Origin: Escherichia phage vB_Eco_ZCEC15 | DNA: 64,000 bases | Sequence record: PQ871103.1 | Reading direction: 5' to 3' (one strand) | Shown here: positions 1-64,000 of the stretch, piece after piece | Position numbering within the stretch: the stretch's first letter is position 1 | Layout of the letters: each line of letters begins with the position of its first letter | Position numbers and translations under genes: made by a program | Notes under the pieces: generated by a model | Database searches by the model: none | Told to the model about the DNA's origin: nothing | Seen by the model: the letters and a program-made list of their open reading frames with translations, nothing else

Positions 1-30
1 CTCATTATCAATCCAAGGTATTGATGACAT
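1..30 (-). CDS. 61: DNA primase gp61, first 10 codons only (gene continues beyond window start)
   Basis: Minus-strand reading from ATG at 30 gives MSSIPWIDNE, matching the T4 primase N-terminus as I recall it; truncated by window edge. Confidence 0.55.
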   Translation of the reverse strand, partial: MSSIPWIDNE

Positions 31-32
31 TT

Positions 33-197
33 TTACTCTTCTTTTTCTTTAGATTCCTCTTTTTTCTTTTTAGGAATCTGTTCAGGACCTTTATTTACTA
101 CAGCGCCTGATGTTGTTCCAGTGGAGATATTTTCAGGATTACCACCTGAATCTCCAGCTACCATATCTTCTTTAATAAATTCTTTATATGTTTTCAT
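33..197 (-). CDS. small protein, 54 aa (61.1 position), N-terminus MKTYKEFIKE
   Basis: Own translation of minus strand: ATG at 197, TAA at 33-35; below the 60-aa cutoff of the ORF track; tightly packed between gene 61 start and next ORF. Confidence 0.45.
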   Translation of the reverse strand: MKTYKEFIKEDMVAGDSGGNPENISTGTTSGAVVNKGPEQIPKKKKEESKEKEE

Positions 198-198
198 A

Positions 199-555
199 TT
201 AACCTCTATTCATAAAAGCATTAAAAATTTGGTCATCAATCGATGGAACAGCAACCTTTTCGGCATCATTTAGCAAATCATTAATTTCATCAGATAGCAT
301 AACGCATGTACCTTTATTTCCTGTAATTGTTACTGCACAATTACGAACGTTTTCTTTATCAAATTTTAGGTTAATATTTTCGTAGTGAAAATCCTTTAAT
401 GCCGAATATATTTTTAAAATGAAATTGTCTTTTACTGCAATAAACCCAACTTCACTATTAAAACGTGGTTCATGGAAACTGTAATAAACCTTTTCATCTA
501 TAAAATCGTATGAAATTTTTTCCATTTTTAAATATGAAAATTCAGAACTGTACAT
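199..555 (-). CDS. hypothetical protein, 118 aa (61.2 position)
   Basis: ORF track; fills gap in minus-strand gene string. Confidence 0.6.
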   Translation of the reverse strand: MYSSEFSYLKMEKISYDFIDEKVYYSFHEPRFNSEVGFIAVKDNFILKIYSALKDFHYENINLKFDKENVRNCAVTITGNKGTCVMLSDEINDLLNDAEKVAVPSIDDQIFNAFMNRG

Positions 556-567
556 ACTAACCTCTAA

Positions 568-861
568 TTACTCACCTACCACTTCAGCGATGATATTTTT
601 ATTATTAAAGTTTTTATCGCAATACAGAACATAATTATACTGCATTACACCGCCAGACTTAAGCTGTTTTTGCACTTCAGCTTTCATTTCAGGACGATCA
701 CGCTCAACGATATTCATAATATCTGCTTCAATTTGAGTTTCAACCTCAGTCTGATCTGCAGTCATAGACCATTCACACAAATCTTTGTCATAACCCGCCA
801 TAGCAGGCTGAGCAGCACAAGAAGATAAAGCAAAAATTGCAGCAAAGATAAATTTTTTCAT
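568..861 (-). CDS. sp: Spackle (Sp) periplasmic protein, 97 aa, signal peptide
   Basis: N-terminal signal peptide MKKFIFAAIFALSSCAAQPAMA; length and position match T4 sp. Confidence 0.75.
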   Translation of the reverse strand: MKKFIFAAIFALSSCAAQPAMAGYDKDLCEWSMTADQTEVETQIEADIMNIVERDRPEMKAEVQKQLKSGGVMQYNYVLYCDKNFNNKNIIAEVVGE

Positions 862-919
862 GATAATCTCCTCAGTAGTTTATGTTTATAGTATCTCAAT
901 TTCCAATAAAAGTAAACAA

Positions 920-1177
920 TTATTTTAAAACTTCTGCATAATCACATGTTACAAACTGTTTCTCTAACTTGACGATTTTACGAAAGTATCTTTTGCATTG
1001 GCGAATCTGCCGCTTTGTAGGGCGCACAGCAAACTTAATAAATTCCACTCGACCAAATGGAGGACTTTCTTCTGCTGGAATATCTAACACCAATTCCCAC
1101 GTATCTGCAATAAGTGCTTTGAATTGAGTATTTTTCCTGACATTATACGGAGTAGGTTTAAATAAAACGATATGCAT
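920..1177 (-). CDS. hypothetical protein (61.4 position), about 85 aa from internal Met
   Basis: ORF track 920..1219; start at Met15 (ATG at 1177) has GAGGA SD and avoids overlap with dmd. Confidence 0.5.
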   Translation of the reverse strand: MHIVLFKPTPYNVRKNTQFKALIADTWELVLDIPAEESPPFGRVEFIKFAVRPTKRQIRQCKRYFRKIVKLEKQFVTCDYAEVLK

Positions 1178-1178
1178 A

Positions 1179-1361
1179 TTATCCTCGGCAATCCACTTCA
1201 CATACTTTCTTGTCATCAATGAAAGCTTTAACTAATGCTTTATTAACTTCAGCGTATTGATTAGTAGCCCATTGAACGTCATCTTTCATCATTGTGATTT
1301 CTTTAGTAAACATGCTTTCGTTCTTAAACCACCCCATAAAAACTACCTTTACCAATTCCAT
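1179..1361 (-). CDS. dmd: Dmd (discriminator of mRNA degradation; RnlA/LsoA antitoxin), 60 aa
   Basis: 60-aa ORF immediately downstream of gene 41, as in T4. Confidence 0.8.
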   Translation of the reverse strand: MELVKVVFMGWFKNESMFTKEITMMKDDVQWATNQYAEVNKALVKAFIDDKKVCEVDCRG

Positions 1362-1419
1362 AACAATCTCCTCATTTAACCAACAAGACTACTATACCAT
1401 AGTCTTGTTGGCTTGTAAA

Positions 1420-2847
1420 CTAAAATTTTAATTCATTCGCTAAAGCATCTAACTGAGCTCGAGCGGATTCGTTTCTTTGATAGCGATTCTGTTCAGCCTG
1501 AATCTGCTGTGAACCTGCTACTTCGTTCACTTCAGTTGGAGTAGAATCTTGTTCAATTTCTACCCATTTCTGATTTCCTTTTTGAACACCCATCAAAAAC
1601 TTATTCCATTTATTCTTATCACCGTATCGTGATTTGATTTGCTTAATGAGTTGTTGTTCAGCAGCTGCTAGCTCCTCGGTTTCAATGACCGCAAGCATAA
1701 AATCGGCTGTTGCTGGAAGGCCGGCAGATTCTGCAATATCGCTCATGTTAACATCAGAAGAGTCCCAAGCTTGTTTACCAACCTGTGCTGCGGTCCAAAG
1801 AACAGTTTCGGTTTCAACAGCCAGAGCACGCAATTCCTCTGCGATAGCTTTAACAGTTGTGTAACTATTTTCTGAATAAACTCTAATGCGACAAGATTTA
1901 CAAATACCCAGATAGTCAACAATAATGATTGTTGGAACAAAATTCTTCTTGAGCTTCAATTCATTCAAGAGAGACCTGAATGTATTAGCGTCTGCTCCAC
2001 CAGTAGGATACTGTTTAACGATTAAACGGCCGAGAGTAGATTTCTCACGCCATTTTTCCATTTTTCCTTTATACTCAGCGTAAGAAATATGCCCATCATC
2101 AATGTCATCAAGAGAAACATCAAGCATATTAGCGTCAATACGCTTAGCACAGACTTCTTCTGCCATTTCCATGGAAATGTAAAGAACATTATGTCCGAGC
2201 TGCAAATAATCTGCTGCCAATGAACACAGACCTAATGACTTACCGACGTTAACACCAGCCATTAAAACGTTCAGTGTTCCAGTTTCAGCTCCGCCTTTAG
2301 TAATTTTATTTAGAATTTTGAGTCTAAATGGAACCTTACGAGCTTTATTCATATAAGATAGCCAACGTGCTTCGTAGTCATCCATCCAATCATGACCAAC
2401 GTAACTATCAAATGAAATTGATAATGCTTGGCGCATGATGTCAGGAATAGCACCAACATCTGGCATTTTCTTATTTCGTTTTTCCGGAGGAAGCTCAGCA
2501 TTAGTTTGAATTTCAATTATTTTAGACGTAGCATTAAACATCGCCCTTTGCTGAACATATTTTTCTGTTTCTTTTACTAACCAGCTGTGGTCTTCTGGCG
2601 AATCGGCCAGTTTTGAAATAAGTGTTTTTACACCAGAATATTCTGTTTCAGTAAATGAACTATTTTCTAATGCAACATTTAACGCATTAATAGATGGAAC
2701 GCTATGGTATTCATTAACATGAGATTTAATTAATTTGAATGTATTTTTAGCTGGACCACTTTCAAAATATTCTGAATCCATATATGGCCAAACTTTTGAA
2801 AAATAAGCTTGATCAAATATGAGATGAGAAAGAATAATTTCTACCAC
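1420..2847 (-). CDS. 41: replicative DNA helicase gp41 (DnaB family), 475 aa
   Basis: Walker A GVNVGKS; length and sequence match T4 gp41. Confidence 0.95.
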   Translation of the reverse strand: MVEIILSHLIFDQAYFSKVWPYMDSEYFESGPAKNTFKLIKSHVNEYHSVPSINALNVALENSSFTETEYSGVKTLISKLADSPEDHSWLVKETEKYVQQRAMFNATSKIIEIQTNAELPPEKRNKKMPDVGAIPDIMRQALSISFDSYVGHDWMDDYEARWLSYMNKARKVPFRLKILNKITKGGAETGTLNVLMAGVNVGKSLGLCSLAADYLQLGHNVLYISMEMAEEVCAKRIDANMLDVSLDDIDDGHISYAEYKGKMEKWREKSTLGRLIVKQYPTGGADANTFRSLLNELKLKKNFVPTIIIVDYLGICKSCRIRVYSENSYTTVKAIAEELRALAVETETVLWTAAQVGKQAWDSSDVNMSDIAESAGLPATADFMLAVIETEELAAAEQQLIKQIKSRYGDKNKWNKFLMGVQKGNQKWVEIEQDSTPTEVNEVAGSQQIQAEQNRYQRNESARAQLDALANELKF

Positions 2848-2856
2848 ACTTACTCC

Positions 2857-3201
2857 TTAAAAGAATTTAAATTTTTTCTTTGACCTTTTATTAAATGCAT
2901 CTTGTAGTTGCATTGTAATACATTTTTCTACATGAGGAGCTAACTCAGCTTTTCTTTCTTGGTCAAGAACAGCAAAGTCCATTACGACTTTTCCATCAAC
3001 CCAATCTAATTTTGTCACATACACAATGTGTGTAGAACCATCTTCTAGTTTAATGACAATCTCCTGGATAACATTTTCCATGGCAGATTTAATTATCTTA
3101 AGAGATTCATTAAAAAGACGTTCTTTTCTTTCTTCTTCCCCCTCCGAAGAGGGGGATTCATCGATAATTTCTAGATCTAAATCTAAATCATCTTTATTCA
3201 T
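2857..3201 (-). CDS. 40: gp40 head vertex assembly chaperone (likely 114 aa from internal Met)
   Basis: Position between 41 and uvsX; ORF track gives 2857..3219. Confidence 0.65.
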   Translation of the reverse strand: MNKDDLDLDLEIIDESPSSEGEEERKERLFNESLKIIKSAMENVIQEIVIKLEDGSTHIVYVTKLDWVDGKVVMDFAVLDQERKAELAPHVEKCITMQLQDAFNKRSKKKFKFF

Positions 3202-4375
3202 TAAATTCTTCCATATCACTTAACTGATCTAGGTCAGTTTCTAAATCAGCTGCTGATTTACTTTTACTTTCTGGAGATTTAAATTTTTCAACCTTTGAGT
3301 TAATCAACTCATCAACTTCAGCTTCAACAATTTCATTACTATCAATAGCACCTAACTGATAAGCACGTTTAATAGCATCTCGGAATGGCTGATGCTTAAA
3401 TAAAGGACCCCAGAATGTAGTGCAGTTGGTATCTTTTGCACGCCAAGATTTTTCTTCTCGAATCATCTCGCCAGTTTCTTCGTCAAGAAATTCACGAGCA
3501 TACCAACCATTTTTAGGTTTTACCACAAATCCTAATTCAAGAGCCATATCTAACAATCCAGAATAAGGATCGATACCACCGTCAAATTTAACATCAATAA
3601 AGAATTTACTTTTTTCTTTAACGGTACGAGATTTTTCTACATTTAGAACAAATTGATACCCCTGAAGATCAGAACCATCTTTAATCTGGCGCTTACCGAT
3701 AATGAATACAGTATCAGCCGAATACATTACGCCTGTACCACCTGTCATCACGGTTTTACTGAACATTTCAATTGTTTCAATTGTATGGTTAACCGCAACG
3801 CATGGAATGTTTTTAATACTAAAATAAGGAGTAACAATACGGAATAATGACTTCAGTGATTTAGCACGAGTCATATCTGCCACAGATTTTTCATTCAAGG
3901 CATCTTCCGTTTCTTTCTTAGAAGCCATATTACCGATTGAGTCGATGAATACAATAACTTTTTCACCACGCTCAATAGCTTCAAGCTGATTCACCATATC
4001 AATTTTCAGCTGTTCAACTGACTGAATTGGTGTATGAATTACTCGTTCCGGGTCAACTCCCATGGATCGCAAATAAGCTGGAGTAATGCCAAATTCGCTA
4101 TCATAAAATAGACATACCGCGTCAGGATATTTGTTCAAATACGCCGCAACCATAGTCAAAGACATATTTGATTTAAAGTGTTTAGAAGGACCTGCAAAAA
4201 TGGTTAAACCAGACTGCATACCACCATCAATCGCACCAGAAATAGCAATATTAAGCATTGGGATTTTTGTACGGATTACATCCTTTTCATTAAAGAATTT
4301 AGATGTAGTCAGTTCAGCAGTCATTTTAGAAGTGGAAGCTTTAATCAAACGGGATTTTAAATCTGCAATAGACAT
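3194..4375 (-). CDS. uvsX: UvsX recombinase (RecA/Rad51 family), 393 aa
   Basis: Sequence closely resembles T4 UvsX but is not identical at N-terminus. Confidence 0.95.
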   Translation of the reverse strand: MSIADLKSRLIKASTSKMTAELTTSKFFNEKDVIRTKIPMLNIAISGAIDGGMQSGLTIFAGPSKHFKSNMSLTMVAAYLNKYPDAVCLFYDSEFGITPAYLRSMGVDPERVIHTPIQSVEQLKIDMVNQLEAIERGEKVIVFIDSIGNMASKKETEDALNEKSVADMTRAKSLKSLFRIVTPYFSIKNIPCVAVNHTIETIEMFSKTVMTGGTGVMYSADTVFIIGKRQIKDGSDLQGYQFVLNVEKSRTVKEKSKFFIDVKFDGGIDPYSGLLDMALELGFVVKPKNGWYAREFLDEETGEMIREEKSWRAKDTNCTTFWGPLFKHQPFRDAIKRAYQLGAIDSNEIVEAEVDELINSKVEKFKSPESKSKSAADLETDLDQLSDMEEFNE

Positions 4376-4452
4376 TCATTTTTTCCATAGGCATCATTAT
4401 ATTTTCCTCACTGGTTAAAGATAAAGTAATTATAACACAATAAATTTAGGCA

Positions 4453-5295
4453 TTAATCAACTGCTATTGGATGAATAGCATTAAACTTATGAAATGCTTC
4501 TGATTTTTCTTTGCGCGAAACACACATGCGAAGAACCTTTAATGGCTCGTCTTCTTCACCCAACGATTTTCTCTTTTCAATATTCGATGTTTTCCAACGA
4601 GCTTGCTCTGGAAACTCTCTATTGATTTGCTCAAGAGCTCTATTATGTTTTGAATTACTACGAATTGAACTGCACCCGCCCGGAGCCTGTGCTTTTCCAG
4701 ATACAACCAGATATTTGAACAGGGCCAAATGCGGATAACCTTGATTAATTAAATTGAGAAATGCATACATATCTTCGCATAAATCAATTTTTCCATACCC
4801 AATTTGTTCTGTTGTAAGTTTTCCGAGGTCATACCATGTATTCGTGAATCCATATGAATTTTCACGATAATTACCCCAAGATGAAGTAATTTTAAAAATT
4901 GGTAAACGAGCATGACCATGATAATACCCGCAATCCATGGCATCTTCAACGTATTGAATCAATTCATAGAACTGTTCACGAGTTAACTGATTAATTTTAT
5001 CTACGCAGCGACGATCATCTTTCTTTCGCATTGAACTCATACGAATAGTAGTATCATCATCAATCATCCAAATTCGTTGACCTGCATACATATCAGTAAT
5101 TGCTTTACGAGTACCGGCAATTCCGTTTACATCATCAGGAATAGTTATAATTTTAGCTCTAGACCCATAGGCATCATAATAAGCTTTTTCTTCATGTTCA
5201 CGCACTACAATATGGGGTTCATAATCAGTCGGAAACATATCAAGGGCAGAAACTGCCCCGACACGCTGATAACTTGGAATTACGAATTGAATCAT
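4453..5295 (-). CDS. GT-A fold glycosyltransferase, 280 aa (candidate beta-glucosyl-HMC-alpha-glucosyltransferase of T2/T6 type)
   Basis: N-terminal VIPSYQRV and DxD motif IWMIDDD typical of GT-A enzymes; occupies the locus of T4 beta-gt but is unrelated in sequence. Confidence 0.6.
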   Translation of the reverse strand: MIQFVIPSYQRVGAVSALDMFPTDYEPHIVVREHEEKAYYDAYGSRAKIITIPDDVNGIAGTRKAITDMYAGQRIWMIDDDTTIRMSSMRKKDDRRCVDKINQLTREQFYELIQYVEDAMDCGYYHGHARLPIFKITSSWGNYRENSYGFTNTWYDLGKLTTEQIGYGKIDLCEDMYAFLNLINQGYPHLALFKYLVVSGKAQAPGGCSSIRSNSKHNRALEQINREFPEQARWKTSNIEKRKSLGEEDEPLKVLRMCVSRKEKSEAFHKFNAIHPIAVD

Positions 5296-5933
5296 TTAAG
5301 TGCCTTACATTTGTCAAAATGGTATCTTGTCATATTTGGCCCACGTCCTTTTAGTCCGCAATGCGGACATATTTTTTCTATCAAATTATGAGGTTTTCCT
5401 TTACGATTTTTAGACATCGTTTCTTTAATTATTTTAGCTTTTTCTGCGCCAAAAATTTCTTCATAAGTTTTACCAGAATTTTCCTTTGCTCGATTTATAA
5501 TTCCATATGCCTGCTCATTTTTACCATACATTGGATTACCTTCGCCTTTCATTCTTTTAGAATGATCAGGACGCTTGATTCCACGAAAGGCATTTCCGCA
5601 CTTATATCTTTCTTCTGGAGATAGTTTTTTACCGTACATTCCATTTAATTTGCCTGGAAAACTTCCTCCCCATGCTTCATTCTTTAAATTATATGAATCC
5701 GGACAATTAGCAGCATCTAAACAAGTTAAAATAATTTCTTCAACCTGTCTAAACATTGGTCCTTCATATAATATTTCTTTATTAAAGGATTTTATTCCAT
5801 ATTTCTTTTTAGCATGTTGCCAAACTACACCCGAACCATCATAATTTGGGTTGTGACCATCATGACTTCCTATATACCACTTTTTAGTTTTAGGATGTTT
5901 ATACTTATAAACATGTGGCACATTTACTTCCAT
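5292..5933 (-). CDS. GIY-YIG homing endonuclease (seg-like), 213 aa, C-terminal zinc finger
   Basis: VYKY...WYIGS GIY-YIG motif, NUMOD3-like G-K-x-S/P-E repeats, C-terminal CPHCG...RYHFDKC. Confidence 0.75.
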   Translation of the reverse strand: MEVNVPHVYKYKHPKTKKWYIGSHDGHNPNYDGSGVVWQHAKKKYGIKSFNKEILYEGPMFRQVEEIILTCLDAANCPDSYNLKNEAWGGSFPGKLNGMYGKKLSPEERYKCGNAFRGIKRPDHSKRMKGEGNPMYGKNEQAYGIINRAKENSGKTYEEIFGAEKAKIIKETMSKNRKGKPHNLIEKICPHCGLKGRGPNMTRYHFDKCKALK

Positions 5934-6664
5934 TTTCCAGTATAATCCTTTTTAGCAATATGAGTTTCACCAGTGTTCCACCAATGGTCAACTAAATAAA
6001 ACTGATTTTCGTACACATGAAGACTTCCAACGTTCCATATAATAGAACCTGCTTTATATTGCCGCGATGGGTCGCCTGCATTCAAATCAGATACTAATTT
6101 ATCTAGTACGTATTTTTGCCATGCATAATCATTACGATAGCCTGCCCAGCAGTCATTGCTTCTCATATTAACAACTGCATTGACTTTCTTGTCACGAATC
6201 AGATACTGTACGGTATTCGTACACATGAAATCTGACATACCATCTTTATTGTAGTCAAACTGCATAGATGGACGAGTATAAATCATGATACCACGTCGAG
6301 AATCAGGATTTTGACCAAGTTCAGCTAAACACATATCATACTGGGCATAGTTATCTTCTGACCAGATGGCCCAACCATAATTCGAGTTAATTTCGCCTTT
6401 AGAAGATGCTACCTGCTGCCAAATCTTCGGTGTTTCACCCGGAATATCTTTAACAAACAAACTTTTAGATTTATACCATTCAAGTTCACGTTGAATGTAT
6501 TCATCATTAAGAGCGCCAAAAATAAACGGTTCATCTGCTACAAATGATGCGCCAATAATTTCAATAGTTTTAACGCCAGTTTTATCAACTACGAAATCTT
6601 TTTCCTTTAATGCAAGCCCCAAATGAAGACGGATTTCTTCAACTGTCATAGAGTCACTAATCAT
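5924..6664 (-). CDS. 42: dCMP hydroxymethylase gp42, 246 aa
   Basis: Sequence and length match T4 gp42. Confidence 0.95.
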   Translation of the reverse strand: MISDSMTVEEIRLHLGLALKEKDFVVDKTGVKTIEIIGASFVADEPFIFGALNDEYIQRELEWYKSKSLFVKDIPGETPKIWQQVASSKGEINSNYGWAIWSEDNYAQYDMCLAELGQNPDSRRGIMIYTRPSMQFDYNKDGMSDFMCTNTVQYLIRDKKVNAVVNMRSNDCWAGYRNDYAWQKYVLDKLVSDLNAGDPSRQYKAGSIIWNVGSLHVYENQFYLVDHWWNTGETHIAKKDYTGKWK

Positions 6665-6817
6665 TTAAACCTCAATTGATACATTCATATTTAACTTGTA
6701 ACAGTAATAAACCCCAACCTATAATAAGTGTCGGAATCATACAAGGAACCGTTACGCTATAGTATATACTTATTATAATCATCAAGATTAAAAGCAATAC
6801 TGCTAAAATTTTGCTTT

Positions 6818-7069
6818 TCATTCCTTCTCTCTGATGATAATTACTTGATTTGGTTGTGCGGATTTTTTAGTTTCACCCGCAATTGACCAAATAAATGTAA
6901 TAAACCAACCAATAATTGACCAATTAAACAGTAAAGATGTGAAAAAGATTCCTACTGTCGATTTTGACCCGCGCATCAAGGCGATGAACCATGGAAGCAT
7001 GTATATAATAATAGCCAACACGCCTGAAACTAAAACCATAAAAATTGAACCTGCTACTAAAGTTTCCAT
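6818..7069 (-). CDS. imm: Imm superinfection immunity membrane protein, 83 aa
   Basis: Two hydrophobic helices, 83 aa, position downstream of 43. Confidence 0.8.
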   Translation of the reverse strand: METLVAGSIFMVLVSGVLAIIIYMLPWFIALMRGSKSTVGIFFTSLLFNWSIIGWFITFIWSIAGETKKSAQPNQVIIIREKE

Positions 7070-7076
7070 ATTTTCC

Positions 7077-7457
7077 TCACTTAGTCAAATTTTTTACACA
7101 TGAATTATAAGAATTCACTACATACTCCATCGGAGCATTTTTACCTGTACGCCACTGGTAATTATTAGCCCAATTTGCCCAAAGTTCAGCGCAGTAGTTT
7201 TCAATTTTTTCTTCGCGTGTAATTACATCTGAATTACGATATGCTTGAGCAGATTCATCTGGACGAATAGCTTCGTCAAAATTCGCCTGCATTTGTTCTA
7301 CTGTTTGCTTTGGAGCTTCTTTATAACACTTGACATTAGGATTATAAAATTTGCTTGAACAGTTTACAATTTTTCCTGCATCAGACTGATTTACTACCGG
7401 TCCTTGAGCTACACAACCAGTAAGACCTAATGCAATAACCAAAATAGCGATTTTCAT
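7077..7457 (-). CDS. predicted lipoprotein, 126 aa (imm.1 position)
   Basis: Signal peptide with lipobox LTGC; Cys-rich mature part. Confidence 0.6.
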   Translation of the reverse strand: MKIAILVIALGLTGCVAQGPVVNQSDAGKIVNCSSKFYNPNVKCYKEAPKQTVEQMQANFDEAIRPDESAQAYRNSDVITREEKIENYCAELWANWANNYQWRTGKNAPMEYVVNSYNSCVKNLTK

Positions 7458-7467
7458 AATAATTTCC

Positions 7468-7716
7468 TCAAATGCAAGTAGTAATTACTCCAGTAGTGCT
7501 TATGCAGGTATTACCCATTTGCACACCTAAAGATCCATTTGTATTCACATGAAGATTATCATCAATTTTAACTGATATTTTACCATTAGTGTGAATAACG
7601 GTGCTAGATTCAATCACAGGTTGAGTATCATTTTCAACACTAACAAATGGAACTGCTGCTAATGCAACTAAACAAACTGCTAAGCATCCCATAACAATTT
7701 TCATTTCATTCTCCAA
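7468..7716 (-). CDS. small exported protein, about 78-82 aa
   Basis: Signal peptide; GGAG SD before ATG at about 7704; early promoter module immediately upstream. Confidence 0.5.
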   Translation of the reverse strand: MENEMKIVMGCLAVCLVALAAVPFVSVENDTQPVIESSTVIHTNGKISVKIDDNLHVNTNGSLGVQMGNTCISTTGVITTCI

Positions 7717-7741
7717 ATCCGTATCAGTAGTTGATAGTTGT

Positions 7742-7771
7742 ATAGTACCATAGAAGAACAGGGATGTAAAC
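7742..7771 (-). promoter_or_regulatory. sigma70-type early promoter (TTTACA-17-TACTAT on minus strand)
   Basis: GTTTAC -35 and TACTAT -10 read on minus strand; same module repeated at 50572..50601. Confidence 0.55.
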
Positions 7772-7850
7772 AGTTTTGTGAAAAAATTTTTAGGGAATCC
7801 AAAGGGTCCAGAATCATCTCTTTTTCATAAGTATAGATTTATATTACTTG

Positions 7851-7876
7851 TATGAAAAAGGGACCTGGAGGTCCCT
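7851..7876 (-). terminator. intrinsic terminator downstream of gene 43 (stem AGGGACC/GGTCCCT plus U-run)
   Basis: Perfect 7-bp inverted repeat with 4-nt loop followed by U-run on minus-strand transcript. Confidence 0.6.
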
Positions 7877-7888
7877 AGATTTATTCTA

Positions 7889-10585
7889 TCAGCCAAACAG
7901 GAAGTCTAACGAAGCTTTTTCTTCATAGTCCATGCCAGCCGATTCACACATACCCGCAAGCGGTTTAACAAACGATTTTTGGAACAAAGTTGAGTGGTCA
8001 ATCCAAGATAGCACATCAGAACGAATTTCTTTTGGAAGTTCTGTACCCGATGGCCAAGCAATGCACTTGTCACCAAATGGATTTCCTTCACGTAATGGAA
8101 GAACCATTACTTTATTTCCATCCAAAATTGGAGCTACACCCAGACCACTAACAGCTCGACGATAAGTTAGCACACCGCGAATATGGAACGGGCATTTAAA
8201 TCCTGGCCAACCTTTATCATCATATTTCGCTATATCGTTCGCAGTTTTTACTTCAGCAATAACTTTATAGTCAAGTTGACGATATTCTTTCTCGAAGTTC
8301 TTGTAGTATTCTTGGACAGACTCTTCACCTTCTTGAAGAATACGACGAATACTTTCTTCGAGAGCTTCTTGCACTGCTTTTGGTGTTGAACTCTGCTGAG
8401 TTTCCATACCCATGATTTTTAGATGCGGTTCAGCAAATCGTTTATCTTCCATATCATAAACGTTCAGAGCATAACGCTTTTTCGCTTTCCAAAATCCACC
8501 AACACCCTTTGAACCAAGTGGAGGGCAAGAAATAGCTTCACGGTCCATATGCATCAGATGCTCGCGGTTATTCATATAATCACATAACTCACGATATGCA
8601 ACATCAATCATAGGTTCCATCTTTTTCTTACCGAACTGATTCATGAATTCAACTAAATCGTTCTGCTCTTTGAATCGGTCAAGACCAACTTTTTCAATAA
8701 CTTTATCTACACAAACATATACCGAATCAGTATCACCTGCTGCGATGAAATCTTCACCATTAGTTCCGCATACTTTATTCAGATATTCATTAATTTTACG
8801 AGCAATCCACTGAATACCAACTTGGCCGAAAATTGTGATAGCAGTAGCATTTCGCAAATCATAGTAACGAAAATGAATATTACCAAGAGCACCGTAAAGA
8901 CTGTTAATAAGAATTTTACGGTTCAGCTGATTTGTGTTAGCAAGTGTAGCTGCTTTTTCACATTCTTCAATCAAACTATTGAGAACAGATTCAGTGTAAT
9001 TCGATAGTTCATTTAAGAAATCATCACTGAACTTAACATATCGTTCAACTTCAGGTTTAGTTGAACAAGACCCTGCGCCTTTCATAATAATCTTTTTAAT
9101 AGCTTCGGCATTCATTTCTTCAGCGAACATTTTCTTTTTCCAATCTTTACGCTGGAAAAATACTTTAGCGATTTCCTTTGGAATGATACCTTCTTGATGC
9201 TTATCATACATCCATCCATTCGGAGAACAAGAATATTCATCACTCGGTTTAGGAGCTGTTCCTGCGATATATTCATGAATTGGATGAACTTTAAACTGAC
9301 CACGAATAGTCTCAGGACTAATGTTAACCTGACGAATAATGCTCGGATACAGAGACGTCAAGTCAAAACTCATAATATATCGACGAGCAATTGGTTTAGG
9401 TTCAAATACAAATGCACCCGGAAAACTTTGTTTAACGTGCGAACCTTGTTGAGGAATAACCTTATGTTCACCTTTCAGTGAGTTAAAAATAATAGCGTCC
9501 CAAGTTTTAATAGGACTCATTACACCAGAAAAAGGCATTTTAGCGTAATAAGACATACTTAAAACTAGATCGATAAACCCACGAATTTTATCAATTGCTT
9601 GAACTGATTCTACGTCAATGATGTTATAACTAATGTATCGTTGATGATTAGTCTCACGAAGTTTATTAATAGGACCATCGTACGGCAATTTACCTTTTTT
9701 GGTTTCATGTTGAGCAACTGATTCCAACGAGAACGATGGCAAATTAGTAAATGCGAACTTCTTGTATAAATCTAAATAATCAAGAATAGATACGCCATCA
9801 ATAGAATAAATTTCTTTGCTACCGTACATATTTTGAATTAGTTTAGATTTTACTCGACCGATTGGAGAGAAGCGTTTCATACTACGTTCACCGAGAACCA
9901 TTTTAACGCGATTCATGATATACGGAACGTCAAATCCCTCAATATTCCAACCAGTAAAAATAGCAGGTCGTTTCTGTTCCCAGAGATTGATATATTCCAT
10001 GAGCATATCACGCTCATTATCGAATGGCATATAAATTACTCGGTCAAGAATTTCTTGAGGAACTTCATCACCACCTTCACAGTCAAGCTTAGCAGCTAAC
10101 TTTGCATCCCATTTTGATACTGAACCGTACATTGAATTCAACAAATCAAAGACGTAAAAACGGTCGTCAATTGAATCGTAATGAGTGATAGCATCAATTT
10201 CATATTCTGCTTTCATTGGGTCAGGAAATTTATCACCAGTAACCTCAATGTCGCAGTTAGCTACACGAACAAATTTTCGGTCATAAACAATTTCTGAACC
10301 ATATGTATCACTGATATAAGCGAGTTTAAAATCGTTCATACCGAGAGCTTCGAGACCGATGTCTTCCATTCGCTTCATCCAGTCTCGTGCATCTTTCATT
10401 GATGGAAATTTTTGAGGAGCGCAATTTTTACCATAAATGTCTTTGTATTTTGACTCTTCCTTACAATGCCTAAACATAGTCGGAAGATATTCTACTTCAC
10501 GAGTACGTTCCTTTCCGTTTTCATCAATATAACGTTCAACAATATTATTTCCGACTGTTTCGATAGAGATATAAAATTCTTTCAT
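7889..10585 (-). CDS. 43: DNA polymerase gp43 (family B), 898 aa
   Basis: Near-identical to T4 gp43 over full length as recalled. Confidence 0.98.
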   Translation of the reverse strand: MKEFYISIETVGNNIVERYIDENGKERTREVEYLPTMFRHCKEESKYKDIYGKNCAPQKFPSMKDARDWMKRMEDIGLEALGMNDFKLAYISDTYGSEIVYDRKFVRVANCDIEVTGDKFPDPMKAEYEIDAITHYDSIDDRFYVFDLLNSMYGSVSKWDAKLAAKLDCEGGDEVPQEILDRVIYMPFDNERDMLMEYINLWEQKRPAIFTGWNIEGFDVPYIMNRVKMVLGERSMKRFSPIGRVKSKLIQNMYGSKEIYSIDGVSILDYLDLYKKFAFTNLPSFSLESVAQHETKKGKLPYDGPINKLRETNHQRYISYNIIDVESVQAIDKIRGFIDLVLSMSYYAKMPFSGVMSPIKTWDAIIFNSLKGEHKVIPQQGSHVKQSFPGAFVFEPKPIARRYIMSFDLTSLYPSIIRQVNISPETIRGQFKVHPIHEYIAGTAPKPSDEYSCSPNGWMYDKHQEGIIPKEIAKVFFQRKDWKKKMFAEEMNAEAIKKIIMKGAGSCSTKPEVERYVKFSDDFLNELSNYTESVLNSLIEECEKAATLANTNQLNRKILINSLYGALGNIHFRYYDLRNATAITIFGQVGIQWIARKINEYLNKVCGTNGEDFIAAGDTDSVYVCVDKVIEKVGLDRFKEQNDLVEFMNQFGKKKMEPMIDVAYRELCDYMNNREHLMHMDREAISCPPLGSKGVGGFWKAKKRYALNVYDMEDKRFAEPHLKIMGMETQQSSTPKAVQEALEESIRRILQEGEESVQEYYKNFEKEYRQLDYKVIAEVKTANDIAKYDDKGWPGFKCPFHIRGVLTYRRAVSGLGVAPILDGNKVMVLPLREGNPFGDKCIAWPSGTELPKEIRSDVLSWIDHSTLFQKSFVKPLAGMCESAGMDYEEKASLDFLFG

Positions 10586-10644
10586 AGATATTCCTTAGTT
10601 TATAGCCCGAGTTATTAGGCTCTTGATATATTATACTCCAAATA

Positions 10645-10662
10645 AGGGGCCGAAGCCCCTTG
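10645..10662 (-). terminator. UUCG-tetraloop hairpin (GGGGC-UUCG-GCCCC on minus-strand RNA) between regA and 43
   Basis: Plus strand reads aaggggccgaagcccctt; U-rich tract follows on minus strand. Confidence 0.55.
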
Positions 10663-10663
10663 C

Positions 10664-11032
10664 TTAATTACCAATCGTATATTTAGGAACGAGTTTCCAT
10701 TCATGTTTTTGTTTAAAAGAAATAACTCGGAAATTATTAGTTAAATCTTTCATAAAAGTTCTTTGACCAGGAACGATTTCAATCAGTCCCCAATCTTCTA
10801 ACAGCCATGCAATCGAATCACGACGAACTTCATCTTCTTCTGTCATTTCAACTTGGCGACCATCCATACGAAGCATTTCTTTAAAATGAACGATATAGTA
10901 TAGTCCTTTTTTCTGAAGAATATGACAGGACTGATACAGAACTTTATCTTTATTATTAGCAATTCCCATACGAGTCAAAGTTTCTTTTACTTTCAGAAAA
11001 TCTTCAGGTTTTTTAAGAGTAATTTCAATCAT
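10664..11032 (-). CDS. regA: RegA translational repressor, 122 aa
   Basis: Length and position (between 62 and 43) as in T4. Confidence 0.9.
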   Translation of the reverse strand: MIEITLKKPEDFLKVKETLTRMGIANNKDKVLYQSCHILQKKGLYYIVHFKEMLRMDGRQVEMTEEDEVRRDSIAWLLEDWGLIEIVPGQRTFMKDLTNNFRVISFKQKHEWKLVPKYTIGN

Positions 11033-11033
11033 T

Positions 11034-11597
11034 TTACCATTCCAATGCTAGTTTTTTGAGTTGTTTCTGTTCTTTTACGTTCTTAGTCACTTCTTTTAAA
11101 AAATCATCCGTGACTAAACCTTTTAGTTCTTTTAATACTAAAGGAAGTTTTCCATTTTTAGCAAGAATTGATTTATAGTTAATTGCATCATTTGTATTAA
11201 CTTGATACCGCTTAGCAAGTAACTTAATAATCAATACTTCAGTAGAATCTTCGACCAGTTTTGCCCATTTACCATATCTTTTACCCCGAGGAACAGCAGC
11301 CATCAGATAATTAAAATGGGCTTCATCGCTTAAACCTGATCCAATTAAATTCATAGCATATACAGCTGGCATGCACTCAGGAAATTGTGATAATGCATTC
11401 TCAACCATGTATTTTGAATAATCTTTTTGAGCAATAGAGCATTTAGTTTTATTATTAATAGCTCCAATTATTTCAAAAAATTCATTTTCAGCTTTTTCCT
11501 TAAAAGAATCAGCAGCAGATTGGACAGCTGTCCAATCTTTTGAATACCAAGCAACTTGATGCTCGTTTAATTGAATATCATCTTCAAATAAGCTCAT
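11034..11597 (-). CDS. 62: clamp loader small subunit gp62, 187 aa
   Basis: Length and position as in T4. Confidence 0.9.
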
Positions 11598-11598
11598 A

Positions 11599-12573
11599 TC
11601 ACTTCCACTGCATTTCGCATGCTAATTGAATGAAAAGATATGCTAAATGTAATTCCGTATTAGCCGCAATTCCATGATACTGGTTATTTTCACCAACAAT
11701 TTCATACATACGAATAATACTTTGCGGAGTTACACGTGTATAGATTTCTTCGGCAAGTTTACCTACGAACCACGAATAATCAGCTGCATATTTTGGCGCT
11801 AAAGCTCTGAGCTGTTTAACATCTTTATTTTTGAGAGACTCAAGAACATCATCAATAGCACCACGATCGTTAGTAACCAGTGATAAAATACCAGCATCCA
11901 AAACACCTTTAGATGAATAACTATCGAGCTCACCAATAGTTTTACGAAAATCAGGAAAATTCTTTTTAACCAAAGCTGCTACAACTTTCATATCAGCTAT
12001 AGCAATTCCTTCATGCTTGCAGATTTCAGTCAATCGACGAATCATCTGCTTCATCATTTCAATTTTATCTTCATCAGTCGGTTGACCGAACGTAATAACT
12101 CGGCAGCGTGACTGAAGCGGTTTAATAATACCATCAATATTGTTAGCAGTAATAATAATACTACAGTTTGAACTATAAGCTTCCATAAAAGAACGAAGAT
12201 GTCGCTGAGACTCTGCTAACCCTGAGCGGTCAAATTCGTCAATAACGATTACTTTTTGACGACCATCAAATGAAGCTGCACTAGCAAAATTAGTCAAAGG
12301 ACCACGAACGAAATCAATTTTACAATCTGATCCATTCACAAACATCATATCAGCATTTACATCATGACACAATGCTTTTGCTACAGTTGTTTTACCTGTT
12401 CCTGGAGAAGGAGAATGAAGAATAATATGTGGAATCTTACCTTTACTTGTAATAGATTTAAAGGTTTCTTTATCAAAGGCGGGAAGAATACATTCATCGA
12501 TAGTAGATGGACGATATTTTTGTTCAAGAATGTGTTCTTTTTCATTTACAGTAATCATAATTTCCTCATTCAA
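11599..12573 (-). CDS. 44: clamp loader ATPase gp44 (AAA+), 324 aa in track (T4 is 319 aa; start may be Met6)
   Basis: Walker A GTGKTT, Walker B VIVIDEFD. Confidence 0.95.
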
Positions 12574-12589
12574 GTTTTAGTGTAAATTT

Positions 12590-12605
12590 AAGGGCCGAAG
12601 CCCTT
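12590..12605 (-). repeat. UUCG-tetraloop hairpin (plus strand aagggccgaagccctt) between 45 and 44
   Basis: Inverted repeat with cgaa loop; one of six related copies. Confidence 0.5.
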
Positions 12606-12607
12606 TA

Positions 12608-13294
12608 TTAAAAGTCGTGGGTAGAATCAGCTTCAAGAGCTACTACATAATTCGCGTGTTCACCTTCAAATTTAGCAGCACCTTGTTTACCTTTTGCCCA
12701 GAGCAGAAGTTTATAATTTCCTGGTTGCATTTTCATATTTGCCATATTGATAATGAAATTAAATGTATTTTCACCATCATAATCACCAAGAGTCAAAGAA
12801 TATTTAACACGGGTCAAAGCAGAATCTTCTACTTTATTAAAACCGTTAATTACGATTTTACCTTCTTTTACTGTGATAGCAATTGTATCAATCTGCAGAC
12901 CACGAGATACACGCAACAGTTGTTGAAGGTCTTCAGCTTTAATTTCAGTAACAACAGATGCTACCGGGAATGGAATTGGTTTATTAGGAGCCACTACTGT
13001 GCTCGGATCAGCTGCTGGCCAAAAAATTGTTGAACGAGCATCAGCAATTTTAATATTTCCATCTTCTGACTGGGAAATTTCTGCATCGTCATTAACTAGG
13101 GACAGAATACCGAGAAAACCGTTCAAATCGTAAATTGCTACATCAAAATCAATAGTGTCAGAAATATTTGCTTCCGCATAAGTTGTACCATTAACTGCGC
13201 GAGTCATAATAAATTGACCAGATTTAAGCATAATACCAGAGTTAATAGTAGCGAAATTTTTAAGCAGAGCAGTAGTATCTTTAGACAGTTTCAT
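12608..13294 (-). CDS. 45: sliding clamp gp45, 228 aa
   Basis: Sequence and length match T4 gp45. Confidence 0.95.
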   Translation of the reverse strand: MKLSKDTTALLKNFATINSGIMLKSGQFIMTRAVNGTTYAEANISDTIDFDVAIYDLNGFLGILSLVNDDAEISQSEDGNIKIADARSTIFWPAADPSTVVAPNKPIPFPVASVVTEIKAEDLQQLLRVSRGLQIDTIAITVKEGKIVINGFNKVEDSALTRVKYSLTLGDYDGENTFNFIINMANMKMQPGNYKLLLWAKGKQGAAKFEGEHANYVVALEADSTHDF

Positions 13295-13349
13295 GTAATT
13301 TCCTTCAATTCAAATGAGATTTAATTTTATAACTAATTTAATAAAGCAA

Positions 13350-13739
13350 TTAACGATTAAAATCAGCAGCAATTGTTTCAGCAACAATTTGAGCAGCAAC
13401 AATTAGACGTTCATCTGCATTACCGCAATAATCGTCTTCAAGGCGTTCACCGCATGAAGTCATAATAAATTTAGCACCAGCATTTAAAGATTCTGTCGTA
13501 TGTTTGCGCATTAGTTCAATCCATTTATTACTTACTTCACGATCGATAGCTTCATAATACGCATGACGAGCAGGTGCAGATTTAATTTTGTTCTGAATAA
13601 CTTCCATTGCGTTATCAGAAAGAGACAAAACCCATGCTCGACGAATTTTATTTTGGTTTTGCGGATTTGATTCAGAACGCACGTGTTTTGGCTGAATATC
13701 TTTTACATCAACAGTATAATTCACAGTAATTTTAGTCAT
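13350..13739 (-). CDS. rpbA: RpbA RNA polymerase-binding protein, 129 aa
   Basis: Length and position upstream of 45 as in T4. Confidence 0.65.
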
Positions 13740-13748
13740 AATACACCT

Positions 13749-13940
13749 TTAGTCATAATAATCAGTAACAGTCCAAGCTTCATTCCTGTTGGACATTATT
13801 TTCGTATATTCTGATTTAAATGCATTCTTAAGCATAGATTCAGTAACTATATGCTCTTCATTAGAAAAATTATTTCTCAGAATATATCGTTTTATTTCAG
13901 GAATAGTTAATAGATGCTGTCCAGTTGAATATTCTGCCAC
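13749..13940 (-). CDS. hypothetical protein, 63 aa (45.2 position)
   Basis: ORF track; position. Confidence 0.55.
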   Translation of the reverse strand: MAEYSTGQHLLTIPEIKRYILRNNFSNEEHIVTESMLKNAFKSEYTKIMSNRNEAWTVTDYYD

Positions 13941-13950
13941 AGTTCCTCCG

Positions 13951-13958
13951 TATAAATA
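13951..13958 (+). promoter_or_regulatory. late promoter TATAAATA (plus strand) upstream of HNH endonuclease gene
   Basis: Exact TATAAATA about 33 nt upstream of ATG at 13992, with AAGGA SD between. Confidence 0.5.
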
Positions 13959-13991
13959 TGTTTATCACTCGCTGTATCAAAAGGATATGTT

Positions 13992-14708
13992 ATGAATTAT
14001 AAACTAATTTATGAAAAGTTAATCTCTAATGCTAAATCTCGAAAACTTGATTGCTATACTGAATCTCATCACATTATACCACGCTGTTTAAATGGTAGCG
14101 ATGATGCTTCAAACTTAGTAGATTTAACACCAGAAGAGCACTATGTAGCTCATCAACTTTTAGTAAAAATTTATCCTTCTGAACCAAAATTAGTCTATGC
14201 TGCTAACATGATGACAGTTTCTACGAAATACGCTAAACGTAACAATAAAACTTTCGGCTGGATTCGTCGTAAACTCTGGGAAATAGAAAAGAATAAAGAG
14301 TTCTCCCAAGAGACACGAAAGAAAATGTCCGACGCAGTAGCTAATAAAGCAAGACTAACTTGTCCACATTGCGGTAAGTCTGGATTAAGCGGGAATATGA
14401 ATCGATGGCATTTTGATAACTGCCCAAATCATCCCAATCCTAAAGTTAGACCGCCAATGTCTAAAGAACACAGAAATAATATCTCAAACGGACTTAAAGC
14501 AATCGTTCTTGAAGAAACATCCTGCGAATTCTGCGGAATGATAGGCAAGAAATGCGTTATCGCAGCGCATAGAAATTTCTGCAAGAAAAATCCAAATGGA
14601 CGCAAGAAAACTGAAAAGACTGGTACTTGCGTCCATTGTGGTAAAGTTACCACTTTCGGAAATTTATCAAGATGGCATAATGATAATTGTAAATATAAAC
14701 CTAGCTAA
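13992..14708 (+). CDS. HNH homing endonuclease, 238 aa, three C-terminal zinc-finger repeats
   Basis: HNH core ESHHIIPRCLNGSDDASNLVDLTPEEHYVAH; opposite strand to flanking genes; absent from this position in T4 as I recall. Confidence 0.8.
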   Translation: MNYKLIYEKLISNAKSRKLDCYTESHHIIPRCLNGSDDASNLVDLTPEEHYVAHQLLVKIYPSEPKLVYAANMMTVSTKYAKRNNKTFGWIRRKLWEIEKNKEFSQETRKKMSDAVANKARLTCPHCGKSGLSGNMNRWHFDNCPNHPNPKVRPPMSKEHRNNISNGLKAIVLEETSCEFCGMIGKKCVIAAHRNFCKKNPNGRKKTEKTGTCVHCGKVTTFGNLSRWHNDNCKYKPS

Positions 14709-16389
14709 TCTTAGCTAAACTAAATCTACCAACTTTTTCCATTTGAATGTGCTGACCATATTCCTGTGGGTCATGGTCTTTATGCGAAATTATGAAGAAG
14801 TTGGTATCCTTCAAACCATCTAAAATTTTAGCCACATTTTTAATACCTTCAGCATCAAATGCACCGTCATACACTTCATCAAGAAATAAACAACTTATTT
14901 TAACACCTGAAACTTTTTCAGCAATATCACGCCAAGTAAATAGAAGAGCAATATCAATTCGTGCTTTTTCGCCTTGACTGAATGAAGCATAACTAAAATC
15001 TTCGCGACCACGGGATTTAATTGTCTCATTAAATTCTTCATCTAATGTAAACACATAATCCGCTTCCATTATTTTAAGATAATGGTTAATCTGCTTATTA
15101 AATAATGGAATGTACTTTTTAATAATAGCACCTTTAATACCAGAATCTTTGAGCATATCAGTCAAAATTCCTCTGTGGTATTTTTCCATTACCAAATTAG
15201 TTTTTGTCTTAACAATTTTATCAAGTTCTTCTTGAAGCAGTGCTATTTCATCAGCATGGTCAATAAACTCAGAAGATGCTTTTTCTATAGCCGCTTTAAC
15301 CTTTTTAGCTTTATCTACCGTCGTGATTAAAGATTGCTTTTTATTGCGAATATCATTCGCCAACGTCTGCTGGGTTTTAATATTATCTCGGTATTCATCA
15401 ACGAGAACTTTTAAATTATCACGATGCGTTGAAAGCTGTTCAAACGAATGCGTACATTCAGAAACTTTATCTTTAATTTTAGAAACAACTTTATCACCGG
15501 AACTTAACTGTGACAAGCAGGTTGGACATAATCCACCTTCGTGATACATATTAATGACTTTATTATACGAGTCAATTTTTGATTTAATTAAAACTGCTTC
15601 TTGACCGATTTTATTAAATGCATCAGTCGGGTCTTCATCTAAAACAATATTAACTAATCTTTCATTAGCTTTTTCTATTTCCGATTTTAGCGTTCTAGCT
15701 TCTTTTGCCAAATCATCATACATATTTTGCAGACGAGTAAGATTGTCACCCGTTAATTTTTTCTGGCGTTCAACGTTATCATTATATATTTTAATTTGTT
15801 GGATAATACTATCTTTTTTAACGTCAAGCACTTGGTTTTGTGAATTTAATTCACGTATTAGTGCTTTATTAAGCTTATCCATTTCAGCTAATGTTCCTAC
15901 CTCAAGCAGGTCTTCCACAAGCTTTCTTCGCGCAGGGGTCGACAAACCCATGAAAGGGGTATACCCTGCTGTACCAAGGACAACAATCTGCTTGAAACTG
16001 GCATATGACATTCCGATAAGCTGTTCAAATTCTGCTTGGAAATCTTTACTGCTGGCAGATTCATTAAGACGTGTACCGTTAACGGTGATTTCAAAAACGT
16101 TCGGTTTTTGTCCTCTTTTGATATAGTACTTTTTCTCATCATATTCCATCCACAGTTCAACTAAAAGTTCTTTCTTATTTGTGCTGTTTATTAATTGGCC
16201 TTTCTTTACATCACGAAATGGCTTGCCAAAAAGCCCAAATGTGATGGCTTCTAACATAGTAGACTTACCACCGCCATTTCGTCCAGTAATAAGAGTTTTT
16301 TGAACCTTATCTAATTGAATGTCAATAGGATTTCCACCTACTGACATTATATTTTGATACCTAACTCGGTTTAGTTTAAAATTCTTCAC
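14701..16389 (-). CDS. 46: recombination nuclease subunit gp46 (Rad50/SbcC-like), 562 aa
   Basis: Walker A GRNGGGKS, CPTC zinc hook, C-terminal signature/Walker B. Confidence 0.95.
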   Translation of the reverse strand: MKNFKLNRVRYQNIMSVGGNPIDIQLDKVQKTLITGRNGGGKSTMLEAITFGLFGKPFRDVKKGQLINSTNKKELLVELWMEYDEKKYYIKRGQKPNVFEITVNGTRLNESASSKDFQAEFEQLIGMSYASFKQIVVLGTAGYTPFMGLSTPARRKLVEDLLEVGTLAEMDKLNKALIRELNSQNQVLDVKKDSIIQQIKIYNDNVERQKKLTGDNLTRLQNMYDDLAKEARTLKSEIEKANERLVNIVLDEDPTDAFNKIGQEAVLIKSKIDSYNKVINMYHEGGLCPTCLSQLSSGDKVVSKIKDKVSECTHSFEQLSTHRDNLKVLVDEYRDNIKTQQTLANDIRNKKQSLITTVDKAKKVKAAIEKASSEFIDHADEIALLQEELDKIVKTKTNLVMEKYHRGILTDMLKDSGIKGAIIKKYIPLFNKQINHYLKIMEADYVFTLDEEFNETIKSRGREDFSYASFSQGEKARIDIALLFTWRDIAEKVSGVKISCLFLDEVYDGAFDAEGIKNVAKILDGLKDTNFFIISHKDHDPQEYGQHIQMEKVGRFSLAKIS

Positions 16390-16649
16390 AAAAGATTCCT
16401 TTTAATGTATCTTTTAGACCATTCTATCATATCATCATAATCTAAAAAGTATTCATCAAATTCAGCCATGCAAACAACGCCTTGTGCTGTTTTTGATGTA
16501 ATATAAATTATTCCAACATATCTAGAATCTTCTTCGGTGTAATCAATATTTGCTATGAATTCATCGTTAATGTCAAATGTCGAAAACTTCACAGTATGCA
16601 TCCTTAATACAAGATACAGCCATATCTTGTAATGATTTAGGTGTGTCAT
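16386..16649 (-). CDS. hypothetical protein (46.1 position); start uncertain
   Basis: ORF track; overlaps next ORF by 77 nt so true start is probably internal. Confidence 0.45.
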   Translation of the reverse strand: MTHLNHYKIWLYLVLRMHTVKFSTFDINDEFIANIDYTEEDSRYVGIIYITSKTAQGVVCMAEFDEYFLDYDDMIEWSKRYIKRNLL

Positions 16650-16836
16650 TATCTAAAATGTTGAAGTTAAAAGATACAGCCCAATCTGTACAGACCGTAA
16701 CCTTTTTAATACAATTATCTTCAACCTCTAACGGTTCAAACCAGTATTCAATAGTTTCTTTATGCCCAATATCATCTTTTACTTCGCATTCAAAATGCTG
16801 ACTCATCATAACATTTTTAAATTCATCAAAAGTCAT
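16573..16836 (-). CDS. hypothetical protein, 87 aa (46.2 position)
   Basis: ORF track; stop overlaps gp47 start. Confidence 0.5.
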   Translation of the reverse strand: MTFDEFKNVMMSQHFECEVKDDIGHKETIEYWFEPLEVEDNCIKKVTVCTDWAVSFNFNILDNDTPKSLQDMAVSCIKDAYCEVFDI

Positions 16837-17852
16837 TGTGTTGCCTCTACATATAACTGATTTGCATATTGAATAAGTGCTTCACGGTCAGAATCAGTGA
16901 TGTCTGGAATTGCATTAATGTATTCTTCCATCAATGTCTGAAGCGATTGAACTTCAACTTCTTCACTGTCATCTGACTCGACAGAGTTATCAATCTTTGA
17001 CACAACTCGTAATGAATGCACAACTTTTTCTAGTTCAGATTCGAACTTCGTTAGATTTTTGTCTACTTCAGTTACTATAACACGTACTGATAGATTTGTA
17101 AAATCTTTATAGTCAATTTTTCCTTTAAATGGATAATGAATTCTACGATGCCAGGTAGTGTTGTTTGGAATAAATTCCATTCGTTCTGTTTCTGTATCAA
17201 ACATCCAGAACCCGCGAGGGTCATTCTCGTCACCTGCAGTTAGTGTCCATGGTGTCCCAATATATCTGACGTTAGCAGCCTCAGAGATAGTATGGAAGTG
17301 ACCAGACCACACCTCTTTATAAGTCTTAAGGAAATCAGGTTCAAGACCGTGAGATTTCATTCCTTTATAAAAATAAAATCCATTCAGTTCCCAGTGACCA
17401 ACACAAAAAGAAGCAGATGAAGTTTTGATGTGTTCAAGAATTTCACCAGTATTTTCTTCGCACATCCAAGGAATTAAATCAATCAAACATCCGTCAAAAT
17501 CTACTGTAGTAGGCTTATCATATACTTCAACATTAGGATATTTAGCCAAAAGCTCAGTAGAAGCATTTGGATGCATTACATTTTTGTAGTGGAGATCGTG
17601 ATTTCCTACAATAGTATGTAATGTGATTCCAGCGTCATCAAGCATTTGAACTATTTCACGGGCAAACTCCATTGTTTTATGCGTGATCGCTTTTCGCACA
17701 TCAAAAATATCACCATATTGAATCCATACAGTAATTCCATTTTTCTTAGAATATTCTATCGCTTGCTTAATTCCATCAATTTGAATACCGCGAATCCACT
17801 CATCATCAGCTTTAACGCCTAAATGCCAATCACCCAAGTTTAGTATTTTCAT
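16833..17852 (-). CDS. 47: recombination nuclease gp47 (Mre11-like phosphoesterase), 339 aa
   Basis: Calcineurin-like motifs (GDWH, GNHD, GHxH); length as T4 gp47. Confidence 0.95.
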   Translation of the reverse strand: MKILNLGDWHLGVKADDEWIRGIQIDGIKQAIEYSKKNGITVWIQYGDIFDVRKAITHKTMEFAREIVQMLDDAGITLHTIVGNHDLHYKNVMHPNASTELLAKYPNVEVYDKPTTVDFDGCLIDLIPWMCEENTGEILEHIKTSSASFCVGHWELNGFYFYKGMKSHGLEPDFLKTYKEVWSGHFHTISEAANVRYIGTPWTLTAGDENDPRGFWMFDTETERMEFIPNNTTWHRRIHYPFKGKIDYKDFTNLSVRVIVTEVDKNLTKFESELEKVVHSLRVVSKIDNSVESDDSEEVEVQSLQTLMEEYINAIPDITDSDREALIQYANQLYVEATQ

Positions 17853-17962
17853 GGTGTCTTTTCCATCCTAATTTAGCTGCTTTTGAAACCAGTTCTTTAA
17901 TTTTTCCTTTTGTCCATTCAGGACCAGGAGGTTCATGACATAACATTTGCTTAACTCCGTTA

Positions 17963-18454
17963 TTATACCATTTTTTTACCTTTATTATGTGATGAAGCTT
18001 TAAATTTATTTGACCTTCCTTTTACATAACCTTTTGGAATATAAGGCAAAAAGGCAGATTTTCCTGTTAATGGATCATGTGAATGTATATTTCCTTTACA
18101 ATTATGAGAACCATATAATGGATGATTTTGTCCTTTATTATCTCTTCCAAATGAACCTTTTGGAGCAGCATATGACATATTAAAGAATAATGGATTTTTA
18201 ACTGCATCATGCAATCGTTGATAATATAACTCGCATTTAATAGCTTCTTCACGCGTATCAAATTCAGCTAAAATGCATGAATCAAATAAGTGAGGATTAT
18301 CTGAAAGCTCTTTATTATAAATTTTCTTATACTTTTTAGATAAAACTGAACCATGATATCCAGCTAAATGCCTATCTAAAGACGTAGATCCAATATAAAA
18401 AGGAGGAAGTTTATCTCCACTATATATTGTTAAATAAGTTATATATTTTTTCAT
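17963..18454 (-). CDS. GIY-YIG homing endonuclease-like protein, 163 aa
   Basis: YLTIYSG...FYIGST and FDSCILAEFDTREEAIKCELYYQ resemble the I-TevI catalytic core; NUMOD3-like repeats. Confidence 0.75.
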   Translation of the reverse strand: MKKYITYLTIYSGDKLPPFYIGSTSLDRHLAGYHGSVLSKKYKKIYNKELSDNPHLFDSCILAEFDTREEAIKCELYYQRLHDAVKNPLFFNMSYAAPKGSFGRDNKGQNHPLYGSHNCKGNIHSHDPLTGKSAFLPYIPKGYVKGRSNKFKASSHNKGKKMV

Positions 18455-18591
18455 ATATCAAGAACCGTCATTGAAATGCAAAATAAAATTATTGAAATAA
18501 ATCCATCTGGAGTGCTAAAAAACCCAACCCAACATGCTCTAGTGAATAGATAAAATGCGAGAAAAAGTATCACATATCCAAGAAATATCAT
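18451..18591 (-). CDS. small hydrophobic protein, 46 aa (own translation)
   Basis: ATG at 18591, TGA overlapping ATG of downstream GIY-YIG gene (ATGA coupling); not in ORF track. Confidence 0.3.
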   Translation of the reverse strand: MIFLGYVILFLAFYLFTRACWVGFFSTPDGFISIILFCISMTVLDI

Positions 18592-18614
18592 TATATCAAA
18601 CTCCGTATAAAGCT

Positions 18615-18632
18615 AAAGGGCCGAAGCCCTTT
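18615..18632 (-). repeat. UUCG-tetraloop hairpin (aaagggccgaagcccttt) at a-gt stop codon
   Basis: Inverted repeat with cgaa loop. Confidence 0.5.
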
Positions 18633-19833
18633 ATTTTGTAATAATGTCAAACTGTTCTTTAAAGCAGAAGCTTGAATCTTGATGCTGATACAAAAATTCA
18701 TAAGCTTTTTCGCGTTCACGGTCATAAAGATTTCGGTCAGATGACAGTTCTTTAATACGCTCAAATGTTGATTCCATGTCATTTTCATCAAACCAAACGA
18801 TACCGCTATCATGAGAAATTAACGGAGTATTATCAACACGGAATTTTAAATTTTCGCCAGTAGATTTCCAAAATACTGGAATTGTTCCACACGCACCAAG
18901 CTCGAGATGAGTATATTCTAAAGAACGTTGTAGATATTTTTTATCCAACTTACTCAACTGATAACCAAAACCGGATTTACTCATGCGTTCAAGCATTTCG
19001 CTATTTACATAACGATCAAGAATTTGCGTTGGCAAATTAGGAGCAATTTTAATTTGGTCTACTTGATGAAGACGATAATACTCGTATGGAATTCCTTTTT
19101 CTTTAATAGGAATGAACGCTGGAGAACGTTCCAGACCTTCCATAATAGTACTTAGTCCTGCAGGTTTAAGATGTTTTTCGTGAAAATCAAACATCTGATA
19201 AAAACCTTTCCATGTAGTCGTACGACCAATCCAACGGTTAACATTCATGTTAATTTCAGAAACATCTTTCCAGTAGGTTGACCGAACCTTCGCAATATCC
19301 ATAGGAGGCTGAAAGTTATATACTGTCGGTGCTTCTTCAATATCATCAAACAGAGAAACAGTTTCTGGATACCATTCTTTCATCAGAACTTTATTAAAAT
19401 CACCATTATCAGAATGACTAAAAATAACATCAGCTCGACGAACAGTTTCTTCTAATCCCAAATTTCGACGCAAAGAAAGAGAAGAATGGTCATGTTGATA
19501 AACTACAACACGAACAGAAGGTTTAATGTTATCAATAATTTTTTTATAGTTATTAATAGTGTCTTCTTCAACCGAAGTAGCAGGAACTGAATTGATAATT
19601 AGAATATCACAATCATTTACCAGCTTAAGTGTTTTATCATATTCTTTTGCCAATAAAACCGGAATTGAAAATGATTTATAATCATGCGCGCAATTACGAG
19701 TAAATGATTTATCTTTAGCATAAACCAAAGTTACTTCATGACCATTCTTAATAAACCAATCACGTTGCTCAAGAGAAAATTTAGTTACACCACAACCTTC
19801 AAGACCTCGAGCCATAAAAATACATACTTTCAT
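18631..19833 (-). CDS. a-gt: alpha-glucosyltransferase (a-gt), 400 aa
   Basis: N-terminus and length match T4 alpha-gt. Confidence 0.95.
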   Translation of the reverse strand: MKVCIFMARGLEGCGVTKFSLEQRDWFIKNGHEVTLVYAKDKSFTRNCAHDYKSFSIPVLLAKEYDKTLKLVNDCDILIINSVPATSVEEDTINNYKKIIDNIKPSVRVVVYQHDHSSLSLRRNLGLEETVRRADVIFSHSDNGDFNKVLMKEWYPETVSLFDDIEEAPTVYNFQPPMDIAKVRSTYWKDVSEINMNVNRWIGRTTTWKGFYQMFDFHEKHLKPAGLSTIMEGLERSPAFIPIKEKGIPYEYYRLHQVDQIKIAPNLPTQILDRYVNSEMLERMSKSGFGYQLSKLDKKYLQRSLEYTHLELGACGTIPVFWKSTGENLKFRVDNTPLISHDSGIVWFDENDMESTFERIKELSSDRNLYDREREKAYEFLYQHQDSSFCFKEQFDIITK

Positions 19834-19883
19834 TTAATATCCTCTTTGTTTTGGTTTATTTTACCAAAAATTTATAAAGCAAT

Positions 19884-19903
19884 ATAGGAGCCGAAGCTCC
19901 TAT
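19884..19903 (-). repeat. hairpin ataggagc-cgaa-gctcctat upstream of a-gt
   Basis: 8-bp inverted repeat with cgaa loop. Confidence 0.45.
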
Positions 19904-20076
19904 CCACATAATACGCCATACAGAGGCTCGTTAGAACTTTTAAATTTTATGCGCTTATATTTTATAGTTCCTTCTGCTTTAGCTTTATCATGAGACGCTT
20001 TAAAGAGTCTCATCATTTCCTCTTTAGAGGAACGAATTTTATTATAATCTATTTCAGAAGTCTGGGTGTTCATCTT

Positions 20077-20283
20077 TCATAACTGCCACCATTTTTTGAC
20101 TTGATAAGAATCAACCCACACTTTCATATTAGGGTCTGCTCTTACAATAGGAGGATTAACTTCTTTAATTGAACTATCATGGTATTCTTTTTCAGAAATT
20201 TTCACACAAAGATGACCATTCAAAGATTCAGTAAATCCTGCATTAATTTTAAGACGCTTGAATTTTACGTGTGTAAGCATCAA
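20077..20283 (-). CDS. hypothetical protein, 68 aa
   Basis: ORF track. Confidence 0.5.
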   Translation of the reverse strand: MMLTHVKFKRLKINAGFTESLNGHLCVKISEKEYHDSSIKEVNPPIVRADPNMKVWVDSYQVKKWWQL

Positions 20284-20566
20284 TCATATCCTCAATTTGC
20301 GATCTAGTAGTCTTCCAAAGAATACTGATGAGTTCATCGTTATATGGCTGTTTTAGAATATCCCGACTTTTCTTGATAGCATATTCGTATTGAGCAAAAT
20401 TATTGTTTTCAGCTGCAATCTGAGCGTGCTTATAAAGACGGTTCAGTTCGCGTTTGTTTTTAGACAATAACTTATTTGCTTTTCTTTCTGCTTCAAGACG
20501 GTTCTTTTCTTCAATAGAAGAAATAAGCTTTTCCACTTCATCATTAATTTCGGGTTTATCAGTCAT
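20249..20566 (-). CDS. hypothetical protein, 105 aa
   Basis: ORF track. Confidence 0.55.
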   Translation of the reverse strand: MTDKPEINDEVEKLISSIEEKNRLEAERKANKLLSKNKRELNRLYKHAQIAAENNNFAQYEYAIKKSRDILKQPYNDELISILWKTTRSQIEDMIDAYTRKIQAS

Positions 20567-20567
20567 A

Positions 20568-20786
20568 TTATTTCTCTAATATAAAATAAAAATCATCATC
20601 TGTTAAATGATACCGATAGTTTAATTCTACGCCATTAGATTTAAAAGCGGTATCATACGGATTTTCTGGATCAATATCAATGTCAAGAGCTAAAACTTCC
20701 CTGAGATACATTTTAAGTAAATAGGGAATAGCTTCAACTTCAGGTATTTCTTCCAAGAATCCGGAGAGGTTAATCGTTAGCCTCAT
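20568..20786 (-). CDS. hypothetical protein, 72 aa
   Basis: ORF track. Confidence 0.55.
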
Positions 20787-21333
20787 ATAAAAAATCCAAA
20801 CTAGGAGAATCGTCTACAACACTTTTCTTTTCAGCCCCCGGTGTTCTATAGGTTGATTCTTCGTAATGCGTCATTTTATCGTAGATGTCTTGAATAAAAG
20901 TTTCATCTACTAACGCAACCATATCGTCGTCACGACTGTCATAGACATTGTGAACGAAGTAACTGTATTTCTTTGCAACTTCCTTACGTTCTTTTTTAAT
21001 ACGTTGGACGAATGCATTAAAACAAGCTTGAGTTATATATGCATGCGGGTTTTTATATTTCGTTTCATCAAAATTATGAAGCCCCTTAATAGAAGCTTCT
21101 ATACCATCTGCAATCATTTCTTGTTTCCAGGATTGGGTGTATCCTGAAAAGTTGAAACGTTTAGATAAGCCTTCTGCAATAAGCATAATGGCTAATCCGA
21201 TAGTATCATTCTGACGAACTACTTTATTTGGGTCTTTATTATTTGCTAATTCTGTTTTCCAATCAATAATAGCTTGTAAAAGCTCTTTATTGTTTACGTA
21301 ATTATATTTAGGCTTAGTTTCTGACATTTTCAC
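20770..21333 (-). CDS. 55: late-transcription sigma factor gp55 (likely 185 aa from Met3)
   Basis: Sequence from [10 protein letters not shown] onward matches T4 gp55. Confidence 0.95.
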
Positions 21334-21405
21334 CTCTTAGCTCAATTCATAGATCTATTATATCATAATATTTGAAGATCTATCTTAAAGCATAGAGGAT
21401 ATCAG

Positions 21406-21675
21406 TTATCTAAGTAAGCAGTATGCCTGGAACACTTTCTCCATCATCTTTTTAAATTCATGAATATCTATATAATGACTAGTTAAATCAGCATGATATA
21501 AAAAGTCTAAAAACTTTTCATGTGTGCTAGCATATTCACTTTCATTTAATTCAGAAACATGGCTTTCCCAATATCCAACACCAGTCTTATTTGGGAAAAA
21601 TGAAATTTTCATGTATTGATCAACATAGAAAATGCCATAATTTTCAATAGTAATAGAAATATTAATAAATTTCAT
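21406..21675 (-). CDS. hypothetical protein, 89 aa (55.x)
   Basis: ORF track. Confidence 0.55.
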   Translation of the reverse strand: MKFINISITIENYGIFYVDQYMKISFFPNKTGVGYWESHVSELNESEYASTHEKFLDFLYHADLTSHYIDIHEFKKMMEKVFQAYCLLR

Positions 21676-21893
21676 GCATTCATCAACTTAGCCGCTTCAA
21701 GAGCTGCATCTAGTGAATCAAACTGGTCAACGTATTCAATCAATTCGCCATAATTAGCGTATAACCACCATTGGCTAAATTCATACTCAAGGATGAATCC
21801 ATTTCCTTCAATTTGAGTTAAACCAATGCCGTTTGTATTTACTTCATATCCGGCAAGACGCAAATCGTTAATAAGAGCTTCGTTCATATTCAT
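21672..21893 (-). CDS. hypothetical protein, 73 aa (55.x)
   Basis: ORF track. Confidence 0.55.
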   Translation of the reverse strand: MNMNEALINDLRLAGYEVNTNGIGLTQIEGNGFILEYEFSQWWLYANYGELIEYVDQFDSLDAALEAAKLMNA

Positions 21894-21911
21894 ACCTTAG
21901 CAATTTTCAGG

Positions 21912-22217
21912 TCAGCAAATTTTTTTCTTGCGTTGATTTTTCATACGACGAATAGTTTTATCGGAAATTTCATGCTTTTGATAAGCTTTAGATTCTACAC
22001 CAAAAGCTTTAACATCAAATTCTGACAAGATATATTGAACCAACAATTCGCGGACAGTATTGCGTCCAATCTTCTGATCGTTTTGTTTCATCGTCTGATG
22101 AAGCTCTTTTTCCCATTTATCCAAAATTTGAGGAGTTACAATATCGCCTTTTTCTAGCAAAGAAACCACTTTATCATATGCGTAAGAATTGATGGCGTTT
22201 TTAATTTGAATAGTCAT
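21912..22217 (-). CDS. hypothetical protein, 101 aa (55.x)
   Basis: ORF track. Confidence 0.55.
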   Translation of the reverse strand: MTIQIKNAINSYAYDKVVSLLEKGDIVTPQILDKWEKELHQTMKQNDQKIGRNTVRELLVQYILSEFDVKAFGVESKAYQKHEISDKTIRRMKNQRKKKIC

Positions 22218-22255
22218 ACATTATCCTCAATTGCGTTAAAATTTTATTATCCAAA

Positions 22256-22271
22256 AAGGGCCGAAGCCCTT
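22256..22271 (-). repeat. UUCG-tetraloop hairpin (aagggccgaagccctt)
   Basis: Inverted repeat with cgaa loop right after stop of 22270..22470 ORF. Confidence 0.5.
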
Positions 22272-22470
22272 AGCTAAACTGTTTGGCGCCCTTCCAGCCT
22301 TCGTACATCATTGCGGCTGATATTAATATTGCTCCTGAGCAACTTGAATATTTGTGATTCCAAAACCAGTTTAGAAAAACTTCGTCATCAATACCTTGAG
22401 CTATCATATTTTCAAAGAACTGACGACGAGCTTCAGCAATTCGTTGCGATAATTTAGATTCAGGATTCAT
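22270..22470 (-). CDS. hypothetical protein, 66 aa
   Basis: ORF track. Confidence 0.5.
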   Translation of the reverse strand: MNPESKLSQRIAEARRQFFENMIAQGIDDEVFLNWFWNHKYSSCSGAILISAAMMYEGWKGAKQFS

Positions 22471-22686
22471 TTAAATTTTCCAGTTACCATTTTCATCAAT
22501 AAATTTAATCCAGTCATTTACTGACCACTTGGTCGTATCGCCTTTTGGAGCAACATTTAAAGTGTATAATCCTTGTTTAAAAAGCATGCGTTTGATATTC
22601 ATATTTTCCTCAGCTGTAACGATAGCACTCGTTTGATTTACGCTTAGCAACTCGTTGAGAAGTATTGTAATCAAAATCATCGTCAA
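22471..22686 (-). CDS. hypothetical protein, 71 aa
   Basis: ORF track. Confidence 0.5.
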   Translation of the reverse strand: MTMILITILLNELLSVNQTSAIVTAEENMNIKRMLFKQGLYTLNVAPKGDTTKWSVNDWIKFIDENGNWKI

Positions 22687-22948
22687 TGTAAACTGATTTT
22701 TTCAACTTTCTTACTTCACCACGTAATTGGCGATTTAACTCATCTTTAACTTCTGAATCAATGCCTTTCATTCTACGCCATTTATCAGAGCGAAAAATGT
22801 TTTCGACCATATCTTTATGACTTACACCATCAGGAGCTTTACGCTTTCCAAAATAGTCATAATCACGCACTTTTAAATCTTTACGACGATACGTTTTACC
22901 CATGGAGTTTAATTTCCTTAGCAACTGAACTAAATACAGCACGATCAC
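22610..22948 (-). CDS. basic hypothetical protein (true start probably internal Met at about 22903, 97 aa)
   Basis: ORF track; overlap with neighbour suggests internal start with AGGAA SD. Confidence 0.45.
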   Translation of the reverse strand: MIVLYLVQLLRKLNSMGKTYRRKDLKVRDYDYFGKRKAPDGVSHKDMVENIFRSDKWRRMKGIDSEVKDELNRQLRGEVRKLKKSVYIDDDFDYNTSQRVAKRKSNECYRYS

Positions 22949-23078
22949 AAATCATCTGTTTATGTAACTTGAGTATAAGATAATAAACTTCAAAGCCGTT
23001 TACATAAGTAACACGAACAACATTACCATTAATAAAATAATACTGTCCCTTTTTAATTTCTTTATCAACCACAACCAT
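22896..23078 (-). CDS. hypothetical protein, 60 aa
   Basis: ORF track; early promoter upstream. Confidence 0.45.
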   Translation of the reverse strand: MVVVDKEIKKGQYYFINGNVVRVTYVNGFEVYYLILKLHKQMICDRAVFSSVAKEIKLHG

Positions 23079-23108
23079 ATCAATTCCTCAAAGGCAATTC
23101 ATGTGTTA

Positions 23109-23137
23109 ATAATACCACAGTTTGAACTTCTTGTAAA
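23109..23137 (-). promoter_or_regulatory. early promoter (TTTACA-17-TATTAT with TGG extension, minus strand)
   Basis: GTTTAC and TGGTATTAT read on minus strand. Confidence 0.5.
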
Positions 23138-23216
23138 CAACTTTGTGAAAATTATTTTAGGGAATGATAAGAAGGGAACGATAGTTAGAATGGTAATATA
23201 CAGAATGTGAGAAAGA

Positions 23217-23234
23217 AAGGCCCAGAGGGCCCAT
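23217..23234 (-). terminator. hairpin ggccc-aga-gggcc downstream of nrdH
   Basis: GC-rich inverted repeat immediately after nrdH stop. Confidence 0.4.
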
Positions 23235-23235
23235 C

Positions 23236-23544
23236 TTAGTCTTCTATGATATCTCTATCATATCCAAGTGAAATGAGAGTTTCTTTGAAGTGTTTAATGT
23301 TCTTTTGTCTAGAATCATTGATGAAAATGACTGGATAACGAATGTTAAGAGATGTGAATCCAGCGCGTTTAGCAAGAGATACAATCAGTGGACGATCATA
23401 CTCAATCTTACCATTATTTGTAAGAACTTTATAGAAAGTAAAAGGAGCATTGAGCTCCTTTAGAAGTTTTGTAACTGATTGACATCCAGGACAACGACCT
23501 ACTTCATCTGGAATTCCATAGACTTCAATCTTGTTTTGTTTCAC
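23236..23544 (-). CDS. nrdH: NrdH glutaredoxin-like protein, 102 aa
   Basis: CPGC redox motif; position upstream of nrdG/nrdD. Confidence 0.8.
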   Translation of the reverse strand: MKQNKIEVYGIPDEVGRCPGCQSVTKLLKELNAPFTFYKVLTNNGKIEYDRPLIVSLAKRAGFTSLNIRYPVIFINDSRQKNIKHFKETLISLGYDRDIIED

Positions 23545-23546
23545 AA

Positions 23547-23759
23547 CTATTCCTTACTAAGAGCAGCATTCAGCTTATTAGTAATTTTATCCAGACGCTC
23601 ATTGAACTCGCTAGAAGATAGTCCTTTTTCTGGAGAAATTAAGCTAATCACGAAAAATATAGCAATAAAAGGAATAAGAAAAATAGCACCAACTGCCATA
23701 AACAAAAAGAACGTTACAGTTGTAAGAAAATCAGCTAAACCTTTACGAAATTTATACAT
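23547..23759 (-). CDS. small membrane protein, 70 aa
   Basis: Long hydrophobic segment. Confidence 0.55.
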   Translation of the reverse strand: MYKFRKGLADFLTTVTFFLFMAVGAIFLIPFIAIFFVISLISPEKGLSSSEFNERLDKITNKLNAALSKE

Positions 23760-23874
23760 ATTTTACCCTTAATTGATTAACCAAGCATTGATAAGCACTA
23801 AACTATATTGTGAATAAAATTCTGGACCAAAATGAAAAATCATATCATTTATAGTGTCCATAATATAATTCAAT

Positions 23875-24345
23875 TTAATCATGTTTCCACACCCCATCGG
23901 TATTTGACCAAAGTCGCTGATTATCTGATCCTCGCCACAGCTTTTTGGTCGGAAGATTTTTCTCATACTTCCCATCAATAATAACATCAACATATTTAAG
24001 CATTTCTAGTTGTTTAATATCCTCAAACTTATATCCTGTCCACAACCAAATGCTTTTATTTGGATAAAGATTTTTTACTGTTTGAACAATGCAATGAATA
24101 ACATCTCGGTTATCAGGATAGAGAGGGTCTCCTCCAGTTATAGTCAATCCTTCTATATAATCATTATTCAAACATTCAATTAATTGTTCCAGTGTTTCAC
24201 CAGTGAATGGAACGCCATTTCTAGCATTCCATGTTGATTTATTATAACACCCTTCGCATTTATGCAAACAACCTGTAACGAAAAGAACGACCCTGCATCC
24301 AGGGCCATTCACAAAATCACAAGGATAAAATCTATCATAATTCAT
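23875..24345 (-). CDS. nrdG: anaerobic RNR activating enzyme NrdG (radical SAM), 156 aa
   Basis: Cys cluster CLHKCEGC; adjacent to nrdD. Confidence 0.9.
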   Translation of the reverse strand: MNYDRFYPCDFVNGPGCRVVLFVTGCLHKCEGCYNKSTWNARNGVPFTGETLEQLIECLNNDYIEGLTITGGDPLYPDNRDVIHCIVQTVKNLYPNKSIWLWTGYKFEDIKQLEMLKYVDVIIDGKYEKNLPTKKLWRGSDNQRLWSNTDGVWKHD

Positions 24346-26159
24346 TGGTGTTTAACCCTATGCATGATTTCTTTATTTTTTCCAAGATTAAATCCGCGTT
24401 CATTCGGATTTCCCAAATAGCCACAAGTTCTTCTTATTGTGTTCATCTTTTTAGGATCAGTTTCTCCACAAATAGAACAAACAAACCCGTTTTCAGTAGG
24501 AGTCATTTCATGGGTACTTCCGCATGTAAAACATTTATCTACTGGCATATTAACACCAAAATAATCTAAATGTTGTGCAGCATAATCCCATACAGCCTCA
24601 AGACCTTTTAGGTTATTTTTCATATCAGGAAGTTCAACATAAGAAATGTGACCACCTGTCGCAATGAAATGATATGGGGCTTCGCGAGAAATCTTTTCAA
24701 ACGGAGTAATATTTTCTTCTACTGAAACATGGAAACTATTAGTGTACCAGCCTTTATCAGTAACATCCTTTACACTTCCATATTTCTCAGTATCAAGTTT
24801 ACAGAAGCGATAGCACAGGTTTTCAGCAGGAGTAGAATACAAGCTAAAAGCAAAACCGGTTCTTTCAGTCCACTGCTTAAGACGAGCATTCATTTTAGTT
24901 AAAATTTCCTGTCCAATATCACGACCGACAAGAATATTCAATTCGTGAATACCAATGTATCCTAAGGACACTGAACTTCTACCGTTTTTAAATAACTCAA
25001 TTATGTCGTCATCAGGTTTAAGACGAACCCCAAATGCACCTTCTTGGTAAAGAATAGGAGCAACAGTCGCTTTAACTCCTTTTAAGGAACTAATTCTACA
25101 CATCAAAGCTTCAAAACACAAATCCATTCGTTCATTGAACAATTCAGCAAATTTCTGTTCATTGAACTGTGTTCCAATATAAGAATCTAACGCAATGCGA
25201 GGAAGATTCAGTGTTACAACGCCAAGATTATTACGTCCATCAAGAATTTCATTACCAGTCGAATCTTTCCATACGCTCAAGAAACTACGGCAACCCATTG
25301 GAGAAACAGGAATAGATGAGCCGGTGATAACTTTATTGTTCTTAGCTGAAATAATATCAGGATACATTCTTTTGCTTGCACACTCTAAAGCAAGCTGCTT
25401 AATATCATAGTTCGGATCGTCCTTATAAAGATTAACACCTTCTTCAACGAACATAACAAGTTTAGGGAAAATAGGAGTTATCCCATCACGGCCAAGGCCT
25501 TTAATACGATTTTTCAGAATTGCTTTCTGAATCATTCGTTCAGTCCAGTCAGTTCCCGTACCAAATGTAATTGTTACAAAAGGCGTTTGTCCGTTTGAAC
25601 TAAAGAGAGTATTTACTTCATATTCATAAGCTTGGAATGCATCGTATACGTCTTTTTCTGTTTTAGATTGGGCATAATTCAATGCATCGGCGATTTGCCA
25701 TTTTTCTGCATCCTCAATATGTTTTGCATAGGTGCGTTTAACATATGGAGAAAGTACTTTATCTACATTCGCAAAAGTCGTTCCGCCATATTGATGAGAA
25801 GCAACCTGTGCAGTAATTTGTGCCATAATTGCAGTAGCAACGCCGATTGATTTAGGAGTTTCAATCTGCGCATTACCGAGCTTAAATCCGTTCTCAAGCA
25901 TTCCTTTTAAATCTACTAAACAGCAATTAGTAAATGGAAGAGCAGGGGAATAATCAATATCGTGGAAATGGATAATTCCGCTTTCATGCGCTTTCATAAT
26001 AAAAGACGGGACCATATTTTTGGCAATGTGTTTAGACACAATACCAGCCATAAGGTCCCGTTGAGTTGGAAAAACACGAGAATCTTTATTAGCATTCTCG
26101 TTCAAAAGGTCTTTATTAGTTTTATGAATCAATCCTTCAATTTCTTTTTCAATCGTCAT
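24342..26159 (-). CDS. nrdD: anaerobic ribonucleoside-triphosphate reductase NrdD, 605 aa, uninterrupted
   Basis: C-terminal glycyl-radical motif RTCGYLG and zinc ribbon; single continuous ORF. Confidence 0.95.
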   Translation of the reverse strand: MTIEKEIEGLIHKTNKDLLNENANKDSRVFPTQRDLMAGIVSKHIAKNMVPSFIMKAHESGIIHFHDIDYSPALPFTNCCLVDLKGMLENGFKLGNAQIETPKSIGVATAIMAQITAQVASHQYGGTTFANVDKVLSPYVKRTYAKHIEDAEKWQIADALNYAQSKTEKDVYDAFQAYEYEVNTLFSSNGQTPFVTITFGTGTDWTERMIQKAILKNRIKGLGRDGITPIFPKLVMFVEEGVNLYKDDPNYDIKQLALECASKRMYPDIISAKNNKVITGSSIPVSPMGCRSFLSVWKDSTGNEILDGRNNLGVVTLNLPRIALDSYIGTQFNEQKFAELFNERMDLCFEALMCRISSLKGVKATVAPILYQEGAFGVRLKPDDDIIELFKNGRSSVSLGYIGIHELNILVGRDIGQEILTKMNARLKQWTERTGFAFSLYSTPAENLCYRFCKLDTEKYGSVKDVTDKGWYTNSFHVSVEENITPFEKISREAPYHFIATGGHISYVELPDMKNNLKGLEAVWDYAAQHLDYFGVNMPVDKCFTCGSTHEMTPTENGFVCSICGETDPKKMNTIRRTCGYLGNPNERGFNLGKNKEIMHRVKHQ

Positions 26160-26629
26160 TTTAAACTCTTTCTAAGCTGCTTCTTAAATGAAGCTATTAA
26201 TTGTGTTTTAGTGTCAGATTCATTATATTCAAATCCTCTTTGAAGCATCTCAGCCATCATTTCCTCTTTTCCTAAACGAGAAAATTCCTTTGATTTATCT
26301 CCAACGAAGTTAGGGTGAATATTATTTTGGGTGTAATCGGATTTTAAATAAGTAAGTAAATTTTCTAACCATTCAAGATAATCAACGCCTTGCCCCTTTA
26401 AGCCAGAACGATTAAATTTGTGTTTCATTTGACCTTCCGCTGCATTGCAGAGATTACAGAGCAATCCACGTACCTTTCCTGCTTTTGGTCCATTTAATTC
26501 ATGGTCATGGTCAAGGTGATTAGCTTGAACATCAGGATTTAGTTCTCGTTGGCAAATTAAGCATTTACCGTTTTGTGCGTTATAAAATTTCTGTTTTTCT
26601 TCTTTGTATAATTTGCCAGTCAATAACAT
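26156..26629 (-). CDS. 49: endonuclease VII gp49 (Holliday junction resolvase), 157 aa
   Basis: Sequence and length match T4 Endo VII. Confidence 0.95.
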   Translation of the reverse strand: MLLTGKLYKEEKQKFYNAQNGKCLICQRELNPDVQANHLDHDHELNGPKAGKVRGLLCNLCNAAEGQMKHKFNRSGLKGQGVDYLEWLENLLTYLKSDYTQNNIHPNFVGDKSKEFSRLGKEEMMAEMLQRGFEYNESDTKTQLIASFKKQLRKSLK

Positions 26630-26847
26630 AATAAAATCCTTACCTTGAATAGATAAGGATATTTATTATTTTCAAGTATTGTAAAACATTCGATGCAATC
26701 GCTTATATTGTCGAATCATCTTTTTAGTAGGACGAGAATAAGTTCCTACACAAGTGGTCATATTAGGGTCAGTAGGACTTCCTTTAATAAAAAGTTTCCA
26801 GACTTTACCACCATTTAGCTTTTCAGTATAAATCAATTCAGTTTTCA

Positions 26848-27312
26848 TTAGAATGGCCTATCAGAAAAAGAAATTTGAGTTTCAAGCCATTCAATGTATT
26901 CTGCCGCAGCTTGCATCAAATTTCCTTCATAACCATCGTTATTTTCTTGTGCAGCTAATTTAGCTAATGCGTATGAAATGCGTTCACCTTGAAAAGCGGC
27001 TTTAGGTTTATGAATAACTTGATCAACTCGTTCTACAACTTCTTCAATTTCGCCATTTTCCGCTGATTCAGTATTCCACAAGCACCAATACGTAATTGGC
27101 TTATCATAGATGTTAATAATCTTTCCATTAGAAAGTTCAATTTCAATAATTCCAGTATCAGGTTCTATATCATCTTCGCATTCTTTTGCAAGTTCACGAA
27201 CTTTAAAGACAGTACCTGCACTAAGTTCCGGCCAGTAATTACACAGCCCTTTATCAGCACGATTAATTCTAAACCACTTATCTACTGCAATCATGTCCCA
27301 TCTCCATATCAA
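26848..27312 (-). CDS. hypothetical protein, 154 aa (pin/49.x region)
   Basis: ORF track. Confidence 0.55.
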   Translation of the reverse strand: MIWRWDMIAVDKWFRINRADKGLCNYWPELSAGTVFKVRELAKECEDDIEPDTGIIEIELSNGKIINIYDKPITYWCLWNTESAENGEIEEVVERVDQVIHKPKAAFQGERISYALAKLAAQENNDGYEGNLMQAAAEYIEWLETQISFSDRPF

Positions 27313-27417
27313 TTAAGTCGTTTATCGTCGGTTCATTATATACTGTTTCTTCATCAGTGTAAACCGGTTCTTCCGGCTCTGGCTCTACTGTTTCCCATCT
27401 AGCCGCCCACCAAGGTT

Positions 27418-27738
27418 TTATAGCGTAATCCATTCTCGTACTGTCTGAGTTACTACACGTTCACGGGGCTCGACTAGTTCAACAGTCGGAACTGCATAAT
27501 ACCAGTCAGAATGATAAGAACCTGAGCGAGATTCATTTACGGAAACATGTACATTGTGTTTTGGACTAAAATAAACACACTGACGATATTGGCATTTACC
27601 ATCTTGCACCCAGTCTTCTATTTCGATAGGTTTAAGATAATCCGAAAAATCGAAATCATAATTTTCTGAAAATGCATCATGGTCTTCGATGATTTCACTC
27701 AGAACTGCATCAACATCTAATTTATTTTCAATATTCAT
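27418..27738 (-). CDS. hypothetical protein, 106 aa
   Basis: ORF track. Confidence 0.55.
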   Translation of the reverse strand: MNIENKLDVDAVLSEIIEDHDAFSENYDFDFSDYLKPIEIEDWVQDGKCQYRQCVYFSPKHNVHVSVNESRSGSYHSDWYYAVPTVELVEPRERVVTQTVREWITL

Positions 27739-27748
27739 TTTTCACCAA

Positions 27749-28138
27749 TTAATTTCGCAATTTATTAAGTTCTTCATAATCAATCCAGGATTCTAGTCCT
27801 GATGGCAAATCAGATTCAATTTCCCAAAGAAGTTCTTCAATTTTCTGAAGACGATCTAATTCTTCAGCAGGAATAGTAACCATTGACGGAGTTCTTGATA
27901 CGCTAATATCGTAAATCATATTTACCCCCAGTTTGACCATACAATCGCCATATTTCCATTTAGAAATAGACTTTTCACCATTAGAATAATAAACTTCAAG
28001 TTTAGCACGATTATTTTTAATTTGAATAACCTTTGCTGTCATCAAAGTTCCATACCCATAATAAACTGTAACCTCATCACCTACATATACCGCGCTTCCG
28101 CGGTAGTCATGGATATAATCAGTTCCTTCGAGCATCAT
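27749..28138 (-). CDS. hypothetical protein, 129 aa
   Basis: ORF track. Confidence 0.55.
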   Translation of the reverse strand: MMLEGTDYIHDYRGSAVYVGDEVTVYYGYGTLMTAKVIQIKNNRAKLEVYYSNGEKSISKWKYGDCMVKLGVNMIYDISVSRTPSMVTIPAEELDRLQKIEELLWEIESDLPSGLESWIDYEELNKLRN

Positions 28139-28398
28139 TTAAAGTATTCCCGCAATTGGTCAAATCCACCAATATGACTTCCATCAGGAGCAAATACTTG
28201 CGGCATTGTCAAACCAATTTGAGTATCACGACCTAGTTTCGTCAGAAGCTCAGCGATTTTCTCATCATCAAAAACACCTTTTTCCGGCATAATGTTGATA
28301 AATTCAAACGGCTGTTTCTTCACAGTCAAAAGACGTTTTGCATTATCACAATACACGCATTTATGGATACTGCTATCATAACCATATACTTTAAACAT
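28135..28398 (-). CDS. nrdC: NrdC thioredoxin/glutaredoxin, 87 aa
   Basis: CVYC active site; matches T4 NrdC. Confidence 0.9.
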   Translation of the reverse strand: MFKVYGYDSSIHKCVYCDNAKRLLTVKKQPFEFINIMPEKGVFDDEKIAELLTKLGRDTQIGLTMPQVFAPDGSHIGGFDQLREYFK

Positions 28399-28399
28399 A

Positions 28400-28657
28400 T
28401 TATTCCTTAATTCCTAGTACTTGTTTAAAAGTCTCGTCGTAATCAAGACTTTGGCCAGTTTGTTCTTTATGTTTGTATATAATATCACTTACTTCTGATA
28501 GCATATTTTTATATGAACGAGTTAAAGCAGATTTAAGCACGCTGTATCTATCAGGAAATTTACCATGTTCATAATAATAAGCTATTGCTAATTCGCGGAC
28601 TGCCATTTCAGCAGTCTTCATATATTCTTTACGCTTGGACATTTTCTTCTCTCTCAA
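28400..28657 (-). CDS. hypothetical protein, 85 aa (nrdC.1 position)
   Basis: ORF track. Confidence 0.55.
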
Positions 28658-28946
28658 ATCGGTGTTTACAATGACGACATTTATAACGAAGATTACTAGT
28701 CTGCCAATGAACTAATTGTACCTGTTCAGTACCGCATTCAGGACAATTAGGAACGCTTTTAGAAGCCCTTTCGCGACGTTCAACCATAGCCATAATGGCA
28801 TCCCAAGCTGGAGGTTTAAAATCTAAATCATCGCAACCATGAATCTTTCCACGCATTTCCAGATCGTCTTCTTCACCAGCCATAATAATTTTAATTAGAC
28901 TGGAATTACTTGAAGCTGCAATATCTTCTAATAAGCGCTTTTTCAT
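28629..28946 (-). CDS. zinc-ribbon protein, 105 aa
   Basis: CPECG...CRHCKH four-Cys motif. Confidence 0.55.
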
Positions 28947-29872
28947 TTCAATACCTCAATAGCATTACGTAAACCATTTGCTTTTGCATTAAGAGCTTTT
29001 AACAATTTGGTGTGTTCGGCAATCTGGGCTTCAACTTCAATTAAACGAGCATTGAGATATTCACGTTCTTCGCTCAGGTTATCAACCTTTTCTACTTTAG
29101 GTTCTTTTACAGCTGTCTTATATGTATTAGGGTTCTTCAGTTTAATTAGAATGCGTGAACTGTATAACATTGAACCATTATCTTCGGTTTCGTCATACAT
29201 TTCTACTACGTCCATGATTTTTAACATCATGCGGAGTTTATAAGACAACGAACGAATAGTTTTGTTGTGCTTATTAATTTCTCTAGAGTTCATGGTGCCG
29301 AGATTACGTGAGTAATAATAAGGAACCTGGATATTAATTAGCACTGATGAACCACCTGGCTTATGTGTTACTTCATCAGCAATAACCCAGTCCTTAACAT
29401 GAACTGTATTTGTACGGTCATCACCAGCAGTAAATAGTTTGCGAGCATGCTTAAAAAGCATATTCACTTGGGTATTGAATTGACAAGCAAATTGACAAGC
29501 AAATTTAGTTTCAGGAATGGTAGATAACCAATCAGCCAAATGGGTCTTTTTAACATCGTTAACAATAGTAAATTTAACCAAATCGGTTATAGATGTCGTA
29601 GATTTAATGAAGCTCGGCTTCATAAAGTTTTTAATGTTATCGCGAGCTACAGTAGAAGATAACATACGAGAACGTTTAAACCATTCAAGCAAATTGCCTA
29701 ACGAATGAGAATAAGCGTTTTGAGTATCTTTACAGATATGATTTTCCTGGCCAACATATTGAAGGAAATCACGAAGAATATTATTGATTACTGCTCTGTG
29801 TCCGATATTATAATTACGGTGTTTAGTAATAAGGCTGTCAAAATAATCAATATAATGTTTACGAGTTTTCAT
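28943..29872 (-). CDS. hypothetical protein, 309 aa, C-terminal coiled coil (paralogue family member 1)
   Basis: ORF track; C-terminal heptad-like region. Confidence 0.6.
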   Translation of the reverse strand: MKTRKHYIDYFDSLITKHRNYNIGHRAVINNILRDFLQYVGQENHICKDTQNAYSHSLGNLLEWFKRSRMLSSTVARDNIKNFMKPSFIKSTTSITDLVKFTIVNDVKKTHLADWLSTIPETKFACQFACQFNTQVNMLFKHARKLFTAGDDRTNTVHVKDWVIADEVTHKPGGSSVLINIQVPYYYSRNLGTMNSREINKHNKTIRSLSYKLRMMLKIMDVVEMYDETEDNGSMLYSSRILIKLKNPNTYKTAVKEPKVEKVDNLSEEREYLNARLIEVEAQIAEHTKLLKALNAKANGLRNAIEVLK

Positions 29873-29924
29873 GTTCTTCTCACTTGGTTAATGATTTATA
29901 CTCCGAGCCATCCTTGGCTTTAAA

Positions 29925-30926
29925 TTACTTAATTAACTGTAAAGCTTGTTCAAGACGATCCAGGCGATTAACAGATTCTTCCCAAATCCTTTTAGCTTGC
30001 TCATATTCTTTCTGCGCTTTATTAGAAATTTCTAGAACTTCTTTATAAGCTTTTTCTAATGCAATAACTTCTGGACGAATTTCTACCGGTTCAGGTGAAT
30101 CGTCAAGACATTCCATTAGTTCCTCAAGGGTAGTTTCTTCTTTAGGAGTATTCACAATTTCTTCACATTTTTGTTGATAAATTTCTTTATCAGTCGGTGA
30201 GTACGCACACTTTACTTCACGGAGACTAACTACAATTTTATATCCTTCCCAACCGCATATATTCTTAAAAGGATAAGTATGAATATTTTCTACTGTTTCC
30301 ATACAAAGTAATGCGGTCTCTAACTGACGAGTTATATCGCTAGCAATTGAGAAAAATTTATTAATGTTCTTTTGATTAGCTTCTGGTGTAAAAAATTCAT
30401 AATTCACAAAAATAGCTGCTTTATTTTTATCAAGTTCATATTCTTTTATGATAATCATATCAGAAGCCCAAGGATGAATTTGACGATAATCGCCATAGCA
30501 TAATTTAGAAGCTGATTTTAGAATTTGCTTTTTGAAAAGTCTGAAATTACTAATCCAACGACGAGTAAAAATATTCTTAGTGTCTTCTTTATTATTAAGA
30601 TGATATGAATTAACATCACCGAACCAATTATATCCTACTACATCTTTAGTTCGTTTAATTTCTTTCCCAAATTTACCGAGAATATCTTGGTTAACTAAAT
30701 ATGAAAGAAGACGAGAACCTTTGAAGGTTTCCTTAATATCATCTTTATATTCGCGACTAGAAATTTTATGAACTTCATGAATAAATTTGTTGGAAGAGAC
30801 AATACTTGCATCAGTATTATTGAGCCATTGATTGATAATGGAAATAACACTATTCTGACTAGACACAGGTTTAACTTTATCATCAATAACGCTATTGAAT
30901 GATTTGATATATTCGTTACGAGTCAT
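29925..30926 (-). CDS. hypothetical protein, about 333 aa from Met18, C-terminal coiled coil (paralogue 2)
   Basis: GAGGAG SD before ATG at 30926; motif RRWISNFRLFKKQILKSASKL shared with next ORF. Confidence 0.6.
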   Translation of the reverse strand: MTRNEYIKSFNSVIDDKVKPVSSQNSVISIINQWLNNTDASIVSSNKFIHEVHKISSREYKDDIKETFKGSRLLSYLVNQDILGKFGKEIKRTKDVVGYNWFGDVNSYHLNNKEDTKNIFTRRWISNFRLFKKQILKSASKLCYGDYRQIHPWASDMIIIKEYELDKNKAAIFVNYEFFTPEANQKNINKFFSIASDITRQLETALLCMETVENIHTYPFKNICGWEGYKIVVSLREVKCAYSPTDKEIYQQKCEEIVNTPKEETTLEELMECLDDSPEPVEIRPEVIALEKAYKEVLEISNKAQKEYEQAKRIWEESVNRLDRLEQALQLIK

Positions 30927-30983
30927 ATTAATCTCCTCAGTAGAAAGTAAGAACATTATACCACATCCTTGTGGCAAAGTAAA

Positions 30984-32006
30984 CTAGTTTAGTGCATTTA
31001 GTGCATTGTTCAGTTTAGAACGTTGCTTCGTAAGATTTTTGACTTTTTCTTGAGCTTTTTCTAGCATCTTTTCAGCTTCTAACACTTCATTAGTTGCTTT
31101 AACGAGTTCATCATCTACTGCCTTGATAGACTTCTCAATCGCATCCGCATGCCATTTTTCAACAGGTTTAAGACTCGGATTTTCAACAGGAAGAAAATTC
31201 ACTTTATTGAATTTCCATGCATCTTTATTACTTGAACTATACATCCAAAATTTAGGATCGTTTGATGAGTAATTGGATAAATTTAAGTTATCTTGCACTT
31301 CCTGCTTTTTCTCTTGTGGGACTTCGTCCTTTCTCAAAAAACCGTATTTAAATGAAACGATCATATCAAGTTCATACGTTGTTGTATGTTCCCAATTTCG
31401 CTCAAAATGAGGTAAAATCTTAGACTGAACAGCGGCAACAACATCCATATACTTAAATGCTTCTGTCAACTGTGATTTAAGGCATTCGCAAATTGAAAGA
31501 GAATTTTTTGTATTAGGTTTAAAGCTAATTCGCGCAGTTCTGTTATTTTCTTTTAATGGTCTTACTTCCATCTGAAGAGTATAACCATCAAATTTCAGGT
31601 TCTTTAAGTTAATGTCAGAACCTTTTAATCGACTAGCCGTCGACAAAATTTGCTTTAATTGTTTACGGAATAGAGCAATAAATCTCCATTCAAGACGGTA
31701 ATGATTTGGATTGAAAAATCCAGATGATAAATCGACCTTACTTTGGCCAACACCTTGAACAAATAGAGGATTTTTATAATCAATAGTTTTACAGAAATCA
31801 GTGAGCTGCTCACGAGCCGTCATTTGTGTAATATATCCTGCTTGGTTAAAATTGCGCACCCATTCACTGCTGTTCAGATGTTTAAAGGCATGAATGGAAC
31901 AATTAACTTTACCAAGGTCTAAATTATTTTCACACAAAAACGTCATAGCATCACGAGTATAGCTGGCATTACGAACCATATCTTCAATTTGAGAACGAGT
32001 TTTCAT
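30984..32006 (-). CDS. hypothetical protein, 340 aa, C-terminal coiled coil (paralogue 3)
   Basis: Motif RLEWRFIALFRKQLKQILSTASRL shared with previous ORF. Confidence 0.6.
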   Translation of the reverse strand: MKTRSQIEDMVRNASYTRDAMTFLCENNLDLGKVNCSIHAFKHLNSSEWVRNFNQAGYITQMTAREQLTDFCKTIDYKNPLFVQGVGQSKVDLSSGFFNPNHYRLEWRFIALFRKQLKQILSTASRLKGSDINLKNLKFDGYTLQMEVRPLKENNRTARISFKPNTKNSLSICECLKSQLTEAFKYMDVVAAVQSKILPHFERNWEHTTTYELDMIVSFKYGFLRKDEVPQEKKQEVQDNLNLSNYSSNDPKFWMYSSSNKDAWKFNKVNFLPVENPSLKPVEKWHADAIEKSIKAVDDELVKATNEVLEAEKMLEKAQEKVKNLTKQRSKLNNALNALN

Positions 32007-32014
32007 GGTATTCC

Positions 32015-32926
32015 TTAAGATTTAAGTAAATCGACAATTTTAATTAACTTTTCACGCTCAGATTTAGCTTTACTACTCAGTCCAGATAGTCTGAAAATTT
32101 CATCATCATATTGTTGAATAGAAATATTCAGCTCTTCAATCTGTTTATTAAAATAATCAATTTGTTCAGAATGTTTTTCGTTACTACGAACTGATACAGG
32201 TTTCGTAGGCAATGTAGTTGAACTGGATTCATCCGGGCGATAAATTAAAATACAACTTGAACCAATAGGGCATTTTGCACCAGATGAATATTCTAATGTT
32301 CCAGCTTCTTTTAAAACTTCAAAAGCTAAACAGAGATGATGCCCCATATTGACATAATCTGTAGAGCGAGCTCTGATATAATAATCATCTCCACGAATAC
32401 TAAATTTAAAGCATTTAAGGTCTTCTGTATTATTGGTCTTAAAAATCATTTGTTTATCTAGACCTTTAGCTAATCGAGCGCCTAATGCTAATAATCGTCT
32501 TTGATTTTCCCACAAATCCGCAATCATTTGATCGAATGATAATTTTGGCATTAGTCGACCATAAAGGTCATATCCTTTATTATAATTACGAAGGATTTCA
32601 CTCGCGTTAATACGAGACAATGCTCCAATTTTATTAAGGGCTTTCATAATGCGATTAGATAAACTCATTCCAGATCCGTTTGTTCGCTGCAAATGTTTTT
32701 CTAATCCAAATCCAATATCAACTTTAAACTTATCTAAAATTTCTGCATGAACATCTCTGTCAATAACATTCAAATCCAAAGTTGGGTTAAATCTATGAAA
32801 AAATTTATCCGGCTCTCCACGGCGAAATACAGTCCATTCATTCATCATTTTTTTATTAACTAAAGATTTAATTACTGCATTGACATTATTAATTACTACT
32901 GACATATTTTCCTCACTCAATTTCAA
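32015..32926 (-). CDS. hypothetical protein, 303 aa, C-terminal coiled coil (paralogue 4)
   Basis: ORF track. Confidence 0.6.
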   Translation of the reverse strand: MKLSEENMSVVINNVNAVIKSLVNKKMMNEWTVFRRGEPDKFFHRFNPTLDLNVIDRDVHAEILDKFKVDIGFGLEKHLQRTNGSGMSLSNRIMKALNKIGALSRINASEILRNYNKGYDLYGRLMPKLSFDQMIADLWENQRRLLALGARLAKGLDKQMIFKTNNTEDLKCFKFSIRGDDYYIRARSTDYVNMGHHLCLAFEVLKEAGTLEYSSGAKCPIGSSCILIYRPDESSSTTLPTKPVSVRSNEKHSEQIDYFNKQIEELNISIQQYDDEIFRLSGLSSKAKSEREKLIKIVDLLKS

Positions 32927-33320
32927 TTTTACTAAATATACAGAATAAGATGGAACAGACTATATAAGCACCACACACAGATTGAACTAATACCATTCCA
33001 AAGAACCAAACAATATTATCAAACAATGTCTGTTTTACGTCGAAAGGACGTAAACTTACAGTAATATTATCACCTTTTTCTATTGAAGAATACATCTCTG
33101 GGGAAATATATTCACTAAATCTATAACCGTCTTTTAGTTCATATACGGCAATAAACGATAAACTAGACCCTTTTCCTTGTGTTCCTGTAATGGTATTAAC
33201 TACAGTAACATCATAATCTTTATAATGCATATAATCATTAATTGCGTAATAACCATATGCAACTACTACACATAAACAACATATCAATAAATTCAATCTT
33301 TTAATTATCAACTGTTTCAT
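32913..33320 (-). CDS. membrane protein, 135 aa
   Basis: Two hydrophobic helices. Confidence 0.55.
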   Translation of the reverse strand: MKQLIIKRLNLLICCLCVVVAYGYYAINDYMHYKDYDVTVVNTITGTQGKGSSLSFIAVYELKDGYRFSEYISPEMYSSIEKGDNITVSLRPFDVKQTLFDNIVWFFGMVLVQSVCGAYIVCSILFCIFSKIEIE

Positions 33321-33375
33321 AATAATCTCAATTAAAAGGGCTTAGAACCATTATACCATCCTTGGTATAAAGCGG

Positions 33376-33903
33376 TTATGCGAGTACCGTCTTTAACCGT
33401 TCTTCAAACTTCCGAAGAGTATTTTGGCGTTCAGCTCTTTGCTTTTTGTAAGTTTCAATACGCTCTGAAATGAGAGTGTATCGTTCATTTACTGATTCTT
33501 TCATAAAATCAGGAATTTCACGAGAAGCTTTAATCTCGTCAAATTTATCAATAACAGCTTGCTCTTCAGCAATTAAGTTATCATACATTAAAATATCTTT
33601 CTTGATGAACTCAATATCTTCTTGAGTTACACGAGATAATTTAGATGCTTTATCCTTTTTGTACTGTTCGTTAGTATCACGAGACCAGTGTAATGTACGA
33701 TTTTTATTCGTATTCTTGTAAATTTCTACAATACCGATCTCATCAATAATAACGATCCAATTCCAACGGGATTTGTAAATTTGTCCTCCATCAACAGTGA
33801 TTTCACCTCCGATTGAGATGTCATTAAAGAACTTGCTTTGTGCCTCAGATTTAAATTTACCATCGTTGTAATTTACCAAGTTGAAAATATCTTTAGCGTT
33901 CAT
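33376..33903 (-). CDS. hypothetical protein, 175 aa
   Basis: ORF track; early promoter module and SD upstream. Confidence 0.6.
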   Translation of the reverse strand: MNAKDIFNLVNYNDGKFKSEAQSKFFNDISIGGEITVDGGQIYKSRWNWIVIIDEIGIVEIYKNTNKNRTLHWSRDTNEQYKKDKASKLSRVTQEDIEFIKKDILMYDNLIAEEQAVIDKFDEIKASREIPDFMKESVNERYTLISERIETYKKQRAERQNTLRKFEERLKTVLA

Positions 33904-33931
33904 TTTGTGTTCCTCCGTAGTTGATAGTTGT

Positions 33932-33960
33932 ATAGTACCACAGAGGAACAGTCTTGTAAA
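33932..33960 (-). promoter_or_regulatory. early promoter module (copy of 7742..7771 type)
   Basis: tatagtacca...tgtaaa on plus strand. Confidence 0.5.
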
Positions 33961-33963
33961 CCA

Positions 33964-34278
33964 CTAAAAGAAACTTCTTTCACAATTTTTTCCACTGAAC
34001 CATGCACTTACCGCTTTCTTGGTCTCAGGAGCAGTGTTATCCATAAACCATTCAAAGGCAGCCTTTTTGTGATTCTGGAGGGCTTCTCGGGCTTTAATCT
34101 GCTCACGGTCTATTAACACTAACATATGAGCCTTTCTTGTCACCATGGGCTTCTTATGATTTTTTGAATACTCCCAGTCATTTGTCCATCGCATTGTCGT
34201 TGCAAACTGAAATACTGCTTCTTTAATTTTAGTTTCGTAAATTTCACGAGCCTTTGAGTATAACATCATTACCTCCAT
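33964..34278 (-). CDS. hypothetical protein, 104 aa
   Basis: ORF track. Confidence 0.5.
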   Translation of the reverse strand: MEVMMLYSKAREIYETKIKEAVFQFATTMRWTNDWEYSKNHKKPMVTRKAHMLVLIDREQIKAREALQNHKKAAFEWFMDNTAPETKKAVSAWFSGKNCERSFF

Positions 34279-34367
34279 TCACCAGTTTAATTCTAGTCAT
34301 CTTTTTAATGGCAGTCCATATAATCTATTTCTGAACTGCCTTTTTGTTATAGAAGTCCTCTTATGAA

Positions 34368-35354
34368 TTATTTCAGAAGAGTAACCTCAGCGATTTCTTC
34401 CCAACCGTTTTTGTCGGTCATAATAAAGTCAGCAAGATAAAGAGCAGTACGCAGTGAAACATTGCGTAAACGATTAACATTAACTTTCATCCATGATAAT
34501 GCTTTATAAGTTTCTTCATCAGAAAGACCACGCTTTTGCATCATGTCAGTTGAAAGAATAACATCTTCAACCCTGACCATAATTTCTTCATTAGTGTGAA
34601 CACCCAAATCTAAATAAACCGAGCGGGACACTAATGCTTGTAAATGTGGAGCAAGTTTAGTACCACGGTCTAATTCGCGGTCAATGTCAACGTTTGTGAT
34701 AAAAACAATCGTTCCTTTAAATTCAAACTCACGCTCAATGCCTTTTTCTTCTAAGTAAGAAGACGCAGTGCTCCAGCAGACTTTACGGGTCTCTCCAGTG
34801 TCCAGAGCGGCTTTTAGAAGATTAAGAATGTCCATATCAGAGAAAACATCCACATCATCAATCAAAAGGACAGAATTCTCTTCACGATTATTCCAAAGCT
34901 GCTCATAAAGACCAATACCAGAGATTTTACCATTAATGCTTTTATATTCAATGTATCCAATATCATTTGCTTTATTTAAAGCTTTATCTAAAGAATACGT
35001 TTTACCAATACCTGCTGCACCAGAGATAATCAATGAACGAATATTTCCATTAATAATACCATTCGTCATCATTCCCATAACATTAAATCTTTTATTAATG
35101 CGGGTTTTCATATCTTCATATGATTCTTTAACTTCTTCAACTTTTACACCATCATATGAAATATCTGATTTGTAAACCCAAACACCGCGACGTTTACCGT
35201 CAATTTCAACAAAAACTTTACCATCTCCTTGTGCATCTACCGGAGCATTATCTGGGAACCATTCGCCTAAGAGCTCAAAAGTTCCAGAGATTTCTTTACC
35301 GAAGTAGATACCCTTATTGATAGTTACAGTTTTCATTTTATTCTCCAATTTCAC
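34368..35354 (-). CDS. P-loop NTPase, 328 aa (Walker A GAAGIGKT, Walker B LLIDDVD)
   Basis: Motifs read directly from translation. Confidence 0.65.
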   Translation of the reverse strand: MKLENKMKTVTINKGIYFGKEISGTFELLGEWFPDNAPVDAQGDGKVFVEIDGKRRGVWVYKSDISYDGVKVEEVKESYEDMKTRINKRFNVMGMMTNGIINGNIRSLIISGAAGIGKTYSLDKALNKANDIGYIEYKSINGKISGIGLYEQLWNNREENSVLLIDDVDVFSDMDILNLLKAALDTGETRKVCWSTASSYLEEKGIEREFEFKGTIVFITNVDIDRELDRGTKLAPHLQALVSRSVYLDLGVHTNEEIMVRVEDVILSTDMMQKRGLSDEETYKALSWMKVNVNRLRNVSLRTALYLADFIMTDKNGWEEIAEVTLLK

Positions 35355-35405
35355 ATTTGTTTTGATAGGGTAATAGTATCACACTACTACCCTACTGTAA
35401 ACAAT

Positions 35406-35669
35406 TTATTTTAGTGTTTGCCAAATTTTTACTGCTTCGCGACGAGATACTTCTACAGCTCCAAGTTCTACGGCTTTTTGACGTCGGCGAGCATGTAAGT
35501 CATAATGTTTAATGCGTTTATCTTGAAACCAAGAACGTTTCATTCCTATTGCTTCTGCCATTTCATGGAGCTCTTCAATATCTCCATCAGTGAACATATG
35601 ACAATTTTTAGTTAGATGACCGCGAAGTTTCCATCCATGATTCATTAAAACATCTACGTAAACTGTCAT
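35406..35669 (-). CDS. small protein, 87 aa, DUF4031-like
   Basis: Motif pattern GMKRSWFQ...HYDL...GA resembles the DUF4031 family as I recall it; stop overlaps upstream gene by 4 nt. Confidence 0.5.
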   Translation of the reverse strand: MTVYVDVLMNHGWKLRGHLTKNCHMFTDGDIEELHEMAEAIGMKRSWFQDKRIKHYDLHARRRQKAVELGAVEVSRREAVKIWQTLK

Positions 35670-36859
35670 TGATTCTGCTCCAAATATGTTTCTATAATTT
35701 TCTGAGCGAGATAAACTGCGTTATCTTCAGTTGCATCTTCTAAGAAATTTTCAAAATAAGCTGAAATTTCTTCTGTGTCAATCAACTTTTTTACTTCAAT
35801 TAACGTAGTTTTCATTTTATTCCCCAAATCCGTATCAGTTGATAGTTGTATAGTACCATATCGGTGGTTTTCAAGATAAACCCTCTCAAGGAAGTCATCC
35901 CAGAACCCCATGTCTACTTTTTGCTGCATACCGTTCTTAGAAGCTTCAATGGATGCTGCTTCTACTTGATCGACCACATCTTCCAAAAACTCTTGAACCG
36001 TTTTAAATGGATGTTTACCCAGCTTCACGTCGAGAATAAATGAAGCATCTTGAAGTGGATAGACCAAGTCACCAGTTTTGTAAATTTCCAATAGTTGGAG
36101 TCCACCACGACAAGCATGACTCAGGGCTTTCCAGTCAATGCCCTCATTCGCCTCAGCCTTACGAGCACGTTCGCCGTATTCAGCATCTAATTTGTTCAGT
36201 GACTGCTTAAGCTCAATAAGAGAAAGCGTTGTCTGATATTTACGACCCAACACCGTATAGAATGTTTGTGGGCCTGTTTTCTCATGATTATGGAATACCC
36301 ATTCACAGAATTCGTTTTCTGGAAGACGATGCTTAATATCTTCTACCTTAGTCCGACGTAAACGATCTGGAATGCCTTCTTGATAATCAACCCATTGTTC
36401 AGGAATCTGGTTAACAATTTCCAATACACCACGCAGTGCAGCCAATCGAGAACCCTTAACGCCGTATTTAGAAGCTTGCTTGCGAACATATCCTAAATAG
36501 GATTTCATGTTAGTCGTATAAAAACGAGAACGATTGTCTTGAACAAATTTCCATACATCAGGCAAATCAGATTTAACTACCAGTTCAGGTGGAGTGTGGA
36601 GCATATCCAATGCTACAGTTTCACCATCTGCTGCTAATTTAAAGAAATACTTAAGACTGTATAGTTCATGGTCAATATCATCTTTAGTGTTTTTAGATGA
36701 TGTGCTGTTAGTGTTTTTACTCATATGCTCTTTAACATTTCCGATAAGAATATCACGAGCAGGAGGAACAAAGATTTCTTTAAAATCTACATCAGATTCT
36801 GGAGTAGAAGTTCCATAAAGATGACTACCAAAATAGCTTTTCATTACTGTTTTCATCAT
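35666..36859 (-). CDS. Pol-beta-superfamily nucleotidyltransferase-like protein, 397 aa
   Basis: N-terminal GS-x8-DVD motif (YFGSHLYGTSTPESDVDF) typical of minimal nucleotidyltransferases. Confidence 0.6.
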   Translation of the reverse strand: MMKTVMKSYFGSHLYGTSTPESDVDFKEIFVPPARDILIGNVKEHMSKNTNSTSSKNTKDDIDHELYSLKYFFKLAADGETVALDMLHTPPELVVKSDLPDVWKFVQDNRSRFYTTNMKSYLGYVRKQASKYGVKGSRLAALRGVLEIVNQIPEQWVDYQEGIPDRLRRTKVEDIKHRLPENEFCEWVFHNHEKTGPQTFYTVLGRKYQTTLSLIELKQSLNKLDAEYGERARKAEANEGIDWKALSHACRGGLQLLEIYKTGDLVYPLQDASFILDVKLGKHPFKTVQEFLEDVVDQVEAASIEASKNGMQQKVDMGFWDDFLERVYLENHRYGTIQLSTDTDLGNKMKTTLIEVKKLIDTEEISAYFENFLEDATEDNAVYLAQKIIETYLEQNQ

Positions 36860-37341
36860 TCAGCCTTATATTCAATAACAGGACATACTTTAGCTTTATG
36901 CGCTTTTAAAAATTCGACGATAATAGATTTCTTGGGTTGAATAGGCTCAAGTCCATTTTTGATTCGTTCTTCGTTTTGTACAATGAGCTCAATTTCTTTA
37001 TTGAGCTTTCGGTCGTTATATTTGTCTAACAACCAGGAAGGACCAATTACCGCCCCGACAGCAATAAGAACCATGACCGATAATGCTAAAATGCCTATAC
37101 CAATTGAAGCTGGAATTAATGTCCATAGACTACTAAAGACAAAGAATTTAATTAAAATTTCTTGGCCAATTATTGCAGCACCTGTTAAAGTTGCAAATCC
37201 AACAATTGAAACCGCTAATACCGGGAGAAACGTTTTCCAAAAATAAGCACATAACGTTTTTGGACGATTCCATGTGCTGTTAAATGCCGAGTAAATTTTA
37301 AAGTGCCAAGAGTTTTCATTAATAATCATAATTATAATCAT
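36856..37341 (-). CDS. membrane protein, 161 aa
   Basis: Three to four hydrophobic helices. Confidence 0.6.
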   Translation of the reverse strand: MIIIMIINENSWHFKIYSAFNSTWNRPKTLCAYFWKTFLPVLAVSIVGFATLTGAAIIGQEILIKFFVFSSLWTLIPASIGIGILALSVMVLIAVGAVIGPSWLLDKYNDRKLNKEIELIVQNEERIKNGLEPIQPKKSIIVEFLKAHKAKVCPVIEYKAE

Positions 37342-37859
37342 CCTTTCATTGAAGGTGTAACAGTTGTTAAATACTTAATCATAGCTTCAGCTTCTGATTT
37401 TGATAATGAAATTTCTCCATTGTTTTGACGAATAGAAATAAAATCCGGATGACGGTCACCACCAGCTTTTAAAACACACATATAAGTATCAGTTTCATCT
37501 TCAATATCTGAAATGATTGAAGCAGTTCCACATGAATGTGGTTTTTGATAAATCAATACAGCTTTTCTTCCACCGTTTGACTGTTCATAAACTTTTAACA
37601 CATCAAACAAATCGCTTCTTTTATCAATAGCTAAGATGTTGTTTTCATCTTCAATATTAAATCCTTCGGATACTTCATAAAGTGTCACCCATAAATCACC
37701 AATATCAATAACAGCGTTCACTTTTCCATGACTTTCAAGAGCATTACAAATTTTCTTAATTTCATCATAACTCATTTTAATAATATCATCTCCTTGAATA
37801 AGGAAGATGTCATTTTTAAATTCAACACGAATTAAACCACTTCCACTTGAAATAAACAT
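37338..37859 (-). CDS. hypothetical protein, 173 aa (tandem paralogue A)
   Basis: C-terminus SKSEAEAMIKYLTTVTP resembles next ORF. Confidence 0.55.
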   Translation of the reverse strand: MFISSGSGLIRVEFKNDIFLIQGDDIIKMSYDEIKKICNALESHGKVNAVIDIGDLWVTLYEVSEGFNIEDENNILAIDKRSDLFDVLKVYEQSNGGRKAVLIYQKPHSCGTASIISDIEDETDTYMCVLKAGGDRHPDFISIRQNNGEISLSKSEAEAMIKYLTTVTPSMKG

Positions 37860-37865
37860 ATTTCC

Positions 37866-38420
37866 TCACTTTGAAATCATAGTTGGAATGACAGAATCAA
37901 GATAAGTCTTTAGCGCAATAGCTTCGTCTTTGGTAAATGTGACAATATGTGCTCGAGAATCATCAATTTGGCGAACAAGTACGACATCACCATCTTCATA
38001 AGAAGTTTTGACATCCAAAGTCGTAGTATAGTTTGCAGCTACTGGATTAATAATGCTAGCACTGCGATCTTTAGCCCATTGAAGTTTAGCCTTTTCGGAT
38101 GTTTCGGCTGATTCAGATTCCAAGAATTCTTTCACCTTAACAACGAATGTTGCCCAATTATCGATAGAAAGACACGCAAGTTCAGTTTCAATATTACCAC
38201 CGTGAGTGCCACGATAAAAACGAACTTGGAGGTCGCCTGTGATATTAGTTACACTGGTAACTCCTGAGGGAGTATAAGATAAAATCGCAGCTAGTTCCAT
38301 AGGAAGAATAGTAATACTATCGTCTTCCTGTGTCAGAACGTATGCATTACCACGTTTTTCGATAACTAGATCACCGAACAAATCAGTTGTTTCAATTACA
38401 GCTTTCATATTATTTACCAA
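37866..38420 (-). CDS. hypothetical protein, 184 aa (tandem paralogue B)
   Basis: C-terminus TKDEAIALKTYLDSVIP resembles previous ORF. Confidence 0.55.
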   Translation of the reverse strand: MVNNMKAVIETTDLFGDLVIEKRGNAYVLTQEDDSITILPMELAAILSYTPSGVTSVTNITGDLQVRFYRGTHGGNIETELACLSIDNWATFVVKVKEFLESESAETSEKAKLQWAKDRSASIINPVAANYTTTLDVKTSYEDGDVVLVRQIDDSRAHIVTFTKDEAIALKTYLDSVIPTMISK

Positions 38421-38604
38421 TTAAAGTTTCAATATAAGAATCAAGATGTACTTTAGCTTCTTCCATAAGAGTTTTGTATTTAATCTTAATCTTATTAGCA
38501 TGTCTGGAGAAAGCTGATTCTTCATCAATAACTGTTGATGCATGAACAGCTTTACTATAAATCTCAATTAATTCTCTTAACTCAAAAGCTTGTTCATTTG
38601 TCAT
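38410..38604 (-). CDS. hypothetical protein, 64 aa
   Basis: ORF track. Confidence 0.45.
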   Translation of the reverse strand: MTNEQAFELRELIEIYSKAVHASTVIDEESAFSRHANKIKIKYKTLMEEAKVHLDSYIETLIGK

Positions 38605-38767
38605 TACATGCTCCTTTGAATAATATCAATAATGTTGTTCACCAGATTATAAGTAAACATTGGGTAATTATATTGAATCATCACATACACAACAAACAAA
38701 ACTTTCATTCTCTTCTCCTTGGAAGTTGACAAGATTACTATATCATAACCTTGCCAACTTGTAAACC

Positions 38768-38941
38768 ATTAAATGACGTTTTCAATAAAATTCTGAAGCT
38801 TTGTGTGAGCATTAACCATGATTTTCATTTCTTCCTTTGCGAAAGCTGTACCTCTTTCTCGAGCAGAATACTCATAGTCAGAAACTGCATTAGCATATTC
38901 TTCAATTAGCTTCATTAAAAACATCTGCTTTTCAGTTTTCA
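38768..38941 (-). CDS. small protein, about 57 aa (own translation, MKTEKQMFLMKL...)
   Basis: Minus-strand ORF not in track; coordinates approximate. Confidence 0.3.
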
Positions 38942-39126
38942 TTATTCCACCTAATCATTTCAAGATATTGAACTAACTTAGCTTTGGATTTATCCAAATC
39001 CTTTTTAGCTGCTTCTATACCATCGTATGAGTATCCTTCACAATGCTCAACTGCTAATTGGTATGAATCTATTTCAATATCACGTGCTAATTTAATGATT
39101 TTTTCAAACTGTTCACTTGTCAGCAT
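38932..39126 (-). CDS. hypothetical protein, 64 aa
   Basis: ORF track. Confidence 0.45.
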   Translation of the reverse strand: MLTSEQFEKIIKLARDIEIDSYQLAVEHCEGYSYDGIEAAKKDLDKSKAKLVQYLEMIRWNNEN

Positions 39127-39128
39127 AC

Positions 39129-39368
39129 TTAAACTCTCGTATTATGATCGATAATTTCATCAAGAAACATATCTAAAGCTTCTACAGCATTATTAACTTT
39201 AGCTTCAAATTTTTCAATACCTTTATTTGCAATGCCTGCCGAAAACCAAGCAAAGTCACTAAGTTCCTCATCTGCTTTGCGAATTAAAGCTACCAATTCT
39301 TTAATTTTATCTGCTTGTTCAATTCTAGTCATTATTCCACCACATATGAAAGAGAGAATATTGCACAC
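39129..39368 (-). CDS. hypothetical protein, 79 aa
   Basis: ORF track. Confidence 0.45.
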
Positions 39369-39520
39369 GCCATATGAGTTGCAGCTTCATCACACATATC
39401 ATAACGTTTCTTAAGAAGTTCTACAAGTTCTTCACTAGTAACTTCATCCATGTCGACGAAAAAATCACCATTAATGATGACGTAGATATTTCCTTCTTGA
39501 TTGAGTGCTTCAATTTTCAT
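39332..39520 (-). CDS. hypothetical protein, about 62 aa from Met16
   Basis: GAGGAG SD before ATG at 39520; track gives 39332..39565. Confidence 0.45.
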
Positions 39521-39589
39521 GATGTTCTCCTCTTTATCCGATGGTTGTATAGTATCACGGCTCAAATTGAAAGTAAACTGGTAAAATGA

Positions 39590-39610
39590 AAAAAGTCTCC
39601 CGAAGGAGAC
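39590..39610 (-). terminator. intrinsic terminator (GUCUCC-UUCG-GGAGAC plus U-run on minus-strand RNA)
   Basis: Inverted repeat gtctcc/ggagac with cgaa loop and A5 on plus strand. Confidence 0.6.
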
Positions 39611-39615
39611 TAATG

Positions 39616-40002
39616 TTATTCGAGGGAAAGAAGATATTTGCTCTGGTAAAACATCCCAGTAATATCATCTATCGTGCTTTGAATGGCTGGAGGCATTTCT
39701 TTATAAATGCTGTTAGATTGGTCTAGTATGTGATCAATCATTTTAATTGTGTCGGTAGGAAGTTTACTGGCATCTGGAATAGAAGGCGTGTATTTTCTAC
39801 CAGAATACCCTAAATATTGCTCACCAAATTTATCAATCAAATCTGGCAATTCAGAGAAAATAAAATCGTATGCTTTGTGTCTAGCATAACTTTTAGTTTC
39901 AAAATGTGCAGAATGAAAATAAGCTTGTGCAGCCATTAATAAACCTAAGTATTCATCTGCCTTTGAAGGTTTTCCACTTTGTGAAAAGTCGCTGAATTTC
40001 AT
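39616..40002 (-). CDS. hypothetical protein, 128 aa (rI.-1 position)
   Basis: ORF track; position. Confidence 0.55.
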
Positions 40003-40292
40003 TCAGTCTCCAATTTAATGTTCATAATTCTAGCGTATGATTGTGCCATCTCCGCGCCTCGCTCTATACATTCAAAATCGGAAGAGCACGGGTCATTTTT
40101 ATAAGTCGTTCGCATAAAACTATAGAACTGTTCAGATGATTCTACGCTTTTATTTTCAAAAAGCATATAAACGTGTCTAATACCAGATTCCATAAATTTA
40201 TCAAAATGAGGATCGACATTCGCTTCAATTGGTGGAGATAAAGCAAACGCTAATCCTAGCATGGCAAATAGTGCCGTTGCTTTTAAGGCCAT
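39999..40292 (-). CDS. rI: RI lysis-inhibition regulator, 97 aa, signal-anchor
   Basis: Sequence close to T4 RI as recalled. Confidence 0.8.
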   Translation of the reverse strand: MALKATALFAMLGLAFALSPPIEANVDPHFDKFMESGIRHVYMLFENKSVESSEQFYSFMRTTYKNDPCSSDFECIERGAEMAQSYARIMNIKLETE

Positions 40293-40304
40293 AAAGGCCT
40301 CCTA

Positions 40305-40517
40305 TCATTTTTGTCCTGTATTTACTTTATGCCGATGCACGGCCTTAACTTTATCAAGGTATTTTTCAAAATTTCGCAATCTAGTATAGTCTGCCGGAGA
40401 TTGGTTGAGTGATACTTCTCGACGCAAAGCTGAAATGATATTTCCAACTTCCCTACGAATTTCATCTAATTGAAGAACAGTAAGATTGCGAAGTTGCTTT
40501 TCAGTTAATTGTAGCAT
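40305..40517 (-). CDS. hypothetical protein, 70 aa (rI.1 position)
   Basis: ORF track. Confidence 0.55.
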
Positions 40518-40559
40518 ATATACCCCTTTAGTTAGATAAACCTATTTATAACTTTTGCA

Positions 40560-41141
40560 CTAACCGAGCTTTTTAGTTAATTCATTCCAATGTTTTCTAC
40601 ACAAAGAAACATAAATTTCATCACCAATACAGATTTGATTACCTTCTTTAACTGGTGTTCCATCTTCCATTAATCGAGCTGTCATAATAGCTTTTTTACC
40701 ACAATGACAAACTGCCTTTAGTTCAATAAGTTTATCTGCAATCGCCAAAAGTTCTTTAGAACCTTCAAATAATTTTCCAGCGAAATCAGTCCTTAGTCCA
40801 TAAGCCATAACAGGAACATTATATGTATCAACAATTCGGCTTAATTGATGCACCTGTTCAGTTTTTAAAAACTGGGCTTCATCTACAAATACACAATGAA
40901 TATCTTTTTGTGCTTCAGCCCATTTATAGAACTCAAAAATATCCATATCATCCGTAATAATATTCGCTTCCTGCTTAATTCCAATGCGAGAAACGACTTC
41001 ACAGACAGAATCACGAGTATCAATAGCAGGCTTAAGAACTAATACACCCATTCCGCGTTCTTTATAATTATGTGCAGCAGTCAAAAGAGAAGCAGATTTT
41101 CCAGCATTCATTGCTGCGTAAGTAAAAATTAAACTCGCCAT
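40560..41141 (-). CDS. tk: thymidine kinase, 193 aa
   Basis: P-loop AMNAGKS and zinc motif; matches T4 Tk. Confidence 0.95.
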   Translation of the reverse strand: MASLIFTYAAMNAGKSASLLTAAHNYKERGMGVLVLKPAIDTRDSVCEVVSRIGIKQEANIITDDMDIFEFYKWAEAQKDIHCVFVDEAQFLKTEQVHQLSRIVDTYNVPVMAYGLRTDFAGKLFEGSKELLAIADKLIELKAVCHCGKKAIMTARLMEDGTPVKEGNQICIGDEIYVSLCRKHWNELTKKLG

Positions 41142-41150
41142 ATCACCTTC

Positions 41151-41336
41151 TTAAAGCGTATTCACATAAGCTATTAATTCATTTTCTTTCTTATCAAACC
41201 GATCAGCAAATTCTTCCTGCTGTTCGGGAGATAGCGGGCCATATTCATCATAAAAGGTGTTTGCTTCTGTATGCTCATCTAGAAGTTCATGGATAAGCTC
41301 AAACAATTTATCTTTTTGTTCTTTACTCAGACTCAT
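41151..41336 (-). CDS. hypothetical protein, 61 aa (tk.1 position)
   Basis: ORF track. Confidence 0.5.
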   Translation of the reverse strand: MSLSKEQKDKLFELIHELLDEHTEANTFYDEYGPLSPEQQEEFADRFDKKENELIAYVNTL

Positions 41337-41506
41337 ATATTAATTTCCAGGAGTTTTAAAATAATTCGCTTTTGCTTAAATATTTCCATAGTTAAATGAC
41401 CAGTATCTTTTTGACCGATTCCAATGGCAAAACCTTTATTGACAGCGAGTTCAATTAAATTATCAAGCTCACATAACACTTCATATTGTAACTCAAAACT
41501 ATTCAT
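41333..41506 (-). CDS. small protein, about 57 aa (own translation, MNSFELQYEV...)
   Basis: ATGA start/stop overlaps with both neighbours; not in ORF track; coordinates approximate. Confidence 0.35.
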   Translation of the reverse strand: MNSFELQYEVLCELDNLIELAVNKGFAIGIGQKDTGHLTMEIFKQKRIILKLLEINI

Positions 41507-41730
41507 TTTGGTTTACCTTCTTTAACGAAATCGGGATAAGGATAAAATCCTGAATAAAATCCTTCACCTTTATGATTGATGCATCCTTTATTAGAACAAT
41601 AGCACCAATAATCGAAATCACAAGCCATTTCATCATTACATAAAGCAAAAACAACTGGCCATTCACACTTTTCGCAGTGGGCATTTTTAAGAATACTTGT
41701 TTGGCTCATAACCATGTAACCTTTAAACAA
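41503..41730 (-). CDS. Cys-rich small protein, 75 aa
   Basis: Multiple Cys/His (CEKCEW, CDFDYWCYCSNKGC). Confidence 0.5.
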   Translation of the reverse strand: MFKGYMVMSQTSILKNAHCEKCEWPVVFALCNDEMACDFDYWCYCSNKGCINHKGEGFYSGFYPYPDFVKEGKPK

Positions 41731-41918
41731 TATTCTTCTACGTGTTGTTTACGACCTTTCTTATCAATAAAGGTATATTCAACGAATGTTCCAATATAGT
41801 CTTTATCTACACCATGTGGACTATTAATTGGGCATTTAGTACGGCAAATGCGTTCCCATTGACGAATAATTTCCACTTTGTTTTTAGGATCAAACGGATG
41901 CGGGTAATGTACTTTCAT
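41706..41918 (-). CDS. hypothetical protein, 70 aa
   Basis: ORF track; GGTGGA SD upstream. Confidence 0.5.
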   Translation of the reverse strand: MKVHYPHPFDPKNKVEIIRQWERICRTKCPINSPHGVDKDYIGTFVEYTFIDKKGRKQHVEEYCLKVTWL

Positions 41919-42369
41919 AATCCACCACTATTAAATCAATATCAGGAGTAAACATGTCGATTAATTTAGAAACCTTATCCCAATCGCCGCCAGCAATACC
42001 GCAACCTATACGTGGAATGTAAATTACTGGTTTAAACAAAAGGGTTTCTGCCTGTAGATTTAATTCTATCATGCAGTTTACTAAAGCACCATAATCAAGA
42101 TTAGGACCCGGTTCGTATTGTGTATACAGGTTATAGCATATACCAAATCCCGTAGGACTATGTTTAAAAACAATAGACATATCGCCTAATTTATCACGAG
42201 AACCGTACTCGGTAGTGGTTTTATCTATTTCTAAAATTTTGGGATAGGCTCTTGCTAATTGACCCGCTACGCCAGAGCCCATTGTGTGGAAGCAATTGCA
42301 CCCGTGCGCAATAATATTACCTTGAAGAAATAGGGCGACAATATCGCCCTTGATATATTTTACAATCAT
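41890..42369 (-). CDS. macro-domain protein, 159 aa (tk.4 position)
   Basis: Motifs IAHGCNCF and GCGIAGG resemble macro-domain ADP-ribose-binding loops. Confidence 0.6.
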   Translation of the reverse strand: MIVKYIKGDIVALFLQGNIIAHGCNCFHTMGSGVAGQLARAYPKILEIDKTTTEYGSRDKLGDMSIVFKHSPTGFGICYNLYTQYEPGPNLDYGALVNCMIELNLQAETLLFKPVIYIPRIGCGIAGGDWDKVSKLIDMFTPDIDLIVVDYESTLPASV

Positions 42370-42713
42370 CTAGTACTCAATCCTCGATTATAAGAATCTA
42401 CTAAACGGTCAACCATTGAATGACAAGCGGCTTTATCTTTCTCCTCCGCAACTGAACATTCTAAGGTATTCCACTTTTTAGCATATCGTTTTAACAATGT
42501 ATCATTTTTGTATCTGCTTGATTTATCTCTTTCTCCGTCTTTATATGCATATATTAATTTCTGCGCAAATTCAGCTTGGCATGCTTTATTTTTCCCACAA
42601 TAATCCGCGGCAGTACGGTTTACATACTCTCTAATTTCAGTATATGATGTATCTGCTAACGCAGAAGCAGAAAATGAAATTAATCCTATACATAAAACCA
42701 AAATTTTAGTCAT
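42366..42713 (-). CDS. vs: Vs valyl-tRNA synthetase modifier, 115 aa, signal peptide
   Basis: Length and position as T4 vs. Confidence 0.7.
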   Translation of the reverse strand: MTKILVLCIGLISFSASALADTSYTEIREYVNRTAADYCGKNKACQAEFAQKLIYAYKDGERDKSSRYKNDTLLKRYAKKWNTLECSVAEEKDKAACHSMVDRLVDSYNRGLSTR

Positions 42714-43251
42714 TTACTATTTCCAAAAGTTTATTATTTTTAAGGTAATTAGCCTTTTCTAGGACTTCAGAAGCATATTTAGAACCTGCTTTAACATTCC
42801 ATCCCGAATTATAAGAGGATATCGCCTTTCTTATATCGCCCTTATGTATATTTAACCAATAAGAAAGTTCAATGTACGCCCAGGAAGCTGAATTGGACCG
42901 TTTATTCAACATTCTTTTTATTTCAGCATCGGTCATATTATAACCAAGTTCCTTAACTCTTGCTCGCATAGTAGGCAAATAATTTTGGAACATTCCATAG
43001 GCATGATGCTTTGGTTTAGATTTTAAATTAACTCCGGCAGAGCTTTCTTGCCATAAAATAGCAGCCATTATATGACCCAATCCGCTCTTGTGGATATTTT
43101 TGTGTGTTTTATATTTTCCATCCTTAGAAAATTGTTCCCCGAATTGATACGCGTAACGCATGTTATCGAGTTGGACATTACTGAAAGTATGCTCGGAGCT
43201 ATGCGCCATCATTGAAATGGCCAATAGACCAGCGAGTAGTGCTTTTCTCAT
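42706..43251 (-). CDS. secreted lytic transglycosylase-like protein, 181 aa (vs.1 position)
   Basis: Signal peptide; SLT-like motifs QESS, YGMFQ, SYNSGWN. Confidence 0.6.
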   Translation of the reverse strand: MRKALLAGLLAISMMAHSSEHTFSNVQLDNMRYAYQFGEQFSKDGKYKTHKNIHKSGLGHIMAAILWQESSAGVNLKSKPKHHAYGMFQNYLPTMRARVKELGYNMTDAEIKRMLNKRSNSASWAYIELSYWLNIHKGDIRKAISSYNSGWNVKAGSKYASEVLEKANYLKNNKLLEIVND

Positions 43252-43258
43252 GCTTACC

Positions 43259-43720
43259 TCATTGAGTTTTAATTACTGCTTTAGAAGCCTTTCCTGGTAA
43301 ACGACGACTGTTGATAATTGCCATCCTGCATTGAAGCGACGGGTCTTTGAACTTCGCATTAGGTTTACAAACTGTAAATCCAAGCCAAAGATTTCCATCT
43401 GTGATTTCTAAACGTCCAGGGCGATATTCAACCCCATCAATAAAATCCTCGTCAATGTCAGGACGCGGAGGCATACTCAGGAATTCATTAACTTCTAAAA
43501 CATGGTCTTTTATTTTGTGGAATAATTCAAAAACATATGTCTCATCAATCTCCCGTTGAATTGCACGATCAAGAAGATGCTGAGAATATTTTAGATGAAA
43601 CGATGAGACCCCTGCTGCTTTTGATGCCTCACGAATCTCATTGTTAATTTGACGAAACTCCGACTCAAAGTGACGACGAAGCTTATTTCGACGGATAAAA
43701 ACTTCTGTGTTGATAGTCAT
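43259..43720 (-). CDS. regB: RegB endoribonuclease, 153 aa
   Basis: Length and position as T4 regB. Confidence 0.85.
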   Translation of the reverse strand: MTINTEVFIRRNKLRRHFESEFRQINNEIREASKAAGVSSFHLKYSQHLLDRAIQREIDETYVFELFHKIKDHVLEVNEFLSMPPRPDIDEDFIDGVEYRPGRLEITDGNLWLGFTVCKPNAKFKDPSLQCRMAIINSRRLPGKASKAVIKTQ

Positions 43721-43779
43721 GTTATTCTCCTCTTAACTGATAGAAAAATTATACCACAGTCAAGAGGAAAAGTAAACAG

Positions 43780-44100
43780 TTATTCTTTAAATCTAATCAA
43801 TTTATTCATAGACTTTGAAACTTCTGCACGGACCTCATGTAGGTTTTTAAGCTGTTCAAGACGCTGCTCATAGTAAGCAATTTCATCTTCTTCGAGACAG
43901 TCCTGTGAATCTTCTTTAAGATAACGTGCATAGTCCTGGAAAGCTTTACGGACTACTTCTTGGAAGTCATCAAGACTTTGAATTTTCTTAGGAGCAACAG
44001 ATACACGACGAGGGGCAGTATAATACTCATAACCAAACCCTGCGCTTAATTGAGCCATTAATATTTTTCCTCTGGTTGGAACACAGCACGACAAGCCCAC
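43780..44100 (-). CDS. hypothetical protein, 106 aa (vs.3 position)
   Basis: ORF track. Confidence 0.55.
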
Positions 44101-44360
44101 ATACTAGCTTCTTTGAGTTTCGTTTTAGCAATAGTTAACTGATCGAGGCTTTCAGCATAATTCTTTGCGAATTCGTAGTCTTCACAATTATCTAGTGCTT
44201 CCCAGAATTCATCATATAAAGCGTCAAAGATAAGTCCTAAACGAACTTCAGCGTCTTTGATAGCATTCACTTTATCGATTTTCTCTTCAGTGTGCGGCTT
44301 ATAACCTTTAATATCTTCAATCATATTTGACTTCCTCGCCCGTTCCCAAATCATATTCAA
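44058..44360 (-). CDS. Vs.4-position protein, about 94-100 aa; candidate Acb2-type cyclic-oligonucleotide sponge
   Basis: Position corresponds to T4 vs.4, which is the anti-CBASS protein Acb2; identity not verified by alignment. Confidence 0.5.
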
Positions 44361-44538
44361 CTAAACGAATAGGTTCATAAATGCCATATCCCTGAACAGA
44401 AATTTCTGTCGTAGGATAAATTCCACTAATATCACCCATATTCCACGCTTCATTAAATTGCTGTTCGCCTGAATTACTAAACCATTCTGCGAAAGCATTT
44501 AACACATCTTTAGAACCTTCAATAATTATCTTTGCCAT
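44317..44538 (-). CDS. hypothetical protein, 73 aa (vs.5 position)
   Basis: ORF track. Confidence 0.5.
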   Translation of the reverse strand: MAKIIIEGSKDVLNAFAEWFSNSGEQQFNEAWNMGDISGIYPTTEISVQGYGIYEPIRLVEYDLGTGEEVKYD

Positions 44539-44900
44539 TACAAGCTCTCAGTAAAGGTACGAGCGATAACGTCGCGCTGCTGTTCCGGAGTCAGAGAGTT
44601 AAAGCGAACTGCATAACCGGATACACGGATGGTCAGCTGCGGATATTTTTCCGGATGCTTAACTGCATCTTCCAGAGTTTCACGACGCAGAACGTTAACG
44701 TTCAGGTGTTGACCACCTTCAATTTTAACTGTAGGTTGTGGTTCAATTTCAATTTCACGGGTGTGCAAACCGTAGAAAATTTCTGGGTCTACAAAAGAAT
44801 CCTCTTTAAAGGTTTTAGAAACAATAATTCGTGCTTGAATACCATCTTCAAAATAAATAGTACCTTTATGTGTGCCTTCAAGAATTTGATATGCTTTCAT
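44538..44900 (-). CDS. autonomous glycyl-radical cofactor GrcA/YfiD-like protein, 120 aa
   Basis: Glycyl-radical motif RVSGYAVRF; C-terminal half essentially identical to E. coli GrcA as recalled. Confidence 0.85.
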
Positions 44901-44906
44901 ATAACC

Positions 44907-45287
44907 TCAATTAGAAAATAAATTTATCCAAGATTGTTCTTTAATTAAAAATGGCTCAGAATCGTATGCCATTAAACTTTGGGTGATTAGTCCTTTAAAA
45001 GGTCCATCAATAAATTCCATGGTAAAATATGGAATTTTATTCATTAATCTTGCATTAGGAGCAGTACACAAAACTCTGCATCCTTTGAATACACCTTTTT
45101 GCAATTTGTATTGCTTAGGATAAAATTCGCTCAAGACGTTGTTATTTGCCAAAATTTCAAAATGATTCACCAATTTATTTTTAATAGTTTTTGGCGAAAA
45201 ATAAAGATATTCGAAAAGCTGTGTGTCTGTCATCATTGCATTCCGATTACGAAAAACTGCGGACGAGTAATACCACCAATGCAACAT
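44907..45287 (-). CDS. hypothetical protein, 126 aa (vs.7 position)
   Basis: ORF track. Confidence 0.55.
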   Translation of the reverse strand: MLHWWYYSSAVFRNRNAMMTDTQLFEYLYFSPKTIKNKLVNHFEILANNNVLSEFYPKQYKLQKGVFKGCRVLCTAPNARLMNKIPYFTMEFIDGPFKGLITQSLMAYDSEPFLIKEQSWINLFSN

Positions 45288-45823
45288 TTACTATTACAGC
45301 AGTGTTGCACAGTTTCAATATGAATATCGTAAATTTTATCCATATCAGGAGATTTAACAGGCTCATCGATTATATACAAAATTCGCGAAAGAGATAAACC
45401 TCTGAACTTGCTTCCTTTATTACCGATAAAACTACGGACAGAATCAGTAAATAAACGGAATCGAATATCATCGCTAGAATAACGAGAAAATTCTTTTTTA
45501 ATGTGGTCCGCAGAAATTTTAGCGTAAGATGAAGTATTAGAAAGAACAATAACTGTTCCACCGTCATACAACCAATTAGCAGCAAAGTTAGTCACAGCAA
45601 TTGATTTACCGGATTGACGTCCACCATCTAGTCGAAGTGTGCAGTATTCTTTAAATAAATGTGGCGAATCAGGTACATAAAATCCACTATTACAAATTTC
45701 TTCTACTCTAGCATCAGAATGGTGTGTAAAAGCATTCATCAGGGATAGATAAGGACCAGTTAAAAATGTTCTCATTTTGTTATCTCTAAATTTGGGCCAT
45801 TCCATGGCGCATGAATTTTCCAT
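45233..45823 (-). CDS. P-loop-containing hypothetical protein, 196 aa (vs.8 position)
   Basis: GGRQSGKS Walker-A-like motif. Confidence 0.55.
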   Translation of the reverse strand: MENSCAMEWPKFRDNKMRTFLTGPYLSLMNAFTHHSDARVEEICNSGFYVPDSPHLFKEYCTLRLDGGRQSGKSIAVTNFAANWLYDGGTVIVLSNTSSYAKISADHIKKEFSRYSSDDIRFRLFTDSVRSFIGNKGSKFRGLSLSRILYIIDEPVKSPDMDKIYDIHIETVQHCCNSKCCIGGITRPQFFVIGMQ

Positions 45824-45920
45824 TTCTGTATTTACCCATTACCGCACTTGGGCTCGACCTTATTACAGGTTGGCGGGAATCCCTCATAGAATCATGAGGT
45901 CCAGCTTGTTCCCATGTTAT

Positions 45921-46337
45921 TTAAATGTAAATATTTTTGCCGTAATACTTATACCAGTGTGGCTTCATTAAAATTTTTTCATCGAGTCGTTGTTGACTCA
46001 ACTTAATAGCTGATTTGCATGGATTATAATCATTTTTCCATTCTACTGGAATATCGCTGATGTCAGGAACTTCAGTATCTTTTATACTGAACCCGCGTTT
46101 TAAGCATTCCGTTATAATGTCCGATTGACGCTTTCGCAAAAATTCTAACTTATCATAAAAGAACGTAACATGACCAGAACCTAAAATAAACTCGGAAGAT
46201 ATTTTAAAATCTTTAACCCGCTTACCATTTGCTACATGTTTACGAACTATACCAAAAACACGCGGCAATTCACGGTATTCTGCGATTAAATGTTGATCAG
46301 CAAGTTCAGATACTAAAGTCAAATTAATACGAGTCAT
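45921..46337 (-). CDS. denV: endonuclease V DenV (pyrimidine-dimer glycosylase), 138 aa
   Basis: N-terminus [17 protein letters not shown] and length match T4 DenV with substitutions. Confidence 0.9.
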
Positions 46338-46351
46338 TTTATCCCTCCAAG

Positions 46352-46390
46352 CAATTGTGAATATACTATCACAATTCTAGGAGAAAGTAA
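46352..46390 (-). promoter_or_regulatory. early promoter with dyad ATTGTGA/TCACAAT flanking the -10 region, upstream of denV
   Basis: GTTTAC -35, inverted repeat around -10, GGAGGG SD before denV ATG. Confidence 0.45.
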
Positions 46391-46396
46391 ACAACT

Positions 46397-46927
<531 letters not shown>

Positions 46928-47383
46928 TTAAAAGAGGCTGTTCATTATTCGGTAAAGTGAAGGGCCCATCACATATTGCCACTGAGTACGAGGAATAAGA
47001 GCAAAAGCATCCATCTCTGGAATCATAACGCCATCTTTATTTTCAAAATAAGACTCGCAATGGCAATTTCTAAACATCTCATGCTCTACTGGAATCGTAT
47101 AATAAAATAACTGTAAGTCTTTATTACTAGAATATTTAAATACACCTAAGTCTTCTAGAAGGTCTGGATTATAATTGCTAAAGCCAGTCTCTTCTAAGCA
47201 TTCTCTTCGTGCTGCATCTAGTGCGCTTAAATCAGAACTTTCTACACGCCCCTTTGGAATATCCCAGCGATGTGCCATCATTCCATGTTTACGAGAACCA
47301 GTAACTCGTCCCATAAATAAATCTTTATCTTCTGTCATAAAGATAATACCAGCTGATAGTGTTTTCATTTTAATTTCCTGCAT
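46928..47383 (-). CDS. nudE: NudE Nudix hydrolase, 151 aa
   Basis: Nudix box GRVESSDLSALDAARRECLEETGF. Confidence 0.9.
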   Translation of the reverse strand: MQEIKMKTLSAGIIFMTEDKDLFMGRVTGSRKHGMMAHRWDIPKGRVESSDLSALDAARRECLEETGFSNYNPDLLEDLGVFKYSSNKDLQLFYYTIPVEHEMFRNCHCESYFENKDGVMIPEMDAFALIPRTQWQYVMGPSLYRIMNSLF

Positions 47384-47853
47384 TCAGTGATAAAATTATT
47401 TAAATTTTGAGCATATTTCTTTTCATCAAAAATCTTTTGTTGTCTGCGCATCCGCCATGGCATTTCAATGAACATGTACCATATTCCTGATAATATTGAT
47501 GCTGTAAAAATATTAACAAGTATGGTTAAAAGAATCCAATCTCCTATTCTGTCCATTGGATTTTTTATAAAAAAGTAAAATACGAATGATGACACAGGAA
47601 GACTAATGATATACCACAGAATCATAATCTTATCTGTGAACCATTCAGCATTCGTTAACTTAGCACGACCATTATGAATACACACGAATTTATCATCTGT
47701 TACAGTAGATGGCTTAACTGCTTGATATCCCATTCTAAACTCCCTAATTAATCGTTTCTTTGTATCTTCAGAACAGCCGCTCCAGTCAACTCTATCAACT
47801 GAAATGCCATCGTCCCCATCATCTAAATCATACCAGTGAGTTTTTAAAATCAT
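47365..47853 (-). CDS. membrane protein, 162 aa, C-terminal CRKLK (e.2 position)
   Basis: Hydrophobic helices; C-terminal motif shared with next three ORFs. Confidence 0.6.
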   Translation of the reverse strand: MILKTHWYDLDDGDDGISVDRVDWSGCSEDTKKRLIREFRMGYQAVKPSTVTDDKFVCIHNGRAKLTNAEWFTDKIMILWYIISLPVSSFVFYFFIKNPMDRIGDWILLTILVNIFTASILSGIWYMFIEMPWRMRRQQKIFDEKKYAQNLNNFITECRKLK

Positions 47854-48224
47854 TTAATTTTCCTACAATCACTCACAAACTCTTCCATTGATTCTTTTTC
47901 AATATAAGACATATAGCTATTATATTCCTTTAATTGTATTTTGTAATCCTTTTTTCTTTGCCAATTTATTTTAAAATTATCATAATGAAAATATAACACG
48001 GTACCAAAGAATGAAAATAATGAAATTGCTATAGTATAATGAAGTTCACTCCAAACTTCTATTATATCTACTATACCGCTGACGTTACTGCGGATGTTTA
48101 AAATAAAACAGTCAATTAACAATCCAATAAAACTACCCGCAAGAGCTGCAGCCAATGCCACAGCAAAAATTGAAAATGACTCAGAAAAAGAATATTTGAC
48201 TTTATTTAGTTTTGGCTTTTGCAT
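47850..48224 (-). CDS. membrane protein, 124 aa, C-terminal CRKIK (e.3 position)
   Basis: As above. Confidence 0.6.
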   Translation of the reverse strand: MQKPKLNKVKYSFSESFSIFAVALAAALAGSFIGLLIDCFILNIRSNVSGIVDIIEVWSELHYTIAISLFSFFGTVLYFHYDNFKINWQRKKDYKIQLKEYNSYMSYIEKESMEEFVSDCRKIK

Positions 48225-48619
48225 CGTGATTCCTTAACAAATTTCATAATTTCATCAAATTCATACATATCTAGCTTAAGCTGGTGTTCCTTTTTAATCT
48301 TTTTACACTGAGCTTTCCAATCACGTACGCGTTTACGATAATGCCTTCCTTGATACCAGTATCCTACCCAATTTACGGGTACTAATAAAAGTGGAACTAT
48401 TAATGGAAGAATTAGCATTAACACAAGTATTTCGCCAGAATCAATATCAGTCATAACATCTAAAACACCTCCAATAATCAATAGAATTACAAATGATATG
48501 AGTATAACAGGACCTATTAACACATCAGTAGAAATTATCTGACGCTTTGGTTCATACTTCAACGGTTTACTTGGAAGGTATAGTGATGGCTTTGACATAT
48601 TCTCTACATTCCTTAACAA
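48206..48619 (-). CDS. membrane protein, 137 aa, C-terminal CKKIKK and CKSQN (e.4 position)
   Basis: As above. Confidence 0.6.
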   Translation of the reverse strand: MLRNVENMSKPSLYLPSKPLKYEPKRQIISTDVLIGPVILISFVILLIIGGVLDVMTDIDSGEILVLMLILPLIVPLLLVPVNWVGYWYQGRHYRKRVRDWKAQCKKIKKEHQLKLDMYEFDEIMKFVKESRCKSQN

Positions 48620-49181
48620 ATTTTTCTAATAATAAATCGCTTTCAAAATTGGGATTTTCTACGAATTTATCAAAAAGATCATCAACAATAGTTAAGATAT
48701 TCTTTTTACTAAGAATACGCTTATTTTCATATTTTGTTTCAGAGTCAACTATAAGAGTAAAGAAATATTTCTTTCCCTGAAATTTTACCGTAGTATCAAT
48801 ATAAAATAAATTTGATTTTTGTAAATTACGTTTAAACCATGCATCACTTAAACTATAAACGCCAAGATAATCATAATCGTCGTTTAAATAACAAACCGTC
48901 CATTCAGGAGAAATGAAATCAGTAAATTCAACATCAAAATCACACGTCAATGAATGAATTGATTCAATACTGTTAATAAGTATTCCAGGACGTATTAAAG
49001 ACTTTTTACCTCTAGAAAATCTTCCGGAAAGACTTTCATCAGTTTCATATGAAGACCCCCAATAGTAATTACGTCCTTCTGCCATACGTTTAAGAGCATT
49101 TAGTAATTGGTCTGGAACATCAACCTGTCTTTGGAACTCTTCAAACATTGAATTGAAATCACTTTGCATTTTCATTTTCAT
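48567..49181 (-). CDS. hypothetical protein, 204 aa, C-terminal KECREYVK (e.5 position)
   Basis: ORF track. Confidence 0.6.
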   Translation of the reverse strand: MKMKMQSDFNSMFEEFQRQVDVPDQLLNALKRMAEGRNYYWGSSYETDESLSGRFSRGKKSLIRPGILINSIESIHSLTCDFDVEFTDFISPEWTVCYLNDDYDYLGVYSLSDAWFKRNLQKSNLFYIDTTVKFQGKKYFFTLIVDSETKYENKRILSKKNILTIVDDLFDKFVENPNFESDLLLEKFVKECREYVKAITIPSK

Positions 49182-49200
49182 TCCTATTTACTCCAAGTAT

Positions 49201-49218
49201 AAGGGGCCGAAGCCCCTT
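49201..49218 (-). repeat. UUCG-tetraloop hairpin (aaggggccgaagcccctt)
   Basis: Same hairpin as at 10645. Confidence 0.5.
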
Positions 49219-49222
49219 ATCA

Positions 49223-49815
49223 TTATTTCAGAGAATTAATGTATTCCTGAACATCGGCAGAGGTAGTTTCAACCCCAGAAATATTACCATTAAAGGTTTC
49301 AACTCGAGCAAGGGTATCTTCAATATCAACCTTAGTCAGTGCTGCAATTTCAACTACATCATCTGCAGCACTAATTCCAAGGGCATTTGCCGCACGAGTT
49401 TCACGGATATATTCCAATTTAACTGCAAGCTCTTGACGAGCATCATCTAACTCAACTACTTTCTTGGCGATTTCAATTCGCATTTCAGCATAACCGTCAG
49501 CCTTAGTAGTCAACTGCTCAGCTGTTCGACGATATAGTAAACCAAGTTTAGCATGCATTGTTACATCTTGACCTTCGGAAAGAAGTTTACGAATTTCACG
49601 CTCTTTTGATTCAGCCTGTCGATTCTTTTCGACAATAAGTTCACGAATACGTTTTTCTTCATTAATAGATTTAACAGAAGCAGTTTTAGATCTTTAATTT
49701 TATCAAGTAGTTTTGCTGCCGCAGCAGTATACTGTTCTTCAACAGATAAATTTTTAGCCATAGCAGAACCAAGTTTAGTGCGAATAAACTCAACAATTTT
49801 CTTCAGTGTGTTCAT
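49223..49815 (-). pseudogene. gene split by a 1-nt frameshift in a T4 (plus) / A4 (minus) run near 49684-49687; joined product about 196 aa
   Basis: Upstream ORF turns into low-complexity out-of-frame sequence after DKIKDLK; the frame of the downstream ORF is open and protein-like for about 40 codons before its ATG. Confidence 0.45.
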
Positions 49816-49872
49816 AGTATTTCCTTAGGTTGATACAATTAGATAATATCACGTTTTTAATAGATTGTAAAC

Positions 49873-50208
49873 TTATTCTTCGTCTATCTCATCGATAAAG
49901 ACGTCAATGGCCTCGATAACGGCATCATTGATAGCCAATAAAGTAAAATCATCGTCAGTGCCTTTAGAAGATTCTAAAGCATTGATATATGCTTGGTTAG
50001 CAAGTTCCCAAGCCTTTTTAAAATAAGGAGCTTCATCATCAGGGCCAACGAAACGTACACCTTCAAAGATACGGTTAGCATAATCCAATACCCACTGTAC
50101 AGGCATGTTTTGAGAGCGTTCGTTAAACTCTTTAAATTCCTTAGATTCAAAAAGCTCTTCGGGATAATAATTTCGATTACAAAAAGCTTTACTAAAGTTA
50201 CGTTTCAT
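49873..50208 (-). CDS. acidic hypothetical protein, 111 aa
   Basis: ORF track. Confidence 0.55.
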   Translation of the reverse strand: MKRNFSKAFCNRNYYPEELFESKEFKEFNERSQNMPVQWVLDYANRIFEGVRFVGPDDEAPYFKKAWELANQAYINALESSKGTDDDFTLLAINDAVIEAIDVFIDEIDEE

Positions 50209-50263
50209 AATGTTCTCCTCAAGTTACAGGCTCATAATATCTCAATCATGAGCCTGTGTAAAC

Positions 50264-50581
50264 TTATTTCATATTATTGAAATATTCTTCTGCGATTTCG
50301 TCGTTATCATGGTAAACTTTAGAAGACAGTTTAACATAACCTTCTGCTGTGAACATATTAATCACAACTTTTACAGTATACCACTGACCGTCTTCATTAC
50401 CCATTACTGCGTAAGTTTCAAACATCGGATGATCAGGACCGATAACTTTAATATCATTCACTGTACGACCGAAATCTTCTGAAACGCATTTCATAAAGAA
50501 GTTGAACAGTTCGCCGTAATTATCCATTTCATTCTCCAAGTTGTTTTTCTGTATCAGTAGTTGATAGTTGTATAGTACCAT
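50264..50581 (-). CDS. hypothetical protein (likely 87 aa from Met19 at about 50527)
   Basis: GGAG SD precedes internal ATG; promoter module upstream. Confidence 0.5.
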   Translation of the reverse strand: MVLYNYQLLIQKNNLENEMDNYGELFNFFMKCVSEDFGRTVNDIKVIGPDHPMFETYAVMGNEDGQWYTVKVVINMFTAEGYVKLSSKVYHDNDEIAEEYFNNMK

Positions 50582-50601
50582 GGAAGAACAGGGATGTAAA
50601 C
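50572..50601 (-). promoter_or_regulatory. early promoter (duplicate of 7742..7771)
   Basis: About 80 bp near-identical to 7717..7800. Confidence 0.55.
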
Positions 50602-50735
50602 AGTTTTGTGAAAAAAATTTTTAAAAAGTTTTAGGGAATTCTAGGGTCAGGAGGGACAATTAAAAGGTAGGATAATATATTATAAAGGGTATAAACTAAA
50701 TGATGCCTAGAGAGACAAGGAAAGGCCTAGATACC

Positions 50736-50763
50736 AAAAAGCCCCAACCTTTTGGTCGGGGCT
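50736..50763 (-). terminator. intrinsic terminator (10-bp stem plus U-run on minus strand)
   Basis: aaaaagccccaacc-tttt-ggtcggggct on plus strand. Confidence 0.6.
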
Positions 50764-50770
50764 AAGAATG

Positions 50771-51232
50771 TTATTTGATTTGTTTAGCAGACCAAATGCG
50801 GTCTTTGATGATTTTTTGGAGGTCTTCAACATACTCTAGGTCATGAGCATGTGGATTATCTTTGAAACTATGAGCTCGCGCAAGTTTCTGGCCTTCGGTC
50901 TTAATTATCAAAAGTTCTTTAAGAATTGCTTCATACCTAGAGATAATTCCTTTAGCAATATTTTTTTCTTGTGCTGCTTTAGGGTCAGCCTTAGGAGCAG
51001 GTTTACCAGAAGGTTTTTCGAAAGCCGCGCCAGTAGCAACCAGGCTTTTCCAGGCGGTGGTAACATAGTTACCCACAAAGCCTTCAGCTCTCATATCGTC
51101 GTAGAACTTGTACCGAGATTCGTCAGAAGCATCTTTATAAGAATATTTACCAGCTTTAATAGCAGCAGTTGCTACAGCGCGAACATCTGAAGCGGATGCT
51201 TCGGTCATTAAAAATTGAGCATAAGTTTTCAT
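50771..51232 (-). CDS. internal-protein-like protein, 153 aa, N-terminal MKTYAQFLMTEA
   Basis: N-terminus resembles the capsid-targeting sequence of T4 internal proteins; late promoter upstream. Confidence 0.55.
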   Translation of the reverse strand: MKTYAQFLMTEASASDVRAVATAAIKAGKYSYKDASDESRYKFYDDMRAEGFVGNYVTTAWKSLVATGAAFEKPSGKPAPKADPKAAQEKNIAKGIISRYEAILKELLIIKTEGQKLARAHSFKDNPHAHDLEYVEDLQKIIKDRIWSAKQIK

Positions 51233-51260
51233 TGTTATTTCCTGTGTTAATTAACTCATC

Positions 51261-51268
51261 TATTTATA
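51261..51268 (-). promoter_or_regulatory. late promoter TATAAATA (minus strand)
   Basis: tatttata on plus strand about 29 nt upstream of ATG at 51232. Confidence 0.5.
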
Positions 51269-51270
51269 CT

Positions 51271-51298
51271 AAAAAGCCCCAACCTTTCGGTCGGGGCT
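51271..51298 (-). terminator. intrinsic terminator closing the tRNA/stable-RNA transcription unit
   Basis: agccccaacc-tttc-ggtcggggct with GAAA loop on RNA and A5 on plus strand. Confidence 0.6.
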
Positions 51299-51305
51299 AA
51301 GCCTT

Positions 51306-51612
51306 GCGGCAACCTTGTCGGGGTTCCACCTGCTAAGGCAAGTGTTTGTACGAAACGCCGGGATTCGAACCCGGTTATTAAGTAGTTGACGCTACTCAAT
51401 ATTTTTAAAAGGCCATATCTCGACCATATCCGAACGTTCCGTCAAAAACGCTACTCGGCTTACGGCAAAGATATTTCCTCGAATCGATAATTCGGTGCGC
51501 CGTTTCTGCTGTGATGTAAGAGGGCATCAATAAACGTGAAGATTATTAACGCAATTCCTTACTCAGGGAACATCAGTCCGACGACTTACCGGTAGCGACC
51601 CGGTTTCTTGTT
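51306..51612 (-). ncRNA. stable small RNA region (species 1 / species 2, RNA C and RNA D-like)
   Basis: No protein-like ORF; tRNA-like T-arm CCGGGTTCGAATCCCGG at 51359-51374 without a full cloverleaf; position downstream of tRNA-Arg as in T4. Confidence 0.4.
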
Positions 51613-51689
<77 letters not shown>

Positions 51690-51692
51690 TAA

Positions 51693-52358
51693 TTAAAATT
51701 TCATTTTTCTACCTTTAAACCATCCTTCTGGAATTGGGTCAGTTTTCTTAATACGTTTAGAAACTTTTTCATCTAATGAATGAATCCACATCATACCAAA
51801 TTGGGAATTCTTTTCACCTTGTTGGTGTTTATTTTTGGCGTGAGATTCTTTCATTTTATTAATAGTTTCAGGAGTATGATGCTTATTTAAAAATCTGCTA
51901 TTATTTAAAAATTTTTCCCTGTATTCAGGAGTTGACCACAAACGTTTAAATACATTTGAACCATGTTTACGATATTTTTCTTGAAGTAAAATATCATTTT
52001 TAAAACGTGACTTAAACGATTTAGCTCCTTTTAAACTAGCGTCTTTCTTCTGATTTAGCATCTCAGGAATATTTATATGGTCCCATCCACCTTCACCACC
52101 AAGTTTTAAATTATACACATCTGGTCTATTTAAAAACTCTTCTGTGACAATATTTTTCTCGGCTTCAAGCATAGATTCTTTATCATCAAAATACTCTAAT
52201 ATTTCTTTAGAGAAATTTTCTATACCATACTTGTCTTGGGCTCTTTTTAATAATTTACCAGAACCCATATATCCATCATCTAAATTTTCGGTAGAATGCA
52301 CACCAATATAAATTTTATTATTAATTTTATTTGTTATTTTATAAGTGTAATGGAACAT
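51693..52358 (-). CDS. segB: GIY-YIG homing endonuclease SegB, 221 aa
   Basis: YTYKITNKINNKIYIGVHS motif; sits between tRNA subclusters as in T4. Confidence 0.85.
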   Translation of the reverse strand: MFHYTYKITNKINNKIYIGVHSTENLDDGYMGSGKLLKRAQDKYGIENFSKEILEYFDDKESMLEAEKNIVTEEFLNRPDVYNLKLGGEGGWDHINIPEMLNQKKDASLKGAKSFKSRFKNDILLQEKYRKHGSNVFKRLWSTPEYREKFLNNSRFLNKHHTPETINKMKESHAKNKHQQGEKNSQFGMMWIHSLDEKVSKRIKKTDPIPEGWFKGRKMKF

Positions 52359-52418
52359 AAATATCTCCTATTTCTAAGAGTATTTATGTTCCCAAAATAT
52401 GGCCCTGGGTGGAATTGA

Positions 52419-52490
52419 ACCACCATCTGGCGATTATGAGTCGCTTGCTTGAACCTTCCAGCTACAGGGCCTTGGTGCTGATTGACGGAA
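52419..52490 (-). tRNA. tRNA-Ile (anticodon CAU, lysidine type), CCA not encoded
   Basis: Acceptor GGCCCTG/CAGGGCC, T-arm GGTTCAATTCC, anticodon loop CTCATAA. Confidence 0.7.
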
Positions 52491-52491
52491 T

Positions 52492-52567
52492 CGAACCGCC
52501 GACGTCCTCATTACAAGTGAGGTGCTCTACCTACTGAGCTAAATCAGCGAAATTACGGAGGCGATAG
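52492..52567 (-). tRNA. tRNA-Thr (anticodon UGU), CCA encoded
   Basis: Acceptor GCTGATT/AATCAGC, anticodon loop CTTGTAA. Confidence 0.8.
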
Positions 52568-52574
52568 GATTTGA

Positions 52575-52661
52575 ACCTATGAGTCGCCGGAGCGACTGCC
52601 GGTTTTCAAGACCGGTGCATTAAACCACTCTGCCACGCCTCCAGTCTCCATACAAGGATTT
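52575..52661 (-). tRNA. tRNA-Ser (anticodon UGA), long variable arm
   Basis: Acceptor GGAGGCG/CGCCTCC, anticodon loop CTTGAAA. Confidence 0.8.
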
Positions 52662-52663
52662 GA

Positions 52664-52821
<158 letters not shown>

Positions 52822-52826
52822 GGACT

Positions 52827-52913
52827 CGAACCCACAAGGAAATCATTCCGCAGCATTTTAAGTGCTGTGCCTTTACCAATTTGACCATTCTCGCGCTGGG
52901 AATAAAGGACTCG
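52827..52913 (-). tRNA. tRNA-Leu (anticodon UAA), long variable arm, CCA encoded
   Basis: Acceptor GCGAGAA/TTCTCGC, anticodon loop CTTAAAA. Confidence 0.8.
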
Positions 52914-52914
52914 A

Positions 52915-52987
52915 ACCTTTGCATCCTGGAATCAAAATCCAGTGCCTTACCAACTTGGCTAATTCCCAATTATTAACAAAGGCTCTT
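52915..52987 (-). tRNA. tRNA-Gln (anticodon UUG)
   Basis: Acceptor TGGGAAT/ATTCCCA, anticodon loop TTTTGAT. Confidence 0.8.
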
Positions 52988-53054
52988 AAGCAAGAACCCT
53001 TGATGATAGAGGGTATTAATCAGTGCGATATGAGTTAATAATAACAAATAATTC

Positions 53055-53579
53055 TTAAAGCAAATTAAACATTTTAACGGTCGGCAAAACAATTTCTTCT
53101 TCTATATAAGAGTATTTAACACTCTCAACTACACGCAAAAAATCATAATCATAATACTCAGAAGCATTACCTAAAATATTAATAAGTCCTTCAAGCACCT
53201 TATTACTATTCACAAAGAATAAGTCAAATACACGTTCTTCATCTTCTTCAGATTTATTACCAAGATCAACTTCTATGCGAAAGACCTTTTTAATGAATTC
53301 TGGATAAAGCTGATCTGAGAACAGTCCTTCAACCAAGTATTCATAAATAAAAAGAGATTGCTCGCTGAACAAACCATTACCACAATAGCGCTCAATTTTA
53401 GTACTAGAATATCTGCTTTTAAACTTCTTTAAAAGATACTGAAATTGTAAGATTTCATGCTCTTCTACGCCAAACAGTGTTTTGGTTTTATAGTTGTCAC
53501 CATCATTTTCCCAGGTAGTGACATCAATTACGTAACCCTGCGGAATTGTAGTACCCAAACAAATATTCATTTTCACCAC
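53055..53579 (-). CDS. hypothetical protein, 174 aa
   Basis: ORF track. Confidence 0.55.
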   Translation of the reverse strand: MVKMNICLGTTIPQGYVIDVTTWENDGDNYKTKTLFGVEEHEILQFQYLLKKFKSRYSSTKIERYCGNGLFSEQSLFIYEYLVEGLFSDQLYPEFIKKVFRIEVDLGNKSEEDEERVFDLFFVNSNKVLEGLINILGNASEYYDYDFLRVVESVKYSYIEEEIVLPTVKMFNLL

Positions 53580-53863
53580 GCTGCATTAATGTAAGTATAT
53601 TTAATACATTCAAGACCCAAAGGATTCTTGAAAATATCATATTCAAGAGGACCTTTTTCTGTTTCGATAAAGAAATCAAAATTTACTGTATTAAATTTAC
53701 GGTCTTCCTTCACTAATTTAACTTGTGAAGATGAACGGTCAATGTAAACCTTTTCAACTTCAAAATATGTTAAAATGCCATAATCATCAATCAAAGCTTT
53801 AGCCGCGTCTTGATCATATTTATATCCATTTTCAATGGATGATACTTTCGCATAAAGAATCAT
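53573..53863 (-). CDS. hypothetical protein, 96 aa
   Basis: ORF track. Confidence 0.55.
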   Translation of the reverse strand: MILYAKVSSIENGYKYDQDAAKALIDDYGILTYFEVEKVYIDRSSSQVKLVKEDRKFNTVNFDFFIETEKGPLEYDIFKNPLGLECIKYTYINAAW

Positions 53864-53865
53864 TA

Positions 53866-54264
53866 TCAGCCTTCATCAACAATAGTGTGAGTATTAGCAT
53901 TTACAATTTGCCACCAATCAAAGCGATTAGAATCCATCGGTTTGTTTTCATTTTCTTTGATAATGTCACGGAGTTCATCTTCAGAGAATGCTTTAGCAAT
54001 TAAATCGGTATACCCACCACGGGGATAATAATTATCACCTGCAAACAAAAGGAAATTTACCTTCCCGGAAGCAACATATGCTTCCTTAGGATACTTGTTT
54101 CCTGCGTGGTCAACCACTTCAATATAACGGTAAGGAATATCGGTTCTTTCAACCCATTGCCATGCCGCCGCAGGGGAATCGAAAGCATCTACACCTAAAC
54201 GATTATCTTCATCTTTAGACGGATTATTTTCGTAATCCGCATATACATAATATTCAACGTTCAT
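53866..54264 (-). CDS. hypothetical protein, 132 aa
   Basis: ORF track. Confidence 0.55.
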   Translation of the reverse strand: MNVEYYVYADYENNPSKDEDNRLGVDAFDSPAAAWQWVERTDIPYRYIEVVDHAGNKYPKEAYVASGKVNFLLFAGDNYYPRGGYTDLIAKAFSEDELRDIIKENENKPMDSNRFDWWQIVNANTHTIVDEG

Positions 54265-54449
54265 TATTCACCTTTAGAAATTTTATCCATAACAATAGCA
54301 ATTAAACCAATTAAAAATGCTACTACAAGTGAAAACACATTTTCTGCTGTAGTCAATAATCCACATATAAATCCAACAAACATTGAAAAACTAAAAGCGG
54401 AAGCAGAAATTGCAATAGCAACATTTCGAATTAATTCACAACGTTTCAT
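54264..54449 (-). CDS. small membrane protein, 61 aa
   Basis: Hydrophobic throughout. Confidence 0.5.
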   Translation of the reverse strand: MKRCELIRNVAIAISASAFSFSMFVGFICGLLTTAENVFSLVVAFLIGLIAIVMDKISKGE

Positions 54450-54464
54450 TTTATTCTCCTCAGT

Positions 54465-54495
54465 AGTAAATAGGGTAATAGTATCACTACCCTAT
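54465..54495 (-). promoter_or_regulatory. promoter-early stem-loop (PeSL-like) module: dyad AGGGTA/TACCCT around -10, GTTTAC -35
   Basis: Inverted repeat flanking atagtatcac core; compare 54763 and 55093. Confidence 0.5.
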
Positions 54496-54507
54496 CTAAA
54501 AGTAAAC

Positions 54508-54741
54508 TTATTTTTTACGAAAAATTGATTTATTTTCTGCTGCCCATTTTTCAATAACTGCAGCAGGACCAGTAACAACAATTTTATCACCGTAATCTTC
54601 TGCGGCGAGTTGACCGAAATTATCTAATGCATCACGAAGAACTCCATGAGGCATTTCACCCATTTTATCTTTCTTGCCAGTGTAAATAAACTCAACTTTT
54701 ACATCAGCAGTTTCAGCAATAAATTCTTGGTAAGTTTTCAT
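54508..54741 (-). CDS. internal-protein-like protein (about 77 aa from MKTYQEFIAE)
   Basis: N-terminus MKTYQEFIAE resembles the T4 internal-protein capsid-targeting sequence. Confidence 0.6.
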   Translation of the reverse strand: MKTYQEFIAETADVKVEFIYTGKKDKMGEMPHGVLRDALDNFGQLAAEDYGDKIVVTGPAAVIEKWAAENKSIFRKK

Positions 54742-54762
54742 TTTGATTTCCATTTGGTTTTG

Positions 54763-54795
54763 TTTTGATAGGGTAATAGTATCACAACTAAAACC
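54763..54795 (-). promoter_or_regulatory. PeSL-like module: dyad ATAGGGT/ACCCTAT around -10
   Basis: As above with different arm sequence. Confidence 0.5.
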
Positions 54796-54817
54796 CTATG
54801 TAAACAACTTTGTGAAA

Positions 54818-55075
54818 TTATTTTAAATCTTCTAATCGTTTCTTCATCTTAGAACCATTTTTAGCAATTTCTCCTGCATCGGAGCATAATGCTAAAAGTG
54901 CTTTAACTTTAGTTTGGTCTCCTTTAAAAGATGAAGGATCGACCGCAGCAGCAAGTTCTTTAATACGAGAGAAAAGACGCTCAGCTTCAGCTAAAGCCAT
55001 TCCAAGCTTTACTTCCATACCGTGGGAAGATTCAGTGATAGTAGTTTTTGTAGCAAACTCTTTGAAAGTTTTCAT
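54818..55075 (-). CDS. internal-protein-like protein, 85 aa, N-terminal MKTFKEFATK
   Basis: CTS-like N-terminus; flanked by PeSL-like modules. Confidence 0.55.
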   Translation of the reverse strand: MKTFKEFATKTTITESSHGMEVKLGMALAEAERLFSRIKELAAAVDPSSFKGDQTKVKALLALCSDAGEIAKNGSKMKKRLEDLK

Positions 55076-55092
55076 TTTTATTTTCCTAATTA

Positions 55093-55125
55093 ATTTTGAT
55101 GAGGTAATAGTATCACTACCTCATC
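55093..55125 (-). promoter_or_regulatory. PeSL-like module: dyad GATGAGGTA/TACCTCATC around -10
   Basis: 9-bp arms flanking atagtatcac; GTTTAC -35 at about 55122-55127. Confidence 0.5.
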
Positions 55126-55148
55126 AGTATGTAAACAACTTTGTGAAA

Positions 55149-55833
<685 letters not shown>

Positions 55834-55834
<1 letters not shown>

Positions 55835-56559
55835 TATAGTACCTTTAGTGTATTTTTAATTTTAGAAAAAAGTTCTTCAAGAGAACCATCGTTTGTAATT
55901 ACTAAATCGCCATCACGAATTGGCAATCCAGCTTCTGTAATATGTGTATCATTGGATTTTTGACCAGGACGAACTACATGAATTACTGTAGCACCCATCG
56001 CCCTAGCCGCATCCATTTCATGATCTTGACGGGTATCAGGAACGATATAATAATCATAACCTGAGTTAAATTTATCAAGATAATCTAAAGCAAATAATTT
56101 TACCCAGTACATGCGGTCGAAGTTATTAACAATCAAATCCGTACCTAGGGCTTGCATCAGACGACGGACTGACCATTGATCTTCAATATTATTTATAACG
56201 TCAATAATCTTGTTAAATGCTACGGAATTAACTGATTCTTGTCCTTCGTCATCAAAAACAAACACACCTTTAATTGGGCTTTTACCATTAAGATAGCAAA
56301 ATGCTTGTTCCATAATCGTGATTACTTCTAATTTAGTTAGATTTAAATTAGTCTCACGATCATAGTCAATTCCTTCAAACTCTTTACGAGTTAAGCAAGG
56401 ATAGTCGGTATTTGCTGCAAATACTCCCCATGCATAAGCCAATGCATCCTTAATAGGACCAGCAAGTTGGTATTTAACTGCAGAATAATTGCTCATGATA
56501 AAATCTGCAGTAGTATCTTTTCCACTACGCTTTACACCGCTTAAAAAGATTAGTTTCAT
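55834..56559 (-). CDS. 1: dNMP kinase gp1, 241 aa
   Basis: P-loop GVKRSGKDT; matches T4 gp1. Confidence 0.95.
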
Positions 56560-56608
56560 ATGTTTATCCTCAAATTTAGTTAAGATTATAACACATGAAA
56601 CTGAAGCA

Positions 56609-57139
56609 TTAAACTTCCGCTATAATTTTTCCATCTTTTTCTACTTGAAAATACGTATAAGGAATCGTTGCTGTACATACTAAAGCTGGGTCTGAATCTT
56701 CCGTGTAGCTAAATTCTACTTCAGACAGGTCAGAAACCCAAGGCTTATAAAAATTTATTGACATCACGATTTCAGTTTTACTATTATCTAAAATGTAAAG
56801 CGTAATGTATTCAGGACCTGTTTTTTGGGCAGTATTTTCGCCTGTAAGATAGTTACTAGTTCCTAGCATCCATTCATACATTCCTATCCACGACTTAAGC
56901 TCTTCATCAACTATAAATCTCACGATGAGTGGATCGTACTCAAACGTAACTCCTGGACGCTGTGCTCGACCTAGTCCAAACGGCCCAGTCACGGTATCAG
57001 TAACAGGTATTCTAATTCCTGGAATAGGAACTGACTGAGCATTTAAAGTAAAAGCAGATGTAGTATTACTATGTGGTATTGATACTACAAAGTTAGTTGT
57101 ATTTGCTTGGTTAAAAATTTGTTGCAGTGCTTGCGACAT
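56609..57139 (-). CDS. 3: tail tube terminator / sheath stabiliser gp3 (176 aa from MSQALQQ)
   Basis: GAGGAA SD before ATG at 57139; track ORF extends to 57220. Confidence 0.8.
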   Translation of the reverse strand: MSQALQQIFNQANTTNFVVSIPHSNTTSAFTLNAQSVPIPGIRIPVTDTVTGPFGLGRAQRPGVTFEYDPLIVRFIVDEELKSWIGMYEWMLGTSNYLTGENTAQKTGPEYITLYILDNSKTEIVMSINFYKPWVSDLSEVEFSYTEDSDPALVCTATIPYTYFQVEKDGKIIAEV

Positions 57140-57245
57140 ATATTCCTCATAATGCTTTATAAATGTTGGTGGTATAATGGGTCTAAGTCCCTTCCATTCA
57201 ATTCCAATTAGAACAAACAATAGAAAAGAATGGAAGATAATAGAA

Positions 57246-58070
57246 TTAGATATTTGACCAGACTTTGTTTGCAGAGAAACGTTTTCCTTTTGAAACGAAC
57301 TGCTGAAGTGGCATTAACACAACGTTCGCCCAGTCTTTCGGGGCGATTTCAACAAGGCTACCCATAATATTACCGGGGATATATGCCTTAATCATTTGGT
57401 CTGCACCTCTAAATCCTTTCACTTGACTCCAATCAATTTTTAATTTCGTTTTATTAGTAATAGTAGGTGTATTTGAATATTGCTTTAAAAGCTCTTCTAG
57501 AAATTGCTGACGAGCTTTAGGTGGAATATAGTGCAAGTTCAATCCGTACATTAAATTATGCTTACCTAAACCAAGGTAAATTATCAAAGGAAATTTATCC
57601 CAGTAAGGAAGAGTTTCCTTGTGTTTAGCATCATAAGCAAAAGCATATATTCGTCCCGGCTGCGGGCGAACAACTTTATGTCCTTTTACTTGCTTAATAG
57701 TTTCAGCAAACCACTTTCTGGTTTTATTATTAATTGCTGCACCTTCATTACGAATTTTATCACGCAATGTTTGTCTGAATGAATTTATCATAAGCAGTTG
57801 TCTTTCTTGCTTATTGAGTTTATTCATTGGTTTTGATTCAAGCTTTTGAATCTTTTCAGCCGTTTTAATTCCTGAAGCATATTTTGACATTGCTGAAGTA
57901 AACGTAGAGTATTTGATTCCTCTTTCTTCAGCAAATTGCTTTCCTGTCATTCCTTTTGCTTTGGCCTTTTTATATTCAAGACCTATCTGAATCCATTTCT
58001 TCTCGTTTAATGATTGCTTAACCTTTGGAACTTGGGGAGTGCTTTCATTAATTATTTGAAAAATAGCCAT
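57246..58070 (-). CDS. 2: DNA end protector gp2, 274 aa
   Basis: Length and sequence match T4 gp2. Confidence 0.9.
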
Positions 58071-58522
58071 TATGCCCCCTTAAAGCCAAGAGCTCGTAAT
58101 CCATCTTCTGTTAGAATTCTAAATTTTATTCCACGCTTTTCAGCTAAAGATTGTGCTGCTTTCCATTTGTCAGTATTAACAGAATATGTATAAATTTCAT
58201 TCATAAATCTTTTCTTCGCTGCAGTTGTTAGATGTGCCGGTTTAACTGGTGGTTGTGTTTCTTTTTTAGGTTTTATTTCAATAAAAAATTCTTGTCCAGA
58301 AGAATCTTTCATCCAAATATCCATGAAGTATCTACGTTTTTTCCCTTCTGCATTACAAAAATAAGGAATTACTGCTGTTTCACTACCCCATGCAATAATT
58401 TCTGGATTTTTATCTAACCATTCAAAAAAGAATTTTTCCCAATTTGATCTATACGTAATTTTTTTAGGGTCACCTCTATATTTTGATATATTTTTAGGAA
58501 CCCATTTTCCAGAATATGCCAT
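58070..58522 (-). CDS. 4: head completion protein gp4, 150 aa
   Basis: Length and sequence match T4 gp4. Confidence 0.9.
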
Positions 58523-58533
58523 TGGATTCTCCT

Positions 58534-58541
58534 TATAAATA
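58534..58541 (+). promoter_or_regulatory. late promoter TATAAATA for gene 53 (plus strand)
   Basis: Exact TATAAATA about 28 nt upstream of gp53 ATG. Confidence 0.6.
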
Positions 58542-58548
58542 GATAATA

Positions 58549-58556
58549 TATTTATA
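58549..58556 (-). promoter_or_regulatory. late promoter TATAAATA for gene 4 (minus strand)
   Basis: tatttata on plus strand about 27 nt upstream of gp4 ATG; divergent with the gene-53 promoter. Confidence 0.6.
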
Positions 58557-58569
58557 AACAGGAGGGCCC

Positions 58570-59160
58570 ATGCTCTTTACATTTTTTGATCCGATTGAAT
58601 ATGCGGCCAAAACGGTGAATAAAAACGCGCCGACTATTCCTATGACAGATATTTTTAGAAACTATAAAGACTATTTCAAACGTGCTCTTGCGGGATACCG
58701 CTTACGTACTTATTATATTAAAGGTTCACCACGTCCGGAAGAATTAGCAAATGCTATATATGGAAATCCGCAGTTGTATTGGGTTTTATTGATGTGTAAT
58801 GATAATTATGATCCGTATTATGGATGGATTACTTCGCAAGAAGCTGCTTATCAAGCATCTATACAAAAATACAAAAACGTAGGTGGAGACCAAATAGTAT
58901 ATCATGTGAATGAGAACGGTGAAAAATTTTATAATTTAATATCATACGATGATAATCCATATGTTTGGTATGACAAAGGCGATAAAGCTAGAAAATATCC
59001 TCAATATGAAGGAGCACTTGCTGCTGTTAATACGTATGAAGCTGCTGTTCTTGAAAATGAAAAACTTCGTCAAATAAAAATAATAGCAAAATCAGACATC
59101 AATTCATTTATGAACGACCTTATACGTATAATGGAGAAATCTTATGGAAATGATAAGTAA
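58570..59160 (+). CDS. 53: baseplate wedge protein gp53, 196 aa
   Basis: Length and position as T4 gp53. Confidence 0.9.
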   Translation: MLFTFFDPIEYAAKTVNKNAPTIPMTDIFRNYKDYFKRALAGYRLRTYYIKGSPRPEELANAIYGNPQLYWVLLMCNDNYDPYYGWITSQEAAYQASIQKYKNVGGDQIVYHVNENGEKFYNLISYDDNPYVWYDKGDKARKYPQYEGALAAVNTYEAAVLENEKLRQIKIIAKSDINSFMNDLIRIMEKSYGNDK

Positions 59161-60871
59161 TAACCTTAATTGGTTTGTTGGTGTTGTTGAAGATAGAATG
59201 GACCCATTAAAATTAGGTCGTGTTCGTGTTCGTGTAGTTGGTCTGCATCCACCTCAAAGAGCACAAGGCGATGTAATGGGTATTCCAACTGATAAATTAC
59301 CGTGGATGTCAGTTATTCAACCCATAACTTCCGCAGCAATGTCTGGAATTGGAGGCTCCGTTACTGGTCCGGTAGAAGGAACTAGAGTCTATGGTCATTT
59401 TTTAGACAAATGGAAAACTAACGGAATTGTCCTTGGCACGTATGGTGGAATAGTTCGCGAAAAACCTAATAGACTTGAAGGATTTTCTGATCCGACTGGA
59501 CAGTATCCTAGACGTCTAGGAAATGATACTAACGTATTAAACCAAGGCGGAGAAGTAGGATATGATTCGTCTTCTAATATTATCCAAGATAGCAATCTAG
59601 ACACTGCGATAAATCCCGATGATAGACCGCTATCAGAAATTCCAACTGATGATAATCCAAATATGTCAATGGCTGAAATGCTTCGCCGCGATGAAGGATT
59701 AAGACTAAAAGTTTATTGGGATACTGAAGGATATCCGACAATTGGTATTGGTCATCTTATCATGAAGCAGCCAGTTCGTGATATGACCCAAATTAATAAA
59801 GTTTTATCAAAACAAGTTGGTCGTGAAATTACTGGAAATCCAGGTTCTATTACAATGGAAGAAGCGGTAACTTTATTTGAACGTGATTTGGCTGATATGC
59901 AACGTGACATTAAATCACATTCTAAAGTTGGCCCAGTTTGGCAGGCAGTTAATCGTTCTCGTCAAATGGCATTAGAAAATATGGCATTTCAGATGGGCGT
60001 TGGTGGTGTAGCTAAATTTAACACAATGTTAACTGCTATGTTAGCTGGAGATTGGGAAAAGGCATATAAAGCTGGTCGTGATTCATTGTGGTATCAACAA
60101 ACAAAAGGCCGTGCATCTCGTGTTACCATGATTATTCTTACAGGTAATTTGGAATCATACGGTATTGAAGTGAAAACACCGTCTAGGTCTTTGTCAGCAA
60201 TGGCTGCTACTGTAGCAAAGTCTTCTGATCCAGCTGATCCTCCTATTCCGAATGATTCGAGAATTTTATTTAAAGAACCTGTTTCTTCATATAAAGGTGA
60301 ATATCCGTATGTTCACACAATGGAAACTGAAAGCGGTCATATTCAGGAATTTGATGATACCCCTGGGCAAGAACGATACAGATTAGTTCATCCGACTGGA
60401 ACATATGAGGAAGTATCACCCTCAGGAAGAAGAACAAGAAAAACTGTTGATAATTTGTATGATATAACAAATGCTGATGGTAATTTTTTGGTAGCCGGTG
60501 ATAAAAAGACTAACGTCGGTGGGTCAGAAATTTATTACAATATGGATAATCGTCTCCACCAAATAGATGGAAGCAATACAATATTTGTACGTGGCGATGA
60601 AACTAAGACGGTTGAAGGTAATGGAACTATCTTAGTCAAAGGTAATGTTACTATTGTAGTTGAAGGTAATGCTGACATTACAGTTAAAGGAGATGCTACC
60701 ACTTTAGTTGAAGGAAACCAGACTAATACAGTAAATGGAAATCTTTCTTGGAAAGTTGCTGGGACAGTTGATTGGGACGTTGGTGGTGATTGGACGGAAA
60801 AAATGGCATCTATGAGTTCTATTTCATCTGGTCAATACACAATTGATGGATCGAGGATTGACATTGGCTAA
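59144..60871 (+). CDS. 5: baseplate hub / tail-associated lysozyme gp5, 575 aa
   Basis: Internal lysozyme domain closely resembling gpe; C-terminal VxGxxxV beta-helix repeats. Confidence 0.97.
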   Translation: MEMISNNLNWFVGVVEDRMDPLKLGRVRVRVVGLHPPQRAQGDVMGIPTDKLPWMSVIQPITSAAMSGIGGSVTGPVEGTRVYGHFLDKWKTNGIVLGTYGGIVREKPNRLEGFSDPTGQYPRRLGNDTNVLNQGGEVGYDSSSNIIQDSNLDTAINPDDRPLSEIPTDDNPNMSMAEMLRRDEGLRLKVYWDTEGYPTIGIGHLIMKQPVRDMTQINKVLSKQVGREITGNPGSITMEEAVTLFERDLADMQRDIKSHSKVGPVWQAVNRSRQMALENMAFQMGVGGVAKFNTMLTAMLAGDWEKAYKAGRDSLWYQQTKGRASRVTMIILTGNLESYGIEVKTPSRSLSAMAATVAKSSDPADPPIPNDSRILFKEPVSSYKGEYPYVHTMETESGHIQEFDDTPGQERYRLVHPTGTYEEVSPSGRRTRKTVDNLYDITNADGNFLVAGDKKTNVGGSEIYYNMDNRLHQIDGSNTIFVRGDETKTVEGNGTILVKGNVTIVVEGNADITVKGDATTLVEGNQTNTVNGNLSWKVAGTVDWDVGGDWTEKMASMSSISSGQYTIDGSRIDIG

Positions 60872-60905
60872 TATACTTCCAATGAGCGCTGATTTAGGAG
60901 AATCC

Positions 60906-61400
60906 ATGGAAGGTTCTTCTATCGACGTCACCTTTACCGCTCAATTAGAAACAGGTGAAACGTTAGTATCTATAAATATAACTAGTTACGAAGAAACTCC
61001 TGGGGTTTTAGTAGAAGAAAATCGTTTATATGGAACGTATGAATCTGTGTTTGGATTTGGAAATGATGCGTTGAAATATCGTTTAGATAATGAATTTAAA
61101 ACTGCTGCTTCATGGGAAGACCTTCCAACTGATTCTAATACTCAGTTATATTTATGGAAAGCTCCTCAGAACCTCCAGAAGACATTCACTTACGAAGTAA
61201 CATTAATATATGACTACCAAGAACAAAGTGAATCTGGAGGTTCTGGTAGTAATTCTAGGTCATCTTCTGATACCACTGAACCAACTGATCCTCCAGCTCC
61301 AATAAGAAAAACTCTTGTTAAAAATTACACAAAAACTATAGTTGGAAATTGGAGTCGTTGGGCTAATAAATTGAGAAGCTACGTGTATGAGAGGCAATAA
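60906..61400 (+). CDS. gp5.1-position protein (about 164 aa from ATG at 60906 with GGAG SD)
   Basis: Track ORF 60843..61400 overlaps gp5; internal start preferred. Confidence 0.6.
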   Translation: MEGSSIDVTFTAQLETGETLVSINITSYEETPGVLVEENRLYGTYESVFGFGNDALKYRLDNEFKTAASWEDLPTDSNTQLYLWKAPQNLQKTFTYEVTLIYDYQEQSESGGSGSNSRSSSDTTEPTDPPAPIRKTLVKNYTKTIVGNWSRWANKLRSYVYERQ

Positions 61401-61694
61401 ATGTCAGGATTAAGCTATGATAAGTGTGTTACTGCTGGCCATGAAGCATGGCCTCCAACAGTTGTGAATGCTACACAAAGTAAAGTATTCACTGGAGGAA
61501 TTGCTGTTCTCGTAGCAGGCGATCCAATTACAGAACATACAGAAATTAAAAAGCCATATGAAACACATGGCGGAGTGGCACAACCTAGAACTTCTAAGGT
61601 ATATGTCACTGGAAAGAAAGCTGTTCAAATGGCTGATCCAATATCATGCGGTGATACTGTGGCTCAGGCATCATCTAAAGTATTCATTAAATAG
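61401..61694 (+). CDS. 5.4: gp5.4 PAAR-repeat spike-tip protein, 97 aa
   Basis: Length and position; Gly/Val-rich PAAR-like sequence. Confidence 0.8.
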
Positions 61695-61702
61695 GATTTA
61701 AA

Positions 61703-63685
61703 ATGGCAAATACCCCTGTAAATTATCAATTAACAAGAACAGCAAATGCTATTCCCGAGATATTCGTCGGGGGTACATTTGCTGAAATAAAACAAAACCT
61801 CATTGAATGGCTTAATGGCCAAAATGAATTTTTGGATTATGATTTTGAAGGCTCAAGATTAAACGTTCTGTGTGACCTTTTGGCTTATAATACATTGTAC
61901 ATTCAGCAGTTTGGTAATGCTGCCTTGTATGAAAGCTTTATGCGTACTGCTAATTTACGTAGTTCAGTAGTTCAAGCTGCACAAGATAATGGATATTTAC
62001 CTACTTCAAAATCAGCTGCTCAAACTGAAATTATGCTAACTTGTACAGATGCATTGAATAGAAATTACATTACTATTCCTCGTGGTACTCGCTTTTTAGC
62101 ATATGCAAAGGATACTTCCGTTAATCCTTACAACTTTGTATCTACCGAAGATGTTATTGCTATTCGTGATAAAAATAACCAATATTTTCCACGTTTAAAA
62201 TTGGCCCAGGGGCGTATAGTAAGAACTGAAATCATTTATGATAAATTAACACCTATTATCATTTATGACAAAAATATAGATAGAAACCAAGTTAAACTAT
62301 ATGTCGATGGAGCAGAATGGATTAACTGGACAAGAAAGTCAATGGTTCATGCTGGTTCTACATCAACAATTTACTACATGCGTGAAACTATTGATGGAAA
62401 TACTGAGTTTTATTTTGGTGAAGGCGAGATTTCTGTTAATGCGGCAGAAGGAGCATTGACTGCTAATTATATTGGAGGTCTTAAACCTACCCAGAACTCT
62501 ACGATTGTTATTGAGTACATCAGTACTAACGGTGCAGATGCGAATGGCGCAGTCGGATTTTCATATGCAGATACATTAACAAATATAACTGTCATCAACA
62601 TTAATGAAAATCCAAACGATGACCCAGATTTTGTTGGGGCAGATGGCGGCGGCGATCCAGAAGATATTGAACGTATTCGCGAATTGGGTACTATTAAACG
62701 CGAAACCCAGCAACGCTGCGTAACTGCGACTGACTATGATACATTCGTTTCAGAGAGATTTGGTTCTATTATTCAAGCAGTTCAGACGTTCACTGATTCT
62801 ACTAAACCTGGTTATGCATTTATTGCTGCTAAACCTAAATCAGGACTATATTTAACTACTGTACAGCGCGAAGATATTAAAAATTATCTCAAAGACTATA
62901 ATTTAGCTCCTATTACGCCATCAATTATTTCTCCTAATTACCTTTTTATTAAGACTAATTTAAAAGTCACATATGCTTTAAATAAGCTGCAAGAATCCGA
63001 ACAGTGGCTCGAAGGTCAAATAATTGATAAAATTGATCGTTATTATACCGAAGATGTAGAAATTTTTAACTCATCTTTCGCTAAATCTAAGATGTTGACA
63101 TATGTAGATGATGCAGATCATTCTATCATTGGCTCATCCGCGACAATTCAAATTGTTCGTGAAGTACAAAACTTCTATAAAACGCCTGAAGCAGGTATTA
63201 AATACAATAATCAAATAAAAGACCGTTCTATGGAATCTAATACGTTTTCATTTAATTCTGGACGAAAGGTTGTAAATCCTGATACTGGTTTAGAAGAAGA
63301 TGTATTATATGACGTTCGCATAGTATCAACAGACCGAAATTCTAAAGGAATTGGTAAAGTTATTATTGGTCCATTTGCTTCTGGCGATGTTACAGAAAAT
63401 AAAAACATTCGTCCATATACAGGAAACGATTTTAACAAATTAGCAAATTCTGATGGACGCGACAAATACTATGTTATCGGTGAAATAAATTATCCAGCTG
63501 ATGTGATTTATTGGAATATCGCTAAAATTAATTTAACATCTGAAAAATTTGAAGTTCAGACCATTGAATTATATTCTGACCCAACCGATGATGTTATCTT
63601 TACTCGCGATGGTTCACTGATTGTATTTGAAAATGACTTACGTCCACAATACTTAACTATCGATTTGGAGCCTATATCACAATGA
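61703..63685 (+). CDS. 6: baseplate wedge protein gp6, 660 aa
   Basis: Length and position as T4 gp6. Confidence 0.95.
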   Translation: MANTPVNYQLTRTANAIPEIFVGGTFAEIKQNLIEWLNGQNEFLDYDFEGSRLNVLCDLLAYNTLYIQQFGNAALYESFMRTANLRSSVVQAAQDNGYLPTSKSAAQTEIMLTCTDALNRNYITIPRGTRFLAYAKDTSVNPYNFVSTEDVIAIRDKNNQYFPRLKLAQGRIVRTEIIYDKLTPIIIYDKNIDRNQVKLYVDGAEWINWTRKSMVHAGSTSTIYYMRETIDGNTEFYFGEGEISVNAAEGALTANYIGGLKPTQNSTIVIEYISTNGADANGAVGFSYADTLTNITVININENPNDDPDFVGADGGGDPEDIERIRELGTIKRETQQRCVTATDYDTFVSERFGSIIQAVQTFTDSTKPGYAFIAAKPKSGLYLTTVQREDIKNYLKDYNLAPITPSIISPNYLFIKTNLKVTYALNKLQESEQWLEGQIIDKIDRYYTEDVEIFNSSFAKSKMLTYVDDADHSIIGSSATIQIVREVQNFYKTPEAGIKYNNQIKDRSMESNTFSFNSGRKVVNPDTGLEEDVLYDVRIVSTDRNSKGIGKVIIGPFASGDVTENKNIRPYTGNDFNKLANSDGRDKYYVIGEINYPADVIYWNIAKINLTSEKFEVQTIELYSDPTDDVIFTRDGSLIVFENDLRPQYLTIDLEPISQ

Positions 63686-64000
63686 CAGTAAAAGCACCTT
63701 CAGTCACTAGTCTCAGAATTTCCAAGTTATCCGCAAATCAGGTGCAAGTACGCTGGGATGACGTTGGTGCTAATTTCTACTATTTTGTAGAAATCGCTGA
63801 GACAAAGACAGACTCGGGGGAAAATCTCCCGAGTAATCAATATAGATGGATTAACTTAGGATATACTGCAAATAACAGCTTCTTTTTTGACGATGCTGAC
63901 CCATTGACATCATACATTATTAGAGTAGCTACAGCTGCACAAGATTTTGAGCAGTCTGATTGGATTTATACCGAAGAGTTTGAAACTTTTGCTACAAATG
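63682..64000 (+). CDS. 7: baseplate wedge protein gp7, N-terminal part (continues beyond window end)
   Basis: ATGA overlap with gp6 stop; N-terminus MTVKAPSVTSLRISKL. Confidence 0.85.
   Translation, partial: MTVKAPSVTSLRISKLSANQVQVRWDDVGANFYYFVEIAETKTDSGENLPSNQYRWINLGYTANNSFFFDDADPLTSYIIRVATAAQDFEQSDWIYTEEFETFATN

Follow-up and report, generated by a model that had tools for sequence, protein, structure and literature searches.

The Escherichia phage vB_Eco_ZCEC15 almost certainly carries both of the anti-CBASS genes published for T4, Acb2/Vs.4 and Acb1/57B, in their usual places. This two-gene reading is built on the sequence identity, functional-residue conservation and synteny described here, and on biochemistry from the literature on the identical Acb1 and the near-identical T4 Acb2. 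A preliminary description of the window, the 64,000-nucleotide stretch of sequence record PQ871103.1 that was analysed, had proposed that two anti-CBASS mechanisms are present in one phage, and this proposal holds, with both genes identified and their pairing already published for T4 (PMC10312549, PMC12657218). The finding as such is already known and adds no new biology: phage T4 'encodes both Acb1 and Acb2' (PMC10312549), and single acb1 and acb2 deletions of T4, as well as the double deletion, have already been built (PMC12657218). Its value lies in supplying two missing annotations, those of vs.4 and 57B, which are labelled in most public records as 'hypothetical protein' and 'RNA ligase', respectively.

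The window is a segment of a Tequatrovirus (T4-like) genome, and its genes lie on the minus strand. A megablast search against a phage collection found hundreds of Tequatrovirus genomes, from phages of Escherichia, Shigella and Yersinia, with identities of 95-99%, and none of the records in the collection matched the 24-kb stretch 40000-64000 perfectly. For the comparison with T4, positions 58000-78000 of NC_000866 were taken as the reference, and the annotated proteins were run by tblastn against the window. These proteins are collinear in the window, in the order rI, tk, tk.2-tk.4, vs, vs.1, regB, vs.3-vs.8, denV, e and nudE, followed by the tRNA region, trna.2-4, 57B, 57A, 1, 3, 2 and 4. 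Therefore, the earlier claim that the order vs, vs.1, regB, vs.3 to vs.8, denV is preserved is correct, with the genes from tk through denV arranged as in T4. Identity to the T4 proteins is mostly 78-100% across the window, with lower values for tk.2 (54%), tk.4 (58%) and trna.3 (64%). According to the ORF listing, minus-strand genes are densely packed around both loci (44058-44360 and 55149-55607), and scans for sigma-70-type promoters and terminators around both genes returned about the same number of sites as shuffled sequence.

Several segments of the window differ from T4. The tk.1-tk.4 block (41151-42369, minus strand) is a mosaic relative to T4, in which T4 tk.1 has no match, two ORFs (41333-41506 and 41503-41730) have their matches among T2 genes, at 93-95%, and the macro-domain protein Tk.4 (41890-42369, Pfam Macro) retains only the 58% identity given above. 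Within 45233-46337 (minus strand), denV and vs.8 are 78% and 83% identical to T4, respectively, the vs.8 match beginning at T4 residue 26. Because both genes are far more diverged from T4 than their neighbours (97-99%), a recombination patch is suggested at denV/vs.8, adjoining the missing ipII/ipIII. The internal-protein genes are also unlike those of T4: ipII and ipIII are absent, the denV-e spacing is only 59 nt (46338-46396), and ipI, which encodes the T4 anti-GmrSD protein, has no tblastn match within the window. The ipI position holds two other internal-protein genes (54508-54753 and 54818-55075, both on the minus strand), the products of which both begin MKT(Y/F)(Q/K)EF; of these, the gene assigned to PHROG 3499 shares 98.8% identity with a T2 gene, and the other matches PHROG 8111.

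Table 1. Features of the acb2 and acb1 loci, in positions of the window.
Feature	Position	Strand	Description
vs.3 (92 aa), downstream neighbour	43780..44058	-	98% identity to T4 Vs.3
acb2 (vs.4) CDS	44058..44324	-	88 aa + TAA stop; cyclic-dinucleotide sponge (by homology)
vs.5 (73 aa), upstream neighbour	44317..44538	-	PHROG 1986, E = 9e-42
12 extra codons of the 100-aa ORF	44325..44360	-	TTG start; probably outside the gene; overlap the 3' end of vs.5
Shine-Dalgarno-like GAGGAAG before the acb2 ATG	44331..44337	-	Read from the sequence; same in T4 and T2
acb1 (57B) CDS	55149..55607	-	152 aa + stop; 2H-phosphoesterase cleaving cyclic oligonucleotides (by homology)

The preliminary description had placed acb2 in a 100-aa ORF at 44058-44360, and a minus-strand ORF of this length with a TTG start does lie exactly there, but the gene itself most likely begins at ATG 44324 and encodes 88 aa. 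From this ATG the frame is open to the TAA at 44058, with Y8 close to the N-terminus of the product, as expected of an intact family member of about 88-95 aa. The best placement of acb2 is at 44058-44324 because T4 vs.4 is annotated with a length of 88 aa, the crystallised Vs.4 chain (7UQ2) begins MIEDIKGY and thus has the same start as ATG 44324, and homologues in at least 40 IMG/VR contigs start M-[ISA]-[IV]-EDIKGY, that is, at the same Met or one residue later; moreover, GAGGA is found 8 nt ahead of this ATG, which overlaps the stop codon of vs.5 at the junction ATGATTGA. This last overlap also suggests translational coupling of vs.5 and acb2. At the other end of the gene, the TAA stop overlaps the vs.3 ATG in the junction TAATG. 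Although the frame is also open from TTG 44360, a 100-aa product with a 12-residue N-terminal extension is very unlikely, since the extension sits within the vs.5 coding region (ORF 44317-44538), the sequence upstream of the start Met shows no conservation among acb2 homologues, and the binding pocket needs Y8 near the N-terminus (PMC10097602), in addition to the T4 annotation, the start of the crystal construct and the position of GAGGA. The TTG-start reading was dropped in favour of the 88-aa ATG start on the grounds of the T4 annotation, the crystal chain and the homologue starts.

The neighbouring gene vs.5 encodes 73 aa in the window and likewise in T2, and relatives matching at least 80% of its length were found by tblastn in 986 phage records. 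Compared with the window, vs.5 of the T4 reference (L001, 5382-5558) lacks 1 nt some 50 nt from the start of the gene, and the resulting frameshift gives the annotated Vs.5 its length of 58 aa and its unrelated C-terminus. Because the 986 records match the 73-aa form over at least 80% of its length and the T4 frame is shifted, the T4 reference form looks like the exception, which could stem from a mutation in the strain or from an early sequencing error.

At the protein level, the window Acb2 is identical to T4 Vs.4 (NP_049728) at 86 of 88 positions (98%), the only differences being G17D and C50Y. Among the PDB sequences, it matches 'Vs.4' (7UQ2) with E = 9e-55 and the Acb2 of PaMx33 (8H2J, 8IXZ and related entries) with E ~2e-3. 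It also matches Pfam PF24729 (Acb2_Tad1_hairpin, the Acb2/Tad1 hairpin domain) with 72 bits at a cut-off of 27, and PHROG 717 with E = 2e-32, which is the family used by Jenson et al. to define Vs.4 homologues (PMC10097602). The earlier proposal that the ORF at the vs.4 position is Acb2 is supported by these matches, and the alignment to T4 Acb2 that had been put forward as the check on its identity reveals clear similarity along the protein.

The residues on which the function of T4 Vs.4 depends have been assigned in detail. Y8 and F82 stack on the bases of cGAMP, hydrogen bonds or salt bridges are provided by Y8, H11, K23 and R79, the S74N substitution interferes with binding, and T12 acts as a helix cap (PMC10097602). 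The hexamer interface is formed by L29, F33, A66, A73 and A77, and mutation of interface residues abolishes both oligomerisation and binding (PMC10097602). All 12 of these role-assigned residues (Y8, H11, T12, K23, L29, F33, A66, A73, S74, A77, R79 and F82) are kept in the window Acb2. In a family alignment of 43 distinct sequences, which comprised the window, T4 and PaMx33 proteins and 40 sequences from IMG/VR loci, the same 12 residues are nearly invariant, and each of the pocket residues Y8, F82, H11, K23, R79 and S74 is kept in 40-43 of the 43. The two positions that differ from T4 behave otherwise: position 17 is occupied by G, D, E, T, S or N, with D in PaMx33, and more than 10 different residues are found at position 50. 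Both positions are thus variable in the family, and neither G17D nor C50Y falls on a functional residue. From the sequence, we infer that the function of Acb2 would be unaltered by the two substitutions.

Natural loss of acb2 is nevertheless real. In T2 (L002, 26119-26385), a 2-nt deletion converts codon 8 (Y8) to a stop; any product would have to initiate at an alternative start and would be altered at its N-terminus. This deletion appears to be the T2 acb2 lesion mentioned in the Panoptes paper (PMC12657218). In addition, the 3' end of acb2 is frameshifted in two IMG/VR contigs (L045 and L046), where the translation leaves the frame within the final third of the gene. Panoptes systems are set off when their decoy nucleotide is taken away by Acb2 (PMC12657218), and Acb2 is for this reason also a liability; the decay of acb2 in T2, and possibly in L045 and L046, fits the published idea of Panoptes-type selection against Acb2. 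Selection of the same type, punishing Acb2 binding, might be the driver if the vs.4-position gene of the window, with its two non-conservative changes relative to T4, were a decayed or specificity-shifted Acb2 as in T2 that no longer sponges CBASS dinucleotides. Such a state is highly improbable, given that the frame is intact from ATG to stop, that none of the role-assigned residues is lost, and that few positions of the family vary as much as 17 and 50, with D17 being the residue of PaMx33, whose Acb2 binds cGAMP. The window gene shows no T2-like decay: it has kept both its reading frame and Y8.

With regard to ligand specificity, the failure of T4 Acb2 to bind cA3 has been attributed to Y37, A57, L60, D61 and T64 (PMC10312549), and these five residues are unchanged in the window protein. 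Because neither the role-assigned nor the cA3-exclusion residues have changed, the specificity of the window Acb2 is expected to be T4-like, so that dinucleotides would be bound and trinucleotides would not. Sequestration of cyclic dinucleotides without cleavage and the inhibition of CBASS are known for T4 Vs.4 (PMC10097602, PMC10312549, PMC12657218), from which the window allele differs at 2 of 88 positions. The exact D17/Y50 allele is already public in phage PBM-1 and in the IMG/VR contig L003, and 7 records are at least 99% identical to it, which amounts to a handful of sequenced Tequatroviruses. It is very unlikely that the D17/Y50 Acb2 is tuned in its ligand preference, for example by weaker binding of 2',3'-c-di-AMP; if it were, CBASS evasion would be kept and Panoptes-type decoy surveillance escaped, with Acb1 covering the remaining signals.

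The second gene of the pair encodes a protein that is identical to T4 57B/Acb1 (NP_049750) at all 152 positions, and the T4 protein was biochemically characterised in 2022 (PMC9117128). It matches Pfam PF23474 (Acb1) with 203 bits at a cut-off of 27, and the structure of FBB1 Acb1 (PDB 7T26) with E = 4e-62. The minus-strand ORF lies exactly where it had been described and contains the two H-x-T/S motifs ascribed to it, H44-S45-T46 and H113-I114-T115, which provide the catalytic tetrad H44/T46/H113/T115; the role of the HxT/HxT tetrad in Acb1 catalysis was described by Hobbs 2022 (PMC9117128). The proposal that 57B is the phosphodiesterase Acb1 is therefore borne out by the alignment to T4 Acb1 and by the Pfam match. 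That 57B could instead be an RNA ligase or an RNA-repair 2',3'-cyclic phosphodiesterase, and not serve immune evasion, is suggested by the label 'RNA ligase' in RefSeq and PHROG 755 and by a fold in the 2H phosphoesterase superfamily, which includes LigT-type enzymes (PMC9117128), but it is scarcely credible, as infected lysates lost the cleavage activity upon 57B deletion (PMC9117128) and the label was transferred automatically on the basis of a similar fold and has been overtaken by experiment.

Acb2 and Acb1 would together clear the CBASS second messenger, the former by sequestering it and the latter by degrading it, with ligand ranges that would be partly complementary. Acb2 is predicted to assemble as a hexamer with three pockets, each between two subunits, and each pocket would trap one 3',3'-cGAMP or other cyclic dinucleotide with tens-of-nanomolar affinity. 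The dissociation constants reported for Acb2 are about 30-85 nM for 3',3'-cGAMP and about 62 nM for 2',3'-c-di-AMP. In this way, the signal would be kept from the CBASS effectors and not destroyed, which would raise the threshold of effector activation. Acb1, on the other side, would act as a metal-independent 2H phosphoesterase using its HxT/HxT tetrad for acid-base catalysis, and is predicted to linearise cyclic di- and trinucleotides that contain adenosine, among them 3',3'-cGAMP, cUA, cAAA and similar signals, by a cut on the 3' side of the adenosine. The PaMx33 Acb2 binds 3',2'-cGAMP, cUU and cUG, which are uncut by Acb1, and T4 Acb2 has been reported with the same dinucleotide spectrum as PaMx33 Acb2 (PMC10312549). 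Conversely, cAAA is cut by Acb1 and left unbound by T4-type Acb2 (PMC10312549).

Both families are widespread in Straboviridae, with relatives of Acb2 found by tblastn in at least 1,232 phage records and relatives of Acb1 in at least 1,471, these being separate totals for each gene. The phage is predicted to be T4-like in resisting most CBASS systems of the cGAMP, cUA and cAAA type. It would also be vulnerable to Panoptes systems, which would be triggered when Acb2 soaks up the decoy nucleotide.

The closest known systems include T4 Vs.4/Acb2 (NP_049728, 7UQ2; Jenson et al. 2023, Huiting et al. 2023): in both phages the protein has 88 aa and its gene lies between vs.5 and vs.3, and the ligand-contact residues, the hexamer-interface residues and the ribosome-binding region are all identical. 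The window protein differs from it by G17D and C50Y, and the loci differ in that the shorter, frameshifted vs.5 of T4 leaves a 36-nt gap, whereas the stop of the 73-aa vs.5 of the window overlaps the acb2 start. The acb2 of T2 (PV958097 / NC_054931) shares its locus and its neighbours with the window gene and is nearly identical in nucleotide sequence, but through its 2-nt deletion the Y8 codon is lost and the normal N-terminus cut short, while the window gene is intact. Acb2 of the Pseudomonas phage PaMx33 (8H2J, 8IXZ and related structures) belongs to the same fold family and shares the mechanism of a hexameric cyclic-dinucleotide sponge, its Y11 and K26 corresponding to Y8 and K23 of the window, although it is distant in sequence (E ~2e-3). 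In PaMx33 Acb2, cyclic trinucleotides are accommodated in a second pocket (R67, T74 and a kinked helix), which T4-type Acb2 lacks, and in keeping Y37, A57, L60, D61 and T64 the window protein is of the T4 type and unlike PaMx33.

For the second gene, T4 57B/Acb1 (NP_049750; Hobbs et al. 2022) is the same protein, including the HxT/HxT tetrad and the C-terminal lid, and it is encoded in the same place downstream of 57A, with an overlapping ATGA junction. Acb1 of the Erwinia phage FBB1 (7T26/7T27) serves as the structural model, to which residues 9-149 align (E = 4e-62) with many substitutions.

Follow-up and report, generated by a model that had tools for sequence, protein, structure and literature searches.

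The vs.6 gene of a T4-like phage, a probable glycyl-radical spare part with a 3' half apparently overwritten from Escherichia coli grcA

The gene vs.6 of the T4-like phage studied here very probably encodes an autonomous glycyl-radical 'spare part' of ~14 kDa for host pyruvate formate-lyase (PFL) cleaved by oxygen, its 3' half having been overwritten from the host gene grcA. The comparisons described below, made over a 64-kb stretch of DNA (the window), show that vs.6 is a mosaic in which only the 3' 185 nt are recent E. coli DNA. The gene, its family and its biochemical function are already known from T4 vs.6/Y06I, and as to function nothing new is added here: this is the textbook T4 phage repair part for an oxygen-sensitive host enzyme. 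The added value is evolutionary and modest, in that the 3' part of vs.6 is the sole stretch of the 64 kb that a strictly lytic, host-DNA-degrading phage has in common with the E. coli chromosome. The features on which the analysis rests are as follows.

44538..44900, minus strand: vs.6 coding sequence (T4 Y06I orthologue), 120 aa plus TAA stop, ATG start, from the ORF list
44723..44900, minus strand: 5' half of vs.6, nt 1-178, aa 1-60; GC3 0.17, no E. coli DNA match
44538..44722, minus strand: host-derived 3' segment, ORF nt 179-363, aa 61-120, radical domain; from E. coli-type sequence and codon usage
44548..44722, minus strand: 175-nt exact match to grcA of E. coli SK1144 and other strains, ORF nt 179-353
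44536..44548, minus strand: 3' junction with two differences from the E. coli allele, nt 354 A>G (44547) and nt 358 C>T (44543)
44601..44627, minus strand: glycyl-radical motif RVSGYAVRF, aa 92-100; from the sequence and alignment to GrcA and PflB

Identity and genomic context of vs.6

The window is that of a Tequatrovirus, a T4-like phage. The 14 kb surrounding vs.6 match hundreds of Tequatrovirus genomes at ~95-97%, and the gene order denV-vs.8-vs.7-vs.6-vs.5-vs.4-vs.3-regB agrees with that of T4 and of Yersinia phage fPS-90, vs.6 being flanked by vs.7 and vs.5 within the denV-regB interval, as in T4. The TAA stop of vs.6 overlaps the ATG of vs.5 (TAATG), whose ORF spans 44317-44538. At the DNA level vs.6 is 100% identical to g122c of fPS-90 and 97.5% identical to vs.6 of T4, from which it differs at 9 nt. 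The protein shares 118 of its 120 residues (98% identity) with T4 Vs.6/Y06I (NP_049730), which is annotated as 'autonomous glycyl radical cofactor GrcA' and has the same length of 120 aa. T4 has A for T47 and H for R73, and R73 is the residue found in E. coli. The T4 gene also shares with that of the window its place between vs.7 and vs.5 downstream of denV, its mosaic structure and its junction. Vs.6 matches PHROG 1209 over its full length (aa 1-120, 1.4e-62). An antisense ORF of 129 aa (44532-44921, plus strand) was taken as a shadow of the coding strand; nothing supports it.

The glycyl-radical domain

The first-pass annotation of this DNA had proposed a GrcA/YfiD-type glycyl-radical cofactor gene, whose product would resemble E. 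coli GrcA over the C-terminal ~60 residues, including RVSGYAVRF, and diverge from it in the N-terminus. Both parts of the description were borne out. The last 60 residues of the window protein (61-120, ending TFTESL) are identical, 60 out of 60, to residues 68-127 of E. coli K-12 GrcA, the K-12-type reference being taken from a RefSeq genome, and the radical glycine is present as G95, with its codon at 44616-44618 on the minus strand. The Pfam domain Gly_radical (PF01228) was found at aa 61-101 with an E-value of 2.6e-18, which together with the orthology to T4 Y06I at 98% aa identity places the gene in the proposed family. The motif lies near the C-terminus, within the Gly_radical domain, and follows the RVxG[FWY] pattern of GrcA/YfiD, and the protein, like GrcA, is small (~14 kDa) and standalone, with a radical domain and no catalytic barrel. 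As in GrcA, this C-terminal domain duplicates the C-terminus of PFL: 49 of 63 residues (78%) are identical to E. coli PflB 697-759. The best matches in the PDB, found with phmmer, are YfiD (6owr, 8.4e-42) and PflB 697-759 (4.9e-26). The best NCBIfam match is the GrcA equivalog TIGR04365 (InterPro IPR011140), over aa 20-120; its 153.4 bits fall below the equivalog cut-off of 170 because the N-terminus is divergent.

E. coli GrcA (YfiD, PDB 6OWR) and Vs.6 are both standalone proteins of ~14 kDa in which a disordered N-terminal region precedes the glycyl-radical domain, and over the 60 identical residues their DNA is 98.4-98.9% identical. The N-terminal 60 aa, in contrast, align poorly with E. 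coli GrcA: this half shows ~27% identity, is 7 residues shorter in the phage and has no similarity at the DNA level. Unlike grcA, vs.6 is phage-encoded, has an AT-rich 5' half and stays under the NCBIfam cut-off. With the C-terminal radical domain of PflB (697-759), Vs.6 has the fold element and the RVSGYAVRF motif in common, whereas PflB is an enzyme of 760 aa and Vs.6 supplies the radical domain only, without the active-site cysteines. Over the 3' 60 codons dN is 0, both against E. coli and against Mosigvirus, and the radical domain of Vs.6 is thus of host type, unaltered and held under strict purifying selection.

Origin of the 3' segment

ORF nt 179-363 of vs.6 is 98.4-98.9% identical to grcA in every one of 5,426 complete E. 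coli genomes (5,426/5,426), a likeness well in excess of what chance would give. The interior 172 nt are at least 99% identical in 5,156 of these 5,426 and 100% identical in some. Counted from nt 179 (window 44722) through the stop codon, vs.6 departs from K-12 grcA at 3 positions and from that of SK1144 at 2. In the pairwise DNA alignment of vs.6 with E. coli grcA the junction at nt 179 is sharp, and the sequences upstream of it are essentially unrelated. When the whole 64-kb window was compared by megablast with the 5,426 complete E. coli genomes, no match was found except 44534-44722.

The composition of the gene changes with its sequence. GC content is 0.48 in the 3' segment and 0.27-0.37 in its flanks. 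The comparison of codon usage with neighbouring phage genes, which had been suggested as a check on host origin, sets the 3' half apart: GC3 is 0.45 there, equal to that of E. coli grcA, against 0.17 in the 5' half and 0.24-0.34 in the neighbouring phage genes.

The donor was sought among 80 bacterial grcA genes, in a scan with one genome per species. The 3' 180 nt of the phage gene are nearest to E. coli (98.3%) and to a cryptic Escherichia species (97.8%), followed by Citrobacter amalonaticus (91.7%). The dS between the 3' segment and E. coli is 0.07, with all 3 differences synonymous; over the same codons it is 0.40 between E. coli and Citrobacter amalonaticus and ~1.1 between E. coli and Salmonella. 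These nearest-match identities and dS values point to Escherichia as the donor, within or next to the allelic diversity of present-day E. coli. Transfer ran from host to phage, as the composition of the segment is that of the host and the bacterial grcA genes group as the bacteria themselves do. Dating by alignment with E. coli grcA and T4 Y06I had been proposed at the outset; against E. coli grcA the 3' segment proves recent (dS 0.07). The earlier description of the whole gene as host-derived is accordingly narrowed: it holds for the 3' 185 nt, nearest to E. coli, and not for the 5' half, which belongs to an old phage lineage.

The changes at nt 354 and 358 are the only differences from the SK1144-type allele of E. 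coli, and they lie 6-10 nt upstream of the ATG of vs.5. Changing GAAAG to GAGAG, they probably tune the ribosome-binding site of vs.5. A search of the vs.6 segment against Rfam gave no structured RNA, and the only hairpin in a terminator scan at vs.6 is on the antisense strand and at chance level.

Lineage of the 5' half

Searched against the 5,426 E. coli genomes, the 5' 178 nt of vs.6 have no DNA match at a cut-off as loose as E<=10, and the N-terminal 60 aa searched alone have no NCBIfam HMM match, in line with the divergence expected from the first inspection. The relationship emerges when profiles are compared. A profile of phage N-termini, built from T4-like, T5-like and RaK2-like jumbo phages, matches a profile of bacterial GrcA N-termini with 98.3% probability (E 2.4e-14, 27% identity). 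This homology rules out an N-terminal half unrelated to GrcA, that is, foreign DNA fused to a host fragment. The gene vs.6 is thus a full-length GrcA homologue of an old phage-specific lineage (PHROG 1209), the 3' half of which appears to have been overwritten in the T-even phages of E. coli.

Single or repeated transfer

Homogenisation was tested on the vs.6 genes of 12 Tequatrovirus and 5 Mosigvirus phages. Among these 17 phages, divergence in the 5' half (nt 1-178) is 11.3% between genera and 2-3% within genera; in the interior (nt 179-350) it is 1.8% between and 1.6% within; and in the last 13 nt of vs.6 it rises to 19.9% between genera and 0-11% within them, with genus-specific bases at nt 358 and 360. 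Between the window and Mosigvirus vs.6, dS falls from 0.45 in the 5' half to 0.07-0.12 in the 3' half; Fisher tests of the two halves give p=0.011 with synonymous counts and p=1.4e-4 to 1.5e-3 with raw differences. Along 3.3 kb compared with Mosigvirus, the vs.6 segment forms a peak of 97-100% identity, flanked by sequence of 50-90%.

Repeated conversion by the host gene predicts a homogenised tract that ends where homology to the host gene ends, with lineage-specific edges. The interior consists of alleles living in E. coli, its edges are lineage-specific and it shows no divergence between genera, which makes it look like the product of recurrent host-to-phage gene conversion. The phage variants G192, C219 and A282 coincide with variants among just four E. 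coli alleles. One of the Tequatrovirus and Mosigvirus variant interiors, L095, has no exact E. coli allele, its best match being 98.8%. We propose, with the chances evenly balanced, that T-even phages repeatedly replace nt 179 to ~350 of vs.6 by homologous recombination with the grcA of the infected cell, so that the domain would not drift from recognition by PflA and PflB.

T-even phages recombine freely with one another. The segment could have entered one T-even ancestor in a single transfer and then been passed between Tequatrovirus and Mosigvirus as these phages recombined, without repeated conversion by the host, a history to which we assign a tentative place, somewhat short of an even chance. 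In addition to such free exchange, two substitutions specific to phages, at nt 354 and nt 357, are common to both genera and speak for it, as does a 5' junction at nt 179 that is the same in all phages examined. However, the homogenised tract ends at the limits of host-gene homology, leaving genus-specific differences in the 5' half and in the final 13 nt, where recombination among phages should have brought flanking sequence with it. Also against a single transfer, 5 of the 17 phages, drawn from both genera, have the common E. coli allele as their interior, and the variant A282 of one phage allele (L096) is shared by a minority E. coli allele of ~485 genomes, from which that phage allele is one mismatch away. 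A full-text search of the literature outside the primary T4 papers gave no description of the vs.6 mosaic at the nucleotide level.

If confirmed, recurrent conversion of vs.6 by grcA would be a clean and datable case of a lytic phage matching an auxiliary metabolic gene to its host via recombination and not via selection of point mutations. The segment would also be a natural marker of the host species recently used by a T-even lineage. Cyanophage psbA and other auxiliary metabolic genes of phages exchange segments with host genes. Like vs.6, psbA-type genes of cyanophages combine a lytic phage, a copy of a host metabolic gene and an intragenic mosaic with the host. In contrast to psbA, the donor segment in vs.6 is only 185 nt long and appears to fall within the allelic diversity of present-day E. 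coli, and the recipient is a much older, phage-specific paralogue.

Function and proposed mechanism

According to the account of Wagner et al. 2001 given in PMC8683613, E. coli YfiD and T4 Y06I are 'spare part' proteins of ~14 kDa, which receive their radical from the PFL-activating enzyme. In the same account, which credits Knappe and co-workers, the two proteins restore the activity of oxygen-cleaved pyruvate formate-lyase, and the reaction steps of T4 Y06I are known in vitro. No spare-part protein other than YfiD and Y06I has so far been validated (Andorfer et al. 2021, PMC8683613). Residues 1-60 of YfiD are disordered and matter for installation of the radical, and its C-terminus duplicates that of PFL (PMC8683613 and its predecessor). 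The rescue of oxygen-damaged PFL, put forward in the first-pass annotation, is supported by analogy with T4 Y06I, for which the activity is reported in the account cited (PMC8683613); the window protein would be expected to act likewise, and differs from that of T4 by two residues (T47A and R73H).

The following sequence of events can be proposed. First, the phage genome would express vs.6 together with its closely spaced neighbours on the same strand, in the block denV-vs.8-vs.7-vs.6-vs.5-vs.4-vs.3. By the literature on the T4 orthologue, host PflA, the radical-SAM pyruvate formate-lyase activase, would then put a radical on G95, and aa 61-120 would dock on host PflB cleaved by oxygen at G734, replacing the lost radical domain, so that conversion of pyruvate to acetyl-CoA and formate could resume. 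The likely benefit to the phage is that fermentative energy and acetyl-CoA would be kept up in a micro-oxic gut, and it would arise as the infected cell, its own expression shut off, makes no new GrcA or PflB. Overwriting of the 3' half by homologous recombination with chromosomal grcA of E. coli, probably more than once, would keep the radical domain of Vs.6 compatible with the PflA and PflB of the host.

The literature searched reports no in vivo phenotype for vs.6. A promoter scan around vs.6 returned no more sites than in shuffled controls, and no dedicated promoter. In the record of fPS-90, early promoters are predicted ahead of both denV and regB. Because the scan was at chance level, the timing of vs.6 expression is taken from the annotations of T4 and fPS-90.

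The phage's own anaerobic ribonucleotide reductase, NrdD, had been named as a second possible target, Vs.6 then being a spare radical domain that is activated by phage NrdG and keeps dNTP synthesis going after oxygen cleavage. The window does encode NrdD (24342-26159) and NrdG (23875-24345), and in Aeromonas phage Ah1 nrdG and nrdC immediately flank the vs.6 homologue. An early comparative paper (PMC1524935) speculated that the gene takes part in nucleotide metabolism, and spare parts for other glycyl-radical enzymes are considered conceivable (PMC8683613). The sequence of Vs.6 nonetheless runs against this target, which we regard as highly improbable. Similarity to the C-terminus of class III ribonucleotide reductase, the mark of an NrdD-type glycyl-radical domain, is absent: BLASTP of Vs.6 against the NrdD of the window gives E=2.6, which is not significant, and the radical site is left unaligned. 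The domain is instead of PFL type, by the agreement with PflB 697-759 (49/63) and with host GrcA (60/60) described above. Moreover, vs.6 lies 18 kb away from nrdD and nrdG in the window, and the T4 protein, in the account of PMC8683613, acts with PFL and PFL-AE. On sequence, NrdD is rejected as the target in the window; in other phages such a role stays conceivable, given the place of the homologue beside nrdG in Ah1.

Vs.6 might also be a decoy or modulator, a mimic of the host domain that sequesters PflA or binds intact PflB and thereby redirects or shuts down host fermentation. Such a role would suit a C-terminal domain that mimics the host perfectly, joined to a divergent N-terminus whose YfiD counterpart controls when activation occurs, and it would suit the company of accessory genes for host manipulation and counter-defence, e.g., the homologues of vs.4 (Acb2/Tad1) and tk.4 (macro domain). 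However, T4 Y06I is reported to reconstitute PFL activity and not to inhibit it, in the account given in PMC8683613, and the catalytic motif is conserved exactly, with dN=0, as suits a functional carrier of the radical. We see very little room for a decoy, and retain repair of PFL as the very probable function of Vs.6.

Homologues in other phages and genomes

The vs.6 gene was found in 1,514 phage records, in 958 of them at full length, with ~650 Tequatrovirus and Mosigvirus genomes among the matches at >=90% identity, and the GrcA-like phage lineage is also present in IMG/VR contigs of many sizes. The other phages compared were T4-like phages of Klebsiella, Citrobacter, Enterobacter, Cronobacter and Aeromonas, T5-like phages and jumbo phages. 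The C-terminus of the protein is conserved in these groups; matching to a host at the DNA level was not found in them, nucleotide identity to any of the 80 bacterial grcA genes, a sample that leaves K. pneumoniae grcA outside, being only 68-89%. The residue signature of the phage GrcA-like proteins nevertheless tracks the host. GrcA-like proteins of Klebsiella phages carry ETLLDAVEHPEKY, which is the same in the GrcA of Klebsiella, Raoultella and Salmonella, and an NPDKY variant occurs in contigs whose nearest bacterial grcA is that of Haemophilus. Transfers of a slower pace or greater age, following a like logic, may explain the host residue signatures in phages whose hosts are Klebsiella or, probably, Pasteurellaceae; together with the repeated conversion proposed for T-even phages, this forms one joint reading, to which we attach an evenly divided confidence.

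In Aeromonas phage Ah1 (L092:197-580) the homologue sits between nrdG and nrdC/nrdH, in a cluster for anaerobic and redoxin-linked nucleotide reduction, a position different from that in T4-type phages of enterobacteria. T5-like phages generally carry a GrcA-like gene, with the phage-type N-terminal start MKAYQ; in Salmonella phage phB7 (Tequintavirus; L090 ~220-590) it is a 123-aa ORF (MKAYQNLKSG...RVSGYAVRF...) beside tRNA genes, unannotated in the GenBank record. Jumbo phages (L117, L118 and L120, IMG/VR contigs of 345-357 kb) have a phage-type GrcA homologue with T4-like N-termini (IKAIQILRGEHEGTI...ARVIVSKTLEED).

Several of the IMG/VR contigs L161-L171, labelled viral, have long ORFs (to >600 aa in the locus) ending in the PflB/TdcE type, which may be full-length phage PFL genes or may come from bacterial DNA next to prophages. 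A profile of this PflB/TdcE-type kind, with 760 positions, exists as PHROG 21327. Among bacterial replicons, a copy of grcA is carried by plasmid unnamed4 of Klebsiella sp. WOUb02 (L026, 275 kb). The genome of 'Vagococcus sp. WN89Y' (L034) contains a grcA of enterobacterial type with 91% aa identity to E. coli, probably by contamination or mislabelling.

Neighbouring genes

The neighbours of vs.6 include regB (PF10715, 1.4e-68), vs.1 (SLT), a tk.4 homologue, denV, the T4 lysozyme gene e and a Nudix hydrolase. The vs.4 homologue (44058-44360, minus strand), the second gene downstream of vs.6, contains the Acb2/Tad1 hairpin domain of Pfam (PF24729, 5.3e-20); we take its product to be, probably, an anti-CBASS/anti-Thoeris cyclic-nucleotide sponge. 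The tk.4 homologue (41890-42369, minus strand) has a macro domain (PF01661, 1.3e-07), and the T4 annotation is A1pp phosphatase. The vs.8 homologue (45233-45823, minus strand), an ORF of 196 aa, matches its own family, phrog_1488, and weakly phrog_2 (2.2e-05), in the ATPase region of the terminase large subunit. Because the listed ORF of vs.8 overlaps that of vs.7, the true start of vs.7 is probably further downstream. The gap between denV and lysozyme e is only ~60 nt (46338-46396); ipII and ipIII, which are there in T4, are absent in the window and in fPS-90.

Follow-up and report, generated by a model that had tools for sequence, protein, structure and literature searches.

A C-terminal motif shared by the e.5, e.4, e.3 and e.2 products of a T-even phage, and its overlap with start signals and recombination repeats

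RESULTS AND DISCUSSION

Genes of the e.5 to nudE chain

The window, a stretch of 64,000 nucleotides of Escherichia phage vB_Eco_ZCEC15 (PQ871103.1), is from a Tequatrovirus, with megablast matches of 90-98% to 504 Tequatrovirus and related records. The matched records annotate the region studied here as e.2-e.5, nudE, e and denV. Four ORFs on the minus strand, directly upstream of nudE and the lysozyme gene e, are orthologues of T4 e.5, e.4, e.3 and e.2. Together with nudE they make up the accessory early gene chain of T-even phages, e.5-e.4-e.3-e.2-nudE, which e.5 opens as the cistron behind the e.6 hairpin.

48567 to 49181, minus strand: e.5 orthologue, 204 aa, soluble; PHROG 2607
48206 to 48598, minus strand: e.4 orthologue, most likely 130 aa from the ATG at 48598; PHROG 2604
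47850 to 48224, minus strand: e.3 orthologue, 124 aa; PHROG 2330
47365 to 47853, minus strand: e.2 orthologue, intact, 162 aa; PHROG 2203, PF26896 (Phage_T4_Y06M)
46928 to 47368, minus strand: nudE (NUDIX hydrolase), last cistron of the chain; ATG at 47368-47366

The assignments follow from family profiles and gene order. The e.5 protein matches its PHROG profile with E 3.4e-110, and PF26876 is precomputed on its homologues. Full-length profile matches were obtained for e.4 (E 1.3e-70), which is syntenic between e.5 and e.3, and for e.3 (E 1.2e-60), which is syntenic between e.4 and e.2. The e.2 match (E 2.4e-77) covers residues 1-160, and PF26896 is precomputed on homologues that are 99% identical. 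By tblastn, e.4 is 80-99% identical to Tequatrovirus and 52-54% to Mosigvirus sequences, and e.3 is 80-99% identical to Tequatrovirus sequences and 37% to RB69 e.3. The comparison with T4 e.2 to e.5 that an earlier note on this DNA had proposed is borne out: the T4 genes (UniProt P32273, P32274, P39222, P39223) have the same order and strand from e.6 to nudE, with 77-100% protein identity. The T4 reference e.2 is a frameshifted form of 102 aa, whereas e.2 is intact here. Its position immediately upstream of the NUDIX and lysozyme genes is also found in T4, VR5, VR7, L067, L069 and L071; in relatives a 78-aa ORF is sometimes interposed between e.2 and the NUDIX gene.

The four ORFs lie where the earlier note had placed them, but its third protein, given as 137 aa, is probably shorter. 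The mechanical e.4 ORF (48206-48619) starts at a TTG at 48619. This start was rejected in favor of the ATG at 48598, which gives 130 aa as in T4 and T2, because RB69 retains the M-S-K-P start and because, at the e.4/e.3 junction, the corresponding TTG does not lie in frame. The four genes have early RNAs in T4, and mass spectrometry detected each of their proteins (PMC9697503 supplement). Searches of Pfam (2025 copy), NCBIfam, PADLOC and PDB sequences gave nothing significant for any of the four proteins; in view of the empty family and PDB searches, the label sulfurtransferase carried by some GenBank records was rejected as unsupported.

Predicted topology

Hydropathy and charge predict the same two-helix hairpin, with both termini in the cytoplasm, for e.2, e.3 and e.4, which the T4 annotation already labels predicted membrane proteins.

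e.4, residues ~31-49 and ~57-75: predicted transmembrane helices
e.3, residues ~19-37 (TM1) and ~61-79 (TM2, borderline, KD19 1.49): predicted transmembrane helices
e.2, residues 78-96 and 106-129, after a cytoplasmic N-domain: predicted transmembrane helices

In each of them a basic N-terminus precedes the two helices, and the C-terminal segment, computed for e.2 and e.4, has a net charge of +5 to +8; the N-in/C-in orientation is predicted from these basic ends. The term polytopic, which had been used for these proteins, thus stands for a pair of helices in each, and in the 124-aa protein the second of these is borderline. The 204-aa e.5 product has no hydrophobic segment (maximum KD19 0.87).

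The shared tail motif

The earlier note had proposed that the four proteins share a C-terminal Cys-Arg/Lys-Lys tail. The ends of the 162-aa and 124-aa proteins were read correctly, e.2 ending in NLNNFITECRKLK (FITECRKLK) and e.3 in ESMEEFVSDCRKIK (FVSDCRKIK). The KECREYVK of e.5 is present but does not end the protein, since seven more residues follow (LLLEKFVKECREYVKAITIPSK). The CKKIKK assigned as the tail of the third protein is internal: it occupies residues 98-103 of 130, with 27 residues beyond, and is not kept in RB69 (QCAKAQ); profile alignment does not make it homologous to the other tails. The true e.4 C-terminus is MKFVKESRCKSQN, with the tail FVKESRCKSQN, also given as EIMKFVKESRCKSQN. 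When the true ends are compared, the shared element is F-[IV]-x-[ED]-[C/S]-R, located on the hydrophobic face of a predicted helix, with F-[IV]-x-x-C-R as its conserved core, and not Cys-Arg/Lys-Lys.

48603 to 48620, minus strand: motif codons in e.5, F188 V K E C R193 (TTT GTT AAG GAA TGT AGA)
48290 to 48307, minus strand: internal C98-K-K-I-K-K103 of e.4, a juxtamembrane basic stretch, not C-terminal
48224 to 48241, minus strand: motif codons in e.4, F120 V K E S R125 (TTT GTT AAG GAA TCA CGA)
47862 to 47879, minus strand: motif codons in e.3, F116 V S D C R121 (TTT GTG AGT GAT TGT AGG)
47377 to 47394, minus strand: motif codons in e.2, F154 I T E C R159 (TTT ATC ACT GAA TGC AGG)

Likeness between gene ends could arise by composition, because T4-type genomes are A+T rich (GC ~0.35) and Lys makes up 8.9% of the residues; one unrelated gene of the window indeed ends in FDKCKALK. 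The resemblance of the four tails, however, is far beyond chance. The pattern F[IV]x[DE]CR occurs three times in the ~128,000 six-frame codons of the window, each time in one of these adjacent tails, and the 38 other overlapping gene junctions end in unrelated sequences such as KGA, KVL, DEE, KGE and EKY. In a complete relative of 166,650 bp, F[IV]xxC[RK] within 22 aa of an ORF end is found in e.5, e.3 and e.2 only. A scan of 2.9 million viral contigs (IMG/VR) for DNA encoding F[IV]xECRK followed by a stop returned as real ORFs only T-even e.2 and e.3, the remaining matches being mostly chance occurrences outside ORFs. The motif is furthermore kept in homologues at 28-37% identity. Together, the window count, the genome-wide uniqueness and the comparison of 18 lineages described below refute chance, which retains next to no probability. 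An earlier description of the shared tail was not found in a limited literature search, in which the gene names e.2 and e.3 are ambiguous terms.

Conservation in distant relatives

Among 18 lineage representatives the Phe and the Ile/Val are present in all, the Arg in 17 and the Cys in 15. The search for related loci gave five in viral contigs, and metagenomes gave close relatives only. RB69 e.3 (37% identity) ends in NFIKECRK, with AGA for the Arg and the unrelated ORF139c downstream; RB69 e.5 ends in FIMECREYVK and RB69 e.4 in FVKEIRCKS. The e.2 proteins of Dhakavirus and Gaprivervirus (30-44% identity) end in FI[EK]ECRK with CGT for the Arg; here the Shine-Dalgarno sequence is shifted into GAG/AAG-GAA codons and the next gene is a 78-aa acidic ORF. 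In an exhaustive search, all six e.2 representatives with 28-36% identity had F-I-x-x-C-R. The e.2 homologue of contig L069, the fourth of its tandem genes, ends in FIKMCRNS, and its motif lies 16-33 nt upstream of the NUDIX start, with the downstream Shine-Dalgarno sequence (TAGGAAAAATG) following the motif. Across lineages the motif Arg is encoded by AGG, AGA, CGT or CGA.

In Tequatrovirus, the post-membrane segments and tails have pN/pS values of 0-0.15, the e.3 tail being the exception with 0.40, and the transmembrane hairpins have values of 0.5-0.7. Across the distant homologues the motif is conserved at the amino-acid level, which would fit a common binding or assembly function. For e.3, e.4 and e.5 the record comprises few independent lineages: these genes are confined to Tequatrovirus, Mosigvirus and a single metagenomic contig. 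The next start codon is within ~30 nt of the motif in almost every lineage, with L069 gene 4 as the single counter-example, so that nucleotide and peptide constraint are not fully separable.

Overlap with the start signals of the following genes

Overlapping cistrons with ATGA or TAATG junctions and a Shine-Dalgarno sequence inside the upstream gene, translationally coupled, are common in T4. The e.3/e.2 and e.2/nudE junctions are of this type, with an ATGA stop/start overlap and AGGAAA 5-7 nt upstream; the overlaps at e.5/e.4 and e.4/e.3 measure 32 and 19 nt. The AGG-AAA in the e.3 tail is the Shine-Dalgarno sequence of e.2 and that in the e.2 tail the one of nudE. Behind the motif, e.2 and e.3 continue with K-[IL]-K, e.4 with C-K-S-Q-N and e.5 with E-Y-V-K-A; the e.4 Cys126 codon, which directly follows the motif, arises from the e.3 start (CG-ATG-C). 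The basic residues behind the motif are thus mostly a by-product of the Shine-Dalgarno sequence, the ATGA overlap or the M-x-K-P start codons of the next cistron, and the basic tail proposed earlier is largely a translated ribosome-binding site. A possible resemblance of AAAUUUGUUAAGGAAUGUA to the RegA SELEX consensus is not relied on here.

One could go further and take the whole tail, motif included, as a by-product of the downstream initiation region, with a peptide that has no function. Several observations fit this. In e.3 and e.2 the segment AGG AAA WTW AAA TGA is exactly Shine-Dalgarno, spacer and ATGA overlap, and in-frame reading of AGGAAA, AAGGAA, an A+T-rich spacer and ATGA gives R-K, K-E and [IL]-K. 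In e.5 and e.4 the best Shine-Dalgarno match is AAG GAA (K-E), and the residues past the Arg are set by the ATG-xAA-AAG-CC (M-x-K-P) of the next gene. Synonymous diversity is lowered in the tails and zero in the e.4 tail, and RNA at three of the four junctions is less structured than shuffled controls, as expected for open starts. However, no Shine-Dalgarno or start signal accounts for the Phe, the Ile/Val and the Cys; the Arg codon varies while the Shine-Dalgarno sequence moves to other codons; and L069 gene 4 retains F-I-K-M-C-R although its motif precedes the start region and is clear of it. Quite different tails result from the other 38 overlapping junctions in the window, ordinary coupled junctions that impose no common peptide, and in Dhakavirus-type loci the gene that ends at the junction before e.2 has the tail PMEGW. 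What distinguishes the e.5 to e.2 junctions is the added F-[IV]-x-x-C-R, just upstream of the start signals or interleaved with them. We therefore consider initiation signals alone an unlikely source of the tails as a whole.

Junction repeats and loss of e.2

The tail-coding DNA also contains repeats, all unique in the window.

48608 to 48623, minus strand: exact 16-nt repeat AAATTTGTTAAGGAAT, copy 1, in the e.5 tail upstream of the e.4 start
48229 to 48244, minus strand: exact 16-nt repeat AAATTTGTTAAGGAAT, copy 2, in the e.4 tail upstream of the e.3 start
47851 to 47870, minus strand: 20-nt junction repeat GATTGTAGGAAAATTAAATG, with e.3 tail, Shine-Dalgarno sequence and e.2 ATG; left end of the e.2 cassette
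47366 to 47385, minus strand: 20-nt junction repeat GAATGCAGGAAATTAAAATG, with e.2 tail, Shine-Dalgarno sequence and nudE ATG; right end of the e.2 cassette

At e.5/e.4 and e.4/e.3 the 16-nt repeat is followed by ATGxxAAAGCCAxxACTA. T2 and contig L011 are without e.2, which is missing exactly between the two 20-nt near-repeats, leaving a 22-nt overlap and a hybrid junction. At 60% identity or more, e.3 is found in ~50 more phage records than e.2, a count in which the records were not checked individually.

These data suggest another possibility, that the DNA repeat matters and not the peptide: the junctions would be recombination cassettes like the PeSLs (promoter-early stem-loop) of T4-type phages (Arbiol et al. 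2010, PMC2839356; Comeau et al. 2014, PMC4122927), and gene conversion would keep the tails alike. Like PeSLs, the repeats are short conserved gene-boundary sequences of hyperplastic regions that include a Shine-Dalgarno sequence and start codon, and recombination between flanking copies removes or inserts an accessory gene, as is seen for the e.2 cassette in T2-type phages; for PeSLs, excision between regulatory cassettes on either side has been documented in phages of the T4 type (PMC2839356). Unlike PeSLs, they are coding DNA for the tail of the upstream protein, and their peptide is conserved too. They also lack the two defining PeSL elements, promoter and stem-loop: no sigma-70 promoter-like match was found at the junction repeats (24 consensus matches in the region against 19 expected), and folding of the junction RNAs was no more stable than that of shuffled sequences (z -1.6 to +1.3), for which reason a shared RNA structure was rejected. 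The two RB69 junctions differ in DNA while their peptides are kept, and distant e.2 homologues have F-I-x-x-C-R with other codons, in single copy and lacking a partner repeat. In the UFV11 chimera, recombination took place elsewhere, at a 7-nt microhomology inside TM1, so any short homology will do. Maintenance of the tails by the repeats as such is accordingly improbable, but the repeats may well serve as substrates for the deletion or insertion of whole cassettes.

Descent of the tails

The note's suggestion of different membrane anchors carrying a common tail is not borne out by profile comparisons. The hhalign probabilities are 69% for e.3/e.4 and 66% for e.2/e.3 (E ~5e-5 for both), in alignments restricted to 37 post-membrane columns; e.2 against e.4 gave 0.6%, and a broadened e.3 profile against e.4 gave 17%. 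The similarity of e.5 to the other tails is limited to 7-13 residues. Contig L069 has four tandem proteins with two transmembrane helices and the motif in each. Its second and third genes, at the e.4 and e.3 positions, are clear paralogues (BLASTP 4e-19), and the third matches the e.3 profile (hhalign 95.5%). As the ~40 aa behind the membrane segment align and the genes at these positions in a distant phage are paralogous, the tails are probably alike by descent. Beyond the tail, the Tequatrovirus e.2, e.3 and e.4 proteins either may have lost a former similarity or may never have had one.

Predicted structure of the tail and possible role of the cysteine

The tail would form an amphipathic helix with hydrophobic positions at -3, 0, +1 and +4 relative to the Phe (hydrophobic moment 0.59-0.71). 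AlphaFold2 models of e.5 (pLDDT 60) and e.2 (pLDDT 50) have helices in the tail region; both models are of low confidence, and helicity and packing are suggestive only. A Foldseek search of the PDB with the e.5 model gave no credible match, and the best hits, small alarmone synthetases (E 0.009, TM 0.16), were disregarded.

The motif Cys is invariant in the e.2 (nine representatives), e.3 (three) and e.5 (two) lineages and in L069 gene 1, which is unusual for a merely hydrophobic position. A chemically active Cys, serving as metal ligand, redox or disulfide center or lipidation site common to the tails, could explain this invariance. The e.2 N-domain has a second invariant cytoplasmic Cys (V-[DG]-W-x-x-C), and since the motif Cys is on the hydrophobic face, bundled helices would bring thiols together. 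Yet each motif has a single Cys, replaced in the e.4 lineage by Ser, Ile or Val, of which Ile and Val suit a packing role; this argues against the universal metal or lipid site that the note had put forward. Two or more invariant ligand residues, as in a zinc ribbon or CxxC, were sought in the motif and only the one Cys was found, and Pfam, NCBIfam and PDB gave no metal-binding family match for the four proteins. For lipidation, neither a signal peptide with a lipobox Cys at the N-terminus nor a CaaX Cys at -4 is present: the distance from Cys to C-terminus varies across lineages from three (CRK) or five residues (CRKLK) up to 13 (e.5). The predicted cytoplasmic location of the tail is at odds with lipidation and disfavors disulfides. 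Overall, a chemical role of the Cys common to all tails is very doubtful.

Proposed role of the motif

The observations are probably best explained if the motif is an inherited cytoplasmic docking or oligomerization helix on accessory proteins whose translation would be coupled. In this mechanism e.2, e.3 and e.4 would be small inner-membrane hairpins, and all four proteins would end in a cytoplasmic amphipathic helix, hydrophobic(-3)-x-x-F(0)-[IV](+1)-x-[ED]-C(+4)-R(+5), in which the Phe, the Ile/Val, the Cys and the -3 residue share one face. The peptide module would have been inherited via tandem duplication or by copying of junctions, and selection at the amino-acid level would maintain it. 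The helix most likely gathers the co-translated products of the chain, or tethers them to one partner in the cytoplasm or at the membrane face. The residues that follow it would not be part of the module; because they represent the start signals of the next cistron, the same DNA would also couple translation along the chain. Of the earlier proposal of a shared tail with a common partner, a specific shared motif stands, together with the predicted hairpin topology common to three of the proteins; its Cys-Arg/Lys-Lys form does not.

A mechanistic analogy is offered by the membrane-targeting sequence of MinD and FtsA and the C-terminal peptide of FtsZ, which are likewise short C-terminal helices with a hydrophobic face and flanking basic residues, acting on the cytoplasmic side. 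The sequences are unrelated, three of the four phage proteins have a membrane anchor of their own, and the invariant Cys and Arg are features of the tails described here and not of the MinD, FtsA and FtsZ motifs.

A more specific arrangement can be imagined, in which e.5 and the e.4, e.3 and e.2 hairpins, or e.2 homo-oligomers where a phage has e.2 alone, bundle via F-[IV]-x-x-C-R, with the Cys forming a thiol layer (metal or redox) or with the motif acting as a short linear motif to hijack one specific host factor. We judge this a long shot. If it were true, the bundle would be a previously unrecognized T-even membrane complex on the cytoplasmic face of the inner membrane, and its rapidly evolving portions in the membrane and periplasm would be engaged in an arms race, for instance in exclusion or counter-defense. 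T4 Imm and Sp are small early inner-membrane proteins for superinfection exclusion. The e.2-e.4 products resemble them in small size, early expression, T-even origin and predicted inner-membrane location, and in being dispensable under laboratory conditions, and their fast-evolving parts would suit an arms-race role; however, they have no sequence similarity to Imm or Sp, and the Imm candidate of the window (6818-7069) is without such a tail.

Natural phages are viable without e.2 (T2) or with a frameshifted e.2 (T4) or e.3, and a viable natural phage has an e.4::e.2 chimera and no e.3, from which it follows that any function is dispensable in the laboratory. The locus has no bearing on a major open question. 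Nevertheless, e.2-e.5 are expressed early T4 proteins without assigned function that are carried by hundreds of therapeutic and model T-even phages, and a genome-unique motif of six residues in four adjacent proteins, kept down to 28% identity, is a concrete experimental handle. In this locus one DNA stretch is under three constraints, as peptide, as downstream translation start and as recombination substrate. It also illustrates how the reading of motifs can mislead, because what looked like a basic Cys-Arg-Lys-Lys tail is in part a translated ribosome-binding site.

Locus and gene identity

The window derives from a T4-like phage, with a GC content of about 0.35 and nearly every gene on the minus strand. 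The 1.8-kb region has matches in 504 phage records, Tequatrovirus almost without exception, at 90-98% identity, and the ORF names in T4 and annotated relatives are e.5, e.4, e.3 and e.2, after which come nudE, lysozyme e and denV.

48567-49181, minus strand, e.5 (204 aa)
48206-48598, minus strand, e.4 (130 aa)
47850-48224, minus strand, e.3 (124 aa)
47365-47853, minus strand, e.2 (162 aa)
46928-47368, nudE, the next gene

PHROG profiles confirmed each of the four ORFs (E 1e-60 to 3e-110), and near-identical homologues carry the precomputed Pfam labels PF26896 (Phage_T4_Y06M) for e.2 and PF26876 for e.5. The four proteins had no match in a 2025 Pfam copy, NCBIfam, PADLOC or PDB sequences. T4 makes the RNAs of all four genes early, and mass spectrometry has found each of the proteins (PMC9697503 supplement). 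Both the ORFs and the families to which they belong are already known, though uncharacterised; a limited literature search found no description of the tail motif that they share. Some GenBank records (OQ446694, OR125554 and MW749001 are examples) call e.3 and e.4 "sulfurtransferase", or give e.5 the name "phosphoserine phosphatase" or else "site-specific RNA endonuclease", labels for which Pfam, NCBIfam and PDB give no support.

A GGGGC-UUCG-GCCCC tetraloop hairpin (49199-49220), located after the e.6 stop and before the e.5 start, marks where the tightly packed e.5-nudE chain begins; by score it is also terminator-like on the plus strand. Upstream, e.6 (49223-49815, minus strand) is split into ORFs of 84 and 111 aa, with one A missing from an A-run near 49687, while it is a single 197-aa ORF in T4, RB69 and the related locus L008. 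The split reflects either true pseudogenisation or a sequencing error in the homopolymer.

Protein topology and the tail motif

The earlier note described three polytopic membrane proteins and a 204-aa protein with basic, Cys-containing tails. Its ORF placement is real, as are the CRKLK and CRKIK termini. For e.4 the mechanical ORF call gave a TTG start, but ATG 48598, whose M-S-K-P is conserved in RB69, is most likely the true one. Hydropathy and charge give e.2 and e.4 two helices each, with basic residues at the N-terminus and a C-terminal segment of strong positive charge, and e.3 is alike with a weaker second helix; these features predict an N-in/C-in topology. No hydrophobic segment is present in e.5. 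CKKIKK, taken to be the e.4 tail, is internal (residues 98-103 of 130; RB69 has QCAKAQ there), and the true C-terminus is FVKESRCKSQN. KECREYVK does occur in e.5 but is followed by seven further residues. The tail element that all four proteins share is F-[IV]-x-[ED]-[C/S]-R.

That these tails exceed what composition would give is borne out by the rarity of the motif: the six frames of the window contain F[IV]x[DE]CR at three places, each of them in one of these tails. In the complete 166,650-bp genome OZ035756.1, the only ORFs with F[IV]xxC[RK] at most 22 residues from their end are e.5, e.3 and e.2. C[RK] lies among the last ten residues of five of 116 minus-strand genes, and three of the five are e.2-e.4.

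Two other tails deserve mention. A 213-aa ORF adjoining gene 42 (5292-5933, minus strand) ends in YHFDKCKALK with an ATGA overlap, TGTAAGG being both Cys codon and Shine-Dalgarno sequence; it resembles the e.2 and e.3 tails but lacks F[IV]xxCR. In RB69 (L002 3562-4152; likewise at L012 2828-3622), three small tandem ORFs (138c, 137c and 136c in RB69) occupy the place of e.2 and nudE in Tequatrovirus and all end in W-V-[SA]-S-S-x-x-x-C; they are another family whose members have Cys at the C-terminus.

Tail DNA and downstream start signals

The tail DNA also carries the start signals of the next gene. Overlaps measure 32 nt (e.5/e.4) and 19 nt (e.4/e.3), and e.3/e.2 and e.2/nudE overlap as ATGA. 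The last codons of e.3 and e.2 (TGY AGG AAA WTW AAA TGA) contain the next Shine-Dalgarno sequence (AGGAAA), spacer and ATG, so that R-K-[IL]-K is for the most part start region read as peptide. For e.5 and e.4 the best Shine-Dalgarno match is the K-E codons (AAG GAA), and the residues past Arg are fixed by ATG-xAA-AAG-CC (M-x-K-P) of the following gene; the Cys of RCKSQN in e.4 is merely CG-ATG-C. The e.5 and e.4 tails have the exact 16-mer AAATTTGTTAAGGAAT in common, the e.3 and e.2 tails a 20-mer, each unique in the window. The e.5-nudE junctions have no common RNA structure, and no promoter-like match coincides with them.

Conservation of the peptide in relatives

The F/[IV]/C/R core, for its part, is selected as a peptide. 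RB69 e.3 (37% identity) ends in NFIKECRK with AGA for Arg, and the gene after it is unrelated; the motif reads FIMECRE in RB69 e.5 and FVKEIRC in RB69 e.4. In Dhakavirus and Gaprivervirus, e.2 (30-44% identity) ends in FI[EK]ECRK with CGT for Arg, the Shine-Dalgarno sequence lies within the GAG/AAG-GAA codons, and a 78-aa acidic ORF comes next. An exhaustive e.2 search of 1.84 billion representatives added six clusters at 28-36% identity, all six with F-I-x-x-C-R (FIKECRK, FIEECRK, FIKMCRNS, FIKGCRK, FITECRNLR, FIKGCRNGHN).

A distant T4-like metagenomic contig (L069; Logan SRR8048112, 1926 nt) encodes four tandem two-helix proteins directly upstream of NUDIX, the first being a membrane protein and not an e.5-like soluble one. 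All four tails have the motif (NNFVKECRGQ, LQFIREVRNAKTR, SKFIDDCKNWR, DNFIKMCRNS). In its e.2 homologue the motif lies upstream of the next start region, the Shine-Dalgarno sequence straddles the stop codon, and NUDIX starts 8 nt beyond.

Among 18 lineage representatives, F (position 0) and I/V (+1) occur in all, Arg (+5) in 17 and Cys (+4) in 15; position -3 is hydrophobic in 14 and otherwise A or T. Positions -3, 0, +1 and +4 lie together on one side of a helix, and both AlphaFold models (e.5 and e.2) have a helix at the motif, at low confidence.

Members of the e.2 family (47365-47853) also share a cytoplasmic N-domain in which W-x-x-[LI]-D-D-G-x-x-G ... V-[DG]-W-x-x-C is conserved, including another invariant Cys; this domain matched no family and no structure.

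Descent of the tails

In profile-profile comparisons, 37 post-membrane columns align between e.3 and e.4 (69%, E 4e-5) and between e.2 and e.3 (66%, E 6e-5). The e.2/e.4 comparison was not significant, and the hairpin profiles of e.2-e.4 did not align. For e.5 the likeness is limited to 7-13 motif residues. In contig L069 the genes at the e.4 and e.3 positions are clearly paralogous (34% identity, E 4e-19), and the e.3 profile matches the latter at 95.5%. The e.5/e.4 and e.4/e.3 junctions both have the 16-mer upstream and ATGxxAAAGCCAxxACTA downstream, the trace that a tandem duplication would leave if its unit started inside the preceding gene's tail. Taken together, the post-membrane alignments, the L069 paralogues and the like junctions make it likely that the tail module has a common ancestor. 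Paralogy of the whole proteins is plausible but unproven.

Proposed role of the tail

The best-supported reading, we infer, is that the motif forms a C-terminal helix on the cytoplasmic side, for docking or oligomerisation. This helix would have been inherited through duplication and would be borne by the products of translationally coupled genes, its coding DNA serving also as the start region of the next gene. Of the roles earlier proposed for the tail Cys, lipidation is not supported, and a universal metal site is disfavoured because the three representatives without Cys are the e.4 lineage, which has S, I or V. Since Cys is strictly invariant outside that lineage, it may have a thiol-specific role.

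Recombination, gene loss and variation

In T2 and a T2-type contig (L011), e.2 is missing exactly between the two 20-mers, leaving a hybrid 22-nt junction. UFV05 and UFV11 both have e.4 joined in frame to e.2 at a 7-nt microhomology within TM1, with e.3 removed; in UFV11 the chimera is e.4(1-31)::e.2(89-162), joined at TCCTGTG (L066 1501-1821). Homopolymer frameshifts truncate e.2 in T4 and, in several phages, e.3; one such frameshift, the loss of an A from GAAAAATTT, joins e.5 to e.4 in Shigella phage vB_SsoM_113 (L001 3001-3975). From the e.2 loss, the chimeras and the frameshifts it follows that the genes are dispensable accessories and that the tail repeats are active recombination substrates. 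The principle, recombination between flanking repeats, is that of the PeSL cassettes (PMC2839356), but those have a promoter and a stem-loop, both of which the e.2-e.5 junction repeats lack.

Among Tequatrovirus genomes there is almost no variation in the junctions and tails. Uncorrected Nei-Gojobori counts over eight genomes give pN/pS values of 0-0.15 for post-membrane segments and tails, save the e.3 tail (0.40), and 0.5-0.7 for the membrane hairpins. Those of e.3 and e.4 (47988-48170 and 48374-48508) are the most variable stretches of e.5-nudE, at 10-12 variable sites per 30 nt, and the e.3 loop has a 4-aa indel, a pattern suggestive of selection, either diversifying or relaxed, on the membrane and periplasmic portions of both proteins. 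The tails also show lowered synonymous diversity, as expected given the overlapping start signals.

Follow-up and report, generated by a model that had tools for sequence, protein, structure and literature searches.

A single-base homopolymer deletion splits the orthologue of T4 gene e.6 in Escherichia phage vB_Eco_ZCEC15: slippage mutation or base-calling error

The e.6 locus

The window analysed here is a stretch of 64,000 nucleotides from Escherichia phage vB_Eco_ZCEC15 (PQ871103.1), which has a Tequatrovirus (T4-like) genome. Positions 49223-49815, on the minus strand in common with the other genes of the region, hold the orthologue of T4 gene e.6. A megablast search with 49100-49950 matched 638 phage records, the best being Shigella phage vB_SsoM_113 (hereafter SsoM_113) at 99.8% identity; over 25-kb stretches of the window, the phage collection contains no record at 99% identity or above. 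The gene order under the match in T4 and its annotated relatives is e.8, e.7, e.6, e.5, with e.6 forming a single CDS of 594 nt (197 aa) in T4 and in every annotated relative examined. The window shares this family synteny: its e.6 is flanked by e.5 and e.7 and adjoins the tRNA cluster. The features of the locus are as follows.

49843..49871, minus strand: sigma-70-type promoter-like site (TTTACA, 17 nt, TATTAT, with TG before the -10), 10/12 matches in a consensus scan
49561..49815, minus strand: 5' fragment of e.6, an 84-aa ORF with native residues 1-44 plus 40 out-of-frame residues and a stop (…KVKM*), from the ORF list and translation
49684..49687, minus strand: the lesion, a run of four As on the coding strand (four Ts on the plus strand) spanning the end of L43, K44 and the start of T45; a single gap column in alignments
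49223..49693, minus strand: 3' part of e.6 in the -1 frame, native residues 44-197, open from 49693, from the ORF list and translation
49199..49220, minus strand: GC-rich hairpin with core GGGGCTTCGGCCCC, seen in the sequence; a scan reported the palindrome on the plus strand

The promoter-like site lies just upstream of the e.6 start codon and looks like a T4 early promoter, as which it may function. The hairpin directly follows the e.6 stop codon and resembles an intrinsic terminator or an RNA-stabilising hairpin; its role as a terminator is proposed tentatively, because the coding-strand T-tail is weak. The tRNA cluster (51613-52968, minus strand) comprises eight genes (Arg-TCT, Met, Thr, Ser, Pro, Gly, Leu-TAA and Gln) and includes no tRNA-Lys gene. 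T4 has tRNA-Ile and no tRNA-Met, and phage UGKSEcP2 additionally carries His, Asn and Tyr tRNAs.

The e.6 region of the window is 593 nt long, against a 594-nt ORF in T4 and almost all relatives. Intact relatives carry a run of five As on the coding strand (CTAAAAACT; A5) where the window has four (CTAAAACT; A4) at 49684-49687, in the context GAT CTA AAA CTG. Alignment to the T4 orthologue, which an earlier reading of the sequence alone had proposed as a check, and to SsoM_113, ECP2301 and PP01, shows exactly one base missing, inside the A5 run, and it is the absence of this A that splits e.6 into two ORFs. In tblastn searches, e.6 residues 1-34 of T4, SsoM_113 and UGKSEcP2 match the frame of 49561..49815 at 100% identity and residues 44-197 match that of 49223..49693 at 99%; since intact orthologues match two adjacent frames this closely, the split is not a chance pattern. 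Restoring the A in silico gives a 594-nt ORF encoding 197 aa, of which 2/197 residues differ from T4 e.6. The repaired product is 98% identical to the family member P0001 and matches PHROG 1203 (phrog_1203) with E = 3.6e-87, residues 1-197 aligning to positions 1-199 of the 200 in the model.

The only ATG-initiated ORF within 49223..49693 is that at 49223-49558, which encodes 111 aa (native M86-K197) and whose ATG, native Met86, lies 2 nt beyond the stop of the 84-aa ORF. An intact member of the e.6 family is expected to have one uninterrupted ORF of about 193-203 codons; the window has the 84-aa and 111-aa ORFs in its place. The sequence-only reading had suggested that a single-base change in a homopolymer splits one gene here, and alignments, tblastn and in silico repair bear this out. 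Its particulars also stand: the frame of the downstream ORF, described as open and protein-like for about 40 codons before the ATG at 49558, is open for 45 codons from 49693 and encodes native e.6; the low-complexity stretch that it saw in the upstream ORF beyond the run at 49684-49687 is the out-of-frame tail that follows K44; and one added A does fuse the two ORFs, the product being 197 aa long (it had estimated about 196).

Over 851 nt, only the indel and a non-synonymous SNP (T148A) distinguish the window from SsoM_113, and both lie in e.6. A 59-mer around this SNP has no exact match in the phage collection, a faint hint that would fit relaxed constraint following inactivation.

Rarity of the allele and state of e.6 orthologues

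A 58-nt query centred on the run matched 449 records of the phage collection, none of them identically, and the best 30 of the 449 all span 59 nt and hence have A5. Exact patterns searched in IMG/VR found the A5 23-mer four times and the A4 22-mer never; neither in IMG/VR nor in JGI metagenome contigs did exact A4 patterns return any e.6 sequence. The 22-mer used for IMG/VR and the metagenomes required GATCT. The independent A4 allele described below reads GACCT, and was for this reason missed by these scans and surfaced via a search of protein representatives. A widened A4 pattern gave one metagenome match, discarded as an unrelated chance 23-mer outside e.6.

A profile-guided scan of IMG/VR recovered 40 e.6 loci, 38 of which are intact with ORFs of 193-201 codons. 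The other two have lesions elsewhere in the gene: L052 (1501-2083) shows an A6-to-A7 change near codon 113 when compared with L047, a relative 98% identical to it, and L036 (1447-2040) is one A short in TCTAAATTC, near codon 14. As judged from their sequences, these two copies are broken independently, at other short A runs. Among protein clusters, 44 of 48 are full length (195-234 aa, mostly 197) down to 47% identity, and include proteins from phages of Klebsiella, Serratia, Yersinia, Pectobacterium and Aeromonas. The sequence-only reading held that orthologues encoded as two genes with the same boundary would speak against a split gene; the orthologues are instead single genes in T4, in annotated relatives, in 38/40 IMG/VR loci and in 44/48 clusters.

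In the cluster alignment, L43 is invariant, whilst codon 44 varies (K, Q or R, with Q or R in other genera and more distant relatives); the A run is therefore not conserved in e.6. The stretch from residue 45 to 85 that is lost in the window contains the conserved positions E53, A61, K64, A68, E72, E74, I75 and V85.

Two further proteins from Logan contigs show other forms of damage. In P0080 every substitution is of the C-to-T type (A to V, S to F, T to I, R to C), the pattern that bisulfite-converted reads would give, and P0070 begins at M86 and has a further frameshift between ...EYI and SVKLV. Given such damaged e.6 copies in the public protein collection, its short fragments need checking before they are read biologically.

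The same deletion in another lineage

An exhaustive search of representative proteins brought to light P0082, an 84-aa protein with the same junction (…KDLK followed by LLLLNLL…KVKM) and four differences in the tail. Its gene lies on a 1256-nt Logan contig of run SRR27242230, in the same layout of 84-aa and 111-aa ORFs as in the window. P0090, from another Logan contig, is a second 84-aa member of the P0082 cluster.

L053 (logan:SRR27242230_20836), 601-1193: identical A5-to-A4 deletion in e.6, on a different Tequatrovirus backbone

Compared with the window, L053 has 36 mismatches over 678 nt, two of them SNPs upstream of the run at distances of 3 and 23 nt; its closest phage record is NIC06P2 (98.6%). 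The corresponding 58-mer of L053 is carried by no record of the phage collection; the only A4 sequences known besides the window are two Logan contigs. A literature search for run SRR27242230 found nothing.

Because the backbone of L053 differs from that of the window, the base was lost, or miscalled, independently in the two. Three A5 runs occur in an intact T4-type e.6 (CDS positions 61, 129 and 160), so two independent events have about a 1/3 chance of sharing one, and the recurrence alone is not remarkable. A hot spot, systematic miscalling or selection could lie behind it.

Consequences for the protein

An AlphaFold2 model of P0001, built with 45 homologues (mean pLDDT 76), has helices at 2-20, 25-80, 86-145, 151-160, 166-174 and 186-196. 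The frameshift interrupts the predicted helix 25-80 at its middle, and the 111-aa ORF starts exactly at helix 86-145.

A ribosome starting at the normal start codon would make 44 native residues and then 40 nonsense ones, 84 aa in all. No ATG-initiated ORF would contain native residues 45-85, which form the second half of the first long predicted helix, and re-initiation 2 nt past the stop would at best supply the 111-aa C-terminal piece M86-K197. The core helical hairpin of e.6 would not form, and for that reason the allele should be null. Lacking its partner helix in the model, the 111-aa fragment is unlikely to be functional, and we infer that the A4 allele gives only non-functional e.6 products.

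Private homopolymer lesions elsewhere in the window

The window was scanned for frame changes by tblastn with all ORFs of at least 50-60 aa (cut-offs of 50 and 60 aa) of SsoM_113, T4 and UGKSEcP2. Only two genes in the window change frame, e.6 and a gene for a GIY-YIG homing endonuclease; the other genes tested gave single-frame, full-length matches. The change in e.6 is seen against all three relatives, that in the endonuclease gene against SsoM_113, the sole one of the three that carries it.

17963-18454, minus strand: truncated GIY-YIG (Seg-like) homing endonuclease gene, upstream of gene 47, with the run at 17971-17977

The endonuclease is 163 aa long in the window and 207 aa in SsoM_113, owing to an A6-to-A7 expansion on the coding strand at 17971-17977; the region measures 700 nt in the 25 best relatives and 701 in the window. 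When clean, isolated 1-nt indels are considered, 49684 is the only site at which the window differs from SsoM_113, T4 and UGKSEcP2 alike, and the rest are shared polymorphisms, mostly at gene junctions. Site 53570, considered as a private homopolymer difference, was rejected, being common to other phages.

This leaves two private homopolymer lesions among the 1236 A/T runs of 4 or more bases in 64 kb, none of them in about 18.6 kb of essential genes, and the assembly looks clean. Both private frameshifts fall in dispensable genes. We set aside the sparing of essential genes as evidence for real mutation: it does not discriminate (p ~0.5 under random error), since essential genes hold about 28-30% of the A/T runs and two random errors would miss them about half the time.

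The SsoM_113 record (LR746311.1; L001/L004) has a singleton of its own. At 4585-5559, its e.5 and e.4 are fused into one 975-nt CDS, a run of four Ts taking the place of the five found in the window (48621-48625), phage T4 and UGKSEcP2.

Origin of the lesion

The explanation that we favour, at somewhat better than even odds, is that e.6 in the window was inactivated by a real and recent loss of an A from the A5 run, through replication slippage of the Streisinger type tolerated in a dispensable early gene. A/T runs are classical frameshift hot spots of T4 replication in the Streisinger model. Slippage at replication would remove one A from the run, and the window has lost one unit inside a mononucleotide run with flanks that equal those of SsoM_113 except for one SNP in 851 nt. 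The deletion in L053 speaks for the run as a recurrent -1 site, and L052 and L036 show that e.6 is also disrupted at other short A runs. The phage would bear the loss because e.6 is early, accessory and dispensable for lytic growth in the laboratory. In the CRISPRi-ART screen, knockdown of T4 e.6 is scored 'Not Fit' (0.30, 7 guides; PMC11879866, supplementary file 15), and as knockdown in T4 carried no fitness cost, a null allele would be tolerated; that supplement is the only mention of e.6 that we found in literature searches by name, accession and locus tag. That the deletion is present in the DNA rather than in the consensus alone is, however, something we infer from a single consensus sequence. 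The main competitor, which we hold to be a serious prospect at well under even odds, is a sequencing or assembly artefact: the DNA would have A5 and an intact 197-codon e.6, under-called by one base. The lesion is a pure homopolymer length change in a gene with almost no other decay; the 58-mer of the window is in no phage-collection record and the best matches listed have A5; exact A4 patterns drew no e.6 sequence from IMG/VR or JGI metagenome contigs; and neither of the two ORF products is recorded in the gene-position index. The second private lesion is also a homopolymer change, a signature of some sequencing chemistries, and public records do contain such singletons, the T5/T4 difference that fuses e.5 and e.4 in SsoM_113 among them. 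A base-calling error that is systematic and context-specific, plausible for glucosyl-hmC DNA on nanopores, would likewise recur across independent data sets. Against an artefact, a noisy technology would leave many more indels than two private ones among 1236 A/T runs and none in the essential genes, short A4/A5 runs are seldom mis-called in polished or Illumina consensus sequences, and the A4 allele was assembled independently in the lineage of L053.

The remaining explanations are much less probable. It is improbable, though the least so of these, that the A5 run at codons 43-45 is an on/off site at which T-even phages repeatedly lose, and could regain, a PspA/Vipp1-like protein (see below), with A4 favoured under some condition; A4 might, for instance, let the phage evade a defence or envelope-stress pathway of the host by which e.6 is sensed, and background -1 slippage could leave a trickle of full-length protein. 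The presence of A4 in two backbones is compatible with such a site and fits chance, given the three A5 runs, or systematic miscalling equally well. We think it very unlikely that full-length e.6 is made from the A4 allele by a programmed or leaky -1 frameshift in which tRNA-Lys slips from AAA to A-AA at CUA-AAA-C. The sequence-only reading, which listed a programmed shift as an option, was right that a -1 slip on A-AAA has the correct direction for restoring the frame: the peptidyl-tRNA-Lys re-pairs perfectly after it and the native frame resumes, and the allele that would require it is present in two lineages. As the phage cluster has no tRNA-Lys, the e.6 AAA would be decoded by the host tRNA-Lys(UUU), which is slippage-prone. 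The option itself is not supported by the surroundings of the run, which include no X_XXY_YYZ heptamer (in U_CUA_AAA_C or A_AAA_CUG only tRNA-Lys re-pairs), no Shine-Dalgarno-like (GGAGG-like) stretch in the 20 nt upstream and no downstream structure, the fold of 49600-49720 (121 nt) having an MFE of -16.3 kcal/mol against -15.2 for shuffles (z = -0.38). The codon after AAA, CUG, is abundant in E. coli, hence no pause is expected there. Where relatives share these flanks, e.6 is already in frame without any shift, and other genera have Q or R at codon 44. Nor is the shifted arrangement conserved, the best phage-collection matches listed all having A5; the expected yield would be at background, about 1% or less. 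Transcriptional slippage was rejected, the run having only 4 bases; bacterial RNA polymerase slips on A/T runs of about 9 or more. Hardly credible is that the two ORFs are genuine, separately working genes. Both begin with ATG, the second ATG lies 2 nt past the first stop so that coupled re-initiation is conceivable, and one other contig (L053) has the identical two-ORF layout. Set against this, the first ORF ends in an out-of-frame, leucine-rich tail that makes up 40 of its 84 residues, the conserved residues in 45-85 are lost, the predicted helix 25-80 is severed mid-length, and family members from Tequatrovirus through to phages of Aeromonas are encoded by one ORF of about 197 aa; a search for diverged orthologues keeping the two-ORF boundary under purifying selection found none.

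A probable relationship of e.6 to PspA and Vipp1

On the evidence of profile comparisons and a predicted fold, the e.6 protein probably represents a divergent branch of the PspA/IM30/Vipp1 superfamily (PF04012; ESCRT-III) in phages, with the proviso that coiled-coil composition can inflate the scores. Taken alone, T4-type e.6 has no match in Pfam (E up to 1) or among PDB sequences. A profile of its close relatives (A2) finds P0065 and P0066, proteins of about 202 aa, over their full length (E = 1.6e-21 and 1e-19), and BLASTP aligns P0001 with P0066 at 25% identity over 194 aa with 1 gap (E = 2e-13). P0065 and P0066 score 35.1 and 39.0 bits against PF04012, for which the gathering score is 33.9, residues 6-146 aligning to model positions 2-143, though coiled-coil composition can raise such scores; two further members of the family have sub-threshold PF04012 matches. 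P0065 is encoded on a 156-kb contig beside T4-type UvsX, a DnaB-like helicase, DsbA and DNA ligase, neighbours which indicate that it comes from a T4-like phage.

Searching the PDB with a broader family profile (labelled A4, as distinct from the allele) places eight Vipp1/PspA sequences first (E = 4.6e-5 to 1.3e-3); the top match is Vipp1 at E = 4.6e-5, with residues 1-146 collinear with 1-147. The predicted fold of P0001 has an N-terminal helix and a long helical hairpin, as expected of PspA alpha1/alpha2, and the top Foldseek matches of the model are Vipp1. Comparison with E. coli PspA by hhalign, using an approximate query sequence, was weak (E = 0.11 and 0.0019, low probability).

The e.6 family is a conserved one among T4-like phages. 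Its members, including P0065, P0066 and those at loci L055-L057, are all annotated as hypothetical, and PHROG 1203 as of 'unknown function'; our literature search found no description of e.6 as a relative of PspA or Vipp1.

Implications and comparison with known systems

The e.6 frameshift is an ordinary private single-base homopolymer deletion, whether slippage mutation or base-calling error. Worth following up are only the recurrence in L053 and the PspA-like nature of e.6. Positions 49223-49815 are best annotated as e.6 (frameshifted or pseudogene) and not as two hypothetical proteins, and the allele would be one more natural knock-out in line with the dispensability of the gene. A PspA-like e.6 would suggest that this early T4 gene may stabilise or remodel the inner membrane in infection; if the link is true, natural null alleles such as that in the window are ready-made controls.

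The nearest comparison is T4 e.6 itself (T4p129, NP_049742.1; PHROG 1203). The window copy is about 94% identical to it in DNA, lies, as there, between e.5 and e.7 and downstream of the tRNA cluster, and shares its promoter-like site and post-stop hairpin; it differs in missing one A of the A5 run, with the resulting 84-aa and 111-aa ORFs. As an event, the lesion resembles the classical frameshifts of T4 (Streisinger; the hot spots of rII and the lysozyme gene) in being a one-unit change in an A run of a T-even phage, in a gene unneeded for growth, with the same run affected in a second lineage and other short A runs in other e.6 orthologues. Those, however, were selected laboratory mutants with verified sequences, whereas the e.6 event would rest on a single consensus.

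Two known frameshifting systems, E. coli dnaX, where A_AAA_AAG is preceded by an SD-like element and followed by a hairpin, and the G/GT shift of phage tail chaperones, share with the e.6 site the -1 direction and tRNA-Lys on an A run; the e.6 site differs in lacking heptamer, stimulators and conservation, and e.6 orthologues are in frame. With the PspA/IM30/Vipp1 proteins, e.6 has in common that two distant members of its family, homologous over their full length to the T4-type protein, pass the PF04012 score, and that its model predicts the N-terminal helix and long hairpin. It departs from them in that T4-type e.6 itself has no Pfam match, in being about 25 residues shorter than PspA, and in a C-terminal third (150-197) with a conserved motif of its own, TF.G...T..D...Y..SLK.
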